Positions 1 to 64,000 of a stretch of 64,000 bases of DNA are shown piece by piece. Under the pieces are notes generated by a model. That model saw only the letters and a program-made list of their open reading frames with translations, ran no database searches and was not told the origin of the DNA. This DNA is from Planctomycetota bacterium (GTDB lineage Bacteria > Planctomycetota > UBA1135 > UBA2386), in contig JBKAGP010000001.1 in assembly GCA_046290465.1 (NCBI GenBank), positions 6,240,001 through 6,304,000 on the forward strand, read 5' to 3'. Numbering within the stretch: the first letter of the stretch is position 1; the number at the start of each line of letters is the position of its first letter. The position numbers were made by a program, and so were the translations under genes.

Positions 1-2
1 GC

Positions 3-464
3 CACCTGATCCGGCTGTGTCCGGACGCGGTCTGCACCCACAAGGCCGGCACCGTCGGGCTCAGCGTGCGTGGCGAAGCGAAGTACCCCGGCAAGCGCAC
101 CTACCTGCACAGCAAGAACCGCTGGTACGTGCTGTTCACCTGCATGCGCTGGCGCACGCTGCTGCTGACGGTGCCGGCGCAGCTGGCCTACGGCATCGTC
201 TACGCCGCGTTCGGCGTCGGCCGCGGCCACCTCGGTTCGTGGCTGAAGGGCAAGTGGGAGCTGCTCAGGCTGCTGCCCAAGGCGATCGCCGCGCGGGGTC
301 CGGCGCAGCGCGGCCGCACCGTGCCCGATCGCGAACTGCTGGTCGCGACGCCGATGACGCTCAACCCGGGCCTCGCCGACAAGGGGGCCGGGGCGCTGCT
401 GCGGCGCACGATGGACCAGTTCTTCGCGGCCTACTGGCGGTTGGTGCGGGGCCTCTGTGGCTGA
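3..464 (+). CDS. Glycosyltransferase family 2, C-terminal part (truncated by the window start)
   Basis: The frame is open from base 3 (HLIRLCPDAVCTHKAG...YLHSKNRW), a typical GT2 C-terminus. It overlaps the next GT2 start. Confidence 0.65.
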   Translation, partial: HLIRLCPDAVCTHKAGTVGLSVRGEAKYPGKRTYLHSKNRWYVLFTCMRWRTLLLTVPAQLAYGIVYAAFGVGRGHLGSWLKGKWELLRLLPKAIAARGPAQRGRTVPDRELLVATPMTLNPGLADKGAGALLRRTMDQFFAAYWRLVRGLCG

Positions 465-1386
465 TCCCGCGCACGACCTGCGCGCGCTGGTGCTCAACTA
501 CCGCGGCGCCGAGATGACGATGCAGGTGGTGCGCGACCTGCTGGCGATCGACGACGCGCGGATCTCGGTGGCGGTGCTCGACAACGCGTCGGGCAAGGAC
601 GAGGTCGCCCAGCTCCGCGCCGCGATCGCCGCGCTCGTGCCGGGCGCGCACGAGGTCACGCTGCAGGCGTTCGACGACAACCTCGGCTTCGCCGCGGCGA
701 TGAGCCGCGGCATGCGCGACGCGTCCGCGCAGGGCTTCGCCTACTGCCTGGTCTGCAACAACGACCTGCGGCTGCCCCGCGACTGCGTGCGGCCGCTGCT
801 CGACGTGCTGCAGAACGACCGGCGCATCGCCGCGGTCGGCCCGACGATCGTCAATCCCGACGGCACCGTCTGGGCCGAGGGCGGCGAGGTCGGCTTCACC
901 AGCAACGCGCTGCGGCTGCGCCGGCAGGGCAAGCCGCCGACGGCGACCACCGCGGGGCCGGAGGAGGTCGACTTCCTGACCGGCGCGTTCGTGCTGCTTC
1001 GCGTCGACGCGGCGCTCGCGGTCGGCGCGTTCCCGGACGACTACTTCATGTACTGGGAGGACGTCGCGCTCAGCCACGCGCTGCGGCGCGCCGGCCACGG
1101 CGTCGTGTGGATCCCGTGGGTGCGCGTCGAGCACCTCGGCGGCCAGTCGTCGGGCGGCGGCCGCTCACCGCTGCGCAAGTTCTTGATGGCGTGCAACGCG
1201 GTGCGGTTCCTGAAGGCGCACGGCACCGTGACGGCCTGGTTGGGCTGGCTTCTGTTCGACGTGCTGCTGTGGCCGCTCGGGCTGCTCACCGGGCCGGCCG
1301 CCGCCGTCGCCAAGCTGCGCGGCACCTGCAAGGGCCTCGTCGGCCACGCGCCGTCGGCGGCGGACGTCGCGCGCTACCTCGGTTAG
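457..1386 (+). CDS. Glycosyltransferase family 2 (rhamnosyltransferase-like)
   Basis: Motifs VLNY, VLDNAS, NLGFAAA, NND, GAFVLL and YFMYWEDV. Confidence 0.9.
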   Translation: MADPAHDLRALVLNYRGAEMTMQVVRDLLAIDDARISVAVLDNASGKDEVAQLRAAIAALVPGAHEVTLQAFDDNLGFAAAMSRGMRDASAQGFAYCLVCNNDLRLPRDCVRPLLDVLQNDRRIAAVGPTIVNPDGTVWAEGGEVGFTSNALRLRRQGKPPTATTAGPEEVDFLTGAFVLLRVDAALAVGAFPDDYFMYWEDVALSHALRRAGHGVVWIPWVRVEHLGGQSSGGGRSPLRKFLMACNAVRFLKAHGTVTAWLGWLLFDVLLWPLGLLTGPAAAVAKLRGTCKGLVGHAPSAADVARYLG

Positions 1387-1395
1387 CCCGCCTCG

Positions 1396-1448
1396 CCCCG
1401 ACCACTACGACCCCGACCACTACGACCCCGACCACTACGACCCCGACC
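1396..1448. repeat. 15-bp tandem repeat (ccccgaccactacga), about 3.5 copies
   Basis: Exact copies at 1396, 1411 and 1426 plus a partial copy at 1441, between convergent genes. Confidence 0.95.
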
Positions 1449-1503
1449 GCTGCGGCCCGCTCGCCGCGATTGGGCGCGCGCCAGCGGCGTCCGGCCGCCG
1501 CGA

Positions 1504-2580
1504 TCAGGCCCGCCCTTCCGGCCGCGTGCGCGAACGTTCGGGGGTGCCGGGCCAGACGTCGCTGTTGGAGGTCGGTGCGAACTCGTCGGCGATCGCGCCA
1601 TCGATCGCCGAGCCGTGCTCGAGCACCGTGGCGAGCACCGTCAGCGAGCCGGCCTCGGCGGTCTGCCGGGCCGCGGCGAACAGCTGCTTGGCCGCCAGGA
1701 CCGCCCGGGCGTCGAGGCCGGGCTGGATCCACGCGCCGGACGGGGCCTGGCTGCGCGCGTGGGCGTGGGTCAGCGCGGTCACCGAGTCGAGCAGCAGCAC
1801 GACGTCGTGGCCGTGCTCGACGCGGCGCAGCGCGGCGTGCAGCGCGAGGTCGGCGACGTCGGCGTGGCGTCGCGGCGGCGACGCGAACGTGGTGCCGACG
1901 GTCGTCAGGTTGGCGTGCGCGTCGGCGGCCAGCGCGCGCGCGACGGCCAGGTCCTCCGGGCGCTGGTCGAGCAGGCACAGGGTCACGTCGACGCTCGGGT
2001 GGGCCGCGGCGATCGCGCCGGCGAGCGCCGTCAGCCACGCGGCGGTCGGTTCGTCCTGCTGCTTGTGCACCAGCACGCGATGGCCGAACCGCCACGGCGC
2101 CTGCTGCGCGAGGCCGGCCCACGGTCCGTCGTCGCCGAGCGGCAGCGCGCGGTCCGGCACGATCGCGGTGCGCGCGCCGAACGGCACCACGTCGCCGAGC
2201 GCGTCGGCGTCGACGCCCTGCACCGATTCGACGCGCGTCAGCGCCAGGAACCGTTCGTTGCCGCGCGGTGCGCGCAGCCGGCCCTTCACCCGGTGGCCCT
2301 GCTGCAGGTGCAGGCTGCGGATCTGGCTCGGGCTGACGTAGGCGTCGACGCCCGTCTCGCCGTAGTCGGTCGCGGCGAGGCGCACGAAGCCGAAGCCCTC
2401 GTGCAGCATCGACAGCTCGCCCTCGGTGACGACGTCGTCGCCGGCGGCGAGTCGCTGGGTGACCAGTTCGGCGACCAGCTCGTCGTGGGTCAGATGGGGG
2501 CGCAGGTCGAGGCCGTGCTCGGCGGCGAGCGCCAGCAGTTCGGGGCGCGGCTTCGCGAACAGCTCGGGCACGCAGATCAT
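1504..2580 (-). CDS. rho: Transcription termination factor Rho homologue with a degenerate ATPase domain
   Basis: GFGFVR, YVSPSQIR, ERFLAL, LLDQRPED, VVLLLDS and GSLTVLAT align with Rho. Walker A GKT is absent. The ATG overlaps the coaE stop (ATGA). Confidence 0.85.
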   Translation of the reverse strand: MICVPELFAKPRPELLALAAEHGLDLRPHLTHDELVAELVTQRLAAGDDVVTEGELSMLHEGFGFVRLAATDYGETGVDAYVSPSQIRSLHLQQGHRVKGRLRAPRGNERFLALTRVESVQGVDADALGDVVPFGARTAIVPDRALPLGDDGPWAGLAQQAPWRFGHRVLVHKQQDEPTAAWLTALAGAIAAAHPSVDVTLCLLDQRPEDLAVARALAADAHANLTTVGTTFASPPRRHADVADLALHAALRRVEHGHDVVLLLDSVTALTHAHARSQAPSGAWIQPGLDARAVLAAKQLFAAARQTAEAGSLTVLATVLEHGSAIDGAIADEFAPTSNSDVWPGTPERSRTRPEGRA

Positions 2581-3221
2581 GCGCCGCCCTCCAGCTCGGC
2601 GAGCAGCGCCGCGACCGCGCGGCGGGTCTGCTCGAGCGTGCCGCCGTTGTCGACCACGTGCTGCGAACGGGCGCGCTTGTCGGCGAGCGGCAGCTGGTTG
2701 CGTTCGCGGCGTGGCAGTTCTTGATCGTCCCAGCCGCGGCCGCGGGCGCGCTCGCGGCGGATTTCGTCGGGCGCGTCGACGAACACGATCGTGTCGCAGT
2801 GCTGCCACAGGCCGGCCTCGAACAGCAGCGGCACGTCGAGCAGGCTCGACTGGCCGGCGGCGCGGCTGCGGTCGAGCTCGGCCAGGATCCGGGCGCGCAC
2901 CCTCGGGTGCACGATCGCCTCTAGCTGCTGCTTGGCGTCCGGGTGCGAGAAGACGTGCTCGGCGACCGCCTGGCGGTCGAGCCGGCCGTCGACGACGAAC
3001 CGTTCTCCAAGCCTGGTCTGGACTTCTGCCAGGACCTGCGGGTCCTCGGTGGCCGCCCGGGCGTGCAAATCGGCGTCGATGTGGCGGATTCCGTGGGCCG
3101 AGAACAGGCCCGAAACGGTGCTCTTGCCCGATGCGACGCCGCCCACGAGTCCGATGACGAGGGGCTCAGGCGGCCCGAACGGGCGCTCCGGGGCCGGATC
3201 CGGCTTTTCGGGGGGCGGCAT
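2577..3221 (-). CDS. coaE: Dephospho-CoA kinase
   Basis: Motifs IGLVGGVASGKSTV, IDAD, LEAIVHP, DVPLLFE and VVDNGG. Confidence 0.95.
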   Translation of the reverse strand: MPPPEKPDPAPERPFGPPEPLVIGLVGGVASGKSTVSGLFSAHGIRHIDADLHARAATEDPQVLAEVQTRLGERFVVDGRLDRQAVAEHVFSHPDAKQQLEAIVHPRVRARILAELDRSRAAGQSSLLDVPLLFEAGLWQHCDTIVFVDAPDEIRRERARGRGWDDQELPRRERNQLPLADKRARSQHVVDNGGTLEQTRRAVAALLAELEGGA

Positions 3222-3476
3222 CCCGGCATCGTCGGGGACCGGCCCGGCTCAGGCAAGTCGTGCCTGGACGCCACCTTGACCATGGCCTCCGTCTTTCTAA
3301 GATCCCGGATCCCTGCGTGAGGCCGTGCCCTCGGTCCGAACGCGGATTCGATCTCCCGTCCGATCCAAAGCCCCTCTCTTCCCCTCCGACGTTCTCCCGA
3401 CGTCCGTCCCTTGCCGTTGTCTGCCCCCGCGGCAACGCAACGCCCTCAACGCACAGACCCCTTGGAGTTGGTTCCT

Positions 3477-4757
3477 ATGCACAGTCGCCAGATGAGCAGT
3501 CGCCAGAGCGGTGCCGCCCACGTCCCGATCATGTTCTTCCTGCTGCTGCTCCTGATGTTCTTCGGAGCACTGGGCTTCGGCTGGGTCCAGCAGACCAACA
3601 ACGCCGAGCTGCAGAAGAAGGCCGACGAGGCCCGCGCCGAGCTCAAGACGATCCAGGGCAAGGAGACGCTGATCCAGGACTACATTGACGACATCGGCAA
3701 GGTCGTCAACAAGCCGGGGCCGTACCTCGGTCGCCCGGGCGGCATCTACGAAGGTGCCACCATCGAGTACCCCGGCCTGATGGACCCCAAGCAGGTCAAG
3801 CAGGTGATGGACGACGCCGCGACCAACGCCGGCGTGTCGCAGGCCAGCTCGCTCGAGAACCTGCTCGGCGCGATGATCACGCGCATCAACACGATGACGC
3901 AGCGCGTCAAGGACATCGAGCTCGAGCGCGACAAGGCGATCGCCGACAAGAGCACCGGTGACCAGCGCTACACGACCCTCGAGGGCGAAGCGAGCACGCG
4001 CGCCAGCGAGAACTCGACCAACCTCGAGCAGGCGCGTTCGGACTTCCAGTCGGCCAAGGACGACCGTGACCGTCGCATCGCGACGCTGACGGAGAACCTG
4101 CGCAACAAGGACGAGGAGATGACCTCGCTGAAGGAGGACTTCGCCGCCAAGGAGAAGGACCTGCTCGGTCGCATCGCCCGCCTGCAGACCCAGAACTCGG
4201 CCCTGGTCGAGCGTGAGGCCCTGCGCCAGCCGCCGAACGTCGCGGACGGCAAGGTGCTGGTCGCCAAGAACGGCATCCCGAAGGCCTTCATCAACCTGGG
4301 CCGCAAGGACCTGCTGCAGCCGGGCACGGTGTTCCGGGTCAAGAGCCCGAACAACCAGGCCGTCAAGGGCTACTGCCAGGTCACGCGCGTCGAGGACGAG
4401 CGCGCCGAAGTGCGCCTGTTCGACTTCGTCGACCCGGTCGGCAACTACGCCAGCGAAGGCGACCTGCTGTTCAACGACCTCTACACGCCGCGCGTCACGC
4501 GCACGATGTACCTGATGGGTCGCTTCAGCGCGCCGTACGGCAAGGAGCAGCTGACCAACCTGCTGCGCCGCCTCGGCAACCGCGTCGTGACCAAGATGGG
4601 CCCCGGCGTCGACACCGTGATCCTGGGCAACAACCCGGTCAACGAAGCCGGCGACGGCTTCAGCGCCATCCAGGAGAGCGAGGAGTTCAAGCTCGCCAAC
4701 GAGCTGCGCGTGGAGTTCACCTACCTCGCCAAGATCGCCGACCTGGTCAAGCTCTAG
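3477..4757 (+). CDS. Membrane-anchored coiled-coil protein with a C-terminal BRCT-like domain
   Basis: GGAG RBS before ATG 3477. An N-terminal hydrophobic helix and long heptad region precede a C-terminus resembling BRCT (MGRF...EQLTNLLRRLGNRVVTKMGPGVDTVILG). Confidence 0.65.
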   Translation: MHSRQMSSRQSGAAHVPIMFFLLLLLMFFGALGFGWVQQTNNAELQKKADEARAELKTIQGKETLIQDYIDDIGKVVNKPGPYLGRPGGIYEGATIEYPGLMDPKQVKQVMDDAATNAGVSQASSLENLLGAMITRINTMTQRVKDIELERDKAIADKSTGDQRYTTLEGEASTRASENSTNLEQARSDFQSAKDDRDRRIATLTENLRNKDEEMTSLKEDFAAKEKDLLGRIARLQTQNSALVEREALRQPPNVADGKVLVAKNGIPKAFINLGRKDLLQPGTVFRVKSPNNQAVKGYCQVTRVEDERAEVRLFDFVDPVGNYASEGDLLFNDLYTPRVTRTMYLMGRFSAPYGKEQLTNLLRRLGNRVVTKMGPGVDTVILGNNPVNEAGDGFSAIQESEEFKLANELRVEFTYLAKIADLVKL

Positions 4758-4784
4758 GCTTTTCCACCCCGCGCGACCCCCAGC

Positions 4785-4818
4785 ACAGGCGGCCTCGATG
4801 GCCGCCTGTTCTGGTTTT
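4785..4818 (+). terminator. Probable intrinsic terminator
   Basis: Stem acaggcggcc/ggccgcctgt followed by tctggtttt, just after the stop at 4757. Confidence 0.55.
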
Positions 4819-4995
4819 GGGGGGCGGCCAATCGTCTGGTTCCGCGACGAAGCCTTGCCGACCAGCGCGTCGGTCGTTCGCCGCTCCGTTCGTGCGGTCG
4901 GAACGTCGGCTCCCGGAGCCGACCTTTCGGCCCGTGCGGGGTGGTTGTTTTGGGTTTGGGGCAAATCGCGGCGGGCCTAAGCTGTTGCATCGCTC

Positions 4996-5958
4996 ATGCC
5001 GCTCGACCAACCGGAGATCCGCGACGCCATCGACCAGCCCGACGCGTTGCCGCGGATGACGTTCGGTGACCACCTGGACGAACTGCGCAAGCGGGTGATC
5101 TGGTCGCTGCTCGCGGTGATCATCGCGGTGCTCGGCGTGCTGCCGTTCAAGACGACGGTGCAGCAGATCATCGTCGGGCCGTACCGCCAGCAGTGGGAGA
5201 TCGGCTTCGACGACTGGATCGAGAACCTCGAGGCCCGCGAAGCGTCGGGCGACCTGGCCGGCGACGAGGACGGCCAGGCCTACCTGAAGTTCTGCCGCGA
5301 ACACCGCGACTCGATCCTCGACAACACCTACCGCTATCCGTGGACGGTCGTCGAGAAGAGCGGCTACCCGGTGCCCTACAACCTCTACGCGACGGGCGGG
5401 CTCGAAGACATCCTGTCGTTCATGTGGGCGTCGTTCATCTTCGCCCTGGTGCTCGCGAGCCCGGTGGTCGTCTGGCAGATCTGGGCGTTCATCGCGGCAG
5501 GGCTCTATCGCCACGAACGGCTGGTCTTCTACCGCTACTTCCCGTTCATGGTGCTGCTCGGCGTCGCCGGCGTGCTGTTCGGCTACAAGGTCGCGCTGCC
5601 GTACAGCCTGGGCTTCTTGATGAGCATGATGGATCCGGCGATCGTCGGCGCGATCCTCAGCATCGGCCAGTTCTTCAACCTGCTGTTCATGACCACCGCG
5701 GCGATGGGCATCGTCTTCCAGGTGCCGCTCGTCATGCTCGCGCTGCAGAAGGTCGGCATCGTGCGCCACGAGGCGTTCATCAAGCACTGGCGCATGACGC
5801 TGCTGGCGATCTTCATCCTGTCGGCATTGTTCAGCCCTCCTGAGCCGGTCTCGATGGTGTTGATGTCGCTGCCGATGATCCTGCTCTACGGCGTCGGCCT
5901 GATCCTGACGCGCTCCGGCCAGAAGCACGAACCGCCGGCGCCGGAGGTCGGCGCGTGA
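4996..5958 (+). CDS. tatC: Twin-arginine translocase subunit TatC
   Basis: Motifs MTFGDHLDELRKR, WQIWAFIAAGLY.HE, FQVP and SPPEP, with multiple TM helices. Confidence 0.93.
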   Translation: MPLDQPEIRDAIDQPDALPRMTFGDHLDELRKRVIWSLLAVIIAVLGVLPFKTTVQQIIVGPYRQQWEIGFDDWIENLEAREASGDLAGDEDGQAYLKFCREHRDSILDNTYRYPWTVVEKSGYPVPYNLYATGGLEDILSFMWASFIFALVLASPVVVWQIWAFIAAGLYRHERLVFYRYFPFMVLLGVAGVLFGYKVALPYSLGFLMSMMDPAIVGAILSIGQFFNLLFMTTAAMGIVFQVPLVMLALQKVGIVRHEAFIKHWRMTLLAIFILSALFSPPEPVSMVLMSLPMILLYGVGLILTRSGQKHEPPAPEVGA

Positions 5959-7181
5959 TCGCCGAGGTCGTCGCGATCGGCGATGAACTGCTGCACGGTG
6001 GCCTGCTCGACACCAACAGCAAGTACCTCGCGCAGGAGCTCGAACGGCTCGGCGCCGTCGTGCGCCGCATCACCGTCGTCGGCGACGACCCGGAGCAGCT
6101 GCGTGCGGGGATCGACGAGTCGTGCCGGCGCGCCGACGTCGTGCTGGCGACCGGCGGCCTCGGGCCGACGCTCGACGACCGCACCCGCGACGTCGTCGCG
6201 CAGCTGCTCGGCGAACCGCTGCGCTTTCACGAGCCGAGCTGGGCACAGGTGCAGGCCTGGTTCGAACGGTTCCGCCGCCCCTGCCCCGACAGCAACCGGC
6301 GCCAGGCCGAGCTGCCGGCATCGGCGGAGGCGCTGACGAACACGACCGGCACCGCGCCCGGCTTCTTCGCGAAGATCCACGGCGCGACGTTGTTCGCGAT
6401 GCCCGGCGTGCCGCGCGAGATGAAGGTGATGCTGCGCGACGAGGTGCTGCCGCGCGTGGCCCGGCTCGGCGAGCTGACCCCGACCGCGCACCGCCTGCTG
6501 CGCGTGCTCGGCCCTTCCGAGGCGATGCTCGGCGAACGCATCGGCGAGCACATGCTGCCCGGCCACAACCCGCAGGTCGGCATCACCGCGTCCGGCGGCC
6601 TGCTGACCGTGCGCATCGTCGCGACCGCGCCGTGCCACGACGAGGCCGCCGCGCGCTGCGAACGGCTCGCCGCCGAGCTGCGCCCCAAGCTCGGCGACTG
6701 GCTGTTCGCCGAAGGCGAGCAGGAGTTGCCCGAGCTGGTGCTCGAACGGCTGCGTGCGGCCGGCCAGACGATCGCGTTCGCCGAGTCGTGCACCGGCGGG
6801 CTGTGCGCCGCGCGCCTGACCGACGTTGCCGGCTCGTCGGCGGTGATGATGGGCGGCGTGGTCGCCTACAGCAACGAGGCCAAGCAGGCGCTGCTCGGCG
6901 TGCCGGCGGAGCTGCTGACGCAGCACGGCGCGGTCAGCGAGCCAGTCGCTCGGGCGATGGCCGAGGGCGCGCGCGGCCGCTTCGGCGCCACCTGCGCGCT
7001 GGCGACGACCGGCATCGCCGGGCCGTCCGGCGGCAGCGCCGACAAGCCGGTCGGCACGGTGTGCTTCGGCTACGCCGATGCCACCGGAGCCAGGGCGTGG
7101 ACCGTGCGCATCCCCGACCTCGGCCGCGTGTTCGTGCGCGACCGCGCCGTGTTCGAGGTCTGGCGCACGCTGCTCCGGTGA
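5955..7181 (+). CDS. cinA: Competence/damage-inducible protein CinA (with a PncC-like NMN deamidase domain)
   Basis: Motifs IGDELL.G...DTN, TGGLGPT.DD.T, PGVP.EM, AESCTGG and TGIAGP.GG. Confidence 0.95.
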   Translation: MIAEVVAIGDELLHGGLLDTNSKYLAQELERLGAVVRRITVVGDDPEQLRAGIDESCRRADVVLATGGLGPTLDDRTRDVVAQLLGEPLRFHEPSWAQVQAWFERFRRPCPDSNRRQAELPASAEALTNTTGTAPGFFAKIHGATLFAMPGVPREMKVMLRDEVLPRVARLGELTPTAHRLLRVLGPSEAMLGERIGEHMLPGHNPQVGITASGGLLTVRIVATAPCHDEAAARCERLAAELRPKLGDWLFAEGEQELPELVLERLRAAGQTIAFAESCTGGLCAARLTDVAGSSAVMMGGVVAYSNEAKQALLGVPAELLTQHGAVSEPVARAMAEGARGRFGATCALATTGIAGPSGGSADKPVGTVCFGYADATGARAWTVRIPDLGRVFVRDRAVFEVWRTLLR

Positions 7182-7246
7182 GTGTCGCGCGCGGCTTGCA
7201 CGTATGATGCAGGCACCGGAGCCGGAGCGGCTCCGCTCCGAGACGA

Positions 7247-10200
7247 GTGAAGATCTGCCTGTCGTGTGAGGGGGTGACCGACACCCAGGCGCAGCGCTGC
7301 GGCAACTGCAACGCGCTGCTGCTGCCGACCGACGCCGTGCACTACCCGGCGCGGCGCGGCGAACTCGATGCCTCCAACCCGCTGCTCGGCACCGTCATCG
7401 ACGGCACCTACCGCCTGCAGTCGGTGCTCGGCCGCGGCGGCCTCGGCACGGTCTTTCGCGCCCAGCACACCGGCTCGCTGGTCACCGTCGCGCTCAAGCT
7501 GCTGCACCCGCGCTTCGCCGAACGTCCCGAGTACCGCCGCGCGCTGCTGCCCGAGGCGCGCCGCGCCGCCACCGTCGTGCACGAGCGCTGCGCGCGCCTG
7601 CTCGACGTCGGCGAGGGCGACGAGGGCATCACCTACCTGGCGATGGAGCTGGTCGAGGGCCAGACGCTCGAGGAGGTGCTGCAGGACGGCCCGCTGCCGC
7701 CGGCGCACGCGCTCGACCTGCTGCTGCAGGTCGCCGCGGCGCTGTCCGCCGTGCACGACGTCGGCCTGGTGCACTGCGACCTGTCGCCGCGCAACGTCAT
7801 GGTCACCGCGCGCACCGGCCGGCTCGAGGCCAAGGTGCTCGACTTCGGCATCGCTCGCTCGGTCAACATCGCCGGCCGCCGCAGCCGCCAGGGCGAGCTG
7901 TGGGGGTTTGCCAACCCGGCCTTCTCGGCGCCCGAGCTGCTCGCCGGCGATGACGTCGACCCGCGCGCCGACCTGTATTCGTTCGGCACGCTGGCGTGGC
8001 TGATGCTGACCGGCTCGATGCCGGTCGACGACAGCGACCGCGATCGCGCCGTCGAAGCGGTGCGCGAAGGCCGGCTGCTGCCGTGGCCCGGCGGCGCCGG
8101 CGTGCCAAAGCGGCTGGTGCGCATGATCCAGCGCTGCCTCGCGTTCGAACCGGCCGATCGGCCGGCGTCGATCGGCGAGGTGCAGCGGGAACTGGCGCTG
8201 CTGCGCCACGGCCGCGGGCCGACGATGGCGCGGATCGCGATGTTCGCGTCGGCGCTGGCGCTGGTGGTCGCGCTCGCGGTCAGCGAGGACCCGCAGCCGC
8301 CGTTCTTGCGGCCGCAGCCGGGCTCGGCCCTGCTGGTGTCCGAGGGGCCGTTGGCGCGCGACGCCGCGGTGCAGGACCTGCGCGCCGACCAGCTCGGCAC
8401 GATCGAGTTCCACTACGGCGGCATCGCGCCGGACCGGCTGGTCGCCGAGCTGGCGCGCGGCGGCAAGGCCTTGGTGCGCAAGCGGCTTGAGCCGACCGTC
8501 GACCGCGCCGCCGGCACGCTGGTGCTGTCGGCAGGCCAGAGCGCGTGGCAGGAGGTGCTGTCGGCGCTGTCGCGCACCAGCCGCGACGGGCCGGTCGACC
8601 TGACGTTCGTGGTGCCGGGATCGGCGGTGCTCGGCGCCGGTCGGCTGCGCGTCGACGACGTGCCGCCGGAGCTCGACGCGCGCTTCGAGGACGCCGCGGC
8701 CGGCGTGCACGGCCACAGCCGCCTGCTGGTCGACGTGCGCGACGACATCGGCGTCGCCCGGCTCGAGGCCGTCGTGCGCCTGCCGGACGAGTCGTTCGTG
8801 CTGCCGCTGCCGGCGCGCTCGGGCGCGGTGTCGCTCGGCGAGGCGATCGCCGAACACGTCGGCCGGATCGAGCCGCTCGGTGCCGGCAGCGTCGTCGTGC
8901 GCGCCCGCGACTTCGCCGACAACCGTCGCGAACTGCCGCCGCTGACGTTCGCGTCGGCCGACGTCGCCGCGCCCTCGGTGCTGCAGGTGACCGGTCCGGC
9001 CGGCCAGCGCGGCCTGACGCGCAGCGGCAACCGCGTGCGTTTCCGGGTGCAGCTGTCGGCCGGCGAACCGGGCCTGCAGCTGCGCTGTCGCCACGACGGC
9101 AGGGAACTGCGGTTGCCGATGGACGTCGCGACCGGCGACCGCCCGGTGGCGACCTCGTTCGACGTCGCCGCCGACGAACTGTTCGGCGATGCCAGCGAGC
9201 TCGAACTGCGCCTCGCCGCGATCGATCCGGCCGGCAACGAGAACGAGCGCGCGTTCCCGGTGCGCGTCGTCGACCGCAGCCCGGCGGTCCTGGTGCAGCC
9301 GGGCGCCGGCGACGCGTCGCGGCCGGTCGCGATGGTCGGCCAGGAGCTGGTGGTCGGACCCGACGGCGGCCACTTCCACGTGTCGGTCGCCCGCAGCTAC
9401 GACGTCGCGGGCGCGCAGGTCGAACGCGACGGCCGGCCGCTGGCCAGTGCGGGGGTGCGCATCGCGCCCGCTCGGGACGGTGCTGCCGACGTCACGCTGC
9501 TGGCGCTGCAGCCGGGCGCCTACACGCTGTGGGTCGAGCTCAACGAACGCGACGACGACCGGCTCGAACCGGTGCGCCGGCCGCTACCGGTGCGGGTGCT
9601 GCCGCGGCAGCTCGAGGTGCAGGTGCCGTCGTCGCGGGCGCGCTTCCTGCCGCAGCTGGTCGACGCCGGCGTGCTGGCGCTGCGCGGCGAACGCGACGAG
9701 CGCGTCGGCGAGGGCAGCGGCTGGCGCTACGATCCCGATCTGCGGCCGTACTTACGCGGCGCCTGCTATCGAGACGACCGACCCGGCGCGACGGTGCGCG
9801 CGACGCTCGGCGCGGTCCTGCCCGAACTGCCGCTGCAGCGCGGCCACAACACGCTGTCGCTGGCGCTGGTCGACGCGCTCGACCGGCCGGTGGCGTTGGT
9901 CGACGAGAACGGCGAGCCGCTGCATAAGGACGGCGGTCGCGCGGTGTTCGCGTCGTTCTGGTGGAACGACGAACGGCCGAGCCTGGTCGGCGAACGGCTG
10001 TTGGTCGAGCACGATCGACCGGTGCGGGTGCGGGTGCGCATGCCGGTGCCGTTCGGGAGCGAGGACCGCGACCGCCTGCGGCTGGGGCTCGGCAACGGCG
10101 AGTGGCCGGCGGTCGCGGTCGAGACCGAGGCCGCGTCGTCGCTGCTCGCGTTCGACGTGCCGTTCGCGGTCTGGAGCGTCGCCGCGCAGTTCGGCGGCCG

Positions 10201-11368
10201 CACCCGCCAGGAGTTCGCGCAGGGGCTCGAGGCGGAGGTGGTCGCCTACGTGCTCGGCCCCGACGGCCGTCACGACCTGTCGCTGTCGCTGCGCACGACG
10301 CGTAGCACGCTGGCGCCGCTGCGGCTCGGCGACGTGACCGAGGTGCCGCAGGGGCTCGAGGACCTGCAGCTGCTGCCGGTGCTCGCGCCCGAGGGGTCGT
10401 TCGAGGAGCCGATGCCGCGCCGCACGCCGCCGCGCTTCACGTTCCGGCCGCAGCGCGCGACGCCGGTGCGCAACATGCCGGACATCCTGCTGCAGGACCG
10501 CGAACTCAACGTGCGCGAAGCGCGGGCGCTGCGCGCGTTCGCGGCCTCTTTGACGGACGCCGCCGCGCGCGCCTCGCTGGTGCACGACAGCGACCCGCTC
10601 GGCCTGCAGCGGCTCGACGTCTCGAACCTGCTGCCCGACGGCCTCGACGAGGTTCCGGGCGAGCACGCGCTGTTCGGCATCGACTTCTTCCAGGCGTGGA
10701 CGCTGTCGCGTCTGCTCGGCGTCGCCGTCGGCGACGATCCGGACCTGTTCCGGCTGCCGCTCGGCTGCGAACTGGAGCTCGCCGCGTTCGCCGACGCGAG
10801 CGTCGAGGCGTGCCACGGCGCGGCCGCGCACGGCGGTGCGGTCAGCATGCGCGCGTTCGACAGCTTCGCGCCGGCTGGCGGGACCTGGGGTGCCGAGGCC
10901 GGCAAGCAACTCGGCGACGTCGTGCCGACCGACTACGGCCGCGCGTTCGTCGGCCTCGACTTCTCGCTGCGCGAGTGGGTGCTCGACGTGCCGCACATGG
11001 CGGGCGCCGAGCTGCTGCTGCGCGAGTGGACCGGCGACCACACCGCGCACCTCTCGCGCATGCTCGCGATCGGTGCCGGCACCGCGGATCCGCAGCCCGA
11101 CCCGCTCGGCCTGCAGCAGCGCATCGGCGTCGTGCGCGGCCTCGGGTTCGGCGAGGGCGAGGGCGTGATCGGCCTCGAGGGCGAACGGCTGCGCTTCGGC
11201 AGCTTCGCGCAGCTGCCGGCCTACGTGCCGGGCGTGCTGCGGACCGAGCAGCTGCGTCGCGACGGCGAGGCGTTGCTCGGCGCCGGCCGCGACCGGCGGC
11301 TGCGCAAGGTCGGCATGCGCGTCGCGGGCAACGCCGAGGCACTGGCGCGACGATGGGGGTATCGATGA
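7247..11368 (+). CDS. Transmembrane Hanks-type Ser/Thr kinase with an N-terminal zinc ribbon, a large extracytoplasmic region and a C-terminal FGE-sulfatase-like domain
   Basis: CxxC...CxxC, LGRGGLG, VALK, HCDLSPRN, DFG and SAPE, then a TM helix. The C-terminal FRLPLGCELELAA and GLDFSLREWV resemble FGE motifs. Confidence 0.85.
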   Translation: MKICLSCEGVTDTQAQRCGNCNALLLPTDAVHYPARRGELDASNPLLGTVIDGTYRLQSVLGRGGLGTVFRAQHTGSLVTVALKLLHPRFAERPEYRRALLPEARRAATVVHERCARLLDVGEGDEGITYLAMELVEGQTLEEVLQDGPLPPAHALDLLLQVAAALSAVHDVGLVHCDLSPRNVMVTARTGRLEAKVLDFGIARSVNIAGRRSRQGELWGFANPAFSAPELLAGDDVDPRADLYSFGTLAWLMLTGSMPVDDSDRDRAVEAVREGRLLPWPGGAGVPKRLVRMIQRCLAFEPADRPASIGEVQRELALLRHGRGPTMARIAMFASALALVVALAVSEDPQPPFLRPQPGSALLVSEGPLARDAAVQDLRADQLGTIEFHYGGIAPDRLVAELARGGKALVRKRLEPTVDRAAGTLVLSAGQSAWQEVLSALSRTSRDGPVDLTFVVPGSAVLGAGRLRVDDVPPELDARFEDAAAGVHGHSRLLVDVRDDIGVARLEAVVRLPDESFVLPLPARSGAVSLGEAIAEHVGRIEPLGAGSVVVRARDFADNRRELPPLTFASADVAAPSVLQVTGPAGQRGLTRSGNRVRFRVQLSAGEPGLQLRCRHDGRELRLPMDVATGDRPVATSFDVAADELFGDASELELRLAAIDPAGNENERAFPVRVVDRSPAVLVQPGAGDASRPVAMVGQELVVGPDGGHFHVSVARSYDVAGAQVERDGRPLASAGVRIAPARDGAADVTLLALQPGAYTLWVELNERDDDRLEPVRRPLPVRVLPRQLEVQVPSSRARFLPQLVDAGVLALRGERDERVGEGSGWRYDPDLRPYLRGACYRDDRPGATVRATLGAVLPELPLQRGHNTLSLALVDALDRPVALVDENGEPLHKDGGRAVFASFWWNDERPSLVGERLLVEHDRPVRVRVRMPVPFGSEDRDRLRLGLGNGEWPAVAVETEAASSLLAFDVPFAVWSVAAQFGGRTRQEFAQGLEAEVVAYVLGPDGRHDLSLSLRTTRSTLAPLRLGDVTEVPQGLEDLQLLPVLAPEGSFEEPMPRRTPPRFTFRPQRATPVRNMPDILLQDRELNVREARALRAFAASLTDAAARASLVHDSDPLGLQRLDVSNLLPDGLDEVPGEHALFGIDFFQAWTLSRLLGVAVGDDPDLFRLPLGCELELAAFADASVEACHGAAAHGGAVSMRAFDSFAPAGGTWGAEAGKQLGDVVPTDYGRAFVGLDFSLREWVLDVPHMAGAELLLREWTGDHTAHLSRMLAIGAGTADPQPDPLGLQQRIGVVRGLGFGEGEGVIGLEGERLRFGSFAQLPAYVPGVLRTEQLRRDGEALLGAGRDRRLRKVGMRVAGNAEALARRWGYR

Positions 11369-12483
11369 CGGACCACGAACGCGCCGGCGCGGCGCTGCGG
11401 CTTTGGGGTTGCTGGTTGCTGTGGGTCGCCTGGTTCGCCCTGTTGGGCGGCTGCATGTCGACGACCGACGAACTGCGCGGGCTCGCCGAGCGGCCGCCGC
11501 TCGACCGCGCCGTGCTGGTCAGCGGCGGCGCGTTCTTCGCCGAGGACAGCGCCGAGCAGGGCACCTTCCGTCGGCCGGTCGATCCGGGCGACGCGGCGGC
11601 GCCGCCGGCCGACGAGGCGATCCCGTTCGCGTCGATCGTCGACGTGCTCGAACGCGGCGCCGTGTTCCAGCGGGTCGTCGCCGACCCCGACCCGTACCGG
11701 CGGCGCCTGCTGCGCGCGCAGCTCGACAACCGCGCGCCGGACCCCGGCATCAACGAGTTCCTGCGGCAGGCGCGCGAGGACGGCTTCGACCTGCTGCTGG
11801 TCATCGAAGAACTGCAGGACGGTCCGATCGAGAGCCAGGGCACCAACGGGCGCTGGCCGGTGACGTTCGCCACCTGGATCCTGCTCGGCGTCGGCATGTT
11901 CATCCCGGATCGCACCTTCGAGTCGACCGCGGCGCTGCGGCTGTCGTTCCGCGAGCTGCAGACCGGCCGCGAGATCGACAGCCTGCTGCTGGTGCCCGGA
12001 CCGATCGATCTGGCGCTGACCGAACGCACCGACGTGCTCGGCCTGCTGCTGTCGGTCGTCGTGCCGCCGTTCTGGATCGGCGACGACGTCGAGACCGTCA
12101 ACGAGTCGATCCGCGACACCACCCAGCGCCGCCTGCTGGTGTCGCTGGTGCGCGAACTGAAGAGCGAGGTGCGCCGTCGCCGCCTCGGCGAGCGCGAAGC
12201 GGCGACGTTCACATTCGAGCGCGGGCCGAGCGGGCCGCGCATCGTGGTCGACTCGCGCGAGACCCTCAGCGTGGTGCGGCTGGTCGGCGAACGGTTCGAC
12301 GACGAGCTCGCGGCGCATGCGTTCGCCGAGCGCCTGCTGGCGTCGCGCACCCTGCAGGCGGGCCGCTTCCGCTACCAGGCGACGCTGCCCGACGGCCTCG
12401 ACCGGGGCCGCTTCCAGGTGCGCGTCGGCACGCTGCGCGGCGGCATCGCGTCGTCGACGTTCCGCGTGGGGGCGCTGCGGTGA
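11365..12483 (+). CDS. Putative lipoprotein of unknown function
   Basis: ATGA overlap with the kinase stop. A hydrophobic signal ends in the lipobox LLGGC. Confidence 0.7.
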   Translation: MTDHERAGAALRLWGCWLLWVAWFALLGGCMSTTDELRGLAERPPLDRAVLVSGGAFFAEDSAEQGTFRRPVDPGDAAAPPADEAIPFASIVDVLERGAVFQRVVADPDPYRRRLLRAQLDNRAPDPGINEFLRQAREDGFDLLLVIEELQDGPIESQGTNGRWPVTFATWILLGVGMFIPDRTFESTAALRLSFRELQTGREIDSLLLVPGPIDLALTERTDVLGLLLSVVVPPFWIGDDVETVNESIRDTTQRRLLVSLVRELKSEVRRRRLGEREAATFTFERGPSGPRIVVDSRETLSVVRLVGERFDDELAAHAFAERLLASRTLQAGRFRYQATLPDGLDRGRFQVRVGTLRGGIASSTFRVGALR

Positions 12484-13364
12484 AGGTCCCGGCCGGTCTG
12501 CGCGTCGGGGTCTGCAGCCACACCGGCCTGCTGCGCGGCGCCAACGAGGACGATTACCTGCTGGCGACGCCGCCGCGCGTGGTCGGCGCCGCGTTCGTCG
12601 CCGCCGTCGCCGACGGCATGGGCGGGGCGGCTGGTGGCGCCGAGGCCAGCCGCACGGCGCTGCGTGCGCTCGGAGCCGTGCTGCTCGAGGGCGAGGTCGA
12701 CGGCGAGGCCGACGCGCGCATGCGCGATGGCTTCCTGCAGGCCAACGCGCGCGTGTTCGAGTCGGCGACGGCGGTGCCGGCGCTGCGCGACATGGGCACG
12801 ACGCTGACGGCGCTGTGGATCGGCGAGGGCGTCGGCGTCTGCGGCCACATCGGCGACTCCCGGCTCTACCGGATCCGTGGCGACGGCTGCGAGGTGCTGA
12901 CGGTCGACCACGCCGTCAAGCAGGGCGAGAGCCTGCTGACGCGCTGCATCGGCGGCGGCCAGATCGAGTGCGAGCCGGACGAGGACACGTTCGACGTGGT
13001 TGCCGGCGACCGCTTCGTGCTGTGCACCGACGGCGTCTGGAACGTCGTCGACCCCGACGACTTCGCCGCGCTCGCCCAGGAGCGCGACCCGCAGCAGTCG
13101 GCCGAACGGCTGGTGCGCCGCGCGCTCGACGAGGGAGGTCCGGACAACGCCACCGCCGTGGTCGTCGACGTCATCGACCCTCGCCTCAGCGAGAACCGCG
13201 AGGTCGACCTGCCGCGCCACGAACGCCCCGACGCGCGCTCGCTGTGGCCGCACGCCGGCTCGCTGGGCTCGCCGGTGTGGCCGTGGCTGCTGCTGGCGGT
13301 CGCCCTCGTCGTGTTGGCGTGGTCGGTGTTGCGGTGGCTCGGGGTCGAGTTCCGCGCCTGGTAG
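12480..13364 (+). CDS. PP2C-family Ser/Thr protein phosphatase
   Basis: Motifs R..NED, VADGMGG, MGTT, HIGDSR, LCTDG and GGPDNAT. C-terminal TM helix; GTGA overlap with the upstream stop. Confidence 0.93.
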   Translation: MKVPAGLRVGVCSHTGLLRGANEDDYLLATPPRVVGAAFVAAVADGMGGAAGGAEASRTALRALGAVLLEGEVDGEADARMRDGFLQANARVFESATAVPALRDMGTTLTALWIGEGVGVCGHIGDSRLYRIRGDGCEVLTVDHAVKQGESLLTRCIGGGQIECEPDEDTFDVVAGDRFVLCTDGVWNVVDPDDFAALAQERDPQQSAERLVRRALDEGGPDNATAVVVDVIDPRLSENREVDLPRHERPDARSLWPHAGSLGSPVWPWLLLAVALVVLAWSVLRWLGVEFRAW

Positions 13365-13427
13365 CGAGCGAGCTGCCGCGAGCCTCCGGCCGTTGACGGG
13401 CGCGGCGCGCGCTTCGACAATCCCGCC

Positions 13428-14258
13428 GTGGCACGATCGCGGAGCGGACGGAGTGGCGGCCTGCCGTCGAGCACGGTGGCGCTGCTGCCATGGCTGCTGG
13501 TCGCCTGCGCGCTGCAGGCGCCGCAGGCCGAGCAGGTCCTCGCCGACGGCGGCGCCGACGACCGCGCCAGCGCCGAGGCGCTCGAGGCGTTCCGCGCCGC
13601 TCCCGACGACCTCGACGCTGCGCTGCGGGCCGCGCGGGTGCTGTTCGCCGCCGCCGATCTGTCGGTGCAGCGCGCGTTGGTCGCCGCGATCGAAGCGCAG
13701 CCGCAGCCGGGCCTCGAGCAGGTGTTGGCGGTCGAGGAGCAGCTGCCCGAGGCGGCGCGCGAGCGCGTGTTGTCGCTGTCCGGTGCCGGCGCCGAGGCCG
13801 CCCAGGTGATCGTCGACGCGCGTCCCGACGACGTCGAGGCGAACGTGTTGCTCGCGCAGCATCTGTCGTTCGTCGCCTGGGCCAACGGGCCGATGCGCTC
13901 GTTGATGGCCGGCTACGGCGGCCGCATCGAGGCGGCGATGAAGCGCGCCCTGGCCGTCGACGCCAGCTGGGACCACGGCGCGCCGCTGCGCCTGCGCGGC
14001 CGGTTCCTGGCCGAAGCGCCGTGGCCGCTGCGCGATCGCGAGCAGAGCCTCGAGCTGCTGCAGCGGGCCGTGGCGACGCGCGCGATGCCGATCCATCACC
14101 TGTTCCTCGGCGACCTGCTGTTCGACCGCGGCGACCGCGACGGTGCGCTCGCGCAGTGGCGGCAGGCGGTCACAGCCGAGCCCGACGAGACCACCGCGGC
14201 CGTGGCGCCGTGGCACCGTCGGCTCGCCGAGCTGCGGGTCGAGGCCGCCCTGCGCTAG
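13428..14258 (+). CDS. TPR lipoprotein, TRAP transporter TatT (T-component)-like
   Basis: Lipobox LVAC and helical TPR-like repeats. The segment RALAVDASWDHGAPLRLRGRFLAEAPWP resembles TatT-like proteins. Start uncertain. Confidence 0.6.
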   Translation: MARSRSGRSGGLPSSTVALLPWLLVACALQAPQAEQVLADGGADDRASAEALEAFRAAPDDLDAALRAARVLFAAADLSVQRALVAAIEAQPQPGLEQVLAVEEQLPEAARERVLSLSGAGAEAAQVIVDARPDDVEANVLLAQHLSFVAWANGPMRSLMAGYGGRIEAAMKRALAVDASWDHGAPLRLRGRFLAEAPWPLRDREQSLELLQRAVATRAMPIHHLFLGDLLFDRGDRDGALAQWRQAVTAEPDETTAAVAPWHRRLAELRVEAALR

Positions 14259-14301
14259 GGCCTGCCGGTGGGGCGACGCCCGCGCGATCGGCGCCGCGCC
14301 A

Positions 14302-15354
14302 TCAACTCCAGCGCAGCAGCAGCAGTTCGCTGCAGAACCCAGGCCCCATCGCGAGCATCACGCCGACGTCGCCGGGGTCGCCCGGCCGCTGCCGCAGCGT
14401 CTCGGCGAGGATCATCAGCACCGACGAACTCGACAGGTTGCCGGCGCGTGCCAGGCTCTGCCAGCTGATCGCCAGCGCGTCGTCGTCCAGGCCGAGGCCT
14501 TCCTGCAGCCCGCGCAGCACCTTCGGGCCGCCCGGGTGCGCGATCCAGCGCTGCACATCGGCGCGGCTCAGGTCGCGCTCCGCGAGGAAGGCGTCGACGT
14601 CCTTCGGCACCCGCTCGCGTGCGACCGTCGGCACCTCGGCGGACAGCACGATCCGGAAGCCGTGGGCGCCGATGTGCCATCCCATCATGTCCTCGGTGTC
14701 GGGGTAGAACACCGAGCGGGTGGCCTCGATGGTGGGGCCGGCGGCGTCGCGGCCGCTGCCGACCACGACCGCGGCGGCCGCGCCGTCGCCGAACAGGCCG
14801 ACGCTGATCAGGTTGGCGACCGAATGGTCGTCGGTCTGCAGCGTCAGCGAGCACAGTTCGACCGTCAGCACCAGCGCGACCGCGTCGGGGTCCGAGCGCA
14901 CGAAGTCGGCGGCGCGCGCGACGGCGGCCGCCCCGGCCACGCAGCCGAGGCCGAACATCGGCACGCGCCGCACGTCGCTGCGCAGCCCGAGGCGGCCGAC
15001 CAGCCGCGCGTCGACCGACGGGCTGGCAAGTCCGGTCACCGTCGAGAAGAAGATCGCATCGACCTCGTCGGGTCGCACGCCGGCGTCCTGCAGCGCCTTG
15101 AGGCAGGCCTCCTCACCCAGCTGCACGGCGCCACGCAGCCACGCCTGGTTGGCGTCGGTGAAGCCGTCGAGGTCGGCGTAGGCGTCGAGCGGCAGGGTCA
15201 GGTGGCGGCCGTCGATGCCGCAGTTGCGGTGCAGTTCGCGCAGGCGCTCGGCGCGACCTTCGGGCATGCCGAGCAGCGACACCAGCCGTTCGGAGATCTG
15301 TTCCTGGGGATACCATTCCGAAGGGAACGCGGTGGCGGCTGCGGCGATCTTCAC
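14302..15354 (-). CDS. Type III polyketide synthase (alkylresorcinol/alkylpyrone synthase-like)
   Basis: Cys-His-Asn triad in GLGCVAG, HPGG and GNLSS. Also VELCSL, LFGDGAAA and MGPGF. Confidence 0.93.
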   Translation of the reverse strand: MKIAAAATAFPSEWYPQEQISERLVSLLGMPEGRAERLRELHRNCGIDGRHLTLPLDAYADLDGFTDANQAWLRGAVQLGEEACLKALQDAGVRPDEVDAIFFSTVTGLASPSVDARLVGRLGLRSDVRRVPMFGLGCVAGAAAVARAADFVRSDPDAVALVLTVELCSLTLQTDDHSVANLISVGLFGDGAAAAVVVGSGRDAAGPTIEATRSVFYPDTEDMMGWHIGAHGFRIVLSAEVPTVARERVPKDVDAFLAERDLSRADVQRWIAHPGGPKVLRGLQEGLGLDDDALAISWQSLARAGNLSSSSVLMILAETLRQRPGDPGDVGVMLAMGPGFCSELLLLRWS

Positions 15355-15448
15355 TGGTTGGCCTTGGGCGACGAGTCGGTTGGTGCGGCACGCTGGGTGA
15401 CGAAGCGTTCGCCGGACCCGGATCGGCGCTGGTCTGCGGGAGCGCCCG

Positions 15449-16264
15449 CTACGCCTTAGGGCGTGGTCGCGGGGCGCACAACAGGCTATCGCATGGGCCG
15501 TTCGGGTGGCGACCGGTCACCGCGCCGGTTTCTGGAACAGGGTCGCTTCTGGAACAGGGCCGCTTTTGGAACAGGGCCGCGTAGCCGACCGCCGTGCTGC
15601 GGCTCTCGCGCAGCTCGATGGTCCACCGCCGCACCGTCGTGAGCAGGCGCGGCGCCTCGCCGACGATCTCGCGCTGGACCAGGCCGGCGCGCTGCGCCAT
15701 CGCCTCGAGCTCGCCGGGGCGCACGAACAGGCGCCAGTCGTGCGTGCGCCGGGGGATCAGCCCGAGGCCTTCGCCGAGCCAGATGGCCAGCAGGCGCGAG
15801 CGCAGCGTGCGGTCGATGGTGTTGACGAACAGGTGTCCGCCGACGCGCAGCACGCGCGCGGCCTCGGCCACCGCGCGTTCGGGCTCGGGCACGTGTTCGA
15901 CGACGTCCGCGAGCAGCGCGACGTCGGCACAGCCGTCGGCGAGCGGGGCCTGCAGCAACGTGCCGCAGGCCGGACGGAATGCATCGCCGTGGGCGCGCGC
16001 CTCCTGCTGGGCTTCGTGCAGCGCCTGCCGGGCGAGGTCGACGCCGACGACGCGCGCACCGAGGCGGGCGAGCGGCAGCGACAGCAGGCCACCGCCGCAA
16101 CCGAGGTCGACGACCTTCTGGCCGCGCCAGTCGTCGCCGAGCCAGCGCCGCAGCAGCCCGATGCGGAACGCGCTGACGCGGCGCAGCGAGGCGAACGCGC
16201 GGCAGCGTTGGTCCCACCAGCCTCGCTGGTCGAACAGGGTCAGGTCCTGGTGCGTTTGCGCCAC
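15449..16264 (-). CDS. UbiG-like SAM-dependent O-methyltransferase
   Basis: GAAGGAG RBS before GTG 16264. Motifs WWD, VVDLGCGGGLL, VEHV, NTIDRT and THDW..F..P.EL. Confidence 0.85.
   Translation of the reverse strand: MAQTHQDLTLFDQRGWWDQRCRAFASLRRVSAFRIGLLRRWLGDDWRGQKVVDLGCGGGLLSLPLARLGARVVGVDLARQALHEAQQEARAHGDAFRPACGTLLQAPLADGCADVALLADVVEHVPEPERAVAEAARVLRVGGHLFVNTIDRTLRSRLLAIWLGEGLGLIPRRTHDWRLFVRPGELEAMAQRAGLVQREIVGEAPRLLTTVRRWTIELRESRSTAVGYAALFQKRPCSRSDPVPETGAVTGRHPNGPCDSLLCAPRPRPKA
15530..15580. repeat. 17-bp tandem repeat (ttYtggaacagggYcgc), 3 copies, at the methyltransferase 3' end
   Basis: Copies at 15530, 15547 and 15564. Confidence 0.9.
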
Positions 16265-16299
16265 GGTCGCTAGGTCGGCTCCTTCGCGGGCGTCGTGTG

Positions 16300-16334
16300 C
16301 GGGGCGCACGGGGCACACGGGGCGCACGGGGCGC
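16300..16334. repeat. 9-bp tandem repeat (cggggcRca), about 4 copies, in a divergent intergenic region
   Basis: Copies at 16300, 16309, 16318 and 16327. Confidence 0.75.
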
Positions 16335-16454
16335 TGCCGCGCGTCAGGCTGGGTGGGGCTTGCATGGAGTTCGTCGACAGTAGACGCTCGGCGCGGCGCG
16401 CGCGCGAGGTGTCGGTCGGTTCCCGGGGCGGTCGCCCTGGCGGTCCGGCACGCG

Positions 16455-18467
16455 ATGGCGCGTCGGCGCCGACCCGTTGCTCCGATCGTGACCTTCCGAT
16501 CTCCGCTGACCCGACCCAGCTGGCTGCTGTTCGTCGCCGCCACGTTGGTGCTCGGCGCCGGGCTGCTGCTGCAGCGGGTCGACCCCGAGAACCGGGCGCT
16601 CAAGGTGCCGGACGGCCTCGCGGCGCGGCATCTCGCGGAGCTTCGTGCGGTCGTGGCCGACGACCCGATGCTGCTGGTCGCGTTTGTCACGGCCGGGGAC
16701 GGGCAGCTGGTCGACGACGACCGCCTTCGCCTGCAGGAGCTCGCGACCGAGCTGCAGGACCTCGCCGGGGTGCACGAGGCCGAGGTCGTCGAGGTCGCCG
16801 ACCCGGGCATCGCGCTGCTGCCGATCGCGCTGGTCGACGGCGGCGACGAACTCGACCCGTTCGTGACCGCGCGGGCCTGCGTCGAGCGGGCGCGGGCGGC
16901 GGCGCCGTCGACGCTCGAGGTGCTGGCGACCGGGTTGCCGTTGGTCGAGGGCACGATCGCGCGGCTGGTCGCGGGCGAACGCACCACCATCGTGCCGGTG
17001 CTGCTGTCGGTGCTGCTGCTCGCGGCGTGGCTCGCCTACCGACGGTTCGTGTTCGCCGCGGCGGTGCTGATCCCGGCGGTCTCTGCGATCGCCTGGACCG
17101 GTGGCGCGATCGCCTGGCTCGGCCACCGCCTCGACCCCGTGGCCGCGCTGCTCGATCCGGTGCTGCTGACCATCGGGGTGGCGGCGAGCGTGCACTTCGT
17201 CGAGGGCTTCCGGCGCGCGCGGAGCGCCGGCGAGGGCGTCGCGGACGCGCTGGCGACGGCGCACGCGCAGCTGCGGCGGCCGGCCTTCTGGGCGACCGGC
17301 ACGACGATGCTCGGGCTGCTGTCGCTGACCGTCAACGACACGCCGGCGGTCGTCGACTTCGGCGTGCGCGCCGCGCTCGGCGTGGCGCTGACGCACCTGT
17401 TCACGTTCACGCTGCTGCCGGCCTGGCTCGGAGGTCTGCTGCACGACGCGTCGCCGGTCGCCGCGGTGCGTGCGCGCGCCGTCGGTGCCGCCTGGGTGCG
17501 GCAGCTCGAACGGTTCCGCGTGGTGACGGTCGCGGTGGCGGCGGCGGCGATCGCCCTCGGCGCCTCGGGGCTCGGCAGCCTGCGCACCGAGAACGACCCG
17601 CTCGACCTGCTGCCCGAGAGCAACGCCGCGCGCGCCGACCACGACGCGCTGGCCGCGCGGCTCGGGGGCGTCGAGACGTTCCACGTGCTGGTGCGCGAGG
17701 CGAGCCCGGCGACCGATCCGAGCCGGCTGCTGCCGTTGCTGGCCGAGGTGCGCAACCAGGGAGACGTCGTCGGGCTGGCCGGGCCGGTCCAGCGCGGCGT
17801 CGAGGGCGATCTGGCCGCGCCGCTGCTGCTGCGGCCGTCGGGCAGCACCTCGCGCGCCGGCTCGTTCGCCGCGATCGAGCGCGTCGCCCGGCTGCTCGGC
17901 CTCGACGAGGTCGTCGCCGCCGGACGTTCGGTGCGCATCGCGCGCGACTCGGTGCTGTTGATGCATGGCCTGATGGGCAGCCTGTTGCTGTCGCTGCTGG
18001 TGCTGACCGCGGTGATGGCGATCGGGCTGCGTTCGCTGCGGCTGGCGCTGGCGGCGATGGTGCCCAACCTGCTGCCGTCGCTGTGGCTCTACGGCGGCCT
18101 CGGCCTCGCCGATCGACCGCTGTCGGTCGCGACCGCGATGATCGGCTGCACGATGCTCGGGCTGATCGTCGACAACACGCTGCACCTGCTGCACCACTAC
18201 CGCGCGGCGCGTCGCGAGGTCGGTTCGCGCGCGGCGATGACCGGCGCGCTCGATCGCTGCGGCCGCGCGATCTCGCTGTCGACGGTGGTGCTGATGCTCG
18301 GCTTCTCGACCACCACGATCAGCAGCCTGTCGACGACCAAGGAGTTCGGCCTGCTGGCCGCGGCGACCATCGCGATGGCCTGGTTCGGGACCGCGGTCCT
18401 GCTGCCGACGCTGCTGCTGTCGCGCGCCGAGCCGCGCGCGGCTGCGGGAGGTGCGGATGCGCACTGA
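16455..18467 (+). CDS. MMPL/RND-family lipid transporter
   Basis: Two repeats of TM bundle plus soluble loop. Motifs LLTIGVAASVHF, TTMLGLLSL, GLIVDNTLH and EFGLL. Start is 16455 or 16488. Confidence 0.85.
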   Translation: MARRRRPVAPIVTFRSPLTRPSWLLFVAATLVLGAGLLLQRVDPENRALKVPDGLAARHLAELRAVVADDPMLLVAFVTAGDGQLVDDDRLRLQELATELQDLAGVHEAEVVEVADPGIALLPIALVDGGDELDPFVTARACVERARAAAPSTLEVLATGLPLVEGTIARLVAGERTTIVPVLLSVLLLAAWLAYRRFVFAAAVLIPAVSAIAWTGGAIAWLGHRLDPVAALLDPVLLTIGVAASVHFVEGFRRARSAGEGVADALATAHAQLRRPAFWATGTTMLGLLSLTVNDTPAVVDFGVRAALGVALTHLFTFTLLPAWLGGLLHDASPVAAVRARAVGAAWVRQLERFRVVTVAVAAAAIALGASGLGSLRTENDPLDLLPESNAARADHDALAARLGGVETFHVLVREASPATDPSRLLPLLAEVRNQGDVVGLAGPVQRGVEGDLAAPLLLRPSGSTSRAGSFAAIERVARLLGLDEVVAAGRSVRIARDSVLLMHGLMGSLLLSLLVLTAVMAIGLRSLRLALAAMVPNLLPSLWLYGGLGLADRPLSVATAMIGCTMLGLIVDNTLHLLHHYRAARREVGSRAAMTGALDRCGRAISLSTVVLMLGFSTTTISSLSTTKEFGLLAAATIAMAWFGTAVLLPTLLLSRAEPRAAAGGADAH

Positions 18468-19671
18468 CGTGCTGGTCGTCGGCGCCGGTCCTGCCGGCAG
18501 CGCGCTCGCGCGGCAGCTGGCCGCGGGCGGCGTGCAGGTGCTGCTCGCCGAGCGCAAGCGGTTCCCGCGCGACAAGCCGTGCGGCGACTTCCTCAGTCCG
18601 CAGTGCCAGCCGCTGCTCGATCAGCTCGGGCTGCCTCGGCTGCTCGCCGACCTGGGCGCGCACCGCGTCGACGGCATGCGCCTGCACGACGGCACGAACG
18701 TCGCGCCGGGGGCCTTCCGGGCCGTCGCCGACGATGCGCCGGTCTGCGGCTTCGGGGTGCGACGTTCGGCCTTCGACGCCGCACTGCGCGAGGCCGCCAC
18801 CGACCAGGGCGTCGCCGTGCTAGAACGGCACGCGTTCGAGGCCCTGCGTCGCGACGGCGACGGCCGCATCTGCGGCGCTCGCCTGCGGGATGCCGACGGC
18901 CGGCCGGTCGAGGTCGAGGCGCGGTTCGTCGTTGGCGCCGACGGGGTGCACTCGCGGGTCGCGCGCGATCTCGGCGTGCAGCAACAGGAACGGTGGCTGC
19001 AGCAGTTCGCGCTGGTCGCGCACTTCGAAGGGGTGGCGCCGCTGCCGAGCGCCGAGGTCCACCTGCTCGAGGGCGGCTTCTTCGCGGCGACGACGGTCGA
19101 ACAAGGCCTGTTCGGCGTCAACCTGGTGCTGCCGCAGCCGGCGCTGCGCGCGCGCGGCGAGCGCAGCTGGGACGCGTTCGTGGCCGAACGGTTCGACGCC
19201 GCGCCGGCCATCGCCGCGCGCCTGTCGGCGGCCCGCCGCCTGGCACCGTGGCGCGGCATCGGGCCGTTTGCGTACCGCACGCGCACCCAGGCCGTGCCGG
19301 GGGCGGCGCTGGTCGGCGATGCGGCCGGCTACGTCGATCCGCTGACCGGCGAGGGCATCTACTTCGCGCTGTTCGGGGCGCGCGCGCTCGGCCGCGCGGT
19401 GCGGCGGGCGCTCGACCGACCGGGCGACGAACGGTCCGCGCTGCGCGCTTACTGCCGCGAACGGCAGCGCGAGCTGGGGCCGCGGTTGCGGGTCGCGCGG
19501 CTGCTGCAGCGCGGCCTGCGCTCGCCGTGGGTGGTGCGCCGCGTGGTCGCGGGCCTGCGCCGGTGGCCGGCGCTGGCCGACCTGGTCGTGACCATGAGCG
19601 GCGACACCGTGCACCCGCGGCAGCTGTGGCGGCCGGGCTTCTGGCGGGCCTTCCGGGAGGCGCGCGCATGA
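18457..19671 (+). CDS. FAD-dependent oxidoreductase/monooxygenase (geranylgeranyl reductase-like family)
   Basis: Motifs VVGAGPAG, FPRDKPCG, GADG..S and LVGDAAG.VDPLTGEGI. Confidence 0.9.
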   Translation: MRTDVLVVGAGPAGSALARQLAAGGVQVLLAERKRFPRDKPCGDFLSPQCQPLLDQLGLPRLLADLGAHRVDGMRLHDGTNVAPGAFRAVADDAPVCGFGVRRSAFDAALREAATDQGVAVLERHAFEALRRDGDGRICGARLRDADGRPVEVEARFVVGADGVHSRVARDLGVQQQERWLQQFALVAHFEGVAPLPSAEVHLLEGGFFAATTVEQGLFGVNLVLPQPALRARGERSWDAFVAERFDAAPAIAARLSAARRLAPWRGIGPFAYRTRTQAVPGAALVGDAAGYVDPLTGEGIYFALFGARALGRAVRRALDRPGDERSALRAYCRERQRELGPRLRVARLLQRGLRSPWVVRRVVAGLRRWPALADLVVTMSGDTVHPRQLWRPGFWRAFREARA

Positions 19672-20390
19672 GGCGGCTCGATGGCTGGATCCTCGCCCCG
19701 GTCCTGCTCGGACTGCTGTGCTTCGTGCCGCGCGCGCTGCCGACGCCGGCTGTCGCGTCGCCGTCGCGCGCGCGCTCGGTCGCGCTGCCGCAGCTGCAGC
19801 GAGCGCCGGAGCGGGCGCGCGAGCGGCGCTTCGAGCTCGACGTCGAACGCTCGAGCATGCGGTTCCTGGTGGGGCACGACGGCGGCAGCGTGCTCGTGGC
19901 GTGCTCCGCCGGCGGCGGCGAACTGCTGCTCGGGCCAGCCGACCAGGATGGCGCGCTGACCCTCGAACTCGACCTGTCGTCGCTGCAGGTGGTCGAGGCC
20001 TCGGCCGGAGGACCGAGCCTCGACGACGTGCTCGCCGTGCTCGGCGAGCCGCGGCTGACGCTGCGCGCCCAGCACCTCGGGGTCGCATCGGGCGACCTGC
20101 CGCGGGTCTGGCAGGACCGCTGGCGCGGCACCGTCGGCCTCGGCGCGAGCGTCGTCTCGCGGCCGCTGTCGTCGTGGCGGTGCGCGCTGCCCGGCCGGCG
20201 TCTGCGCACCCAGACGTGGTTCGCGCTCGCCGGTGCCGATGCGGCTGGCGGCGACGCCGACCGCGGTGGCATCGATCCCGGGGGCGCGGTGGGGCCGTGG
20301 CTGCAGAGCCTGGACCCGCGCTACGCCGTCACGATCGGGTTGGACCTCGCGTGGCGGCGGAGTCGGGGGACCGGAGGCCGGGGGAACTGA
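19668..20390 (+). CDS. Exported YceI-like (polyisoprenoid/lipid-binding) protein
   Basis: ATGA overlap and an N-terminal hydrophobic signal. FELDVERSSMRF and LTLELDLSSL resemble YceI strands. Confidence 0.5.
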   Translation: MRRLDGWILAPVLLGLLCFVPRALPTPAVASPSRARSVALPQLQRAPERARERRFELDVERSSMRFLVGHDGGSVLVACSAGGGELLLGPADQDGALTLELDLSSLQVVEASAGGPSLDDVLAVLGEPRLTLRAQHLGVASGDLPRVWQDRWRGTVGLGASVVSRPLSSWRCALPGRRLRTQTWFALAGADAAGGDADRGGIDPGGAVGPWLQSLDPRYAVTIGLDLAWRRSRGTGGRGN

Positions 20391-20522
20391 GGGAGAGGCC
20401 GGGTCGCGCATCGGCCTGCGGGGGCGCGCGCGGATCCGTGTGCGCCGCTCCCAGCCCGTTGCCCCGGCGCGTCCGATGCGCAACGATGGCGACGCCCCTC
20501 TCCCCTCCGAGTCCCGTCGTCG

Positions 20523-21689
20523 ATGCCGAAGAAACTGCAGCGCCGCATCTCTGCCCCGAAGGCTTCGCCTGCGGCCGTCCAGAAACGCCCCTCCGGAGGT
20601 GATTCCGGCGGCGGGGGCCTGTCCCTGCCGTTCGGCAAGAACCGCGTCACCGCCAAGGTGCTGGCCGAGTTCACCAGCCAGCTGGCGGTGCTGCTCAACG
20701 CCGGCATCCCGATCACCAAGAGCCTGCGCATCCTCGAGGGCCAGATGCAGCAGGGCGCCATGAAGCGCATCGCCGGCCAGCTGGTCGAGGACGTCGAGGG
20801 CGGCACGGCGCTGTCCGAGGCGATGGCCAAGCACGAGGGCGTGTTCGATCCGCTCTACACCAACATGGTGCGCGCCGGCGAGGCCGGCGGTGTGCAGGAG
20901 GAGATCCTCAACCGCCTGAGCGGCTTCCTGGTGCAGAGCGAGGCGATCAAATCGCGCGTCAAGGGCGCGCTCGCCTACCCGGTGGCGATCCTGATCGTCG
21001 CGATCCTGGTGCTGCTGCTGGTGTTCGCGTTCGTGATCCCGAAGTTCCGGCAGGTGTTCTCGACGCTCGGCGAAGGCAACCTGCACTGGACCACCGAGTG
21101 GGTGATGGGCATCGGCGACCACCTCAAGGTCTGGTGGTGGAGCTACCTGCTCGGCGCGGTGCTGCTCTACGCGCTGCACCGGCTGTTGATGAGCAAGGCG
21201 ATGGGCTACCGCAGCGTCATGCACAAGGCGGCGCTACACATGCCGCTGTTCGGCGGGCTGGTGCACAAGAGCCTGGTGGCGCGGTTCGCGCGCACGTTCG
21301 GCACGCTGATCCAGTCGGGGGTGCCGCACCTAGACGCGCTCGACATCCTCAACGCGTCGACCAACAACGTGCACATGAAGTCCGCCGTCGGCGACGTGCA
21401 GTCTTCGATCCGCGAGGGCGCCGGCTTCGCGGTGCCGATGGGGGAGAGCGGCATGTTCGACGACATCGTCATCAACATGGTCGACGTCGGCGAGCAGACC
21501 GGCGAACTCGACGGCATGCTGACCAAGATCGCCGACCGCTACGAGACCGAGGTCGACCAGACGGTCGAGACGACGTTCAAGCTGATCGAGCCGATCCTGC
21601 TGGTGGTGATGGCCGTGATCGTCGGCTTCATCGTGTTTGCCCTGTTCATGCCGCTGTTGACGATGATGCAGCAGATGAGCAAGAGATAA
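20523..21689 (+). CDS. pilC: Type II secretion/type IV pilus inner-membrane platform protein (GspF/PilC)
   Basis: Motifs FTSQLAVLLNAGIP, MVRAGEAGG, ALAYP, VGEQTGEL and IEP. Confidence 0.92.
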   Translation: MPKKLQRRISAPKASPAAVQKRPSGGDSGGGGLSLPFGKNRVTAKVLAEFTSQLAVLLNAGIPITKSLRILEGQMQQGAMKRIAGQLVEDVEGGTALSEAMAKHEGVFDPLYTNMVRAGEAGGVQEEILNRLSGFLVQSEAIKSRVKGALAYPVAILIVAILVLLLVFAFVIPKFRQVFSTLGEGNLHWTTEWVMGIGDHLKVWWWSYLLGAVLLYALHRLLMSKAMGYRSVMHKAALHMPLFGGLVHKSLVARFARTFGTLIQSGVPHLDALDILNASTNNVHMKSAVGDVQSSIREGAGFAVPMGESGMFDDIVINMVDVGEQTGELDGMLTKIADRYETEVDQTVETTFKLIEPILLVVMAVIVGFIVFALFMPLLTMMQQMSKR

Positions 21690-21693
21690 CGGC

Positions 21694-23175
21694 GTGTCGC
21701 TGGCGTGGCGCATCCTGCTGTTCGCGCTGCTGCTGAACGTGATCACGGTCGGCAGCCTGCAGATCATCGTGCACGAATCGCACCAGCAGTGGTTCGAGAG
21801 CCAGCGCAGCGTGTTCGAGGTGCAGGTGCAGGACTCGTTCGCCGAGCTCGAACGCGTCTACACGCCGTCCGCGATCGACGACGCGTCCGCCAACGCCGGC
21901 ATCGTGCGCAGCCTGCTGCGCAACGAGTCGCTGCGTGAGCTCTACGACGACGTCATCGTCACCAGCGGCCGGCCGCCCTACACCGACGTCTACCTCAACT
22001 CGCTCGGGGCGCTGCACCGCGACCCGGACACGTTCAACCTCGACGAGATCGTCAGCGGCATCTCGCGTGCGCGCAAATCGGACGGCGGGCTGGTGTCGGT
22101 CGCGGACGGCTACTGCCGCGCGCTGCGCCGGGACGGCCGGATCGTCGGCTACCTGTGGTTCGTGCCCAAGTTCAAGCCGCAGCTGCCGACCAGCCTGCCG
22201 CTGTGGTCGGCGTTCGTCGGCGTCGCGATCTCGACGCTGCTGTTCAGCGCGGTGCTGTTCTGGCTGACGCGGCGCGCGGTCGCGCGGCCGCTGCAGGACA
22301 TCGGGGAGGCGGCGCAGGCGGTCGCCAGCGGCCACTACGACGTGCGCCTGCCCGAGACGCGCAGCGTGCCCGAGCTGGGGCCGCTGGTCGCGACGTTCAA
22401 CCGGATGGCGCACCAGGTCGAGAGCCACACCGCGACGCTCGAGCACGCCGTGCGCGAGGCGGTCGCGGCGACCGAGCAGAAGGAACGCGCGCTGGTGCAG
22501 AGCTCGCGGCTGGCGACGATCGGCACGCTCGCGGCCGGCGTCGCGCACGAGATCAACAACCCGATCGGTGGCATGCAGAACGCCGTGCACCGGCTGCTGC
22601 AGGCCGACGACCTGACCGACAAGCAGAAGGTCTACCTCGAACTGCTGCGCGACGGCCTGCAGCGGGTCGCCGGCACCACGCGCCGCATGCTCGAGTTTGC
22701 CCCGAAGGACGCCGAGCCGAAGGCGTTCGACGTGGTCGCCGCGATCGAGGGCGCGTTCGCGCTGGTCGAGCACCGCTGCAAGCAGGAGAACGTGCGCTTC
22801 GAGCTGCGCGCCGACGACGGCCTGCCGTCGGTGCACGGCGACGCGCACGAGATCCAGCAGGTGGTGCTCAACCTGCTGCTCAACTCGCTCGACGCGATCG
22901 ACGGCCGCGGCGGCGCGATCACCGCGACCGCGACGGGCGGCGACGGCCTGGTCCGCGTCGAAGTCGCCGACGACGGTCCCGGCATGCCCGAAGAGCTGCA
23001 GTCGCGCATCTTCGACCCGTTCTTCACCAGGAAGACCCGCCCCGACGCCAGCGGGCTGGGCATGTTCATCAGCTACTCGATCATCCAGAACCACGGCGGC
23101 ACGATGCGCATCGAGTCGCGGCCGGGCGAAGGCTTTTGCACCCGGATCGAGCTACCGGTGTCGCAGGCCGGCTGA
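21694..23175 (+). CDS. Sensor histidine kinase (2 TM, HAMP, HisKA, HATPase)
   Basis: H-box AHEINNP, N-box NLLLNS, DDGPG, FDPFFT and GLG. Confidence 0.93.
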   Translation: MSLAWRILLFALLLNVITVGSLQIIVHESHQQWFESQRSVFEVQVQDSFAELERVYTPSAIDDASANAGIVRSLLRNESLRELYDDVIVTSGRPPYTDVYLNSLGALHRDPDTFNLDEIVSGISRARKSDGGLVSVADGYCRALRRDGRIVGYLWFVPKFKPQLPTSLPLWSAFVGVAISTLLFSAVLFWLTRRAVARPLQDIGEAAQAVASGHYDVRLPETRSVPELGPLVATFNRMAHQVESHTATLEHAVREAVAATEQKERALVQSSRLATIGTLAAGVAHEINNPIGGMQNAVHRLLQADDLTDKQKVYLELLRDGLQRVAGTTRRMLEFAPKDAEPKAFDVVAAIEGAFALVEHRCKQENVRFELRADDGLPSVHGDAHEIQQVVLNLLLNSLDAIDGRGGAITATATGGDGLVRVEVADDGPGMPEELQSRIFDPFFTRKTRPDASGLGMFISYSIIQNHGGTMRIESRPGEGFCTRIELPVSQAG

Positions 23176-23202
23176 CCGCGTCGCAGGCCGGCTGACCGCG
23201 TC
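23161..23202. repeat. 20-bp tandem duplication spanning the histidine kinase stop codon
   Basis: tcgcaggccggctgaccgcg at 23161 and 23181. Confidence 0.9.
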
Positions 23203-23245
23203 AGGGGCCGCCTGCTGCGTCGACGGCGCGAGGCGCTACCGCGGC

Positions 23246-24256
23246 CTACTCGGTGGCCTCGGCGGCCGGGCCGCCGCCGGCTTCGCTGCTGGCGGGCGCC
23301 TCGGAGCCGCTGTAGAGCCAGACCTGGTTCTTGCCGCGGCGCTTGGCCTCCTGCAGCGCGCGGTTGGCGTTGCGGCGCAGCTGGTCGACGCTGCTGGCCT
23401 TGCGGCCGTCGTAGCTGTCGACGCCGATCGAGACCGTGACCTGCCGCTCGTACGAACTGCTGGTGACGTTCATGCCGCTGATGCGCTGGCGGATGCGCAG
23501 CGCGGTCTGCACCGCCTCGGCCGGGCTGGTCTGGGGCAGCAGCACGCAGAACTCGTCGCCGCCGAAGCGGGCGGCGAAGTCGGTCTCGCGCACGTTGCCC
23601 TTCAACGCGTCGGCGACGCGGCGCAGCACCTCGTCGCCGAACGCATACTCGGTGGTGTCGTTGACGTCCTTGAAGTTGTCGACGTCGATCAGCAGCAGCG
23701 ACAGCGGGTTCTGGTGGCGCTGGGCGCGCTTCCACTCGAGCCCCATGATCCGCTTCATGTAGAGCTCGCTGGTCAGGCCGGTCTTGAAGTCGACGCTGAC
23801 CTGGCTCTCGAGCTGGCGGGCGCGCGACTGCAGGCCACGGATCCGGACGCGCGTCTGCAGCGCCATCTCGACGCGGTGCACGACCTCGGCGGCCGAGCAC
23901 GGCTTCAGCACGAAGTCGCGGAACGGCACCTGCATGTTGCGGGCGTCGCTCAGCGCCGCGAGGTCCTCGACCAGCAGGATCACCGGGATCGGGTCGTCCT
24001 CGAGCTGGATCCGTTCGAGCAACTCCAACTCGACGCCGTCCTCGCACATCACCAGTGGGTTGAGCAGCACCACGTCCGGGCGGTCCTCGCCGGCCAGCCG
24101 GTGGCTCTGGGCCAGGCTGTTGCCGAGCCGCACCTCGTAGCCGTTGCGCGCGAGGGCCGTGGTGACCTCGTCGAGCGGGTCCCGGTTGTGGTTCATCACG
24201 AGGACGACCTGGCTGGTCGCCTCGGACGATCGCTCGGGCTGCTGGCCGCCGGACAT
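23246..24256 (-). CDS. Diguanylate cyclase with an N-terminal pseudo-receiver domain
   Basis: D.KTGL, DVDNFK.VND, RETD I-site and RFGGDEF. The REC fold has VLLN in place of the phospho-Asp. Start uncertain. Confidence 0.88.
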   Translation of the reverse strand: MSGGQQPERSSEATSQVVLVMNHNRDPLDEVTTALARNGYEVRLGNSLAQSHRLAGEDRPDVVLLNPLVMCEDGVELELLERIQLEDDPIPVILLVEDLAALSDARNMQVPFRDFVLKPCSAAEVVHRVEMALQTRVRIRGLQSRARQLESQVSVDFKTGLTSELYMKRIMGLEWKRAQRHQNPLSLLLIDVDNFKDVNDTTEYAFGDEVLRRVADALKGNVRETDFAARFGGDEFCVLLPQTSPAEAVQTALRIRQRISGMNVTSSSYERQVTVSIGVDSYDGRKASSVDQLRRNANRALQEAKRRGKNQVWLYSGSEAPASSEAGGGPAAEATE

Positions 24257-24639
24257 GCGCTGGGTATCGGTGCTGGACACAGGTGTGAGCTGGCTTCCCG
24301 GGACATGTGCGACGGCAGGATCGTAGGTCACGGGCTGGCGAGAGATCTCTTGCTGGAACGGTGTGTGGCGAGTCGGGGGGAAGACGGGTCGGGGTTGTGC
24401 TTGGGGGAGTGGCAACCCCAACATGTCGTCCCGACGGGTCCACGGTGGCCCGGCGCAGCAATCTGCGTCGTTGGGCCGGTATGCACCAGCAGGAGTCCCT
24501 GACCGCGGCCGAGTCTACCAGGACCGGCGCGGCGCGAAAGGGGCGCATCGGCCCCGATCGGCCAGATCTGGCGGGCCCTCGGCCGGCATTTCGGTGCAGG
24601 GGACCGGCCAGAGGTGCCGTCGACGGGCCGGATCCACGC

Positions 24640-24667
24640 TTGACGGCATCGCGGCGGTCCCTACAAT
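24640..24667 (+). promoter_or_regulatory. Sigma70-type promoter of the rpsB operon
   Basis: TTGACG-N16-TACAAT, about 60 bp upstream of rpsB. Confidence 0.7.
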
Positions 24668-24728
24668 CCTCCGCCCTTCATTCGTCCTACGACGCCCATT
24701 TGAACCCGAGGCAAGGAGCCCGCCGCAC

Positions 24729-25796
24729 GTGCCGCTCGTTACTGCGCAAGAACTGATCGACGCCGGAGTCCACTACGGCCACCAGGCCAGCCGCTGGAAC
24801 CCGAAGATGAAGCCCTTCATCCACGGGAAGCGCCACAAGATCCACGTCATCAATCTCGAGGAGACGATCCGCGGGCTGTACCAGGCGACGCACTTCGTGC
24901 GTTCGCTGGCTGCGACCGGCGCCCAGATCATGTTCCTCGGCACGAAGAAGCAGATCCGACCGGTGGTCGAGGCGGAGGCTGGCAAGTGCAGCATGCCGTC
25001 GGTGACCGAGCGCTGGATCGGCGGCACGCTGACCAACTTCTCGACGGTGCGCGAGCGCCTGACGAGGCTGGTCGAGTACGAGAACCTCGAGGCGACCGGC
25101 GCGATCGAGAAGTACAAGAAGAAGGACCAGTCGATGATCCGCCGCGAGATCAAGCGCATCCGGCGCAACCTCGACGGCGTTCGCGACCTGCACGGCCTGC
25201 CGGGTGCTCTGGTCGTGATCGACCCGCGCCGCGAGGAGAACGCGATGCGCGAGGCCAAGCGCATGAACGTGCCGGTGGTCTGCGTGCTCGACACCGACTG
25301 TGATCCGTCGCTCGCCGACATCGTCATCCCGGCGAACGACGACGCGATGAGCTCGGTCCAGCTGATCCTCGGCAAGCTCGCCGAAGCGATCATGGAAGGT
25401 CGTTCGCAGTGTGACGAGGCGACCCTGCGCGACGCGCAGAAGGCCGCGAAGGAAGACGTGCGCTGCAAGGCGGCGCCCGGTCGTCGCAACGAGCGCGACG
25501 GTCGCGGCGGCGGCATGCGTCGCGGCGGTGGCGGCGGCGGTCGCGGCGGTCGCGGTGGCCCGGGCGGCGGCGGTCGCTTCCAGGCCGGTGGCCACGCGAC
25601 GTCGGTCTCGGTCGGCGGCGACAAGGCCGAGAGCGGCCCGGCGGTCGCTCCGGAGATCAAGCCGGTCGAATCGGCCGACGCGCCGGCGAAGGCTGCCGAG
25701 GCGGCTCCTGCTCCTGCTCCCGCTCCGGCTCCTGCGCCTGAGGCCGCTCCGGCGCCGGCTCCGGAAGCGCCCGAGGCTCCCAAGAGCGACAGCTAG
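24729..25796 (+). CDS. rpsB: 30S ribosomal protein S2 with a long low-complexity C-terminal tail
   Basis: Motifs LIDAGVHYGH, WNPKM, RWIGGTLTNF, DTDCDP and IPANDD. AAGGAG RBS. Confidence 0.97.
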   Translation: MPLVTAQELIDAGVHYGHQASRWNPKMKPFIHGKRHKIHVINLEETIRGLYQATHFVRSLAATGAQIMFLGTKKQIRPVVEAEAGKCSMPSVTERWIGGTLTNFSTVRERLTRLVEYENLEATGAIEKYKKKDQSMIRREIKRIRRNLDGVRDLHGLPGALVVIDPRREENAMREAKRMNVPVVCVLDTDCDPSLADIVIPANDDAMSSVQLILGKLAEAIMEGRSQCDEATLRDAQKAAKEDVRCKAAPGRRNERDGRGGGMRRGGGGGGRGGRGGPGGGGRFQAGGHATSVSVGGDKAESGPAVAPEIKPVESADAPAKAAEAAPAPAPAPAPAPEAAPAPAPEAPEAPKSDS

Positions 25797-26014
25797 TCGA
25801 CGCGCCGTCCGTTCGCACGGCGGCGCGATCGTCCGATGGCTGCGGCCGACGGCTGCGGCCAGCTCGCGGATCGGCAGTTCGGATCGAGCACCTCGGTCCG
25901 CGGGCTCCGTGCCCGACGTCGATGCCGACCCTTGCGGCGCGCCAACCGCCCCGCACCCCGAACCACTCCACTGAACGACTGTGCTCGCCTTCGCGAGCCT
26001 GCCCGAAACGAATC

Positions 26015-26617
26015 ATGACTAAGATCGACGCGAAGACCGTTAAGCAGCTGCGTGATCTCACCGGCGCTCCGATGATGGACTGCAAGTCGGCGCTGGCCGA
26101 GACCGGCGGCGACATCGACAAGGCCAAGGACGTGCTGCGCAAGCGCGGCCAGCAGGTCGCTGACAAGGCGTCGGACCGCGAGGTCTCGGAAGGCCTGGTC
26201 TACGGCTACGCGCACCACAACGGCAAGCTCGGCGTGCTCGTCGAGATCGTCTGCGAGACCGACTTCGTGGCGATGAACGAGGACTTCAAGGCCTTCTGCC
26301 ACGGCGTCGCGATGACGGTCGCCGCGTTCAACCCTCCGTACCTCGACAAGGCCGCGATCCCGGCCGAGGACATCGAGAAGGAGCAGAACATCGTCACCGA
26401 GATGACCAAGGAGTCGATGGCCGGCAAGCCCGACAACGTCATCGAGAAGGCCGTCACCGGCCGCATGGAGAAGTGGTTCGGCGAGCACACGCTGATGGCC
26501 AAGCCGTACGTCCCGGACGACAGCAAGACCGTCGAGCAGGTGCGCACCGAACTGGTTGCGAAGATCGGCGAGAACATCCAGGTCCGCCGCTACTTCCGGA
26601 TGGAGCTCGGCGGCTGA
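26015..26617 (+). CDS. tsf: Elongation factor Ts (short form)
   Basis: Motifs VKQLRDLTGAPMMDCK, CETDFVA and IGENIQVRR. Confidence 0.97.
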   Translation: MTKIDAKTVKQLRDLTGAPMMDCKSALAETGGDIDKAKDVLRKRGQQVADKASDREVSEGLVYGYAHHNGKLGVLVEIVCETDFVAMNEDFKAFCHGVAMTVAAFNPPYLDKAAIPAEDIEKEQNIVTEMTKESMAGKPDNVIEKAVTGRMEKWFGEHTLMAKPYVPDDSKTVEQVRTELVAKIGENIQVRRYFRMELGG

Positions 26618-26729
26618 TCCAGCCGCGCGAGACCTCCCGCTGCGCCGGCGCGCGCCCGTTCGCGCGCCCACGAAGCGCTCTGTCGACGCAGACGCTTTGT
26701 TTCCGATCTGGCGTTGGTAGCCTGCATCC

Positions 26730-27485
26730 ATGAGCACCAGCGACCCAGCTTCGGCCACGGCCGGCTCCACCGCCGAGCCACCCCGACAGATCAAGCGCAT
26801 CCTGCTGAAGATCAGCGGTGAGAGCCTCGGGGAGAACGGCACCGGCGTGTCGCCGCAGGTGGTGGCGCAGGTCGCCGAGCAGATCGCCCGGGTCCACCTC
26901 CTCGGCGTCGAGGTCGCGGTCGTCTGCGGTGGGGGCAACCTGATGCGCGGCGCGGAGTTCGCCAAGATGGGCACCAACCGCACCACCGCCGACCACATGG
27001 GCATGCTCGGCACCGCGATCAACGCGCTGGCGCTGCAGGACGGCCTCGAGCGCGCCGGGGTCGAGACCAGAGCCTGCTGCGCGGTCGAGATGAAGACCGT
27101 CGCCGAACCCTACATCCGCCGCCGCGTGATCCGCCACCTCGAGAAGGGCCGCGCGGTCGTGCTCGCCGGCGGCACCGGCAACCCGTACTTCACGACCGAC
27201 ACCGCCGCCGCGCTGCGCGCCACCGAGCTGGGCGTCGATGCGATCTTCAAGGCAACCAAGGTCGACGGCGTCTACACCGCCGACCCGCAGAAGGACCCGA
27301 GCGCCGAGAAGTTCGACCGGCTGAGCTTCCGCGAGGCGCTCGACCGTGACCTCAAGGTCATGGACCGCACGGCGTTCACGCTGTGCATGGAGAACCACAT
27401 GCCGATCATGGTCTTCGACATGTTCACCGCGGGGAACATGGAGCGCGCCGTTCGCGGCGAGGCCATCGGCACCTGGGTCGTCTAG
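26730..27485 (+). CDS. pyrH: UMP kinase
   Basis: Motifs RILLKISGE, GGGN, DHMGML, GNPYFTTD and VMD.TA. Confidence 0.97.
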   Translation: MSTSDPASATAGSTAEPPRQIKRILLKISGESLGENGTGVSPQVVAQVAEQIARVHLLGVEVAVVCGGGNLMRGAEFAKMGTNRTTADHMGMLGTAINALALQDGLERAGVETRACCAVEMKTVAEPYIRRRVIRHLEKGRAVVLAGGTGNPYFTTDTAAALRATELGVDAIFKATKVDGVYTADPQKDPSAEKFDRLSFREALDRDLKVMDRTAFTLCMENHMPIMVFDMFTAGNMERAVRGEAIGTWVV

Positions 27486-27513
27486 ACCCCAACGCAACCC
27501 CCGCCGAGATCTC

Positions 27514-28083
27514 ATGGAACCCTACGAAATCATCCTCGACGACCTGAAGGAGAAGACCGAGAAGACGCGGCAGCACCTGCGCGATCAGCTCAGCACGATC
27601 CGCACCGGTCGCGCCTCGCCGGCGCTCGTCGACACCATCCGCGTCGACTACTACGGCTCGCCGACGCCGCTCAACCAGGTCGCCCACATCTCGGTGCCCG
27701 AGGCCCGGCAGCTGCTGATCAAGCCGTTCGACGGCTCGCCCGAGGTCATCAAGGAGATCGAGAAGTCGATCCAGAAGTCCGACCTCGGCCTCAACCCGCA
27801 GGGCGACGGCAAGGCGATCCGGCTGGTGATGCCGCCGCTGTCGGGCGAGCAGCGCCAGAAGCTGGTCGCCAAGGTCAAGGACCTGGTCGAGCAGAACCGG
27901 ATCGCGCTGCGCAACGAGCGCCGCGACGCCAACAAGGCCGCCGAACAGATGAAGAAGGACGGCGACCTGACCGAGGACCAGCTCAAGAAGGCCCACGACC
28001 TGATCGACAAGGAGCTGAAGGCCTGCGAGGGCAAGCTCGACGAGGCGCTCAAGGCCAAGTCGAAGGAGATCCTCGAGGACTGA
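27514..28083 (+). CDS. frr: Ribosome recycling factor
   Basis: Motifs IRTGRASP, DYYG, DLGLNP and RN.RRDAN. Confidence 0.97.
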   Translation: MEPYEIILDDLKEKTEKTRQHLRDQLSTIRTGRASPALVDTIRVDYYGSPTPLNQVAHISVPEARQLLIKPFDGSPEVIKEIEKSIQKSDLGLNPQGDGKAIRLVMPPLSGEQRQKLVAKVKDLVEQNRIALRNERRDANKAAEQMKKDGDLTEDQLKKAHDLIDKELKACEGKLDEALKAKSKEILED

Positions 28084-28182
28084 TCGCGCGGTGGGGGCCT
28101 GTGGCGCCTTGCGCTGGTGCGCCCGACCCGCTTTCATCCTTGCCCGCGTTCCGCCGCCCGGCGGAGGGCGGTCCCGTTCCAC

Positions 28183-28258
28183 GGGGGCGTAGCTCAGTTG
28201 GTAGAGCAGCGGCCTTTTAAGCCGGTGGTCGCAGGTTCGAGCCCTGCCGCCCCTACCA
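28183..28258 (+). tRNA. tRNA-Lys (anticodon TTT)
   Basis: GGGGGCG/CGCCCCT acceptor stem, AGCTCAGTTGGTAGAGC D-arm, CTTTTAA loop, GGTTCGAG T-loop and encoded CCA. Confidence 0.95.
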
Positions 28259-28292
28259 TTTCCGGGCCGCGGTCCGCGGCCGACCCGCAGCC

Positions 28293-28652
28293 ATGATCGA
28301 TCCCGAGTTCCTCGCCATGCTCGTCTGTCCGGCCACCCGGCAGCCGCTGCGGGAGGCCTCGGCGGCCGAGGTCGCCGCTGCCAACGAGGCGATCGCGCGC
28401 GGCCTGCGCAATCGCGGAGGCAATCCGGTGTCCGAGGCGTTGTCCGAGGCACTCGCGACCGTCGACGGCGCCTGGCTGTATCCGGTCCAGCAGGGCATCC
28501 CGATCCTGCTGGCGCCGGAGGCCATCCCGAAGGATGGCGGCTCCGGAGATCCCAAAGGAGATCCCGCCGGTGATCCGGCTGTCGATTCCGCTGGCGATCC
28601 CGGCGGCGAAGCCGACGGCGGCGCGACCCCTCCGGATCCCGCAACCCGCTAG
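28293..28652 (+). CDS. Trm112-like protein
   Basis: MIDPEFLAMLVCP...LYPVQQGIPILL, with an acidic Gly/Asp/Pro repeat tail. Confidence 0.8.
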   Translation: MIDPEFLAMLVCPATRQPLREASAAEVAAANEAIARGLRNRGGNPVSEALSEALATVDGAWLYPVQQGIPILLAPEAIPKDGGSGDPKGDPAGDPAVDSAGDPGGEADGGATPPDPATR

Positions 28653-28754
28653 CCACCACCTGCCGATACCAGTCCTTCGGCCGCTTCGCCGGACGGCAAA
28701 TTGCCGCCTGCCGGATGGGCGGCCCTCGCCGGAACCGCTATCCTGTTCCCCCCA

Positions 28755-31121
28755 ATGTCGACCAACCCCGAACAACCCCAGGCCAACGAGCCTGCTCCCG
28801 AAGAGTCCTTCGACGAACTGACCGGCGTCTACGGTTGGTTCCGTCGGCACCAGAAGCTGCTGCTGTACACGGCGGGTCTGTTCACGCTGCTGACGTTCTC
28901 GATCACCGGTTCGCTGCAGGCCCTCTGGGGCAACCTCTTCAACACGGACGTCGAGCGTGGCTCGATCGAGGTCAACGGCGAGCGCGCCGACCTGACCGCC
29001 GAGGACTACGAAGTCGGCAACCAGGTCGCGCGCAGCATGCGCAACCTGCCGGGCGGGGTGCTGCTGCCGATCACGGCAGGTGAGGGCGGCGACAGCGAAC
29101 TCGGCGAAGTGTTCGCGATCCTGCGTCGCGCCGCGATCGAAGAGGGCTTCGAGGCGTCGCTGACCGAGGTCGACCGGGCGATCGAGGTCACCCGCGAGCT
29201 CTACAAGCTCGAGTCGGCCGCCAAGCTGGCGCAGCGCGCCGGCTTCTCGTCGACGCAGGAATACCGGCTGGTCGTCGCCGAGGCGATGCGCATCGGCACC
29301 TACCAGCGCCTGCAGGTGCTGGCCGCCGACACGTCCGACGCCGAGGTGATGCGCAAGGTGCTGCGCAACCAGAAGAAGGCCGCCTACAAGGTCGCCGTCT
29401 GGGACGCCGAGAAGCGCCAGGAGAAGATGATCGAGGAGTCGAAGCTCACCGACGAAGAACTCAACGAGTGGCTCGACGAGAAGACCGAGGCCGAGAAGCG
29501 CCGCATGCAGGTGTTCGACCTGCCGCAGGTCAAGCTGCGCATCGGCGGCGTGCTGCTCGCCGAGGGCGAGTTCGACGCCGCGCAGTGGGCGGACACGGTG
29601 CTGAAGGACTACGAGGCCAAGGAGGCCCAGCTGCGGTCGATCTACAACGCCGACCTCGAGCGCTGGAAGAGCCCGGACTCCGACGAGACGCGCGCCTTCG
29701 AGGACGCCGACGTGCAGGCGGAGCTCGAGAAGATCGCCAAGGCCGAGTTCGTGCTCAACGACATCCTGACCAAGATGCGCGAAGCGCTGAACGAGAAGGT
29801 CAAGCCGTTCCTCGACAAGCAGACCGAGGCCCAGACGGACCTGACCAACGCCGAGCAGTCGCGCGGCACGACGCTGCAGGAGAAGATCACCAAGGAGAAC
29901 GTGCTGGCCGAGAAGGAGGCGCAGCTCGCCGAGAAGCCGGACGATGCCGACCTGAAGGCGGCCGTCGAGACCGCCAAGGCGGAGGCGACGCAGGCCGCCG
30001 ACACGGACTTTCAGGAGGAGCAGCGCGTGCAGCAGATGCAGGCGAGCTTCGACAGCGCCAAGGCCGACGTGACCCGCGCCAAGGTCGACTGGGGCTTCGA
30101 CGAGAAGTTCAACGAGCTGACCGAGGGCAAGACCGGCTTCCACCTGAAGCAGACCGAGAAGCTGCTGACGTCGGAGGAGCTGTCGGACCTCGACGAGCTC
30201 GGCCTCGACTTCGGTTCGTGGCCGCAGGCCACGGTCGCGACGACCGTGCGTGAGATCGGCAACCTCGGCTTCGGCATCAGCCGCACCAGCAAGGGCGCGA
30301 TCCTCTACCAGGTGACCGAGGCCGAGCTGACCCCGCTCAAGCCGTGGGAGGACCTGAAGCCGCTGATCGAGGAGGCCTACTACTCGAAGAAGGCGACCGA
30401 CGAGGTCATCGCCAAGGACAAGGAGATGAAGGAGACGCTCCGTCGCCTGGCGAAGGAGCAGATGCCCGACTTCGTCAAGGAGAAGGAGGACGGTCGCCAG
30501 GCTCGCATCGACGAGCAGGTCGCCGAGTGGCAGGCCGAGGTCCAGGCCGAGATCGCCAAGGCCGAGAAGACGCTGCAGACGCCGGGCCTCGGTGGCCGGG
30601 CCAAGCAGATCTGGGACAGCCGCCTCGCCGAGAAGAAGGCCGAACTCGAGAACCGCGCCAGCAAGGTCACGGCGATCGAGAAGGAGGTCGACGTCGCGAT
30701 CAAGGCCGAGATCGGCGCCGAGGCGCTGAAGCACTACGGCAAGGTGCTCGACGCCGCCGCCAGCGAGCTCGGCTACGAGGTCCTGGAGATCGGCCCGCTG
30801 CCGCAGAAGCTGTCGTCGCGGCCGCGCTTCGCGCAGGACTACGACAAGTCGACGCGCTACGTGTTCTCGTTCCACAACGACATGGAGGAAGGCGACGCGA
30901 TCGGCCCGGTCTACCAGGACCGTTCGTCGCACGTGATCGTGTGCACTTCGGTCGCGCCGCTGGAGCCGAGCGACATCACCCGTCGCGAGTTCGAGACGCT
31001 GCGCAAGAACTTCGCCGTGCGGCAGATGGGCGGCGTGATGGCCTCGTCGTTCACGCAGGAGGCGCTGGCCGAGCGCTACCACCTCGAGAAGCCGGTCGGC
31101 GAGGTCACCGACCCGCAGTAA
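28755..31121 (+). CDS. Large membrane-anchored helical/coiled-coil protein, possibly SurA/PpiD chaperone-like
   Basis: N-terminal WFRRHQK plus a TM helix, as in PpiD-like proteins. Charged helical body with strong host-like codon usage. Confidence 0.55.
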   Translation: MSTNPEQPQANEPAPEESFDELTGVYGWFRRHQKLLLYTAGLFTLLTFSITGSLQALWGNLFNTDVERGSIEVNGERADLTAEDYEVGNQVARSMRNLPGGVLLPITAGEGGDSELGEVFAILRRAAIEEGFEASLTEVDRAIEVTRELYKLESAAKLAQRAGFSSTQEYRLVVAEAMRIGTYQRLQVLAADTSDAEVMRKVLRNQKKAAYKVAVWDAEKRQEKMIEESKLTDEELNEWLDEKTEAEKRRMQVFDLPQVKLRIGGVLLAEGEFDAAQWADTVLKDYEAKEAQLRSIYNADLERWKSPDSDETRAFEDADVQAELEKIAKAEFVLNDILTKMREALNEKVKPFLDKQTEAQTDLTNAEQSRGTTLQEKITKENVLAEKEAQLAEKPDDADLKAAVETAKAEATQAADTDFQEEQRVQQMQASFDSAKADVTRAKVDWGFDEKFNELTEGKTGFHLKQTEKLLTSEELSDLDELGLDFGSWPQATVATTVREIGNLGFGISRTSKGAILYQVTEAELTPLKPWEDLKPLIEEAYYSKKATDEVIAKDKEMKETLRRLAKEQMPDFVKEKEDGRQARIDEQVAEWQAEVQAEIAKAEKTLQTPGLGGRAKQIWDSRLAEKKAELENRASKVTAIEKEVDVAIKAEIGAEALKHYGKVLDAAASELGYEVLEIGPLPQKLSSRPRFAQDYDKSTRYVFSFHNDMEEGDAIGPVYQDRSSHVIVCTSVAPLEPSDITRREFETLRKNFAVRQMGGVMASSFTQEALAERYHLEKPVGEVTDPQ

Positions 31122-31232
31122 AGGCCGGCCGGAAGGCCGGCCGGCGGCAGGCTCGCCGCCGGGAGCCGCGCCTGCCGACGGCAGGGCTCGCGGCCCGCAG
31201 CAGCGCCCGACCCGGCGGCGCCCGCGGGCGCG

Positions 31233-32141
31233 CTACGCGCGCGGCTCCGCGACGACGATGATCTCGTCGTGCGGGTTGATGTAGACGTTGCAGGGCTTCA
31301 GCAGCCCCAGCGGCTTGGCGAGCAGGCCCGGGATCGTGCCCAGGCGCCCGGCGCGTTCGGCCAGAAAGCCGAACGACACGTACTTGCCGGCGAACTTCGA
31401 GCCGCAAGCGAGCACGTCGAACCCGCAGTCGTCGAGCAGCCGCCGGATCGTCTGCGGATCGAAGTGGTAGAGGTGCTCGTCGTGCTTGTAGTGGTGCCAG
31501 GCCTTGCCCATCTTGCCGGCAAAGCGGGATGCGACGTTCTGGGTCTCGAGCAGCAGCTTGCCGCCCGGCTTGATCATGCGCTTGATGCTGGCGAGCAGAC
31601 CCTGGGGCTCGGGCACGTGCTCGATCACGTCCCAGATGGTCACCAGGTCGAACGTGTGGTCGTCCCAGCCGCGCGCCTCGATGCAGTCGTCGAGGAAGCC
31701 GTGGAACACGCGGTCGTCGCCGAGCGCCGCGATCGCCTCCCTGGCGATCGCCTCCGACAGTTCGACGCCGTGCACGTCGTGGCCGTGCTGCTGTGCGACG
31801 CGCAGGAAGTAGCCGGCGGCGCAGCCGACGTCGAGGATGCGGCCGTTCTCGGGCAGCCACTTCGACACCAGCTTCATGCGCTTCTTGTAGGTCTTCAGGT
31901 AGAGCTTCGACTCGGACGCGTAGTCGGCGTAGCCGCGGTCCTTCGGGTTGTCGCTCTTCCAGTAGCTCTCGTTGTAGACGTCGAGCAGCGCCTGGCCCGA
32001 CAGCCGCGGCGACACGTAGACGAGGCCGCAGTCGCTGCAGGTGTAGAGCGTGAAGCCCTTGTCCTCGAACTTCACGGTGCGCTGCTCGCTGCCACAGACC
32101 TGGCAGCGGGTGATGTGCTCGACGTCGCTCACTGCGCTCAC
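31233..32141 (-). CDS. Class I SAM-dependent methyltransferase with an N-terminal Zn-binding motif
   Basis: CQVC...CSDCG, ILDVGCAAG, DVIEHV and EHLYHF. GTG start overlaps the upstream stop. Confidence 0.88.
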   Translation of the reverse strand: MSAVSDVEHITRCQVCGSEQRTVKFEDKGFTLYTCSDCGLVYVSPRLSGQALLDVYNESYWKSDNPKDRGYADYASESKLYLKTYKKRMKLVSKWLPENGRILDVGCAAGYFLRVAQQHGHDVHGVELSEAIAREAIAALGDDRVFHGFLDDCIEARGWDDHTFDLVTIWDVIEHVPEPQGLLASIKRMIKPGGKLLLETQNVASRFAGKMGKAWHHYKHDEHLYHFDPQTIRRLLDDCGFDVLACGSKFAGKYVSFGFLAERAGRLGTIPGLLAKPLGLLKPCNVYINPHDEIIVVAEPRA

Positions 32142-32893
32142 GCCTTCTGGACCTCGGCCTTCGGGATCGGCGCGCCCCGTTCGAGGAACCGCTTGCGACA
32201 GATCGTGCGGAACATCTTGAACGCGAGCTTCGCCTGGCGGGAGAACGTGTCGCTGTGCTTGCTCTCGCCGCCCATGCGGCTGCCGTAGCTGACCGGCACC
32301 TCGATGACCCGGCAGCGGGCCTGCAGCGCGGCGCACATCATCTCCGGGGAGAAGGCCGGGCCCGGCTCGCGGGTGCGTTCGCGCACCTTGTGCCAGGTCT
32401 CGCGGTCGAGCGCGCGGAACGTGCAGCCGACGTCGGTGAAGCGAGGCTCCGAAGGCCGCATCCAGCACAGCTGCAGGAACTTGGCCATGAACACGTTGCC
32501 CCAGCGCAGCAGGAACCGCATGTTCGCGCCCTGTTCGACCATCTGCCGCGTGGTGCGGGTGCCCATCACCATGCCGGCGTCCTCGAGGTAGCACAGCAGC
32601 TTGACGACGTCCTTGGCGCGGAAGCTGCCGTCGGCCTCGACCAGCACCAGCAGGTCGCCCTTGGCGGCGTTCATGCCGGCGGTCAGCGCCGCGCCGTAGC
32701 CCGGCTGCGACTCCTGGACGACGGTCGCGCCGGCCGCCGCGGCGAGCGCCGCAGTGCGGTCCTTGCAGTTGTTGTCGACGACGACGATCTCGTCGAGGTG
32801 GGGCTCCTGGCGGAACTCCTCCACGACCTCGGCAATCGTCTCTTCCTCGTTGTAGGCAGGAATGACGAGCGAGACGGTCCGATCGCGGAACAT
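32138..32893 (-). CDS. Glycosyltransferase family 2 (polyprenol-phosphate glycosyltransferase-like)
   Basis: Motifs VIPAYNEE, VVDN, GYGAA, EADGS, TDVGC.FR and EVPVSY. Confidence 0.9.
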   Translation of the reverse strand: MFRDRTVSLVIPAYNEEETIAEVVEEFRQEPHLDEIVVVDNNCKDRTAALAAAAGATVVQESQPGYGAALTAGMNAAKGDLLVLVEADGSFRAKDVVKLLCYLEDAGMVMGTRTTRQMVEQGANMRFLLRWGNVFMAKFLQLCWMRPSEPRFTDVGCTFRALDRETWHKVRERTREPGPAFSPEMMCAALQARCRVIEVPVSYGSRMGGESKHSDTFSRQAKLAFKMFRTICRKRFLERGAPIPKAEVQKA

Positions 32894-33078
32894 GGGGCGA
32901 ACCAGGATACCCGCGGCCGCATGCGATGGGGGCGTCGTTTCCAACTTGGTCCCGGCCTGCGACCGGCCCAAAACCGTGGATTGACCGGCCGTTACGATGG
33001 CCTTCACGGGCCCGATCGGCCTGAACCGGCAGCGCGCTTTTGTCGTTGCCGGCGCAGCCCCCTATCCTCGAAGCCGCA

Positions 33079-34890
33079 ATGTCCAAGACCTCCTCCCTCC
33101 TCCTCGCCTCGATGCTGTTGGCGCCGTGTGCGTTCGCCCAGCAAGACCACGGCGCTCCACAGCGCAAGAAGGGCACGATCTACAAGCACCAGGTCGACGG
33201 CCTGATCGGCGCGCTGCGCTCGACCGCGCGCCGCGGCGAGGCCAGCGCGGCTGCCGAGGGGGTGCTCGGCTGTGACGTGCTGTCGACGGCGAAGATCCTG
33301 GTCGCGATGGGGCATTGCCATCGCCGCTACCACATCAGTGACGGCCCGGTCGTGCGCCCGTCGCTCGACTACCTGCTGCAGAACCGTCGCTCGAACGGCG
33401 GCTTCGGCGACGCGCAGACGACCCGCTGGGTCGTCGACGCGATGCGGATCCTGAACCCCGATGGCTACGCCGAGGACATCCGCGCCTGCGAGCGCTGGCT
33501 CGCCGGCCAGGACGCCAAGGTCGCGTCGTTCGAGGGCATGGTGCACGGCCTGCTCGAGGACGTGCGCGCCGACCGCTATCCCGAGCACATGGGCAGCGCC
33601 GCCAAGAAGCTCGCCGACGGCTGGATCGCCGCGCCGGCGGGCCTCGATCGCAAGCAGGCCGCCGATGCGCTGTGCAAGCTGGCTGCCTGCCAGCGGGCCA
33701 ACCGGCTGATGGACGAGACGGTCGCGCAGGACGTCGTGGCGACCTGGTCCGACTCGCAGCAGAAGGCGTTCGCCTGGCTGTTCACGCAGCAGAAGGGCGG
33801 GGTGTTCTCGGTCACGATGCCCGTCAAGAACGACAAGGGCGAGACCGTGATGCGTTCGTTCCCCGATCCGGCGTTCACCGGCTTCGGCCTGATGGCCCTG
33901 CAGAGCAAGCCCAAGGCGAAGCGCACCGCCGCCGAGCAGCAGGTGATCGACGACGGCCTCGCGTGGCTGCTGACGCAGCAGAACGAGGACGGCACGTTCG
34001 GCCAGCAGGTCACCAACTACACGACCTGTGTGGTGGTCGGCGCGCTGTCGCGCTGGGAGAGCCCGAAGAAGGCGCCGGTGCTGAAGAAGGCGCAGAAGGC
34101 GATCCTGATGTTCCAGAACACCGAGTCGGGTGGCTATTCGCCGAGCGACCGGGACTACGGCTCGATCGGCTACGGCAACAGCCAGCGCGGCGACCTCAGC
34201 AACCTGCACTTCTCGCTCGGCGCGCTGCGCGAGACCGGCCTGCCGGAGGACCACGAGGCGCTCAAGAAGGCGATCGTGTTCTTGCAGCGCACGCAGAACC
34301 TGAAGTCGAGCAACGACTTCGCCGGCCGCGTGCCGCACCCTTCGAAGGAAGGCGAGACCCTCGAGGTCAAGTCGGGCGACGACGGCGGCGCGACCTACTA
34401 CCCGGGCAACAGCAACGCCGGCTACCAGATCAACCCGGACGGCACCGCGGTCGCGCGCAGCTACGGGTCGATGACCTACGCGCTGCTGAAGTCCTACACG
34501 CTGGCCGGCCTGAAGGGCGACGACCCGCGCGTGCAGGCGGCGGTCAAGTGGATCCAGGAGAACTGGACGCTCGCGATCAACCCGGGCTCCGACCCGGCGC
34601 TCGGCGAGAAGACCAAGTACGCGGGCCTGTTCTACTACTACATGGTGCTCGCCCAGGCGCTGGATGCGGCGGGCATCGACACCGTCAACCAGATCGACAA
34701 GCGCACGATCGGCAACAGCGGCAGCATGACGATGAAGCCGATCGACTGGCGCAAGGCGCTGCGCGCGCACCTGGCCAGGATCCAGCAGCCGGACGGCACC
34801 TGGGTCAACGGCAAGAACGGCCGCTGGATGGAGAACCTGCCGCTGCTCTGCACGTGCTACGCGATGGCGGCGCTGGAGCACTGCAAGTGA
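33079..34890 (+). CDS. Secreted prenyltransferase/squalene-oxidase-repeat (alpha-alpha barrel) protein
   Basis: Signal peptide ending AFA. QW-like repeats WLLTQQNEDGTF and LARIQQPDGTW; DLSN. Confidence 0.8.
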   Translation: MSKTSSLLLASMLLAPCAFAQQDHGAPQRKKGTIYKHQVDGLIGALRSTARRGEASAAAEGVLGCDVLSTAKILVAMGHCHRRYHISDGPVVRPSLDYLLQNRRSNGGFGDAQTTRWVVDAMRILNPDGYAEDIRACERWLAGQDAKVASFEGMVHGLLEDVRADRYPEHMGSAAKKLADGWIAAPAGLDRKQAADALCKLAACQRANRLMDETVAQDVVATWSDSQQKAFAWLFTQQKGGVFSVTMPVKNDKGETVMRSFPDPAFTGFGLMALQSKPKAKRTAAEQQVIDDGLAWLLTQQNEDGTFGQQVTNYTTCVVVGALSRWESPKKAPVLKKAQKAILMFQNTESGGYSPSDRDYGSIGYGNSQRGDLSNLHFSLGALRETGLPEDHEALKKAIVFLQRTQNLKSSNDFAGRVPHPSKEGETLEVKSGDDGGATYYPGNSNAGYQINPDGTAVARSYGSMTYALLKSYTLAGLKGDDPRVQAAVKWIQENWTLAINPGSDPALGEKTKYAGLFYYYMVLAQALDAAGIDTVNQIDKRTIGNSGSMTMKPIDWRKALRAHLARIQQPDGTWVNGKNGRWMENLPLLCTCYAMAALEHCK

Positions 34891-35786
34891 GCGAAGCTGC
34901 GGCGCTGCCGACGCGCCAGGCGTGGTTCCGCTTCGAGCAGGACGGGGCCGCGCGCGTCGGCGCGATCGATGCGACCGGTGACGCGCCGCACTGGTTCGAC
35001 CTCGGCGTGCTCGACGTGGTGGCGCTGCTGCACGAAGGTGCGCTGCAGCGCGACGACCTGAAGGCGCGCATCGACGCGGCGCCGACGATGGCCGCGCCAG
35101 AGGCGCGCAACGCGTGGCGCTGGCTGCCGCCGGTGCCGCGCGGCGGCAAGATCCTGTGCCTCGCGAAGAACTACCTGAAGCACGCGCGCGAGTTCGGCGC
35201 CGAGGCGCCCGCGGAGCCGATCTTCTTCGCCAAGCTGCCGGACACGCTGGTCGCGCACGGCGACGACGTCGTGATTCCGTCGTGGCTCGAGACCCGCGTC
35301 GACCACGAGGCCGAACTCGGCCTGATCCTGGGCTTCTCCGATCCGGGCGCGCGCGGCCGCAAGGACGTCGCCGAGGCGGAGGCCCGTTCGCTGGTCGCCG
35401 GCTACACGGTCGTCAACGACGTCACCGCCCGCAAGCTGCAGGGCCAGGACCGCGACCAGAAGTATCCGTGGCTGCGCGCCAAGGCGATCGACACGTTCTG
35501 CCCGGCCGGCCCGTTCGTGGTCCCGGCCGATGCCGTCGACGGCGCCGACCTGCGCGTCGTGATGCGGGTCAACGGCGAGGTCCGCCAGGACGCGCGCACC
35601 CGCGAGATGGTGTTCTCGATCGAGCAGGCGCTGCACGCGATGTCGCGCGTAACCACCCTGCGTCCTGGCGACCTGATCGCGATGGGCACCCCCGAGGGCG
35701 TCTCCGCCGTGCACCCCGGCGACGACATGCAGGTCACCATCGAGTCCCTCGGCACCCTCCAGAACCCCGTCACCCGCCAACCCTGA
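34887..35786 (+). CDS. Fumarylacetoacetate hydrolase family protein
   Basis: Motifs KILC.AKNY..H, FFAK, DHEAEL, NDVTAR, K..DTF and GTPEG. Confidence 0.92.
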   Translation: MSEAAALPTRQAWFRFEQDGAARVGAIDATGDAPHWFDLGVLDVVALLHEGALQRDDLKARIDAAPTMAAPEARNAWRWLPPVPRGGKILCLAKNYLKHAREFGAEAPAEPIFFAKLPDTLVAHGDDVVIPSWLETRVDHEAELGLILGFSDPGARGRKDVAEAEARSLVAGYTVVNDVTARKLQGQDRDQKYPWLRAKAIDTFCPAGPFVVPADAVDGADLRVVMRVNGEVRQDARTREMVFSIEQALHAMSRVTTLRPGDLIAMGTPEGVSAVHPGDDMQVTIESLGTLQNPVTRQP

Positions 35787-35792
35787 GTTGCC

Positions 35793-35820
35793 GTACGGTA
35801 CGCGGTTCATCCTCCAACTT
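35793..35820. repeat. 28-bp dispersed repeat, reverse complement of 57290-57317
   Basis: gtacggtacgcggttcatcctccaactt is the exact reverse complement of aagttggaggatgaaccgcgtaccgtac. Confidence 0.9.
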
Positions 35821-35902
35821 TCGAAGAACGCCCCGGGCCACGGCCCTTGCCCCGCCCCGGGGTCGCGACGCACAGGCCGTCGGCAGGTTCGTCCTGCTCC
35901 CG

Positions 35903-35936
35903 GAACGGAACGAACGGAACGAACGGAACGAACGGA
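35903..35936. repeat. 9-bp tandem repeat (gaacggaac), about 3.8 copies
   Basis: Directly downstream of the Kelch gene stop, between convergent genes. Confidence 0.9.
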
Positions 35937-35940
35937 CCGG

Positions 35941-37488
35941 TCAGAAGCGGAGGGTCTCGACCGTGTCCAGGGTGGTGGTGGCGCCCTGGCCGCCGAACAG
36001 CAGCAGGGTGCCGTCGGGTAGCACGTCGGCGACGTGGCTCGCACGCGGGCCGGTCAGGGCGGGGGCGCTCGACCAGCTGTTGGAGACGGGGTCGAAGACG
36101 TCGACGTCGGCGATCGAGACCGGCGTCGTCAGCGTGCCCTGGGCGCCGCCGGCGGCGACGACGCGACCATCGAGCAGCACCGTCGCGCTGTGCAGCGCGC
36201 GCGCGTTGGGCATGTTGACCGTCTGCCACGAGTTGGTCGCGGCGCTGTAGACCTCGGCGCCGCTGATCGGCGCGGCGTTGGGCGCGCCGAGCAGGCTCGG
36301 AACGTTGACGCCGCCGGTCAGCAGCACGCGGCCGTCGTTGAGTCGGACCTGGTTGTACTGGTGGCCGGCCCGACCCTGCGCCATGTTCGGGCCGTTGCTC
36401 CAGCTGCCGCTGCCCGCGCTCCAGCGCTGCACCGCGTTGGTGCTGACCGCCGCGATCGGGATGCCGAAGAAGAACGTCACCTCGACGCCGCCGGAGACCA
36501 TCACCTGGTTGTTGGGCAGCAGCGACAGCGCCGGCGCCAGGCGGCGGCCGCCGATGCCGGCGGTGCCCGACCACGTGCCGGTCGACGGATCGTAGATCTC
36601 GGCCGATCCGAGCGTCGCGGTGATCGCCGCGGTGACGTCCGGCGTCAGCGTCGAGGTGCCGCCGGCGACCATCACGCGACCGTCGGCGAGCCTGGCGGCG
36701 CCGAACAGGATGCGCGGCGTGCTCATGCTGCCGGTTGCCGAGAAGCTGCCGGTGGCCGGATCGTAGATCTCGCACGAGCCGAGCACGGTGCCGTTCTGGT
36801 CGGCGCCGCCGATCAGCAGCGTGCGGCCGTCGTCGAGGCGAACGGCCGAGTGCAGCGCGCGCGCGGTCGTCATCGCCGGGCCCGGTTGGCGCAGCATGCG
36901 GCGGAAGTCCCACCGTTCGGTCGAGCTGAGCCCGGTGGCACCGGTCAGCGTGCCGGCGCCGCCGCCGCTGACCAGCACGTCGTAGCCGCTCGCGTTGTTG
37001 TCGTCGTCGACCAGCGCGGCCGAGAACGCGCGCGAGAACGCCAGCGTGCTGGGCGACAGCACGCCGGTGTCCGGCGTTCCGGTCAGCGTGACCACGTCGT
37101 TGCCGAGTTCGCCGAAGAAGCTCGCGCCGAGGGCGACCTCGATCGCCTGCCAGTGCAGCTCGACGCCGCTGAACGACGGGTTGTTCGGGATCGTGACCGA
37201 GTAGGCGGCCGTTCCGGTGGCGTCGGTCACCAGCGGTGCGGCCAGCGACAGCAGGTCGGTGCCGACCGACATCGCGCGCAGATCGCTCGGATCGACCAGC
37301 GTCAGCGGCGTCGGGCCGAACGTGTTGGACGGCACCAGCAGCAGGATCGACTGTGGCGGTGCGCCGACGATCTCGAGGTCGATCGGGTCGCCCAGGCGCG
37401 CGGCGCTGCGCTTCTCGAGGTCGAAGTCGAACTGCGCAGAGACCGGCGCGGTGCAGAGGGCGAGAGACAGGAGGTGGCGGAGCTTCAT
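35941..37488 (-). CDS. Secreted Kelch-repeat beta-propeller protein
   Basis: Signal peptide. Repeated R..H.A..L.DGRV...GG and EIYDP.TG.W units. Confidence 0.88.
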   Translation of the reverse strand: MKLRHLLSLALCTAPVSAQFDFDLEKRSAARLGDPIDLEIVGAPPQSILLLVPSNTFGPTPLTLVDPSDLRAMSVGTDLLSLAAPLVTDATGTAAYSVTIPNNPSFSGVELHWQAIEVALGASFFGELGNDVVTLTGTPDTGVLSPSTLAFSRAFSAALVDDDNNASGYDVLVSGGGAGTLTGATGLSSTERWDFRRMLRQPGPAMTTARALHSAVRLDDGRTLLIGGADQNGTVLGSCEIYDPATGSFSATGSMSTPRILFGAARLADGRVMVAGGTSTLTPDVTAAITATLGSAEIYDPSTGTWSGTAGIGGRRLAPALSLLPNNQVMVSGGVEVTFFFGIPIAAVSTNAVQRWSAGSGSWSNGPNMAQGRAGHQYNQVRLNDGRVLLTGGVNVPSLLGAPNAAPISGAEVYSAATNSWQTVNMPNARALHSATVLLDGRVVAAGGAQGTLTTPVSIADVDVFDPVSNSWSSAPALTGPRASHVADVLPDGTLLLFGGQGATTTLDTVETLRF

Positions 37489-37602
37489 GCGGCTGTGGAT
37501 CGGTCCGTGGGGGGACCGGGACATGGTACTGCGGAAAACCCTGTCGTGTTCGTGCTCAAGCGCTCGGCAGCTCGTCCGAGAATGAGAACGGAGGAGCTGG
37601 CG

Positions 37603-38112
37603 ATGTCGGATCCATTGAGCAACGCAGCATCGGTCGGTCCCGTCGGCGGGTTCCCGGGCCATAGCCGTCACGACGTGCCGAAGCGGCGCACCGGAACAGG
37701 GGCGCAGCCGCAGGCCGAACCCGGGGGCACCGACGAGGTCACGCTGCACCCGCCCGAGACGATCGCGCGGCGGCTGCTGCGCGAACGGGTGCTCTACCGC
37801 ACCCGGCAGCGCCTCGAGCTGCGCGACGGCGAGTTCGTGCCGTCGTTCGCCGAGGCGGTCGACGCCGAGCCGATTGCGGCGTTCCTCGGCCGCCTGCTCG
37901 GGGCCCAGAACCAGCTCGCCGCGCTGCGCACCGTCCAGCTGTCGCAGCCCGAACTGCGCAGCCGCCTCGACCTGGCGCTGCGCGAAGGCACCGCCGAGGT
38001 CGTCGAGATGCTGTCGCGCGACGGCGACGACGCGCACGCGCTGGCCGCCGTCGAAGTGGTCGCCGAGGTGCTCGCCGAATACGCCCGCCGCCTGACCGAC
38101 CTGACCACCTGA
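37603..38112 (+). CDS. Hypothetical helical protein
   Basis: GGAGGAG RBS before ATG 37603; host-like codon usage. Confidence 0.7.
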   Translation: MSDPLSNAASVGPVGGFPGHSRHDVPKRRTGTGAQPQAEPGGTDEVTLHPPETIARRLLRERVLYRTRQRLELRDGEFVPSFAEAVDAEPIAAFLGRLLGAQNQLAALRTVQLSQPELRSRLDLALREGTAEVVEMLSRDGDDAHALAAVEVVAEVLAEYARRLTDLTT

Positions 38113-38184
38113 CGGACCTGACCACCTGACGGACCTGACCACCTGACGGACCTGACCACCGGACCGGCCTGACCACCGGACCGG
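38100..38184. repeat. 17-bp tandem repeat: cctgaccacctgacgga x3, then cctgaccaccggaccgg x2
   Basis: Units at 38100, 38117, 38134, 38151 and 38168. The first unit contains the TGA stop of the upstream gene. Confidence 0.95.
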
Positions 38185-38242
38185 TCCGAGCGTCTGGTTC
38201 CGGGACGAACCTCACGGACCGAGCCGCGGCGCCGGTCGCCGT

Positions 38243-39460
38243 TCAGCCGCCGTCGACGTGCTCCGGGTCGTCGAGCACCAGGTCCTCGTCGCGCGCCTCG
38301 AGGAACCCCTCGGGCAGCGAAACCTGCTGGGTCTTGCCGTCCTTGCAGCGGCGCGCGCGCAGCCCGGCCATCGGATACGGCAGGTCGCGCGGCAGGTCCT
38401 GCAGCAGGTCGTCAAGCTCGTCGAGCGTCTTGACCAGGTGCAGAGCCGGCAGCTTCTTCTTGGTGCCCGGAAACCCCTTCAGGTACCACCCGGTGAACTT
38501 GCGGATCTGCTGCAGGCCGTGCTTCTCGCCGAAGAACTGCGCCAGCAGCCGGGCATGCGCCGACATCGTGTCGAGCACGCCGCCGAGGTCGGGTGGCGGC
38601 GGCGGCTCGTTGCCGGTCAGCACCGCGCACAGCTCGCCAAACAACCACGGTCGGCCGAGGCAGCCGCGGCCGACGACGACGCCATCGCAGCCGGTCTGCC
38701 GGATCATCCGGATCGCATCCCACGGCTCGAAGATGTCGCCGTTGCCGAGTACCGGGATCGTCGTCACGTGCTGCTTCAGCTCGGTGATCGCATCCCAGTC
38801 GGCCTTGCCCGAATACAGCTGCGCGGCAGTGCGCGCGTGCAGGGCGACCGCGCGCGCGCCCTCCTGTTCGCCGATGCGGCCCGCATCGAGGAACGTCAAC
38901 AGCTCGTCGTCGATGCCCTTGCGGAACTTGATCGTCACCGGCACGTCGCCGGCGCTCTTGACCACGCTGTGCACGATCTTCTGCAGCAGCCGCGGCTTGA
39001 CCGGGATCGCCGAGCCGCCGCCCGCCGCGGTCACCTTACGCACCGGGCAGCCGAAGTTCATGTCGATGTGGTGCACACCCCATTCCTCGGCCAGCACCTT
39101 GGTCGCCTGCGCCAGCGTCTCCGGGTTGGTGCCGTAGAGCTGGATGCTGCGGCGGCTCTTCTCGTCCTCGCCGAAGCTCGCCAGCTGCAGGGTGCGCGCG
39201 TGCCCCTCGACGAACGCACGCGCGGTGATCATCTCGCTGACGTAGAGGCAGCGGTCCTGTGAGAACCGACGGCACAGCGAACGGAATGGCGCGTTGGTGA
39301 TGCCCGCCATCGGCGCGAGCACGACGGGGGGATCGACGACGAGGTCGCCGATCTGCAGCGGCGCGACTTCGCCCGGCTGCGCGACCGCGACCCCGGCGTT
39401 CTCTTCGCTGCGGAGCGCCTCGCGAGGCGCCGCTTCATCGGGTGGGTCCGCTGCTGCCAA
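38243..39460 (-). CDS. dusB: tRNA-dihydrouridine synthase DusB
   Basis: Motifs LAPMAG, SEM, IDMNFGCP, HART, GNGDI and GRG..G.PW. Start uncertain. Confidence 0.92.
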   Translation of the reverse strand: MAAADPPDEAAPREALRSEENAGVAVAQPGEVAPLQIGDLVVDPPVVLAPMAGITNAPFRSLCRRFSQDRCLYVSEMITARAFVEGHARTLQLASFGEDEKSRRSIQLYGTNPETLAQATKVLAEEWGVHHIDMNFGCPVRKVTAAGGGSAIPVKPRLLQKIVHSVVKSAGDVPVTIKFRKGIDDELLTFLDAGRIGEQEGARAVALHARTAAQLYSGKADWDAITELKQHVTTIPVLGNGDIFEPWDAIRMIRQTGCDGVVVGRGCLGRPWLFGELCAVLTGNEPPPPPDLGGVLDTMSAHARLLAQFFGEKHGLQQIRKFTGWYLKGFPGTKKKLPALHLVKTLDELDDLLQDLPRDLPYPMAGLRARRCKDGKTQQVSLPEGFLEARDEDLVLDDPEHVDGG

Positions 39461-39528
39461 CTCGATGGCCCGATGCCTCGATCAAGCCGGCCGTCAGGCC
39501 AGCCGGATGATGGTTCGGACCATTGAGT

Positions 39529-39617
39529 TGGTGCCCAGGAGAGGACTTGAACCTCCACGGGATTTTACTCCCACTAGGACCTGAACCTAGCGCGTCTGCC
39601 AATTCCGCCACCTGGGC
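39529..39617 (-). tRNA. tRNA-Leu (anticodon CAG)
   Basis: GCCCAGGTGGCGGAATTGGCAGACGCG, anticodon arm CTAGG-TTCAGGT-CCTAG, long variable arm, GGTTCAAGTCC and CCA. Confidence 0.95.
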
Positions 39618-39749
39618 AACAAGTGGGGACGGAGGACAGTAGCGGGGGGCGATCGCCATGCAAGGCCCATTCGCCGCTTTCCTTGCCGGTGCCTTCACCG
39701 CGTGCTTGCGCCGTCGCGGCCGATGCCGTAGCGAGGGGCGTTCGAAACG

Positions 39750-40226
39750 ATGGCCAAGAAGGCAAGCAAGCAGACCAAGACCGGCTCGAACGAGACCCTG
39801 GTGGGCGAGAACCGCAAGGCCCGGTTCGAGTACGAGATCCTCGACACCTTCGAGGCCGGCATGGTGCTGCGCGGCACCGAGGTCAAGACGCTGCGCCACG
39901 GCCATGTGACCCTCGGCGAGGCCTACGCGAAGTTCACGGCTGAGGAGCTGTGGCTGATCGGCTGCAACATCCCCGAGTACAGCCACGGCAACCTGCAGAA
40001 CCACGAACCGAAGCGCCGCCGCAAGCTGCTGCTCAAGAAGCAGGAGCTGAAGAAGCTCAAGGACCAGGCCCAGACCAAGGGCCTGACGTTGATTCCGCTG
40101 CGTATCTACTTCGGCGAGAAGGGCTACGCCAAGGTCACGATCGGCGTCGGCCGCGGCCGCAAGTCAAAGGACAAGCGACAGAACCTGAAGGAGAAGGAAG
40201 CGAAGCGCGAGATGCGCGACGTCTGA
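39750..40226 (+). CDS. smpB: SsrA-binding protein SmpB
   Basis: Motifs NRKARFEY, EAG.VL.GTEVK, RKLLL and GRGRK..DKR. Confidence 0.97.
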   Translation: MAKKASKQTKTGSNETLVGENRKARFEYEILDTFEAGMVLRGTEVKTLRHGHVTLGEAYAKFTAEELWLIGCNIPEYSHGNLQNHEPKRRRKLLLKKQELKKLKDQAQTKGLTLIPLRIYFGEKGYAKVTIGVGRGRKSKDKRQNLKEKEAKREMRDV

Positions 40227-40284
40227 GTCAGCGCGCCGTCTGAGTCTGGGCTACGTCTGAGTCCGGGCTACGTCTGAGCCGGGG
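40220..40284. repeat. 17-bp-period tandem repeat (cgtctgagtcYgggcta-like), 4 copies, starting at the smpB stop
   Basis: cgtctgag at 40220, 40237, 40254 and 40271. Confidence 0.9.
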
Positions 40285-40305
40285 CGTCGCGCCGCCCGAG
40301 GCCGT

Positions 40306-43296
40306 TCATCGCAGTTGCTGGCGCAGCAACGCGGTCGCCTCGCGGAACGCCGCGAACGGCTCTCCGGCCGCGACCTCGTGCAGCCGCTCGTGGCCGTGCC
40401 ACCCGTCGAGGATCCGTTCGACGTCGCCCTTCCGATAGCGCCCCGCCGCCAACCCGCGCGCGACCGCCGCGACCGCCTCGACCATGCGCTGCGGCAGTTC
40501 GTCGGTTGGAACCGCGCAGGCGTCCAGCAGCATGCCGCCGTGCTCGACCAGGCGCTCGGCGAGCAGCTGCACGTTCGGATCCAGCGCCTCGCCCTGCGGC
40601 TGCCACGACCACGCCGCCGACAGCGCGGTGTCGGCGCGGCCGAGGTAGGCGGCGCACGTGAGCACCGCGAGGTCGGCGGCGTGCACCGCGGCGGGGTCGT
40701 CGTTGAAGCCGCGCCGCGCAGTGGTGCGGATCCGGTAGGCGCGCTCCAGGGTCAGCATCGCCGCCTGCGGCAGCGGCCCGAGTGCGTCGCGCGGCGGCAT
40801 GCCGTCGCGGCGGGCGTCGAGCAGTTCGATGATCGCCAGCGTGCTGACCTGACGCGCGTAGTCGGCCAGCGGCTCGGGGGCGTCGAGTTCGATCGCGCGG
40901 TCGTAGAGGCGGCGCGCGGCGCGCCACTGGCCGAGGTCGAACCGGCACTGCGCGGCGACCAGCAGCGCGTCGGCGACGAGGTCCTGCGGCAAGGCGTCGC
41001 GCACGCTCCGCGCCATCAGCTCTTCGGCTTCGGTGCAGAGCGTGCGCAGCTGGGCGTCGAGCGCGGCGTCCCGCTCGCCCTCGACCAGCTCGTCCATCAG
41101 CCAGCTGACGCGGGCCCGGCGGGTCTGCAGGATGCCGGCCTCGAGGCCGGCGCGACGCACCGCGTCGGGGCCGTGTTCGAGGCCCTTCTCGAACAGCGCG
41201 ATGGCTTCGTCGAGTTCGTCGACGCTGACGGCGTCGTAGACCTTCACGTAGGCGGCCAGCCGCCAGTACTGGGGCAGCCGGCGGGTGCGTTCGGGCGCCG
41301 CCCGCCACCGCTGCCAGAACGCCTGTGGGTCGAGCTCGGACAGCACCTCGAGCTGTGCCGGATAGGCGAACTCGGCGAGCAGGGCATCGTCGGTGCGCCG
41401 CTCGCTCGCCTGTGCGATGTGTTGTCTGGCGGCGTCCGGTTCGCCGAGCATCGCCGCCAGGCGCGCCGCCGACCAGGTCGCGACCGGGCCGCAGACCGGG
41501 TCGTCGACCAGCTGCAGCGTCGACTCGTAGGCCTCGCGCCGACGGCCCTGCGCCTCGAGCGCGACCGAACGTGAGAACTCGTGCAGCGGCGTGCGGTCGG
41601 TGTCGACGCGGCGCAGCTCCGCCTCGATGGCTGCAGTGGACGCCCCGGCCAGCCGCAGCGCGATCGACGCCAGCAGATGGTCGTCGCGCCCGCCGGTCGC
41701 GTCGGTCGCCAGCAGCGCCGTGCGCGCGGCATCGGGGGTGCGTCGCGAGGCGAGCAAGGCGGCGGTGCGCGGCAGCGCCGCCCGCAGTTCGGCCGGCACC
41801 GCGACGGCGGCGGTGCGCCAGCGGAACAGCAGCAGGGCGGCTTCGCAGCGCGGACTGCGGGAGTCGGGATCCCGGGCCGCGCCGACCCGATCGCGCAGCG
41901 CCGCCAGCAGCTCCTGGCCGCAGAACTGCTGCGGCGCGGCGAGGCTCGCCAGCAGCAGCTGCAGGTCGCGTTCGCGCTGCCAGTCGCGGCGCAGCGAGCC
42001 ATGGGCGGCGTCGCTGTCGGGATGCTCGGCGAGGGTGTCGAGGTGGCGCGCGGCGGCGACCAGGTCGTCTCGCGCGAGCGCTCGCTCGACGCGCCCGGTG
42101 GCCTGCGCCAAGGCGCGCTGCGACGCCCCGATGGACGACACCGTCTGCGCGACCAGCGTCACCGCCAGGATCGCGATCAGCGTCAGCAGCGCGGTGGTCA
42201 CCGGGTGCTGCTGCGCCCGGCGCCAGCCGCGCAGCAGCAGGTGCGGCGGCCGCGTCAGGATCGGCTCGCCGGCGCGGAACCGCTGCAGTTCGTCGACCAG
42301 CTCGCGGCAGCTCTGGAAGCGCCGGTTGGGCGCCTTGTCCATCGCCTTGCCGATGATCGTCTCGAGGTCGCGTTCGCGGCCGCGGCGGCCGAGCGGCTTC
42401 GGTTCGTCGTGCAGGATCTGGTGCAGCGCGCGCACCGGGTTGCCCGGATCGAACGGCGGGTGGCCGGCGAGCAGTTCGTAGATGGTCGCGCCGACGCCGT
42501 AGACATCGGCGCGCGGATCGAGGTTGGACGCGCGGCGTCCGGCGACCTCGGGCGGCAGGTAGATCAGCGTGCCCGGCGTCGCGTTGGGTTGGGTCAGCAC
42601 GCTCTGCCGGTCGGCGAACGCCGCCAGGCCGAAGTCGACGACGAACGCGTGGCCGTGTTCGAGCACGATGTTCGCCGGCTTGACGTCGCGGTGCACGACG
42701 CCGACCTCGTGCGCTGCGTGCAGCGCCGAGGCGATCTCGATGCCGATGCGGGCCACCTGCTCCGCCGAGAACGGGCCCTCCTGGCGGTCCAGCGAGCGTC
42801 CGCGCAGCAGCTTCATCGCCAGGTAGACGTGCCCCTCGACCTCGCCGGCGGCGTAGACCGGCACGATGTGGGGGTGGTCGAGCGAGGCCGTGATCGACGC
42901 CTCGCGGGTGAACCGCAGCCGGCTGGTCGTGTTCTGGACCAGGTCGTCGCGCAGCACCTTGAGGGCGACCTCGCGGCCGAGCGGTTCCTGCCGGGCCCGG
43001 AACACGTGGCTCATGCCGCCGATGCCGATCGGCTCGAGCACCACGAAGTCGCCGACGCGCTCGGGGATCGCCGGCAGCGTGCGACGCGTCTTCTCGACGT
43101 CGGCGATGCACGCCTGCAGCAGGCTGCGCTCGCGCGCCAGCATGCGTTCGACCCGCGGGCGCAGCTCCGGCGCCTCGGCGCAGAGGGCGGCGAGGTCCGG
43201 CTCCTCGCCGTCGCAGACGGCGGCGTAGCAGGCCTCGAGGATGCCCTCGAGACGGGGGTCGTCGGGGAGACGGGGGGCGTCGGGCGCGTCGGTCAA
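40306..43296 (-). CDS. Transmembrane Hanks-type Ser/Thr kinase with a helical/TPR-like C-terminus
   Basis: IGIGGM, VALK, HRDVKPAN, DFGLA and GTLIYLPPE, then a TM helix. N-terminal helical extension. Confidence 0.9.
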   Translation of the reverse strand: MTDAPDAPRLPDDPRLEGILEACYAAVCDGEEPDLAALCAEAPELRPRVERMLARERSLLQACIADVEKTRRTLPAIPERVGDFVVLEPIGIGGMSHVFRARQEPLGREVALKVLRDDLVQNTTSRLRFTREASITASLDHPHIVPVYAAGEVEGHVYLAMKLLRGRSLDRQEGPFSAEQVARIGIEIASALHAAHEVGVVHRDVKPANIVLEHGHAFVVDFGLAAFADRQSVLTQPNATPGTLIYLPPEVAGRRASNLDPRADVYGVGATIYELLAGHPPFDPGNPVRALHQILHDEPKPLGRRGRERDLETIIGKAMDKAPNRRFQSCRELVDELQRFRAGEPILTRPPHLLLRGWRRAQQHPVTTALLTLIAILAVTLVAQTVSSIGASQRALAQATGRVERALARDDLVAAARHLDTLAEHPDSDAAHGSLRRDWQRERDLQLLLASLAAPQQFCGQELLAALRDRVGAARDPDSRSPRCEAALLLFRWRTAAVAVPAELRAALPRTAALLASRRTPDAARTALLATDATGGRDDHLLASIALRLAGASTAAIEAELRRVDTDRTPLHEFSRSVALEAQGRRREAYESTLQLVDDPVCGPVATWSAARLAAMLGEPDAARQHIAQASERRTDDALLAEFAYPAQLEVLSELDPQAFWQRWRAAPERTRRLPQYWRLAAYVKVYDAVSVDELDEAIALFEKGLEHGPDAVRRAGLEAGILQTRRARVSWLMDELVEGERDAALDAQLRTLCTEAEELMARSVRDALPQDLVADALLVAAQCRFDLGQWRAARRLYDRAIELDAPEPLADYARQVSTLAIIELLDARRDGMPPRDALGPLPQAAMLTLERAYRIRTTARRGFNDDPAAVHAADLAVLTCAAYLGRADTALSAAWSWQPQGEALDPNVQLLAERLVEHGGMLLDACAVPTDELPQRMVEAVAAVARGLAAGRYRKGDVERILDGWHGHERLHEVAAGEPFAAFREATALLRQQLR

Positions 43297-43333
43297 GCGA
43301 ACAGGCCTGGTTGGTGGTGGCGTGCGGCTGCCA

Positions 43334-44545
43334 TCACGGAAGACTGGGCGGCGCCGGGTTGGCCGGCACGGTGTACGGGACGATCCAGGCGCCGCCGTTG
43401 CCGCTGGCGCCGACCGGCGCCAGCACGGCTCCCGGTGCGCGTTCGTGCTCGAAGTAGACCTGGGTGCCGGGCGCGCAGTTGAGCGGCACGATGAAGATGC
43501 CCATGTTCGGCGCGAGCAGTTCGCCGGTGGGGCCGAGCGGGTTGGGTGTCTGCTGCACGGTCTGGATGCCGCCGCCGATCAGCGTGAAGTAGGCCGTGAC
43601 GCGGCTCGGCTGCTCGAGGCTGGCGATGTCGGTCGGGAACTGCACGTGCATCTCGCCGCCGAGCGGGCCGAAGTACCAGCGCTGCTGGTCGTCGACCGGG
43701 CTCGGCACGTGGCGCTCCGGGCCCTTGGCGAGCGCCCAGCCGGTGGTCTGCTGGCCGAGGCTGCGGCGACGGATGCGCACGTGGCGGCTGAGGCGGACGT
43801 CGATGTCGCCCTGCGGGTCGGGCTTCTTGATGTGGATCGCCTGCACGTAGATCTCGAAGCCGATCGACGAGTCCATCATGGTGTTGAGGATCGCGATCGA
43901 GTTCTCGTCGAGCGGCGGCGCGCCCGGCACCAGCGGCACGAACTCGTGCGCCGCCTGCAGCACCGACTCGCGGCCGAGGCCGGACGAGTAGAACTGTTCG
44001 ACGCCGTAGGTCGGGTTGGTGCTCCACGAGGAGTGCCACCACGGGTTGCGTTCGTCCGCCGGGCCGAGCGGGCTTGTGACCGTGGTGCCGTCCATCTCGT
44101 GGGTCTGCCAGGTCGTGCCGACCTCGTTGTCGGTGCCGTAGCCGGTCGGGTAGCCGAGACCGGTGAAGTGGTTGACGTAGTTGGCGATCCGGCGCGGCGG
44201 CACCATCGGCGCGAAGCCGGTGTAGGTGATGTTGCTGGCGGCCGCCAGGAACGTGTCGTCGAGCGTCCAGTTGGCCTTGGTCGGCTGCACCATGAACGGC
44301 AGCGCCGTGGTCAGGCCTTCGGCGACGACCGTGCCGCAGACGGTCTCGTCGACGGTGGTGTGCACCATCAGCAGCGTGAACTCGCCGGGCAGCTCGTCGT
44401 AGCGGATCGCGGCGTAGCCGGCCTCCGTCGTCTGCCCCCAGGTCATCGGGCTGTTGTCGAAGTCGGCGATCCGGAGTTCGTCCTGGGCGAGCAGGACGGA
44501 GGTGCCGGTGAGGAGCAGCAGGCCTGTAAGGGCAGGTCGCATCAT
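43334..44545 (-). CDS. Secreted hypothetical protein
   Basis: Signal peptide MMRPALTGLLLLTGTSVLLA; host-like codon usage; Thr/Pro/Trp-rich. Confidence 0.75.
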   Translation of the reverse strand: MMRPALTGLLLLTGTSVLLAQDELRIADFDNSPMTWGQTTEAGYAAIRYDELPGEFTLLMVHTTVDETVCGTVVAEGLTTALPFMVQPTKANWTLDDTFLAAASNITYTGFAPMVPPRRIANYVNHFTGLGYPTGYGTDNEVGTTWQTHEMDGTTVTSPLGPADERNPWWHSSWSTNPTYGVEQFYSSGLGRESVLQAAHEFVPLVPGAPPLDENSIAILNTMMDSSIGFEIYVQAIHIKKPDPQGDIDVRLSRHVRIRRRSLGQQTTGWALAKGPERHVPSPVDDQQRWYFGPLGGEMHVQFPTDIASLEQPSRVTAYFTLIGGGIQTVQQTPNPLGPTGELLAPNMGIFIVPLNCAPGTQVYFEHERAPGAVLAPVGASGNGGAWIVPYTVPANPAPPSLP

Positions 44546-44767
44546 GGTTCTCGGGTCTGGATGGATGCCGGCTCGGGACGAGGCGAGGTCCGCGCCGGTG
44601 CGTTCGGCGTCGAAAGGACGGCCGGGGCGAGCACCGTCACGCCGGAATCGTCAGGATTCGGGGATCGACTTGGCGGCAGGATAGCAGGGCCGGCCCGTCC
44701 GAGGGGGTGGCGACGGCCCGCGGGCGCCGCTGTGGCGGGCGGTACGGTAGGCTTGTCCGCATCGCAA

Positions 44768-45379
44768 ATGGCCGGGAACGATGAACCTACGGACTTCGCA
44801 CGCCTGCTGCAGGCGGCCAAGGACGGCGACGAGGACGCGCTGGCGCGGGTCCTGTCGATGACCGAGGCGCGGCTGCGCCGGGTCGTCGACCGTCGCCTCG
44901 GCGAAAAGCTGCGCGCGTCGCTGCGTCGCTCCGACGTGCTGCAGAACTCCTACCTGGCGATGCTCGACGCGCTGCCGCGCTTCGAGGGCGACTCGCCCGA
45001 CGACTTCGTCGCCTGGGTCGCGCGCATGATCGAGAACGACATCCGTCGCCAGCACCGCTGGTTCCAGGCCAACAAGCGCAAGGCGCCGACCCGCACGTCG
45101 CAGCAGAACCTGCTCGCCGGCATCCTGCTCGAGACGCCGCCGACGCCGAGCGCCGAGGTCAGCCGCAACGAGGAGCGCATCAAGGTGCGCGAGGCGCTGG
45201 CGCGACTCGAGCCCGACCACGCGCAGATCATCGAGCTGTCGGTGTTCGAGGAGCTGCCGCACCGCGAGATCGCCGAGCGCCTGGGCCGCACCGAGGGCGC
45301 CTGCCGGATGTTGCTGCTGCGCGCCCGGACCGCGCTGGCGCTGGAGCTCGAACGGCTGAGCGGCGACTCCGACGGCTGA
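44768..45379 (+). CDS. ECF RNA polymerase sigma factor, planctomycete-type
   Basis: Sigma2 region A..GDEDAL...SDVLQ...F.G....F.AW; sigma4 HTH EIAERLGRTEGA...L.RAR. Confidence 0.9.
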   Translation: MAGNDEPTDFARLLQAAKDGDEDALARVLSMTEARLRRVVDRRLGEKLRASLRRSDVLQNSYLAMLDALPRFEGDSPDDFVAWVARMIENDIRRQHRWFQANKRKAPTRTSQQNLLAGILLETPPTPSAEVSRNEERIKVREALARLEPDHAQIIELSVFEELPHREIAERLGRTEGACRMLLLRARTALALELERLSGDSDG

Positions 45380-45498
45380 GGGATTTTTCGCGACCCGGCG
45401 TGACGCCGCCGGCAGCGCCGGTCCTGCTCGTGGGAGGCGAACGCCGCGCACCCCGGGAGGTCCGGTCTGCGAGACGCGCGCTCGTCGCCGGAGAATCC

Positions 45499-48400
45499 AT
45501 GTCGCTCGCAAACACCCCCCGTTCTCTGGGACCGATCTGTCTCGGCCTGATGCTCGCTGCGCCCGTCGCGCTCTGCCAGGCGGACCCGCCGGCCGCGTAC
45601 GACACGCTGACCAACCCCAGCTCGTCCGCCACCAACTTCAACGTCGAGACGGTGCGCGGACTGCTGCTGCGCAACGACGGCCTCTACGCGCTCAACACGC
45701 ACGCCAGCCGCGTCGTCTTCCACGCCGACCTGACGACTCCCGGCTGGGAGCGTGAGTTCCCGACCGTGCACAACCCGGTCGCGATGGCCGAGTGGAACGG
45801 CCGCCTGCTGGTCGTCGGCGGCTCGACCTGGGGCCTCGCCGAGCACGACTTCCAGACCGGTCGCCTGCTGCGCTACGTCGAACTGCCGGCCGAGCCCGCC
45901 GACATCGTCGTCGACGCGGCCAACGACGAGGCCTACGTCGCGTGCCAGGGTGCCAACGTGGTCGCGCGCATCGACCTGGTGCAGTTCACCGAGAACGCCC
46001 GCTACCCGATCCCGTCGCAGCGGCCGCGGTTCCTGTTCTTCGACGAGCAGGCGGTGCCGCCGATGGTCTACGTGGCGCCGTTCCTGTCGGGCAACAACAC
46101 CACGCTCGACGTGCGCGTCGGGCCGCCGGTGTTCCCGATGGCCGACATGAACGCCCAGCGCAGCAAGGTCGTCGATCTCGACACGGTGCCCAACAGCGAC
46201 CTGCCCGACGAGGACCTGTTCCGCATCGACCCGAGCCTGCCGGTCGCGAGCGCGGTGACCCCGGTGCTGCACGGCGCCGGCACGCTGCTGGTCGAGCACG
46301 GCCGCAACCCGGCCACCGGCGACTACTGGATCGTGTCGACCGAGTCGCACAACGCCGCGCACAACAGCGAGGACCTGCACCGCGGCGTGTTCGCCAGCGC
46401 GCAGCTGGCGATCGCGTCGACGCTCGGCGGCCCGGGCCGGCCGACGCCGTCGTCGCTGGTCGACCTCGACGTGCCGGTCGGCGGCGGCCAGAAGGGCGTC
46501 AACACGACCATGTCGTCGCCGTTCGCGATGGCCTTCCACAGCTCGGGTCTGGCGGCGATCGCCAGCTCGACCAGCGACCTGATCACGTTCGTCGACGCGG
46601 CCGGCGTTCGCCTGTTCGACCTGCCGATCACGCAGCAGACGCACCCGACACAGCCGGCGATGCCGCCGCAGATCGGCCGCGCGATCCCGCGTGACCTCGT
46701 CTGGCACGAGCCGTCGAGCACGCTGACGGTCTACTGCTGGGGCTGGAACAAGGCGCTGGTCTACAACCTCGACCAGCTGGCGGTGGCGCCGTTCTGGCTC
46801 GACCTCGGGCCGGATCCGCAGCCGATCGCGGTGCAGCAGGGCCGTTCGATCTTCTACGACGCCAAGCGTCCGGTCGACGTCGACGCGCAGGGCCAGCCGT
46901 TCCCCGGCGCGGTGACCTGCAGCACCTGCCACCCGGCGGGCGGCATGGACCTGCTCGCGTGGGCGCTCAGCGATTCGATGAAGGACATCAAGGACCTGAT
47001 GGTCACGCAGTCGTTGCTGAGCATCTCGGACACGTTTCCGTACCACTGGCGCGGCGAACGCAACCTCGACCACTTCAACGGCGCGTTCGAGGGCCTGCTC
47101 GGCTTCCAGACGCCGCTCGACGAGACCCCCGGCGGGGAGCTCGACCAGTTCGAGGCGTTCGTGTTCTCGCTGCAGGCGCCGGCCAATCCGATCCAGAGCC
47201 CCAAGCGTGAGCTGAGCACGCTCGAAGCGCGGCAGGGCCAGGACGTGTTCCTCAACCAGGACGACGTGCTGTTCGGCTTCACCTGCAACGAGTGCCACCG
47301 GCTGCCGTCGGGCACCAACGGCGAGAACATCGCCGAGGTGTTCGTCAACATCGCCAGCACCGGCATCCTCGACGTCGCGCACCTGCGGCAGATGCAGCAC
47401 AAGGACCAGACGATGGTCAACGTGACCGTGCCGCTCGGCGACGGCTCCGGCTTCGTCACCGTGCCGCGCGCCCGCGGCGGCTTCGGCATCTCGCACAACG
47501 GCACCAACTTCGACATCGAGGACTTCCTGACGCCGGGCATCAACGGCGGCCCGTTCAACATCACGGTGGCCCAGCAGCAGCAGCTGACCGCGTTCATGCG
47601 TGAGATGGACCAGGGCATCGCGCCGGCGGCGCACCGTTCGTACCGCATCGACGCCGGCAACGTCGGCAGCGTCGCGGGCACCGTGCGCACGATCCTGCTC
47701 GACCAGGCGCAGAAGGGCTGGATCTCGGTCGCCGTGATCGGCAGCGAGGACCGCGCCGGCCAGCCGGTCGACCTCGCCTGGGCCTACGACCCGGTCACGC
47801 AGCTGTTCGTCTGCAGCAACCCCGGCGTCGGGTCGCGGACCTGGACGCAGTTCGTCGCCGCGATCACCGGCAACGCCAACTACCTGTTCGTCGGCCTGCC
47901 GCCGCAGAACGCACGCCGGTTCGCGCTCGATCCGGACGACGACGACCTGACCGACGCGCAGGAACTGGCGCAGGTGCCGGCGACCGATCCGCGCGATCGC
48001 GACAGCGACGACGACGGCTTCGACGACGGCTACGAGGTCTCGGTCTCGAGCCCGCCGACGATCGCCAACGTGCCGGTCGACAACACGCCGCCGCAGCTGC
48101 GCGCCGGCACGAACTTCGTGCAGGACCACAGCATGGCGACGTTCGCGAAGTACTTCGCCGAGTTCACCGAGCCGGTGACCTGGACGCTGGAGGCGCTGGA
48201 CATGAACCAGCAACCGCCGACGGTCGTCTCGATCACGCGCAGCACCGCGCTGCAGCGGATCGCGACGGTGCACATGCACGAGCTGATCTCGTCGACGCCG
48301 GCGCCCGGCGATACGCGCAACTATGCACCGCGGCTGACGATCACCGACCAGGCCGGCAACCCGACCACGATCGTCGGCGGCACCTTCGCCGCGGTCGAGC

Positions 48401-48963
48401 AGTTCGTGGTGCCCCCGCGGTTCGTCGTGCAGATCGGCGACCTTTCGCTGCAGAGTCCGATCGCGCGCACCCAGACCTCGATCGCGCTCAACGTCGACGT
48501 CAACGTCAAGTTCAAGGTCGAACTCAACGGCACCATCGACACGCCTGATCGGGTGGTCGTCGCGCACGTGCTGAAGCGACCGCAGGGCACCGACACCTGG
48601 ACCGTCAGCTCGCTGCCCGACGTCACCGGTTCGCAGCTGGTGCCGGGCTTCGACACGCGCTTCCAGGACGGTCAGGGGGTGGTGACGATCAACCCCTACA
48701 CGGCGCTGCCGGGGGACTTCCTGCTGTCGACTCTGACGGACGCCAACGGCAACGCCAGCTTCTCGTTCGCGCACCACAACCTGCAGCCGGGCGACGAGGT
48801 GCGGCTGTCGATCGTGGCCGTGCTCGAGCCGTCGCCGTCGCCGCTGGTCAACACCTTCGAGCTGGTCAGCATCTTCGACTGGGACCTGCCGCGCACGCCG
48901 AGCGGCCCGAGCCCGACGGTGCCGACGGCCAAGGACCTGCGCGGCCTGACGGTGACGTTCTGA
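45499..48963 (+). CDS. Secreted YVTN-like beta-propeller plus di-heme cytochrome c (peroxidase/MauG-like) protein
   Basis: Signal peptide, propeller blades, heme motifs CSTCH and CNECH, PYHWRG, and Asp-rich D.D.DG..D..E repeats. Confidence 0.8.
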   Translation: MSLANTPRSLGPICLGLMLAAPVALCQADPPAAYDTLTNPSSSATNFNVETVRGLLLRNDGLYALNTHASRVVFHADLTTPGWEREFPTVHNPVAMAEWNGRLLVVGGSTWGLAEHDFQTGRLLRYVELPAEPADIVVDAANDEAYVACQGANVVARIDLVQFTENARYPIPSQRPRFLFFDEQAVPPMVYVAPFLSGNNTTLDVRVGPPVFPMADMNAQRSKVVDLDTVPNSDLPDEDLFRIDPSLPVASAVTPVLHGAGTLLVEHGRNPATGDYWIVSTESHNAAHNSEDLHRGVFASAQLAIASTLGGPGRPTPSSLVDLDVPVGGGQKGVNTTMSSPFAMAFHSSGLAAIASSTSDLITFVDAAGVRLFDLPITQQTHPTQPAMPPQIGRAIPRDLVWHEPSSTLTVYCWGWNKALVYNLDQLAVAPFWLDLGPDPQPIAVQQGRSIFYDAKRPVDVDAQGQPFPGAVTCSTCHPAGGMDLLAWALSDSMKDIKDLMVTQSLLSISDTFPYHWRGERNLDHFNGAFEGLLGFQTPLDETPGGELDQFEAFVFSLQAPANPIQSPKRELSTLEARQGQDVFLNQDDVLFGFTCNECHRLPSGTNGENIAEVFVNIASTGILDVAHLRQMQHKDQTMVNVTVPLGDGSGFVTVPRARGGFGISHNGTNFDIEDFLTPGINGGPFNITVAQQQQLTAFMREMDQGIAPAAHRSYRIDAGNVGSVAGTVRTILLDQAQKGWISVAVIGSEDRAGQPVDLAWAYDPVTQLFVCSNPGVGSRTWTQFVAAITGNANYLFVGLPPQNARRFALDPDDDDLTDAQELAQVPATDPRDRDSDDDGFDDGYEVSVSSPPTIANVPVDNTPPQLRAGTNFVQDHSMATFAKYFAEFTEPVTWTLEALDMNQQPPTVVSITRSTALQRIATVHMHELISSTPAPGDTRNYAPRLTITDQAGNPTTIVGGTFAAVEQFVVPPRFVVQIGDLSLQSPIARTQTSIALNVDVNVKFKVELNGTIDTPDRVVVAHVLKRPQGTDTWTVSSLPDVTGSQLVPGFDTRFQDGQGVVTINPYTALPGDFLLSTLTDANGNASFSFAHHNLQPGDEVRLSIVAVLEPSPSPLVNTFELVSIFDWDLPRTPSGPSPTVPTAKDLRGLTVTF

Positions 48964-49014
48964 CGCGGTGGGCGCGGCGGCGAGCCGCGCCGGCTCGCGC
49001 CGCGCCCGAAGGCG

Positions 49015-49344
49015 CTACGACGCCGTTTCGCTGGCCAGGAAGCGGCGCAGCTCGGTCGTCGCGGACAGCACGCGCTGCAGCCGCCGCGTCTTGCTGTCCC
49101 CCGGTCGCAGCCGCGGCGCGGCGAGGCCCTCGAGGCTCGTCTTGAGGCTCTCGAGATGGCGTTCGAGTTCGCCGCGCCGCGGATGGCACTCGGCTTCGAG
49201 CTGGATGTAGGCGCAGCCCTGCAGGGCGTTGCGCAGGTCGTGTTCGACGGCCGGGCCGCCGGTCAGCACGTCGAACATCCGGCGAGCGAGATCGTCGATG
49301 GCGTCCAGGCAGTGGATGGCCGTGTTGGCGGACCTTGGGTTCAT
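49015..49344 (-). CDS. Small hypothetical protein, divergent from the XRE regulator
   Basis: 109-aa helical ORF starting MNPRSAN; start uncertain. Confidence 0.6.
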   Translation of the reverse strand: MNPRSANTAIHCLDAIDDLARRMFDVLTGGPAVEHDLRNALQGCAYIQLEAECHPRRGELERHLESLKTSLEGLAAPRLRPGDSKTRRLQRVLSATTELRRFLASETAS

Positions 49345-49483
49345 GTCGCTGCGTGAGCGGGTTGGCGAGTTTTCAGGATGAGGGGTCGCGACAAGGGGAC
49401 TCTCCTTCGTCCGCCTTTTCCGTCCGATCGACGTAGACCCCACTGTGCTCGTGCCGTGTCACGAAAACCAATCGGGATCCGCG

Positions 49484-49509
49484 GCGACCGGACAGATCTG
49501 TCCGGTCGC
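49484..49509. promoter_or_regulatory. Perfect 26-bp palindrome, putative operator 1
   Basis: gcgaccggacagatctgtccggtcgc, between the divergent 49344(-) and 49595(+) genes. Confidence 0.7.
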
Positions 49510-49531
49510 GGCCCCTGCCCAAGAAGCGTGC

Positions 49532-49557
49532 ATCACCGGACACATCTGTCGGGTCGG
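49532..49557. promoter_or_regulatory. Putative operator 2
   Basis: atcaccggacacatctgtcgggtcgg matches operator 1 at 20/26 positions, 48 bp downstream. Confidence 0.6.
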
Positions 49558-49594
49558 TCGGTTATTCCTCAAGGGCGTTCGCCACCTCTCGCCT

Positions 49595-50083
49595 ATGACG
49601 GACCCTCACGTGATGCCGGCTGTTCCCGATGCGTTCGACCCCGAGTCGATAGGACGGCGGCTTCGCGAAGCGAGAGAGGCAGCAGGTATGTCCCAGGAGA
49701 TCGTCGCAGAGCAACTCGGCTTTCCGGCCCGTTCCCTGTCCCGTTGGGAGAAGGGCGAGGTCGAACTCGGCGCCGGCAAGCTCGCGACGCTGGCCGATCT
49801 CTACGGCGTCTCGCTCGATTGGATCGCCGGCCGGACGTCGCTGCGGCACTGCCTGCAGCCCGGTGCGGTGCTGTTCGACCCGGAGTGCCTCGACGAGCTC
49901 GAGGCGTTGGCGGAGGCCGGCGCCAGCATCTACGACGTGCCGCGGCGGCTGATCCGCGCGCCCGGCGTCAACTGCGCTGCGGTCGTGCCGGACAACGCCG
50001 AGGTGATCTCGCGCGAGGCCGCCGACCGCGTCGAGGCGCGCATGCGCGACATCTGGAAGAAGCTGAAAGGAAGGGCCCGATGA
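49595..50083 (+). CDS. XRE-family HTH transcriptional regulator
   Basis: IGRRLREAREAAGMSQE.VAEQLG....LSRWEKG...LADLYGVSLDWIAG. Confidence 0.9.
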   Translation: MTDPHVMPAVPDAFDPESIGRRLREAREAAGMSQEIVAEQLGFPARSLSRWEKGEVELGAGKLATLADLYGVSLDWIAGRTSLRHCLQPGAVLFDPECLDELEALAEAGASIYDVPRRLIRAPGVNCAAVVPDNAEVISREAADRVEARMRDIWKKLKGRAR

Positions 50084-50592
50084 ACGACAGCAAGCTTGGA
50101 GAGATTCGGCAGCTCGGGGAGATCCCGGTCGAGGACTACCTGAGGATCACCGGCGGCAGGGACGCGGATTCCGGCGGGCGACGCTCGGGTGCGCGCTCCA
50201 GAACGCGGCGGGTCGCGTTGGTGGCGGTGGGGCTGTTGTCATGCCTGCTGTGCACCGCGGCGGGGGACTACTTCAACCCGTTCTACGGCGACCCGTCGGA
50301 CATGACGCTCGAGCAGGCCGCGGACGTCCTGCAGCAGAACCCCGAGAAGAAGTACGAGGCGGACGTCAGCATGTTCGTGGCGGCGCGGCGCGCGTACGAG
50401 GTTCTGGCGCTGCTCAAGGGCGTGGCCGAGACCAGCCCGCGGGACGCCTCCAACGCCAGCCTCTACATGGCCGGCATCGGGGAGCTGGCCGTCGAGTACC
50501 TGATCGACCTGCGCGACCAGGGGGTGCTGCCCGAGGTGCAACGTAGGAGCCTCGAGGGGATCCGATCTGAGACAACCAAGGACGATGACTAA
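50080..50592 (+). CDS. Hypothetical membrane-anchored protein
   Basis: ATGA overlap with the XRE stop; one hydrophobic segment, then a helical domain. Confidence 0.7.
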   Translation: MNDSKLGEIRQLGEIPVEDYLRITGGRDADSGGRRSGARSRTRRVALVAVGLLSCLLCTAAGDYFNPFYGDPSDMTLEQAADVLQQNPEKKYEADVSMFVAARRAYEVLALLKGVAETSPRDASNASLYMAGIGELAVEYLIDLRDQGVLPEVQRRSLEGIRSETTKDDD

Positions 50593-50627
50593 GGGGCTGC
50601 CCTGCCCGTGCCGAAAGCGCGGGTGGA

Positions 50628-50906
50628 ATGGAAGAGCAACGCATCTCGTTTGATCCGACGCCCCCGGTCCGGGGCCAATCCGTCACCATCTGCTACGACT
50701 TCGATGGCGCCGGCATCACCTCGACGACCCTGCGCGTGACGTTCGACCCGGGCGGGCAGTCGTCCGACCACGACGTCAGCGACCAGAACCACTGCGTGAC
50801 GATCACGGTTCCGTCGGACGCCAAGTCGATCCTGGTCGAGGACCTCAGCGGGGTCAGCCCCAACAACACTTCGCCGTGCGTCAAGCCGGCGGCGGTCCCC
50901 GCCTAG
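50628..50906 (+). CDS. Small beta-rich (Ig-like) hypothetical protein
   Basis: 92 aa, alternating beta-strand pattern, good codon usage. Confidence 0.6.
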   Translation: MEEQRISFDPTPPVRGQSVTICYDFDGAGITSTTLRVTFDPGGQSSDHDVSDQNHCVTITVPSDAKSILVEDLSGVSPNNTSPCVKPAAVPA

Positions 50907-50912
50907 ACTGGC

Positions 50913-51227
50913 TCACTTCTGCCGGCAGACGACCATCACGCGGTCCTGCGGCGGCAGGTCCTGGACGGCCTCGGTGAACGTCTCGACGAACATCGGGGTC
51001 AGCCCGTCGATCGCGAGCTGGTTGAACATCGCGGTCAGGTGCTCGCTCTCGGTGTAGAGCGACGTCGCGCGCCAGCTCTCGGCCGGGATCGGCTTGCTGA
51101 CCACGACCTTGTAGGGACCGTTCTTGTGGATCGTCCGGACCTCGGGACTCTGCGGAGAACGGGTCGCGGCGACCAGGACGGCGACGGCGGCCGCGATGGC
51201 CACCAGGAGGGACACGGGATGACGCAT
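50913..51227 (-). CDS. Small exported hypothetical protein
   Basis: Signal/anchor MRHPVSLLVAIAAAVAVLVAA; host-like codon usage. Confidence 0.65.
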   Translation of the reverse strand: MRHPVSLLVAIAAAVAVLVAATRSPQSPEVRTIHKNGPYKVVVSKPIPAESWRATSLYTESEHLTAMFNQLAIDGLTPMFVETFTEAVQDLPPQDRVMVVCRQK

Positions 51228-51695
51228 GCGGCCGCGCGTTGCAACGGTCGTGCCTGATGCAGCGTGCCGGCCCGGTGATGCCAATCCGGTGTGTCCGTTC
51301 TCGTGCGCCCGGTCTCGTGTGCCCGGTCCGGCGTGCCCGGCGTGCCCGGTGTGCGGTGCAGGGTCTCGGGGAGATCGACCCGGCGTCAGGGAGCGTGTGC
51401 CTGCGACGTGCTGCTGGTCCGCAAGTCGACGCGGCATCTCGGCCAGTTCTCGAACTTGGCGCGAAACCGGCGGGCGACCTTCGCCTACGGGCCAGCGCAG
51501 CCGTTGCCGCGCATGGTCCTCGGTTGCATGGGAAACGAACTGTATGGGCCTGCTCCGGCGCAACCGGAGTGGGCCCGTCTAATTTCCCGTCGCGGAAGCG
51601 GCGCCGCGCGGCGCTCGCACCGGTCGCACCGGGCCGCGCGGCGCGGTCAGAGAGGGAATGCCCACGAGCAAGTGCGCGGAATCGATGGACCGGCC

Positions 51696-52433
51696 CTACC
51701 GCGACTCTCCCGTCCGGAACAAGGGACGAACGCGGGTTTCGAAGTCCAGCGCGCGCCTGCGCATGGCGTGATCGAGTTCTTCGCCAGCCTGCTTGAGGCG
51801 CGGGTTCTCGTCGACCGGAGCACGGAGTACGAACGTCCCGGCCTCGCAGACGACCTGGGTGATGGCCTCGTACGGATGCCGGCGCTTCATGCGGTTGTCG
51901 GCGCTCTGGTAGGGCAGTCCCTCGGTCTCGCCGCGTGCCAGCCTCGCGTGCAGTTGCTGCTCCAACTGCGCGGTGCGCTTGTTGGCGATGGAGCGCCAGC
52001 CGTCGAGCGCGTGGTCGACGTCGTGGTTGGCGGCATCGACCATCTCGCGAAACATGTCGAGATCCGCACTCCGGATCCGGGCGTCGGCGGGGACCTTCTT
52101 CTTCCCTTCGAGATCCATGATCCCGTTGAGGAAGCGCAACCGTTCGCGGTCCTGTCCACCGAACTCGGCGATTGGAACGCTGGCCGGTTCCGCGGTCTCA
52201 CGCAGGCTGACCGGCCGGTTGGTGTTGGTATCGGTGTCGGCCTTGTCGTCTCGGTTGGCGATGGCGCCGGTCGCTGTCGACAGCGGGGCGGCCTCGGGTG
52301 GGGGGCCATCGAGCGCGGGTTCGTCCGGGTGGCTCGGCACGTCCGCTCTCTGGACGGCGTGAGCTGTCGCATAGATCGCGACGCCCAGAACTACGAACGA
52401 AGACGCTGCGATGAGGGCAGTGCGTGGTGTCAT
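51696..52433 (-). CDS. Membrane-anchored/exported hypothetical protein
   Basis: GAGGAAGGAG RBS, N-terminal hydrophobic helix and a Pro/Thr linker. Confidence 0.65.
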   Translation of the reverse strand: MTPRTALIAASSFVVLGVAIYATAHAVQRADVPSHPDEPALDGPPPEAAPLSTATGAIANRDDKADTDTNTNRPVSLRETAEPASVPIAEFGGQDRERLRFLNGIMDLEGKKKVPADARIRSADLDMFREMVDAANHDVDHALDGWRSIANKRTAQLEQQLHARLARGETEGLPYQSADNRMKRRHPYEAITQVVCEAGTFVLRAPVDENPRLKQAGEELDHAMRRRALDFETRVRPLFRTGESR

Positions 52434-52632
52434 GCCTGACTCTCCTTCCTCGGTTGCTCCAACCCTACCCGCGACTGCGACATGGGGCCATCCGCCAGCT
52501 TCCGTTGGAGATGGCTGGCGTGGGTGTCGACGGCGCAGCGGATGCCTCGCGGTGCCGGGTAGCATGCAGCCTGGTCCTTGGCTTGCGCGCCAACGCGCAC
52601 GGTGCGCCGCGGTCCGCGCCGGACAGCCGCCG

Positions 52633-52785
52633 CTACCGCAGCAGGCTCTCCTCGACCGACACGCAGAACGCGCATTCGCCGTCGTGGTCAGCCTCGATGA
52701 TGCAGCGCATCACCAGGAACGAGCCGTCCTCCTGACTGAGGATCTCGAACGTGGGGCAGGGGATCTCCGGGTGGTCGTCGTTCAC
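52633..52785 (-). CDS. 50-aa Cys/His-containing small protein (below the ORF track cutoff)
   Basis: GTG start after AAGGGG; translates as MNDDHPEIPCPTFEILSQEDGSFLVMRCIIEADHDGECAFCVSVEESLLR, with GC3-rich codons. Confidence 0.5.
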   Translation of the reverse strand: MNDDHPEIPCPTFEILSQEDGSFLVMRCIIEADHDGECAFCVSVEESLLR

Positions 52786-53045
52786 GGTTCTAGTCGTGCC
52801 CCTTGCGTTGCTCTGGCCTCCACGTGCGCCGCCGCTTGACGACCTCCGTCTGAAGTTCGTTTCGACAGGCGTTGCCGGGCGCGGTGGTCATGGTTGGTGG
52901 TTGCGGACCCTGCATGGCCGGCGCAACGAACGGGCTCGTCTGCGCCTCTGCTGCTGCCGGTCGTTGCTGCAGGGATCTGCGTTCTCCTCTTCTTGATGCA
53001 GCAACGAAGCACTCGGTCGCGCCTCGTGCAACGTTTCGGAAGTCC

Positions 53046-53071
53046 GCGACCCGACAGATCTGGCAGGCTGA
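53046..53071. promoter_or_regulatory. Putative operator 3
   Basis: gcgacccgacagatctggcaggctga matches operator 1 at 20/26. Its left half cgacccgacagat is the exact reverse complement of the right half of operator 2. Confidence 0.55.
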
Positions 53072-53264
53072 CCCGTGGCAGGTAGGGTGCGGTGTGGCCG
53101 TGACCCTGAGGCGCACTGCCACTCCTGGTTCGAGGAGGCGCCCAGGACTTCGTCGCTCCCGCGTCGGCCCTGGCGAGCCATTGGGTTTGAGGCCCGGCCG
53201 GAAGCGCCCGGCGTATGCCCGGGCTTCGGCAGGCCGGGGCCCGGAATCGAGCAAGGGGCGCTGC

Positions 53265-53510
53265 CTACACGACGAGTTCCACCAGCGCGTAGCCGGCCGT
53301 CCCGAAGCCGACCAGTCCTGCGACGAGCAGCGGCAGGCAGCCGCCACCCTTCTTGGTGCGCTCGGCGTTGGCTTGGCGTTCTTGCCTGCTGATCTCCGCC
53401 GACATCTGGTCGTGAAACTGGCGGTCGCGGGCGCGGCTGTCTGCCGCTCGCTGGCGCTCACGCGCCATGATCTCTTCGTTGTGCTGCCTGTCTCGTTCGC
53501 TTTGTCCCAT
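53265..53510 (-). CDS. Small protein with a charged helix and a C-terminal TM anchor
   Basis: CAGGAG RBS; 81 aa ending KKGGGCLPLLVAGLVGFGTAGYALVELVV. Confidence 0.65.
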   Translation of the reverse strand: MGQSERDRQHNEEIMARERQRAADSRARDRQFHDQMSAEISRQERQANAERTKKGGGCLPLLVAGLVGFGTAGYALVELVV

Positions 53511-53755
53511 GGGGTCTCCTGTGGTGGTTGGGTGTTGTGGGTTCTGCTGCGTAGAGCGCGGCCGCTGGCAGCTGGGTTACAAACGAGGGCCCGATTGCGG
53601 ATGGCAGCGAACGGATGGCCGACGCGTTCTTGCGCGAGGCGGTGACGACCAACGACCAGGATCACGGCGCGGAGCGGAGTGGCGCCCTGCGCACCGACCA
53701 ACGACGGGCGGGCGACGCAACCGCATGCGAAATCCAGCACGCAGGGGATGGCCTG

Positions 53756-53788
53756 CCCGCTGGTGCGCAGCCATGCGCAACCAGCGGG
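53756..53788 (-). terminator. Hairpin immediately downstream of tmRNA
   Basis: cccgctggtgcgca-gcca-tgcgcaaccagcggg; no U-tract. Confidence 0.45.
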
Positions 53789-53790
53789 AA

Positions 53791-54143
53791 TGGTGGAGGC
53801 GGCGGGAATCGAACCCGCGTCCCAGAATGCCTCGACCTGAGCTTCTACGCGCGTAGTCCGTCTACTAGGTGTCGCCCGCGAAGCTCCGACGAACAGGATC
53901 GTCGCGGACCAGCTCGACGAAGTCTCGCCACCGACGGGCCGAGCAGCCGCCTGGTGACCAGCCTACTGTGTATCGCCTTGGCCCCCCGTAGGCGAAGGGA
54001 CCGCGGCGTCGCGCCTATATCTTAGGCAGCGAGGGAGTAGTGCGTGTTGGCACTTGAGGTTGTCCAGTCGGATTTACGAGGTGCCTGGCCCTCGGCGCGC
54101 CACATCAGGACGGATCAACATTCGGTCGAAGCCGATCGCCCCC
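53791..54143 (-). ncRNA. ssrA: tmRNA, tag peptide (A)ANTHYSLAA
   Basis: 5' end GGGGGCGATCGGCTTCGAC and 3' end GGACGCGGGTTCGATTCCCGCCGCCTCCACCA form an Ala-type acceptor with a G3.U pair. Tag ORF 54051-54022 reads gcc aac acg cac tac tcc ctc gct gcc taa. Confidence 0.95.
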
Positions 54144-54269
54144 ACAAGGCAGCTGACGTTATCGGGCAAGCGCGGGTCCAGCACAAGGGCCGCAGATCGA
54201 GTCCGCACAAGGACCCGCCGCGGCGCTACACTCCGACCCGCCCCCTCCGTCCCGTCCGAACGGAGTCCG

Positions 54270-56033
54270 ATGCCCTCGAGAATCGCCCTGCCCCTCGCGG
54301 CGATCGTCTGCGTCCAGACGTTCGCCGTCTGCCAATCCACCGACCTCGAAGAAGCCGAGATCCAGCGGCTGGTCGCCTCCTCCGTGCGGCAGTGGCTCGA
54401 TGCGTACGAGAGCGGCCAGCTGGGGCCGCGCGGCGGTCTGCGCGACGAGGCGCGGCTGCAGCCCAAGTACCTGCGTGACGCGACCCGCGCCGGCTTCGTC
54501 GGCAGGGCCGACCGCGGCCGGCTGACGCACCTGGACGTGCTGCAGAAGATGCTGTTCTACGGCGAGAAGCACCCCAACGCCGAAATTGCCGACGTCGTGC
54601 TCGGGCTCGCCGCGACCGGCATCGAGGGCTCGTTCCTGGACCGACTGTCGTTCGAACTGCGCGAGATCGGCCACTGGACGCTGATGCGGATGGAGGACCA
54701 GGGCGTCTGGTTCCAGATCCTGCGCGCGGCCGCCGGCGAACGCGTGCCCGTGCTCGACGAGGTGCGGCAGGATGCGCGGCGGCGGCGGAACATCCAGAAC
54801 AAGGTGCGCGCCGACGAGGCGGTGTCGGTCGGCCCGGCGCGGCGGGTCGCGGCGCTGCGGCTGCTCGGCCAGCGCGGTCTGCCGGTGTTCCGCAGCACGC
54901 TCGAGGCGTCGCTGGTCGATCCGGATCCGCGCGTGCGGCTGGCCGCGGCCGAGTCGATCCGGCCGCCGTGGAAGACCAAGACGATCCGGCGCGTAGCGAC
55001 CGCGCTGCGCGACGAACGGCACCCCGTCGTCAGCCAGGCGTTGGTGCGGCTGCTGTTCACGATGGTCAAGCGGCCGCCGAGCGACATGAGCCGCGAGGCC
55101 CGCGACGAGATCGTGGCCGGCGCGTTCACGCTGTTCGGCAAGGCCGGCTGGCGGACCGACATGGACCTGGTCGACATGGTCGAGGCCTACCCGAGCAAGG
55201 CGGCGATCCCGTATCTGATCGAGGCGCTCGATCTCGAACGGCAGCCCGACCAGCTGGTCGCGGCCGTCAACAAGCGCGCGTCGCCGCTGCTGCGGCAGCG
55301 CGCCGGCGGGTTGCTGCGGGCGATGACCGGCGCGCTGGTGCCGATCGAGGATGCGCAGGCGTGGCGTGAGTTCTGGGCGCGCGAGCAGGACCACATCCGG
55401 GTGCCCGACCAGTTGCCGATCGCCGACCCCGACGGCACCCGCGTGGCGTTCTTCGGCGTGCCGGTGACCGGCACGTCGATCGCGTTCCTGATCGACACCA
55501 GCGGCAGCATGGACGACCCGCCGGGCAACCACGGTCCGGTCACCGGGCCGCGCCGGCTGCGCCGGGCGCGCACCCGCCTCGAGGCCGCCAAGGAGCAGCT
55601 GACGCTGGCGACCCAGGCGATGGACGAGTCGTCGCAGTTCTTCTTGATGACGTTCTCGGACAAGGCGCGCACGTGGACGCGGCGGCCGCTGCGTCCCGGC
55701 AAGAAGGTCACGCGCGGGTTGACCGGGCTGCTGAGCCGGCTCAATGCGCGCGGCGGCACCAACCTCTACGACGGCCTGATCACCGCGCTCGAGATCGAGG
55801 GGCGCAAGTTCGGCGACGCGGAGCTGCCGAAGATCGACGAACTGTTCGTGCTCAGCGACGGCCAGCCGACCACCGGCGAGGCCCGCGACGCGGACACGAT
55901 CTGCGAGATGGTGCGCGAGGCCAACAAGTACGCGAAGGTCCGGATCAACACGGTGTTCACCGGCGCCGGTTCGGGCAGCGCGCTGCTCGAGCGCCTGGCC
56001 CAGGAGAACGGCGGCGTGTTCGTGCAGCGCTAG
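54270..56033 (+). CDS. Exported HEAT-repeat plus VWA domain protein
   Basis: Signal peptide, HEAT-like DPDPRVRLAAAE, MIDAS DTSGSM, GGTNLYD and LSDGQPT. Confidence 0.85.
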   Translation: MPSRIALPLAAIVCVQTFAVCQSTDLEEAEIQRLVASSVRQWLDAYESGQLGPRGGLRDEARLQPKYLRDATRAGFVGRADRGRLTHLDVLQKMLFYGEKHPNAEIADVVLGLAATGIEGSFLDRLSFELREIGHWTLMRMEDQGVWFQILRAAAGERVPVLDEVRQDARRRRNIQNKVRADEAVSVGPARRVAALRLLGQRGLPVFRSTLEASLVDPDPRVRLAAAESIRPPWKTKTIRRVATALRDERHPVVSQALVRLLFTMVKRPPSDMSREARDEIVAGAFTLFGKAGWRTDMDLVDMVEAYPSKAAIPYLIEALDLERQPDQLVAAVNKRASPLLRQRAGGLLRAMTGALVPIEDAQAWREFWAREQDHIRVPDQLPIADPDGTRVAFFGVPVTGTSIAFLIDTSGSMDDPPGNHGPVTGPRRLRRARTRLEAAKEQLTLATQAMDESSQFFLMTFSDKARTWTRRPLRPGKKVTRGLTGLLSRLNARGGTNLYDGLITALEIEGRKFGDAELPKIDELFVLSDGQPTTGEARDADTICEMVREANKYAKVRINTVFTGAGSGSALLERLAQENGGVFVQR

Positions 56034-56076
56034 GAGCGAGCTGGCGCGGGCCGGGCCGAGCCGGCACGATGCGGCC

Positions 56077-57252
56077 GTGTCCGAACCGCCGAGCCCCAGC
56101 GCCCTCAGCGCCGCCGACGCGCGCCGTAGCTGGGTGGGGCTGGCCGGGTTCTACACGGCGAGCTTCAGCGTGCTCGGGGTCTACATGCAGTTCCTGCCGG
56201 CCTGGCTGCACGACGTGCAGGGATTCGGCAAGCGGGACATCGCGGTGATCCTGTCGGCGCAGACGATCTCGCGCACGCTGGCCGGGCCGCTGTGGGCGCA
56301 GTGGCTCGATCGCTGCGGCGACGCGCGGCGGGTGCTGAGCCTGCTGTCGGCCGGGGCGCTCGGTGCGTTTGCGCTGTTCGCGCTGGCGCCGTCGCTGGTG
56401 CTGGCGTGGTGCGTGGCGTTCGGGTTCGGCTGCCTCTATCCGCCGATGCATCCGATCCTCGACGCGACGTCCGTGCGCGAGGGCGCGCGGCACGGCTACT
56501 CGTTCGGCCGGCTGCGCGTGGTCGGCTCGGCGTCGTTCCTGGTCGTGATCCTGGTGGTGGGCTGGTGGCTCGAACGCGCCGGCACCCGGCAGGTGTTCGC
56601 GATCCTGGTCGGCTGCCTGCTGTCGACGGCGATCGCGGCGCGGTTCGTGCCGCGCGGCGAGGCGCCGGTGACGGAGCCGGGCGAACGGCGGGCGCCGTGG
56701 TGGCGGCTGTTGCGCTCGGGACCGTTCGTCGGCGTGCTGCTCTGCTCGGCGCTGATCCAGGGCAGCCATGCGACCTATTACCAGCTGTCGACCGTGCACT
56801 GGAGTGAACACGGCATCGACAAATCGATGGCCGCCGTGCTGTGGGCCGAGGGCGTGCTGGCCGAGATCGTGCTGCTGTTCTTCGCCAAGAGCACGTTCGA
56901 ACGGCTGCGTCCGACGACGCTGCTGATGGTGGGCGGCCTCGGCGCGGCGGTGCGCTGGCTGTTCGTCGGTGCGACCACGTCGTTCGGCCTGCTGCTGGCG
57001 ATCAACTGGCTGCACGCGCTGAGCTTCGCCGCGACCTACCTGGGCGCGATCCGCGCGGTCGAACGGCGCGTGCCCGCGGCGCAGCGTGCGACCGCGCAGG
57101 GCATGCTCGGCGCCGCGACCTCCGGCGGCGGCATGGTGTTCTGTGGCCTGTGCGGCGGCTTCGCCTACGAGTCGTACGCGGGCGGCGCGTTCTACCTGAT
57201 GGCGGCGTTCGCGACCCTCGGCGTCCTGCTCGCCGCTGGCCTGCGAAAGTAG
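56077..57252 (+). CDS. MFS transporter (HcaT/MFS_1-like)
   Basis: About 12 TM helices; motifs FGRLRVVGS, SHATYY, GVLAEI and LHALSF. Confidence 0.88.
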   Translation: MSEPPSPSALSAADARRSWVGLAGFYTASFSVLGVYMQFLPAWLHDVQGFGKRDIAVILSAQTISRTLAGPLWAQWLDRCGDARRVLSLLSAGALGAFALFALAPSLVLAWCVAFGFGCLYPPMHPILDATSVREGARHGYSFGRLRVVGSASFLVVILVVGWWLERAGTRQVFAILVGCLLSTAIAARFVPRGEAPVTEPGERRAPWWRLLRSGPFVGVLLCSALIQGSHATYYQLSTVHWSEHGIDKSMAAVLWAEGVLAEIVLLFFAKSTFERLRPTTLLMVGGLGAAVRWLFVGATTSFGLLLAINWLHALSFAATYLGAIRAVERRVPAAQRATAQGMLGAATSGGGMVFCGLCGGFAYESYAGGAFYLMAAFATLGVLLAAGLRK

Positions 57253-57328
57253 CGGTGCGTCGCGGTTCAACTTCCGCGCTCGCGCGCGGAAGTTGGAGGA
57301 TGAACCGCGTACCGTACCGCTACTTTCG
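57244..57328. repeat. About 85-bp imperfect palindrome (REP/MITE-like) between convergent genes
   Basis: Nested pairings cgaaagtagcggt/accgctactttcg, cgcggttca/tgaaccgcg and acttccgcgc/gcgcggaagt. Confidence 0.8.
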
Positions 57329-57334
57329 GTGGGG

Positions 57335-58630
57335 TCAGCGGCGGCGGAGGTGGAGGGTCAGGAAGAACAGCAGGCTGGTGGCGACGGCGGCGAGCAGGCC
57401 GGCGAAGTGGTGGAGCGGGGTCGCCGTGAGCTGGTCGACGACGCGGGTCCACGAGGGCTGGGCGAGTTCGGCGAGCGGGGTGGCGTCGGGGGCGAGGTCG
57501 GGTTCGCGCCACAGCACCGGCACCGCGAACGCGCCGAGCGCGACGGTGGTCAGCACGTTCTTGAAGCGCAGCACGCCGAGGCGGCGCCAGGTCAGGGTGA
57601 CCGCGGCCAGCACGCCGAAGGTGCCGAGCACGGTCACCAGGTGCGCCGGATCGACCTTGGCGCCGGCCAGCGGCAGCGCCGGCGCGCAGAACAGCGTCAC
57701 CAGCAGCAGCCACAGGTGCGCGCCGCGGCGACGCAGCGGCTGGTCGAGCCAGTCGTCGAGGCCGGCGGCGCCCATCACGGTGATCGCGAGCACGCTCAGC
57801 CACCACGACATCGCCGGCACCGCCCAGGTCGTCATCACGTTGGGCATCGATGCGGCGACATTGGGAATGGTCAGCAGCACGGTCGGCGTCGCGCCGACGA
57901 TCGCCAGCAGCAGCCACAGCGTCGTGGTGACGTGGCGCTGGCGCCGCAGGATGCCGAACAGGGCGAACCAGACCAAGAACGGTCCGACCACGCGCACGAC
58001 GACCATCGGCGTGGTCTCGCCCGCCAGCACGCGGGCGATCGCCGGCGAGCGCGGTGCGCCGAGCCAGCCGACCAGCGGGTCGAGCCAGATCAGGTTGACG
58101 ACGGCGACGGCGCCGATGGCGAGGCCGAGCAGCACCGGCAGCAGCGGCACCCGGCCGTCGCCGCGGCCGCTGCGCAGGATCGTCACCGCCAGCATGCCGA
58201 GGCCGAGCGCGGTCGCGAGCGTCGCGACGACGGTGACCCCGACGACGAACGGCAGCGCCAGGCTGAGGCCGATCCACGGCAGCCAGGTCGTTCGCGAGGT
58301 CGGCCGGTCGCAGTGTCCGATCGCCTCGAGCCCTAGCGGCACGAACGCGGCCGCCAGCTGCTCGCGCGGCGTGCCGACCAGGCCAGAGAACAGCGGCGAC
58401 ATGCCGTAGGCGATGCCGCCGAGGAACGCGGCGTAGCGGCTGCGCCCCTGCACGCGCAGGAAGCGGTAGGTCCACATGCCGCCGACGGCGCCCGCGAACG
58501 CCGTCACCCAGGCCTGCTCGCACAGCTCGTCGAGCCGCCACGCGGCGGCGACGTGCACCAGCGCGGTGAGCAGCCCGATTGCGCAGACGGCGACGATGCC
58601 CTCCCTGCGTCCGGTGCCGAACAGGCTCAT
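57335..58630 (-). CDS. Polytopic membrane protein, shortened YfhO-like paralogue
   Basis: GGMWTYRFLR..GRSRYAAFLGGIAYGMS parallels the N-terminal TM region of the two upstream YfhO-like proteins. Confidence 0.6.
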   Translation of the reverse strand: MSLFGTGRREGIVAVCAIGLLTALVHVAAAWRLDELCEQAWVTAFAGAVGGMWTYRFLRVQGRSRYAAFLGGIAYGMSPLFSGLVGTPREQLAAAFVPLGLEAIGHCDRPTSRTTWLPWIGLSLALPFVVGVTVVATLATALGLGMLAVTILRSGRGDGRVPLLPVLLGLAIGAVAVVNLIWLDPLVGWLGAPRSPAIARVLAGETTPMVVVRVVGPFLVWFALFGILRRQRHVTTTLWLLLAIVGATPTVLLTIPNVAASMPNVMTTWAVPAMSWWLSVLAITVMGAAGLDDWLDQPLRRRGAHLWLLLVTLFCAPALPLAGAKVDPAHLVTVLGTFGVLAAVTLTWRRLGVLRFKNVLTTVALGAFAVPVLWREPDLAPDATPLAELAQPSWTRVVDQLTATPLHHFAGLLAAVATSLLFFLTLHLRRR

Positions 58631-58705
58631 CGACGGATCTCCCGTGGCGTCAGAGCAGTTGCGCGTGCGGTGGCTTGCACGCCGCTTCTTCGTCGTTCGC
58701 CGGGG

Positions 58706-61357
58706 CTACGCTTGAGCTGCGGGTGGCGCGAGTTCGCGTCGCCGGCGCGCGCGCATGAGCCACCATGTCGCGATCGCGCACAGCGTCGCGAATGCCGCCA
58801 GCGACAGCCCCGCGGTGAGACCGGGTGCCGTGTAGTGCAGCACCACGCGGCAGGCGCGGTCCGGTAGCGCGACGAGCCGCTGGCTGTGGTTGCAGCGCAC
58901 GATCGTCGCCGGCTCGCCGTCGATGCTCGCGCTCCACCCCGGCAAGAACGTGTCGGCCAGCACCAGCGCGCGGCCGGCGCCGGCCGCGACGTCGAGCTCG
59001 ATGTGGCTCGCGTGGTCCTGCAAGAACGTCACCGCGCGCATCGGCGCGCCGTTCGGTGCTGCGTCGATCTCGTCCGGATCGATCGCCGCGGGCAGGTCGC
59101 CCATGACCACGTAGGCCTGCGCCGCCGGCGCCAGCGTCGGCGCCGTCAGGGCAGCGAGCACGGTCTCGTCGTCGGCGAGAACCTCGAGCTTCGGCACCAC
59201 GAACGCGCGCGGCAGCGCGCGCGGCCGTTCGTGCACGAAGAACGCCTCGCCGCGGCCGCGCAGCTGCGGGCCGACCACCTCCCCGAGCCGGAACGGCGGC
59301 CGGTCGAGGCCGGCCTCGTTGCTCAGCACGAACCGCAGGCCGACCAGGTCGAACCACGGATGCCGCAGCAGCGCCGCCGGCAGCGTCGTGGTCAGGTAGC
59401 CCTTGCCGGCGACGCGGGTGCCGACGTCCGCGTCGAGCTGCAGGCGCTGCCAGTTCTGGTCGAGCAGGCGCCGCAGCGGCTGCAGCGTGCGCGCGTCGGC
59501 GTGGCTGTAGTAGTTGAGGTCGCGCAGGCCGTCGATCGCGAACTGGCCCGGCCACGGCGCGACCGGCTTCGCGGTCGCGCGCACGATCGTCGCGCCGCCC
59601 TGGCCGGCGAGCGCCGTGGTTCGTTCGCGCAAGAACGTGTGCACCTCGGAGCCGCGCGTTCCCGGCGCCGCCGTGCCGCGGGTGATGCGCTGGCCGTGCA
59701 GCGCCAGCTGCGCGATCGCCGCGGCGACGCCGACGCCGAGCACGACCTCGCGGCCGCGGCCGCGCAGCAGCCCGAACAGCAGCAGCACCGCGCCGGCACC
59801 GCCGAGCCACAGCGCGCCGCGCGAGCCGGCCCGCGCAAAGCTGTCGAAGCCCTGCGCGAAGCGGTCGTGCCGGCCCGGAGGGTCGCCCTGCACGTAGTCG
59901 ACGACGCCCTTGCGCTCGCTGTCGTAGTGCGCCATCAGCGCTTCGACCGCCCAGTCCGGATCGTCGCGGTGGAACGTCGCCGGCAGGCCGGTGCTCCACC
60001 ACAGGATCAGCGCGGCCAGCAGCGCGACGGCGCCGCTGGCGATCGGCACGCGCGGCTTCGCGGTGCGCAGCCGATCGACGCCGAGCGCCGCCAGCCACGC
60101 GACGAACAGCGTGCCGGCGGCCGGCCACCGCATCGGCCAGACGTTCTGCACGACCGGCAGGTGGAACAGCCACTGCAGGACCGGCAGGAACAGCCCGAGC
60201 CCGAGCGCGAACCCGCACGCGGCGCGCGCGAACCACACGTAGCGGCCGCGCGCCGACAGCAGCCCGAGCGCGGCGAGCAGCAGGCCGAGGCTCGAGATCG
60301 TCAGCGAGTACTCGGTGTAGTTGTAGTTGGGCAGCGCCGCCTTGCCGCTGTCGAGCGCGCGGGTGTTGAGCAGCAGCTGCATCGGGCCGCTGTGGTAGGC
60401 GACGCCGTCGAGGCGGCTCGGGTGGCCGAACGCGTCCGGCATCAGCCACGTCAGCAGCCCGTACGGTTCGAACGCCTGGCCGGAGATGTCGTCCCACGCC
60501 GGCGTCGGCGGACGCGCGCTGTCGGGGAAGAACAGCAGCGACGGCAGCACCTGCGGCAGCGACCAGCACGCGCCGAGGCCGAGGCCCAGGGCCAGCCAGC
60601 CGCACAGGCGCAGCGCGTGCCGACGGTCTCGCGCGACGAACCGCGCGCCGCAGAGCCAGACGAACCACAGCCCGGCGAACACGGTCGCGGTCGCCGCGAA
60701 CGGCGGGAAGCCGCCGAGCCAGGTCATCGCGAACGCGACCGCGAGGCCGGCCACCTGCAGCGGCCGCACGCGCTCGGCGTGCGCGATCCGCAGCATCGCC
60801 CACAGCACGCCGGGCAGCCACACGTAGCTGGCCAGCCGCATCCAGAAGAAGCTGTTGGCGGCCATCGGTCCCGACAGCTCGAACAGCGCCGCGCCGACGA
60901 ACGCGGCCGCGGCACCGAGGCCGACCTGGCGCAGCAGGCCGAACGCCAGCAGGCCGCCGAGCATCAGGTTGATCCACGCCACCACCCCGAGCCGCGCCGC
61001 CGGTTGGTCGGCGAACAACGCGATCCAGTTCGGCGGATAGCACAGCCCGATCAGGCCGTGGGCGTGCAGCGGCGCGCCGGTGCGGGCGCGCGGGTTCCAG
61101 ACCGGCAGGCGGCCGGCGCGCAGCTCGTCGCGCGCGAACTCGAATTCGGGCAGGAACCAGACCGGCACCTCGGTGACGTCGAAGTTGGCGCCGTCGCGCG
61201 CCGTCGCCAGCTCGGCGTCGGTCGCGGTGGTGCGGACCGGCGGGAACTGGTCGACGTCGTACGACACGAAGTAGCGGTCGCCGAACGTGCACGGCCACAG
61301 CCACAGCAGCGGCAGCAGCACCAGGGCGACGATCGCCAGCGCGTCGCGGCGGTTCAT
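58706..61357 (-). CDS. YfhO-family (GT-C) membrane glycosyltransferase-like protein
   Basis: G.LPVWNP...GAPL and YPPN, many TMs, LPRAF, and the C-terminal LVLADTFLPGWSASIDG. Confidence 0.85.
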   Translation of the reverse strand: MNRRDALAIVALVLLPLLWLWPCTFGDRYFVSYDVDQFPPVRTTATDAELATARDGANFDVTEVPVWFLPEFEFARDELRAGRLPVWNPRARTGAPLHAHGLIGLCYPPNWIALFADQPAARLGVVAWINLMLGGLLAFGLLRQVGLGAAAAFVGAALFELSGPMAANSFFWMRLASYVWLPGVLWAMLRIAHAERVRPLQVAGLAVAFAMTWLGGFPPFAATATVFAGLWFVWLCGARFVARDRRHALRLCGWLALGLGLGACWSLPQVLPSLLFFPDSARPPTPAWDDISGQAFEPYGLLTWLMPDAFGHPSRLDGVAYHSGPMQLLLNTRALDSGKAALPNYNYTEYSLTISSLGLLLAALGLLSARGRYVWFARAACGFALGLGLFLPVLQWLFHLPVVQNVWPMRWPAAGTLFVAWLAALGVDRLRTAKPRVPIASGAVALLAALILWWSTGLPATFHRDDPDWAVEALMAHYDSERKGVVDYVQGDPPGRHDRFAQGFDSFARAGSRGALWLGGAGAVLLLFGLLRGRGREVVLGVGVAAAIAQLALHGQRITRGTAAPGTRGSEVHTFLRERTTALAGQGGATIVRATAKPVAPWPGQFAIDGLRDLNYYSHADARTLQPLRRLLDQNWQRLQLDADVGTRVAGKGYLTTTLPAALLRHPWFDLVGLRFVLSNEAGLDRPPFRLGEVVGPQLRGRGEAFFVHERPRALPRAFVVPKLEVLADDETVLAALTAPTLAPAAQAYVVMGDLPAAIDPDEIDAAPNGAPMRAVTFLQDHASHIELDVAAGAGRALVLADTFLPGWSASIDGEPATIVRCNHSQRLVALPDRACRVVLHYTAPGLTAGLSLAAFATLCAIATWWLMRARRRRELAPPAAQA

Positions 61358-63972
61358 CGCGGCCTCCGGCCGGTGGCGAGCGCCGCGGTGACCAGCAGCA
61401 GCGCCAGCAGCGACAGCCGCAGCGGCCAGACCGCGCGCGCCTGGTCGTACGTGAACACGACGCGGTGCTCGCCGGCGGGCACGTAGACCGCGCGCAGGTA
61501 GTGGTCGGCGATGCGGATCGCGCGGTCCTCGCCGTCGACGGTCGCGCGCCAGCCCTCGTCGAACGGGTCGGCGAGCCGCACGTAGCCGTCGTGGCTGCAG
61601 GTGACCGTCAGCTCGACGCGTTCGTCGTCGTGCCGCGTCACCTGCACGTCGGCGGTCGCGCCGTCGGCCGGGCGCGGGATCGGCGCGGTGGCGTCCTCGA
61701 GCACGACCCGGCGGCGCACGTCGCGGTCGGGTTGCGCCAGCGCCTGCAGGCGCGCGTCGCTGGCGGCGATCATGTCGACCTCGCGCACGAACGTCGCGCG
61801 CGGCATCGCGGTGGTGCGCTCCAGCAGCCGGTAGCGGCCGGTGCCTTCAGGAGTGCGGTCGAGCAGCGTGTCGGTCGCCGGCACCTGTTCGGCCGGGCGC
61901 GGCGTCAGGATGAAGCGCAGGCCGTAGAGGTCAGCCAGCGGGTGCGACAGCGACTCCGGCTCGGTGAACGAGCCGACGCCGGCGCCGCCGTAGCCGATGC
62001 CCTGCTCGATGCACTCGAAGAACTGCTCGAAGCGCGCCGGCGGCAGCGGATTGTAGGCGTTGGCGTCGGCGAGGCCGAGGAACCCCGGCACGTTGCCGGG
62101 CAGCGCCGTGTTCGGCTGCGAGTCCTTCGGCACCAGCCGCTGCAGGCGCGGCCGCGGCCGGCCGTCGACGTGCTCGGCGACGACCGGTGCCAGCACCTTG
62201 GGCAGCTCGGTGATCCGTTCGCTGGCGACCGTCTGCACCGGTCCGAGGCCGAGCACCAGCAGTTCGGTCATGGTCGCGCCCAGCAACACCGCCAGCGTCC
62301 AGACGCGGATCCGCCACAGCGCGACGATGCCGGCGATCGCGACCAGCAGCGTGGTCCAGAACGCGAAGTGCAGCGCGCGGTAGTTGTGCAGCACCTCGCC
62401 GGGCGCCGCCTGCTGGCGGACCCGGGCGACGACCAGTTCGGGGTTGCCGTTGGCGGCACGGACCAGTTCGTGGTCGCCGTCGAGCACGAACAGGTCGGCG
62501 AGCCCGCGCAGGAACTCCGGCTCGGCGCTGCGCTGCCACAGCCACACCAGCGCGGTCAGCGACGCCGCCGCCAGCAGCAACAAGAACGCGTGCCCCGGCC
62601 AGCGCCGTTCGCCGCGCAGCCACGCGTCGGCGCCGAGGCCGCTCAGCACGACCGCCGGCATCGCCACCAGGAACAGCAGCCGCCGCAGGTCGCCCGCGGT
62701 GATGCCCGGCAGCACCCTCGCGATCGTCAAGAACGGCTGCGTCGCCGTCGCCATGCCGAACGCGCCGACCGCGAACAGCGCGAAGAACCACGCCAGCAGC
62801 CGGTGCCGCCTGGGGAACAGCGAGGTCACGGCGGCGGCCAGCGGCAGCACGCCGATCGCGAACGACGTCTCGACCCAGTTCTGGAACGCGCTGCCGTCCT
62901 GGCGCAACGGCTGTTCGAGCAGCACCAGCTGGCTCAGCGGCATGCGCGTGCGAAAGCCGAGCGCGCCGTCGGGGTCGGGGTAGAAGCGGTCGGCCGGCCA
63001 GCTCAGCAGGTCGGGCCACAGCATCGACAGCAGCTGGTTGCCCTCGAGCGCCTCGTCGGCCAGGCGCTGCAGCGAGAACTGCCCCTCGCGCGCCGACTCC
63101 GCCGACGCCATCAGGATCGGCAGCATGTTGGCGAACGACAGCGCACCGCCGACGGCGAGGCCGATGCCGACCGGCAGCAGACGCCGCCAGCGGTCGCCGC
63201 GCTCGGCGCGCAGCAGGCACAGCAGCGCGAATGCACCGGCGAGGTAGGTCGACTGCAGCGCGATCACGACGAAGCCGGTCGACCACGACAGGCCGGCCCA
63301 CAGCGACAGCCAGCCGACGGCCCAGCGGCGTTCGCGGCCGCGCGCGCCGTGCGCGACCAGTTCGTGCACCGCCGACAGCATCGGCCACAGCGACAGCGCG
63401 GCGGTCAGGATCACGTTGTGGTGCAGCTTGCACTGCGTCCACATGCCGAGCGTCGCGGCGACCAGCGCCAGCAGCGCTGCGCCGTGCACGCAGCCGAGTC
63501 GCCGCACGAACCGGTACGCGAACCAGCCGAACAGCACCAGGTGCACCAGGTACCACCAGCCGTACCACTCGACGCTCGGCAGCACGAACAGCAGCAGGTT
63601 GATCGGCTGGAACGGCTGCGCCATCTGCGGCACGAACGGCGCGCCGCCGCCGATGTCGCGCGTCCAGCGCGGGAACTCGCCGTCGGCGAAGCGATCCTGC
63701 ATGACGCGGTCCCAGCACAGCGACTGCAGGTACTTGTCGCTCATGCCGACGTTGCCGCGGAACACCTCGCGCGGGTCGAACGTGCCGGCGGCGCGTTCCT
63801 GTTCCATGACCACGTCGAACAGCTCGGGCGGGTGGGGGACCAGCGCGCGGCCGGGCAGCAGGCCGTCGCGCAGGAACAGCACCGCACACGCGAACGCGAG
63901 CAACAGCGCCTGCCAGTGTTCGCGGCGGCTCGGCGCCGCCGCACGATCGCGGCCATGGTTGGCGTCCGACAT
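61354..63972 (-). CDS. YfhO-family (GT-C) membrane glycosyltransferase-like protein
   Basis: GEFPRW...GGGAPF and FQPIN, many TMs, MPRATF, and the C-terminal D.FDEGWRATVDG...AVYVPAGEHRVVFTY. Confidence 0.85.
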   Translation of the reverse strand: MSDANHGRDRAAAPSRREHWQALLLAFACAVLFLRDGLLPGRALVPHPPELFDVVMEQERAAGTFDPREVFRGNVGMSDKYLQSLCWDRVMQDRFADGEFPRWTRDIGGGAPFVPQMAQPFQPINLLLFVLPSVEWYGWWYLVHLVLFGWFAYRFVRRLGCVHGAALLALVAATLGMWTQCKLHHNVILTAALSLWPMLSAVHELVAHGARGRERRWAVGWLSLWAGLSWSTGFVVIALQSTYLAGAFALLCLLRAERGDRWRRLLPVGIGLAVGGALSFANMLPILMASAESAREGQFSLQRLADEALEGNQLLSMLWPDLLSWPADRFYPDPDGALGFRTRMPLSQLVLLEQPLRQDGSAFQNWVETSFAIGVLPLAAAVTSLFPRRHRLLAWFFALFAVGAFGMATATQPFLTIARVLPGITAGDLRRLLFLVAMPAVVLSGLGADAWLRGERRWPGHAFLLLLAAASLTALVWLWQRSAEPEFLRGLADLFVLDGDHELVRAANGNPELVVARVRQQAAPGEVLHNYRALHFAFWTTLLVAIAGIVALWRIRVWTLAVLLGATMTELLVLGLGPVQTVASERITELPKVLAPVVAEHVDGRPRPRLQRLVPKDSQPNTALPGNVPGFLGLADANAYNPLPPARFEQFFECIEQGIGYGGAGVGSFTEPESLSHPLADLYGLRFILTPRPAEQVPATDTLLDRTPEGTGRYRLLERTTAMPRATFVREVDMIAASDARLQALAQPDRDVRRRVVLEDATAPIPRPADGATADVQVTRHDDERVELTVTCSHDGYVRLADPFDEGWRATVDGEDRAIRIADHYLRAVYVPAGEHRVVFTYDQARAVWPLRLSLLALLLVTAALATGRRPR

Positions 63973-64000
63973 GCCCGGTTGACGATGCAGCAGGCGACGG

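Follow-up and report, generated by a model that had tools for sequence, protein, structure and literature searches.

A motor-dead Rho kept across a planctomycete family: a likely pseudo-ATPase beside an intact second copy

Introduction

What is a Rho protein kept for once its motor is gone? Rho is treated as a homohexamer with invariant motor residues, and a motor-dead Rho beside a working copy offers a natural test of Rho without its engine and of mixed rings. The question is raised by rhoA, a gene in a stretch of 64,000 nucleotides from a Planctomycetota genome; the whole stretch is called the window here, its genome is G000, and other G numbers denote the genomes compared with it. A sequence-only reading of the window had taken the gene for a Rho with an intact RNA-binding domain and an apparently dead ATPase, derived from the ancestral copy and retained for a non-catalytic function. 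It proposed a Rho profile alignment and a genome search for a second, canonical rho as checks, and named intact motifs in close relatives together with dN/dS near 1 as marks of simple decay. Beyond that reading, we find that the dead state is evidently as old as the family, that the motor was eroded stepwise, that the gene is occasionally deleted, and that it is retained without a working Rho in two genomes. Residues are numbered after E. coli Rho (Ec, from NC_000913.3), to which the window RhoA was aligned.

The rhoA locus

As the sequence-only reading had it, rhoA is an uninterrupted 358-aa frame overlapping coaE. It runs from 2580 to 1504 on the minus strand without internal stop, and its start shares the letters ATGA with the coaE stop. 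The plus-strand frame over 1504-2580 was rejected as a gene, being the antisense shadow of rhoA. The locus contains the following features:

457..1386, plus strand: family 2 glycosyltransferase gene, convergent with rhoA (Pfam and locus comparison)
1504..2580, minus strand: rhoA, a motor-dead Group A Rho of 358 aa (ORF list, Pfam and TIGR profiles, alignment to E. coli Rho, AlphaFold2)
2577..3221, minus strand: coaE, dephospho-CoA kinase, the conserved upstream neighbour (PF01121, E 5.7e-41)
2588..2592, minus strand: GGAGG, a putative Shine-Dalgarno-like element inside the coaE end, 7 nt 5' of the rhoA ATG (sequence)

The stops of rhoA and of the convergent glycosyltransferase gene flank 3.5 exact copies of a 15-bp unit (1396-1448); in a near-identical contig from run X3, 34 different letters replace window positions 1403-1502. 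A gene divergent from coaE throughout the family and in family f7 (3411-4757, plus strand) encodes a conserved coiled-coil protein of 448 aa; its N-terminus is hydrophobic over a stretch, and it matches no Pfam family. A promoter and terminator scan of the window gave no minus-strand prediction. Among metatranscriptomes, two runs of one study matched with small shares (0.12 and 0.06). A contig of 224 bases falls within rhoA and another of 261 bases at the start of coaE, although contigs assembled from RNA libraries may stem from DNA.

A whole fold around a dismantled motor

The AlphaFold2 model of RhoA (mean pLDDT 96.4, 74-row alignment) superposes on residues 1-374 of an E. coli Rho chain (6wa8) with Z 44.2 and an rmsd of 1.9 Å over 351 residues, and the fold is predicted to be whole as far as the lost C-terminal helices. 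The proposed profile alignment divides the protein in a similar way: PF07497 (Rho_RNA_bind) passes with 70.3 bits (E 1.2e-19, cut-off 27), ATP-synt_ab stays under its cut-off (19.8 against 29.5 bits), and TIGR00767 stays far under its own (211.8 against 509.45). NF041509, the profile of Group B or short-form Rho, gives 130 bits for a cut-off of 628, so RhoA is not Group B. Pfam Rho_N has no match in RhoA at E 0.1. The parts of the protein map as follows:

2440..2580, minus strand: N-terminal helical bundle, residues ~1-47, absent in the second Rho, RhoB (three model helices; alignment from Ec residue 1)
2206..2424, minus strand: RNA-binding OB domain, residues 53-125 (PF07497, residue table)
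2041..2064, minus strand: destroyed Walker A, KQQDEPTA, equal to Ec 178-185 (alignment)
1951..1968, minus strand: DQRPED (Ec DERPEE), Q in place of the catalytic E211, arginine valve R212 retained (residue table)
1774..1788, minus strand: Walker B DSVTA (Ec DSITR), D265 retained, R269 gone (residue table)
1717..1740, minus strand: remodelled Q-loop SGAWIQPG (Ec SGKVLTGG) (residue table)
1600..1614, minus strand: R-loop GSAID (Ec GSKMD), basic residue 326 gone (residue table)
1552..1557, minus strand: junction of an in-frame deletion of ~13 residues (Ec 346-358, including R353 and F355) (alignment)
1516..1536, minus strand: RSRTRPE, in which T352-R353 of RhoA equal Ec T365-R366, the arginine finger (alignment)

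Alignment with the NC_000913.3 protein upheld the description of the motifs nearly throughout. The Rho RNA-binding motifs and Walker B are kept: RhoA retains GFGF, YVSPSQIR, E108, an F at Y110 and D265-S266, and its OB domain has the equivalents of Ec F62, F64, R66, D78, Y80, S82, Q85 and E108. Loss of Walker A also stands, with one correction of place: the sequence-only reading had set HKQQDEPT against Ec APPKAGKT, whereas KQQDEPTA, one residue later, is what aligns (G183P, K184T, T185A). DQRPED, DSVTA, SGAWIQPG and GSAID are the changes it had read, the segment it had missed is the one around Ec 346-358, and the arginine-finger-like RSRTRPE is found where expected, the chain stopping 5 residues past the R366 equivalent with the C-terminal helices absent. 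Measured against a functional Rho, RhoA has RNP1/2/3 of the RNA-binding domain, the fold (over Ec 1-374 only), D265, R212 and R366; it lacks the Walker A GKT (PTA at Ec 183-185) and with it the P-loop, the catalytic Glu E211, R269, the Q-loop and R-loop, the adenine lid, K336 and the C-terminal helices. Deletion of the lid (Ec 346-358) and truncation just past the finger are common to G000, G003, G007 and G012. Assembly error was rejected as the cause of the motif changes, as they are common to relatives; in the run X3 contig no indel falls within rhoA among the differences listed.

The second Rho of the genome

The proposed genome search found one other rho, which is canonical in its motor. 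RhoB (G000:C1:1269042-1270382, minus strand) is unlinked to rhoA and keeps APPRSGKT, DERPEE, DSITR, GSRMD, EEFKGTGN and SGTRKEE. In place of a Rho_N domain it has an Arg/Gly-rich N-terminus, and its RNA site is altered, GNGW replacing GFGF (45 bits). Across the family, the RhoB primary site has N or S at F62, W at F64 and P at S82, and E108 is absent. RhoB is a Group B Rho as described by Moreira 2024 (PMC11347177, available portion). Judged by their residues, the two proteins look complementary: RhoA has an RNA site and a bundle without a motor, RhoB a motor without a bundle and with an altered site. Prediction of a RhoB, RhoA, ATP and Mg complex scored 0.11, under the mark of 0.32, with controls that did not fold, and it is counted neither for nor against co-assembly. 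The rhoB gene (locus L002, G000:C1:1267894-1271679) is followed, throughout the order, by an ABC transporter ATPase gene and diverges from clpP; in G167 (C11:491944-493066) and G028 (L244) it is split over two frames, by assembly error or in reality.

Breadth and age of the motor loss

To place the window protein, E. coli Rho was aligned with 76 family RhoA (14 from the genus and 62 from outside it), with 70 RhoB, and with 21 RhoA drawn from nine further families. The set holds the fetched loci and not every match, the RhoA of G180 and G171 were inspected separately, and the number behind each residue count varies with alignment coverage. The Walker A lysine K184 occurs in 0/76 family RhoA (R in 61/76), against 21/21 RhoA of other families and 69/69 RhoB. 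Similarly few family members retain R269 (3/75), G287 (1/75), K336 (3/75), T338 (2/75) or R353 (2/75), while E211 persists in 31/62 members outside the genus and in 0/13 within it, 12 of which have Q. Outside the family all seven residues are intact in RhoA (21/21), as they are in each RhoB with coverage at the position (69/69 or 70/70). Some positions have acquired new residues: K or R at T338 is fixed in 60/76 family RhoA, and the W (W284), Q and P (P287) of the Q-loop are newly fixed in the genus (13/13, 12/13 and 13/13).

Other parts of the protein have been kept. Within the motor, D265 (74/75), R212 (60/75) and R173 (76/76) are retained, and in the finger region R366 (73/75), T365 (71/75) and E368 (65/73). 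R366 ranks 7 of 89 invariant motor-domain positions (97% against a median of 64%), and R173, E255 and D265 are conserved as well as it is; its neighbours on the finger face are eroded, K336 and T338 as given above, G337 to 37%, E333 to 29% and W381 to 0/76. The RNA-binding residues F64 (71/74), R66 (74/74), D78 (75/75), Q85 (72/75) and E108 (76/76) persist. At the primary site the family even exceeds the intact RhoA of other families, with F62 in 69/74 vs 13/21, S82 in 66/75 vs 12/21 and Q85 in 72/75 vs 9/21.

On a quick tree built without the motif columns and without 4 partial rows, the 73 family RhoA group in a single clade (SH-aLRT 100), nested among the intact, coaE-linked RhoA of the order. 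FastTree trees of RhoA and of RhoB make family f7 the sister; a quick IQ-TREE run gives family RhoA no resolved sister. Mapped on the tree, K184 was lost once, on the family stem, whereas E211 changed four times and the C-terminus was truncated four times independently, each time stopping 1-7 residues past the R366 column (register uncertain in G208/G212). The gene order agrees with descent in place: coaE lies upstream of rhoA in 72/76 family loci and in 20/21 intact orthologues of other families, and of the four exceptions three are at contig edges and one, in G023 (L022), has lost coaE there. By its N-terminal bundle, its coaE linkage and its grouping with intact Group A proteins, the window RhoA belongs to the Group A Rho lineage, and the proposal that the ancestral copy is the one that degenerated holds. 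Motor loss in this canonical copy dates to the family stem, and the dead state is as old as the family. Recent decay private to G000 was rejected, motor loss being common to the whole family, and a horizontal origin was rejected on coaE linkage and tree position.

Several observations lie beside this history. In the sister families f9 and f10 (L201-L204, L207-L211) RhoA took the opposite course, with an intact motor and drifted RNP1 and RNP2. K184 or R269 is missing from 31/150 Rho profile matches, 23 of the 31 inside the family clade, and eroded Rho outside that clade are P0104, P0133 and P0135; P0106, P0110, P0128 and P0151; and P0150. Among look-alikes in the atlas are clusters of short Rho, found most often in Myxococcota and Chloroflexota.

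Selection on a motor-dead protein

Purifying selection is indicated by omega values of 0.03-0.31 across both RhoA domains, a range that excludes saturated GY94 fits (G000/G007 RhoA, G164/G023 and three others). For G000/G003, near saturation, GY94 gives 0.028 in the RNA domain and 0.044 in the motor domain; G000/G012 gives 0.16, and four other family pairs give 0.07-0.23 for the motor domain. Compared with RhoB (0.011-0.041) and a pair of intact RhoA (0.015), constraint is relaxed, motor-domain omega being about tenfold above that of RhoB, and omega = 1 is rejected in each pair tested and in both domains (LRT 16-250). NG86, which underestimates dS at this GC content, gives whole-gene values of 0.06-0.69 over 25 family pairs, with 0.43 for G000/G003 vs 0.12 for RhoB. 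Summed terminal branches come to 18.6 for the motor domain vs 20.1 for the RNA domain, so that overall constraint on the two is alike. Relative to the run X3 contig, which has 42 differences over 1503-6000 (12 of them outside the listing), 7/10 listed rhoA differences are synonymous where ~27% would be expected.

Within the genus, RhoA proteins are 44-65% identical vs 84-95% for RhoB; between G000 and G003, RhoA identity is 65% and that of coaE 68%. GC3 of rhoA is 0.96, and none of the 76 aligned orthologues is split over two frames. A pseudogene was rejected, as the frame is intact and evolution not neutral. In the G180 rhoA (L258) there are two locally unalignable stretches that resemble compensated frameshifts. 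Together, the codon comparisons show that rhoA encodes a relaxed but selected protein, and we consider it highly probable that RhoA is a selected pseudo-enzyme. Neither of the named marks of simple decay was seen: in close relatives the motifs are not intact, and dN/dS lies well under 1, which refutes simple recent decay. The sequence-only reading is partly supported; the specific functions it named stay proposals.

Presence and absence of the two copies

A rho match is found in 151/151 sampled genomes of the class, mostly two; 74 of the 91 family genomes have at least two Rho matches, 16 have one and 1 has none. In 4/91 (G005, G118, G189 and G200) rhoA has been cleanly deleted, and the family 2 glycosyltransferase gene, its next neighbour, adjoins coaE. 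G005 belongs to the same genus as G000 and has ~80% DNA identity to the window. These deletions make RhoA dispensable, and in the three of the four rhoA-less genomes tested, no RhoB column tracks its loss.

The opposite loss also occurs. In G164 and G023 rhoB has been cleanly deleted, clpP adjoining the ABC gene, and a single Rho_RNA_bind match is left; the G164 assembly is in 2 contigs and 91% complete. The two may have lost rhoB together, in one event (sister support 64). Their RhoA carry K184R, R269Q/E and T338K and retain R366, and they are 86% identical in the RNA domain and 67% in the motor domain, with motor-domain rates that rank 2 and 14 of 75, within the overall spread. Strict co-occurrence is therefore not observed, RhoA standing alone in 2 genomes and RhoB in 4, and deletions in either direction count against an obligate partnership. 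The remaining singletons are kept out of the tally of losses. Nine of them were treated as assembly gaps, since the neighbour gene is missing too: the ABC neighbour of rhoB in G176, G178, G202, G205 and G206, and coaE in G173, G175, G210 and G213. The tenth, G171, has rhoA. In G164 (L262) and G023 (L263), genomes of 8-10 Mb, no motor-intact Rho was found, which makes them candidates for bacterial life without Rho-dependent termination.

Mixed rings and the alternatives

Our preferred reading, to which we give a probability of about 0.4, is that RhoA and RhoB form mixed rings in which RhoA is the subunit that loads RNA and does not catalyse, much like F1 alpha in its own ring. A pseudo-ATPase derived from a Group A Rho and a non-essential accessory of the intact RhoB, it would co-assemble with RhoB, supply rut-site binding, and lend R366 to the adjacent RhoB active site without any hydrolysis of its own, the part that F1 alpha plays for beta. 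In this way it may tune the loading of RhoB, which transcripts and how fast, and the net result may be either a gain or a loss of termination. The central argument is that the residues of the protein's own nucleotide site are gone while the finger that acts in trans is retained. R366 acts from the adjacent subunit, and K181, T185, M186, F355, R212 and E211 belong to the nucleotide's own site, according to the available part of PMC11718236; PMC11829017, in its available part, also assigns R366 to the neighbouring subunit's ATP site. Our division into cis and trans residues rests on these two sources and is complete for R366 only. In the same direction point the four truncations that stop just past R366, the loss of the adenine lid with sparing of the finger in the G000 clade, the altered primary site of RhoB next to the canonical one of RhoA, a motor domain constrained overall like the RNA domain (motor omega 0.04-0.23), the 74 family genomes with at least two Rho matches, and the Q at the E211 column in the F1 alpha of this genome. 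A/B hetero-hexamers have been proposed by Moreira 2024 (PMC11347177, available portion). Against mixed rings stand the persistence of RhoA and its finger without an active partner in G164 and G023, RhoB working alone in four genomes with no tracking column, the eroded finger-face neighbours, and the lack of linkage between the two genes. With those eroded neighbours, and with R366 retained in the RhoB-less genomes, the finger argument is suggestive only. The finger also sits where a RecA-type core naturally ends and, given equal conservation of R173, E255 and D265, may be structural.

The two RhoB-less genomes are best explained if RhoA needs no RhoB and acts as a homo-oligomer that binds RNA independently of ATP, its dead motor domain being only a scaffold: an RNA chaperone, a cover on C-rich untranslated RNA, which would compete with RhoB where RhoB is present, or an open ring on RNA polymerase. 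We regard this, the main rival, as somewhat unlikely. The high identity of the RNA domains relative to the motor domains in G164 and G023 agrees with it, as does the better conservation of the primary site than in intact RhoA elsewhere, and there are precedents, in the available parts of the sources, in Baekduia and Conexibacter with a dead Rho-like protein only (PMC11347177) and in an open, catalytically inactive Rho on RNA polymerase (PMC12360218). Yet the RhoB-less state occurs in just 2/91 genomes and perhaps arose once, the faster motor rate there is weak and equally fits release from a partner, and 97% retention of R366 is left unexplained. In genomes that lack RhoB, RhoA has nothing to compete with, and the purely rut-competing or dominant-negative subunit of the sequence-only reading cannot account for these two genomes either. 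Mixed rings and homo-oligomers are not mutually exclusive; that Rho was split, in the manner of F1 alpha and beta, into an RNA-recognition RhoA and a motor RhoB with an altered RNA site, joined in mixed rings where RhoA lends its finger, with an additional motor-free role of RhoA on RNA or RNA polymerase, seems a little less probable still than homo-oligomers by themselves, the motor-free role being suggested by retention of RhoA where the sole active Rho was deleted.

Less likely again is that RhoA is a redundant paralogue in the last stage of a very slow decay that set in once termination had passed to RhoB. Residual selection would then act only to keep RhoA from misfolding or from poisoning RhoB rings, up to the point of deletion. 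Stepwise erosion (K184 once on the stem, E211 and truncation four times each), four clean deletions including one in a close congener, the elevated omega, the low identity within the genus and the locally scrambled look of G180 rhoA all fit such a course. It is opposed by the rejection of omega = 1 in both domains of all tested pairs, the excess of synonymous differences between near-identical strains, the unbroken frames and high GC3, the fixation of new residues at T338, W284 and P287, and a divergence from G003 that resembles that of coaE; moreover, RhoA is retained in genomes without any RhoB that it could poison. A last alternative, which we hold improbable, is that less eroded family RhoA, with a GR(T/S) P-loop, E211, R212, D265 and R366, still hydrolyse ATP slowly and terminate, only the derived genera being dead. 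This would account for G164 and G023 with RhoA alone, and E211 in half of the non-congeneric members and K184R in 61/76 speak for it. The same proteins lack R269, G287, K/R326 and R353, and a Walker A K-to-R change normally blocks hydrolysis, which counts against residual ATPase. The idea is in any case inapplicable to the window RhoA, which has no P-loop, E211 or adenine lid.

The family also shows that a 'rho' annotation in a genome may cover no working motor. The family and its relatives form a natural series, from intact A and B in the sister families through partly dead A with B to fully dead, truncated A with B in G000, ending in four genomes whose sole copy is B and two whose sole copy is a dead A. 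With this series, hetero-hexamers and ATP-independent roles of Rho become directly testable with few purified proteins.

Comparison with known systems

With E. coli and other Group A Rho (TIGR00767, NF006886) RhoA shares the fold, the N-terminal bundle and the RNP1/2/3 residues, and differs from them in lacking Walker A, E211, R269, K326, K336, R353 and the C-terminal helices and in its remodelled Q-loop. F1 alpha is a non-catalytic subunit that lends an arginine finger. It belongs to the same fold family, and in this genome the E211 column has Q in F1 alpha (AtpA) and E in F1 beta and FliI. Unlike RhoA, whose P-loop is gone and which is dispensable, F1 alpha keeps GKT and is obligatory; the likeness is an analogy, not membership. 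Rof, Psu and YihE (PMC12360218, available part) similarly modulate Rho rings without catalysis, but they have unrelated folds and act from outside, whereas RhoA would be a homologous subunit.

The nearest relatives of the present case are described in Moreira 2024 (PMC11347177), in the portion available. Pairs of Group A and Group B Rho occur there in the PVC group and in Actinomycetota, and mixed rings were raised as a possibility for the many PVC bacteria with two Rho types. These pairs are likewise two unlinked ancient paralogues, with B lacking the N-terminal bundle and keeping its motor; the A copy there is described as very conserved, whereas here its motor was lost family-wide and catalysis is left to B. 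Dead Rho-like proteins of Rubrobacteria and Thermoleophilia are noted in the supplement. Those of Baekduia, Conexibacter and their relatives, compared by description, are full-length, with a conserved RNA domain and without the catalytic Glu or the Q/R-loops; they differ from RhoA in belonging to another phylum and in being the only Rho, with no active paralogue. A literature search, in which most of the Moreira supplement was covered by term search, found no motor-dead Group A Rho in Planctomycetota or beside an active Group B copy, and no selection test on such a protein. Known before are the A/B pairs and the dead Rho-like proteins of two actinobacterial classes; new, within the reach of that search, is a motor-dead A copy beside an active B.
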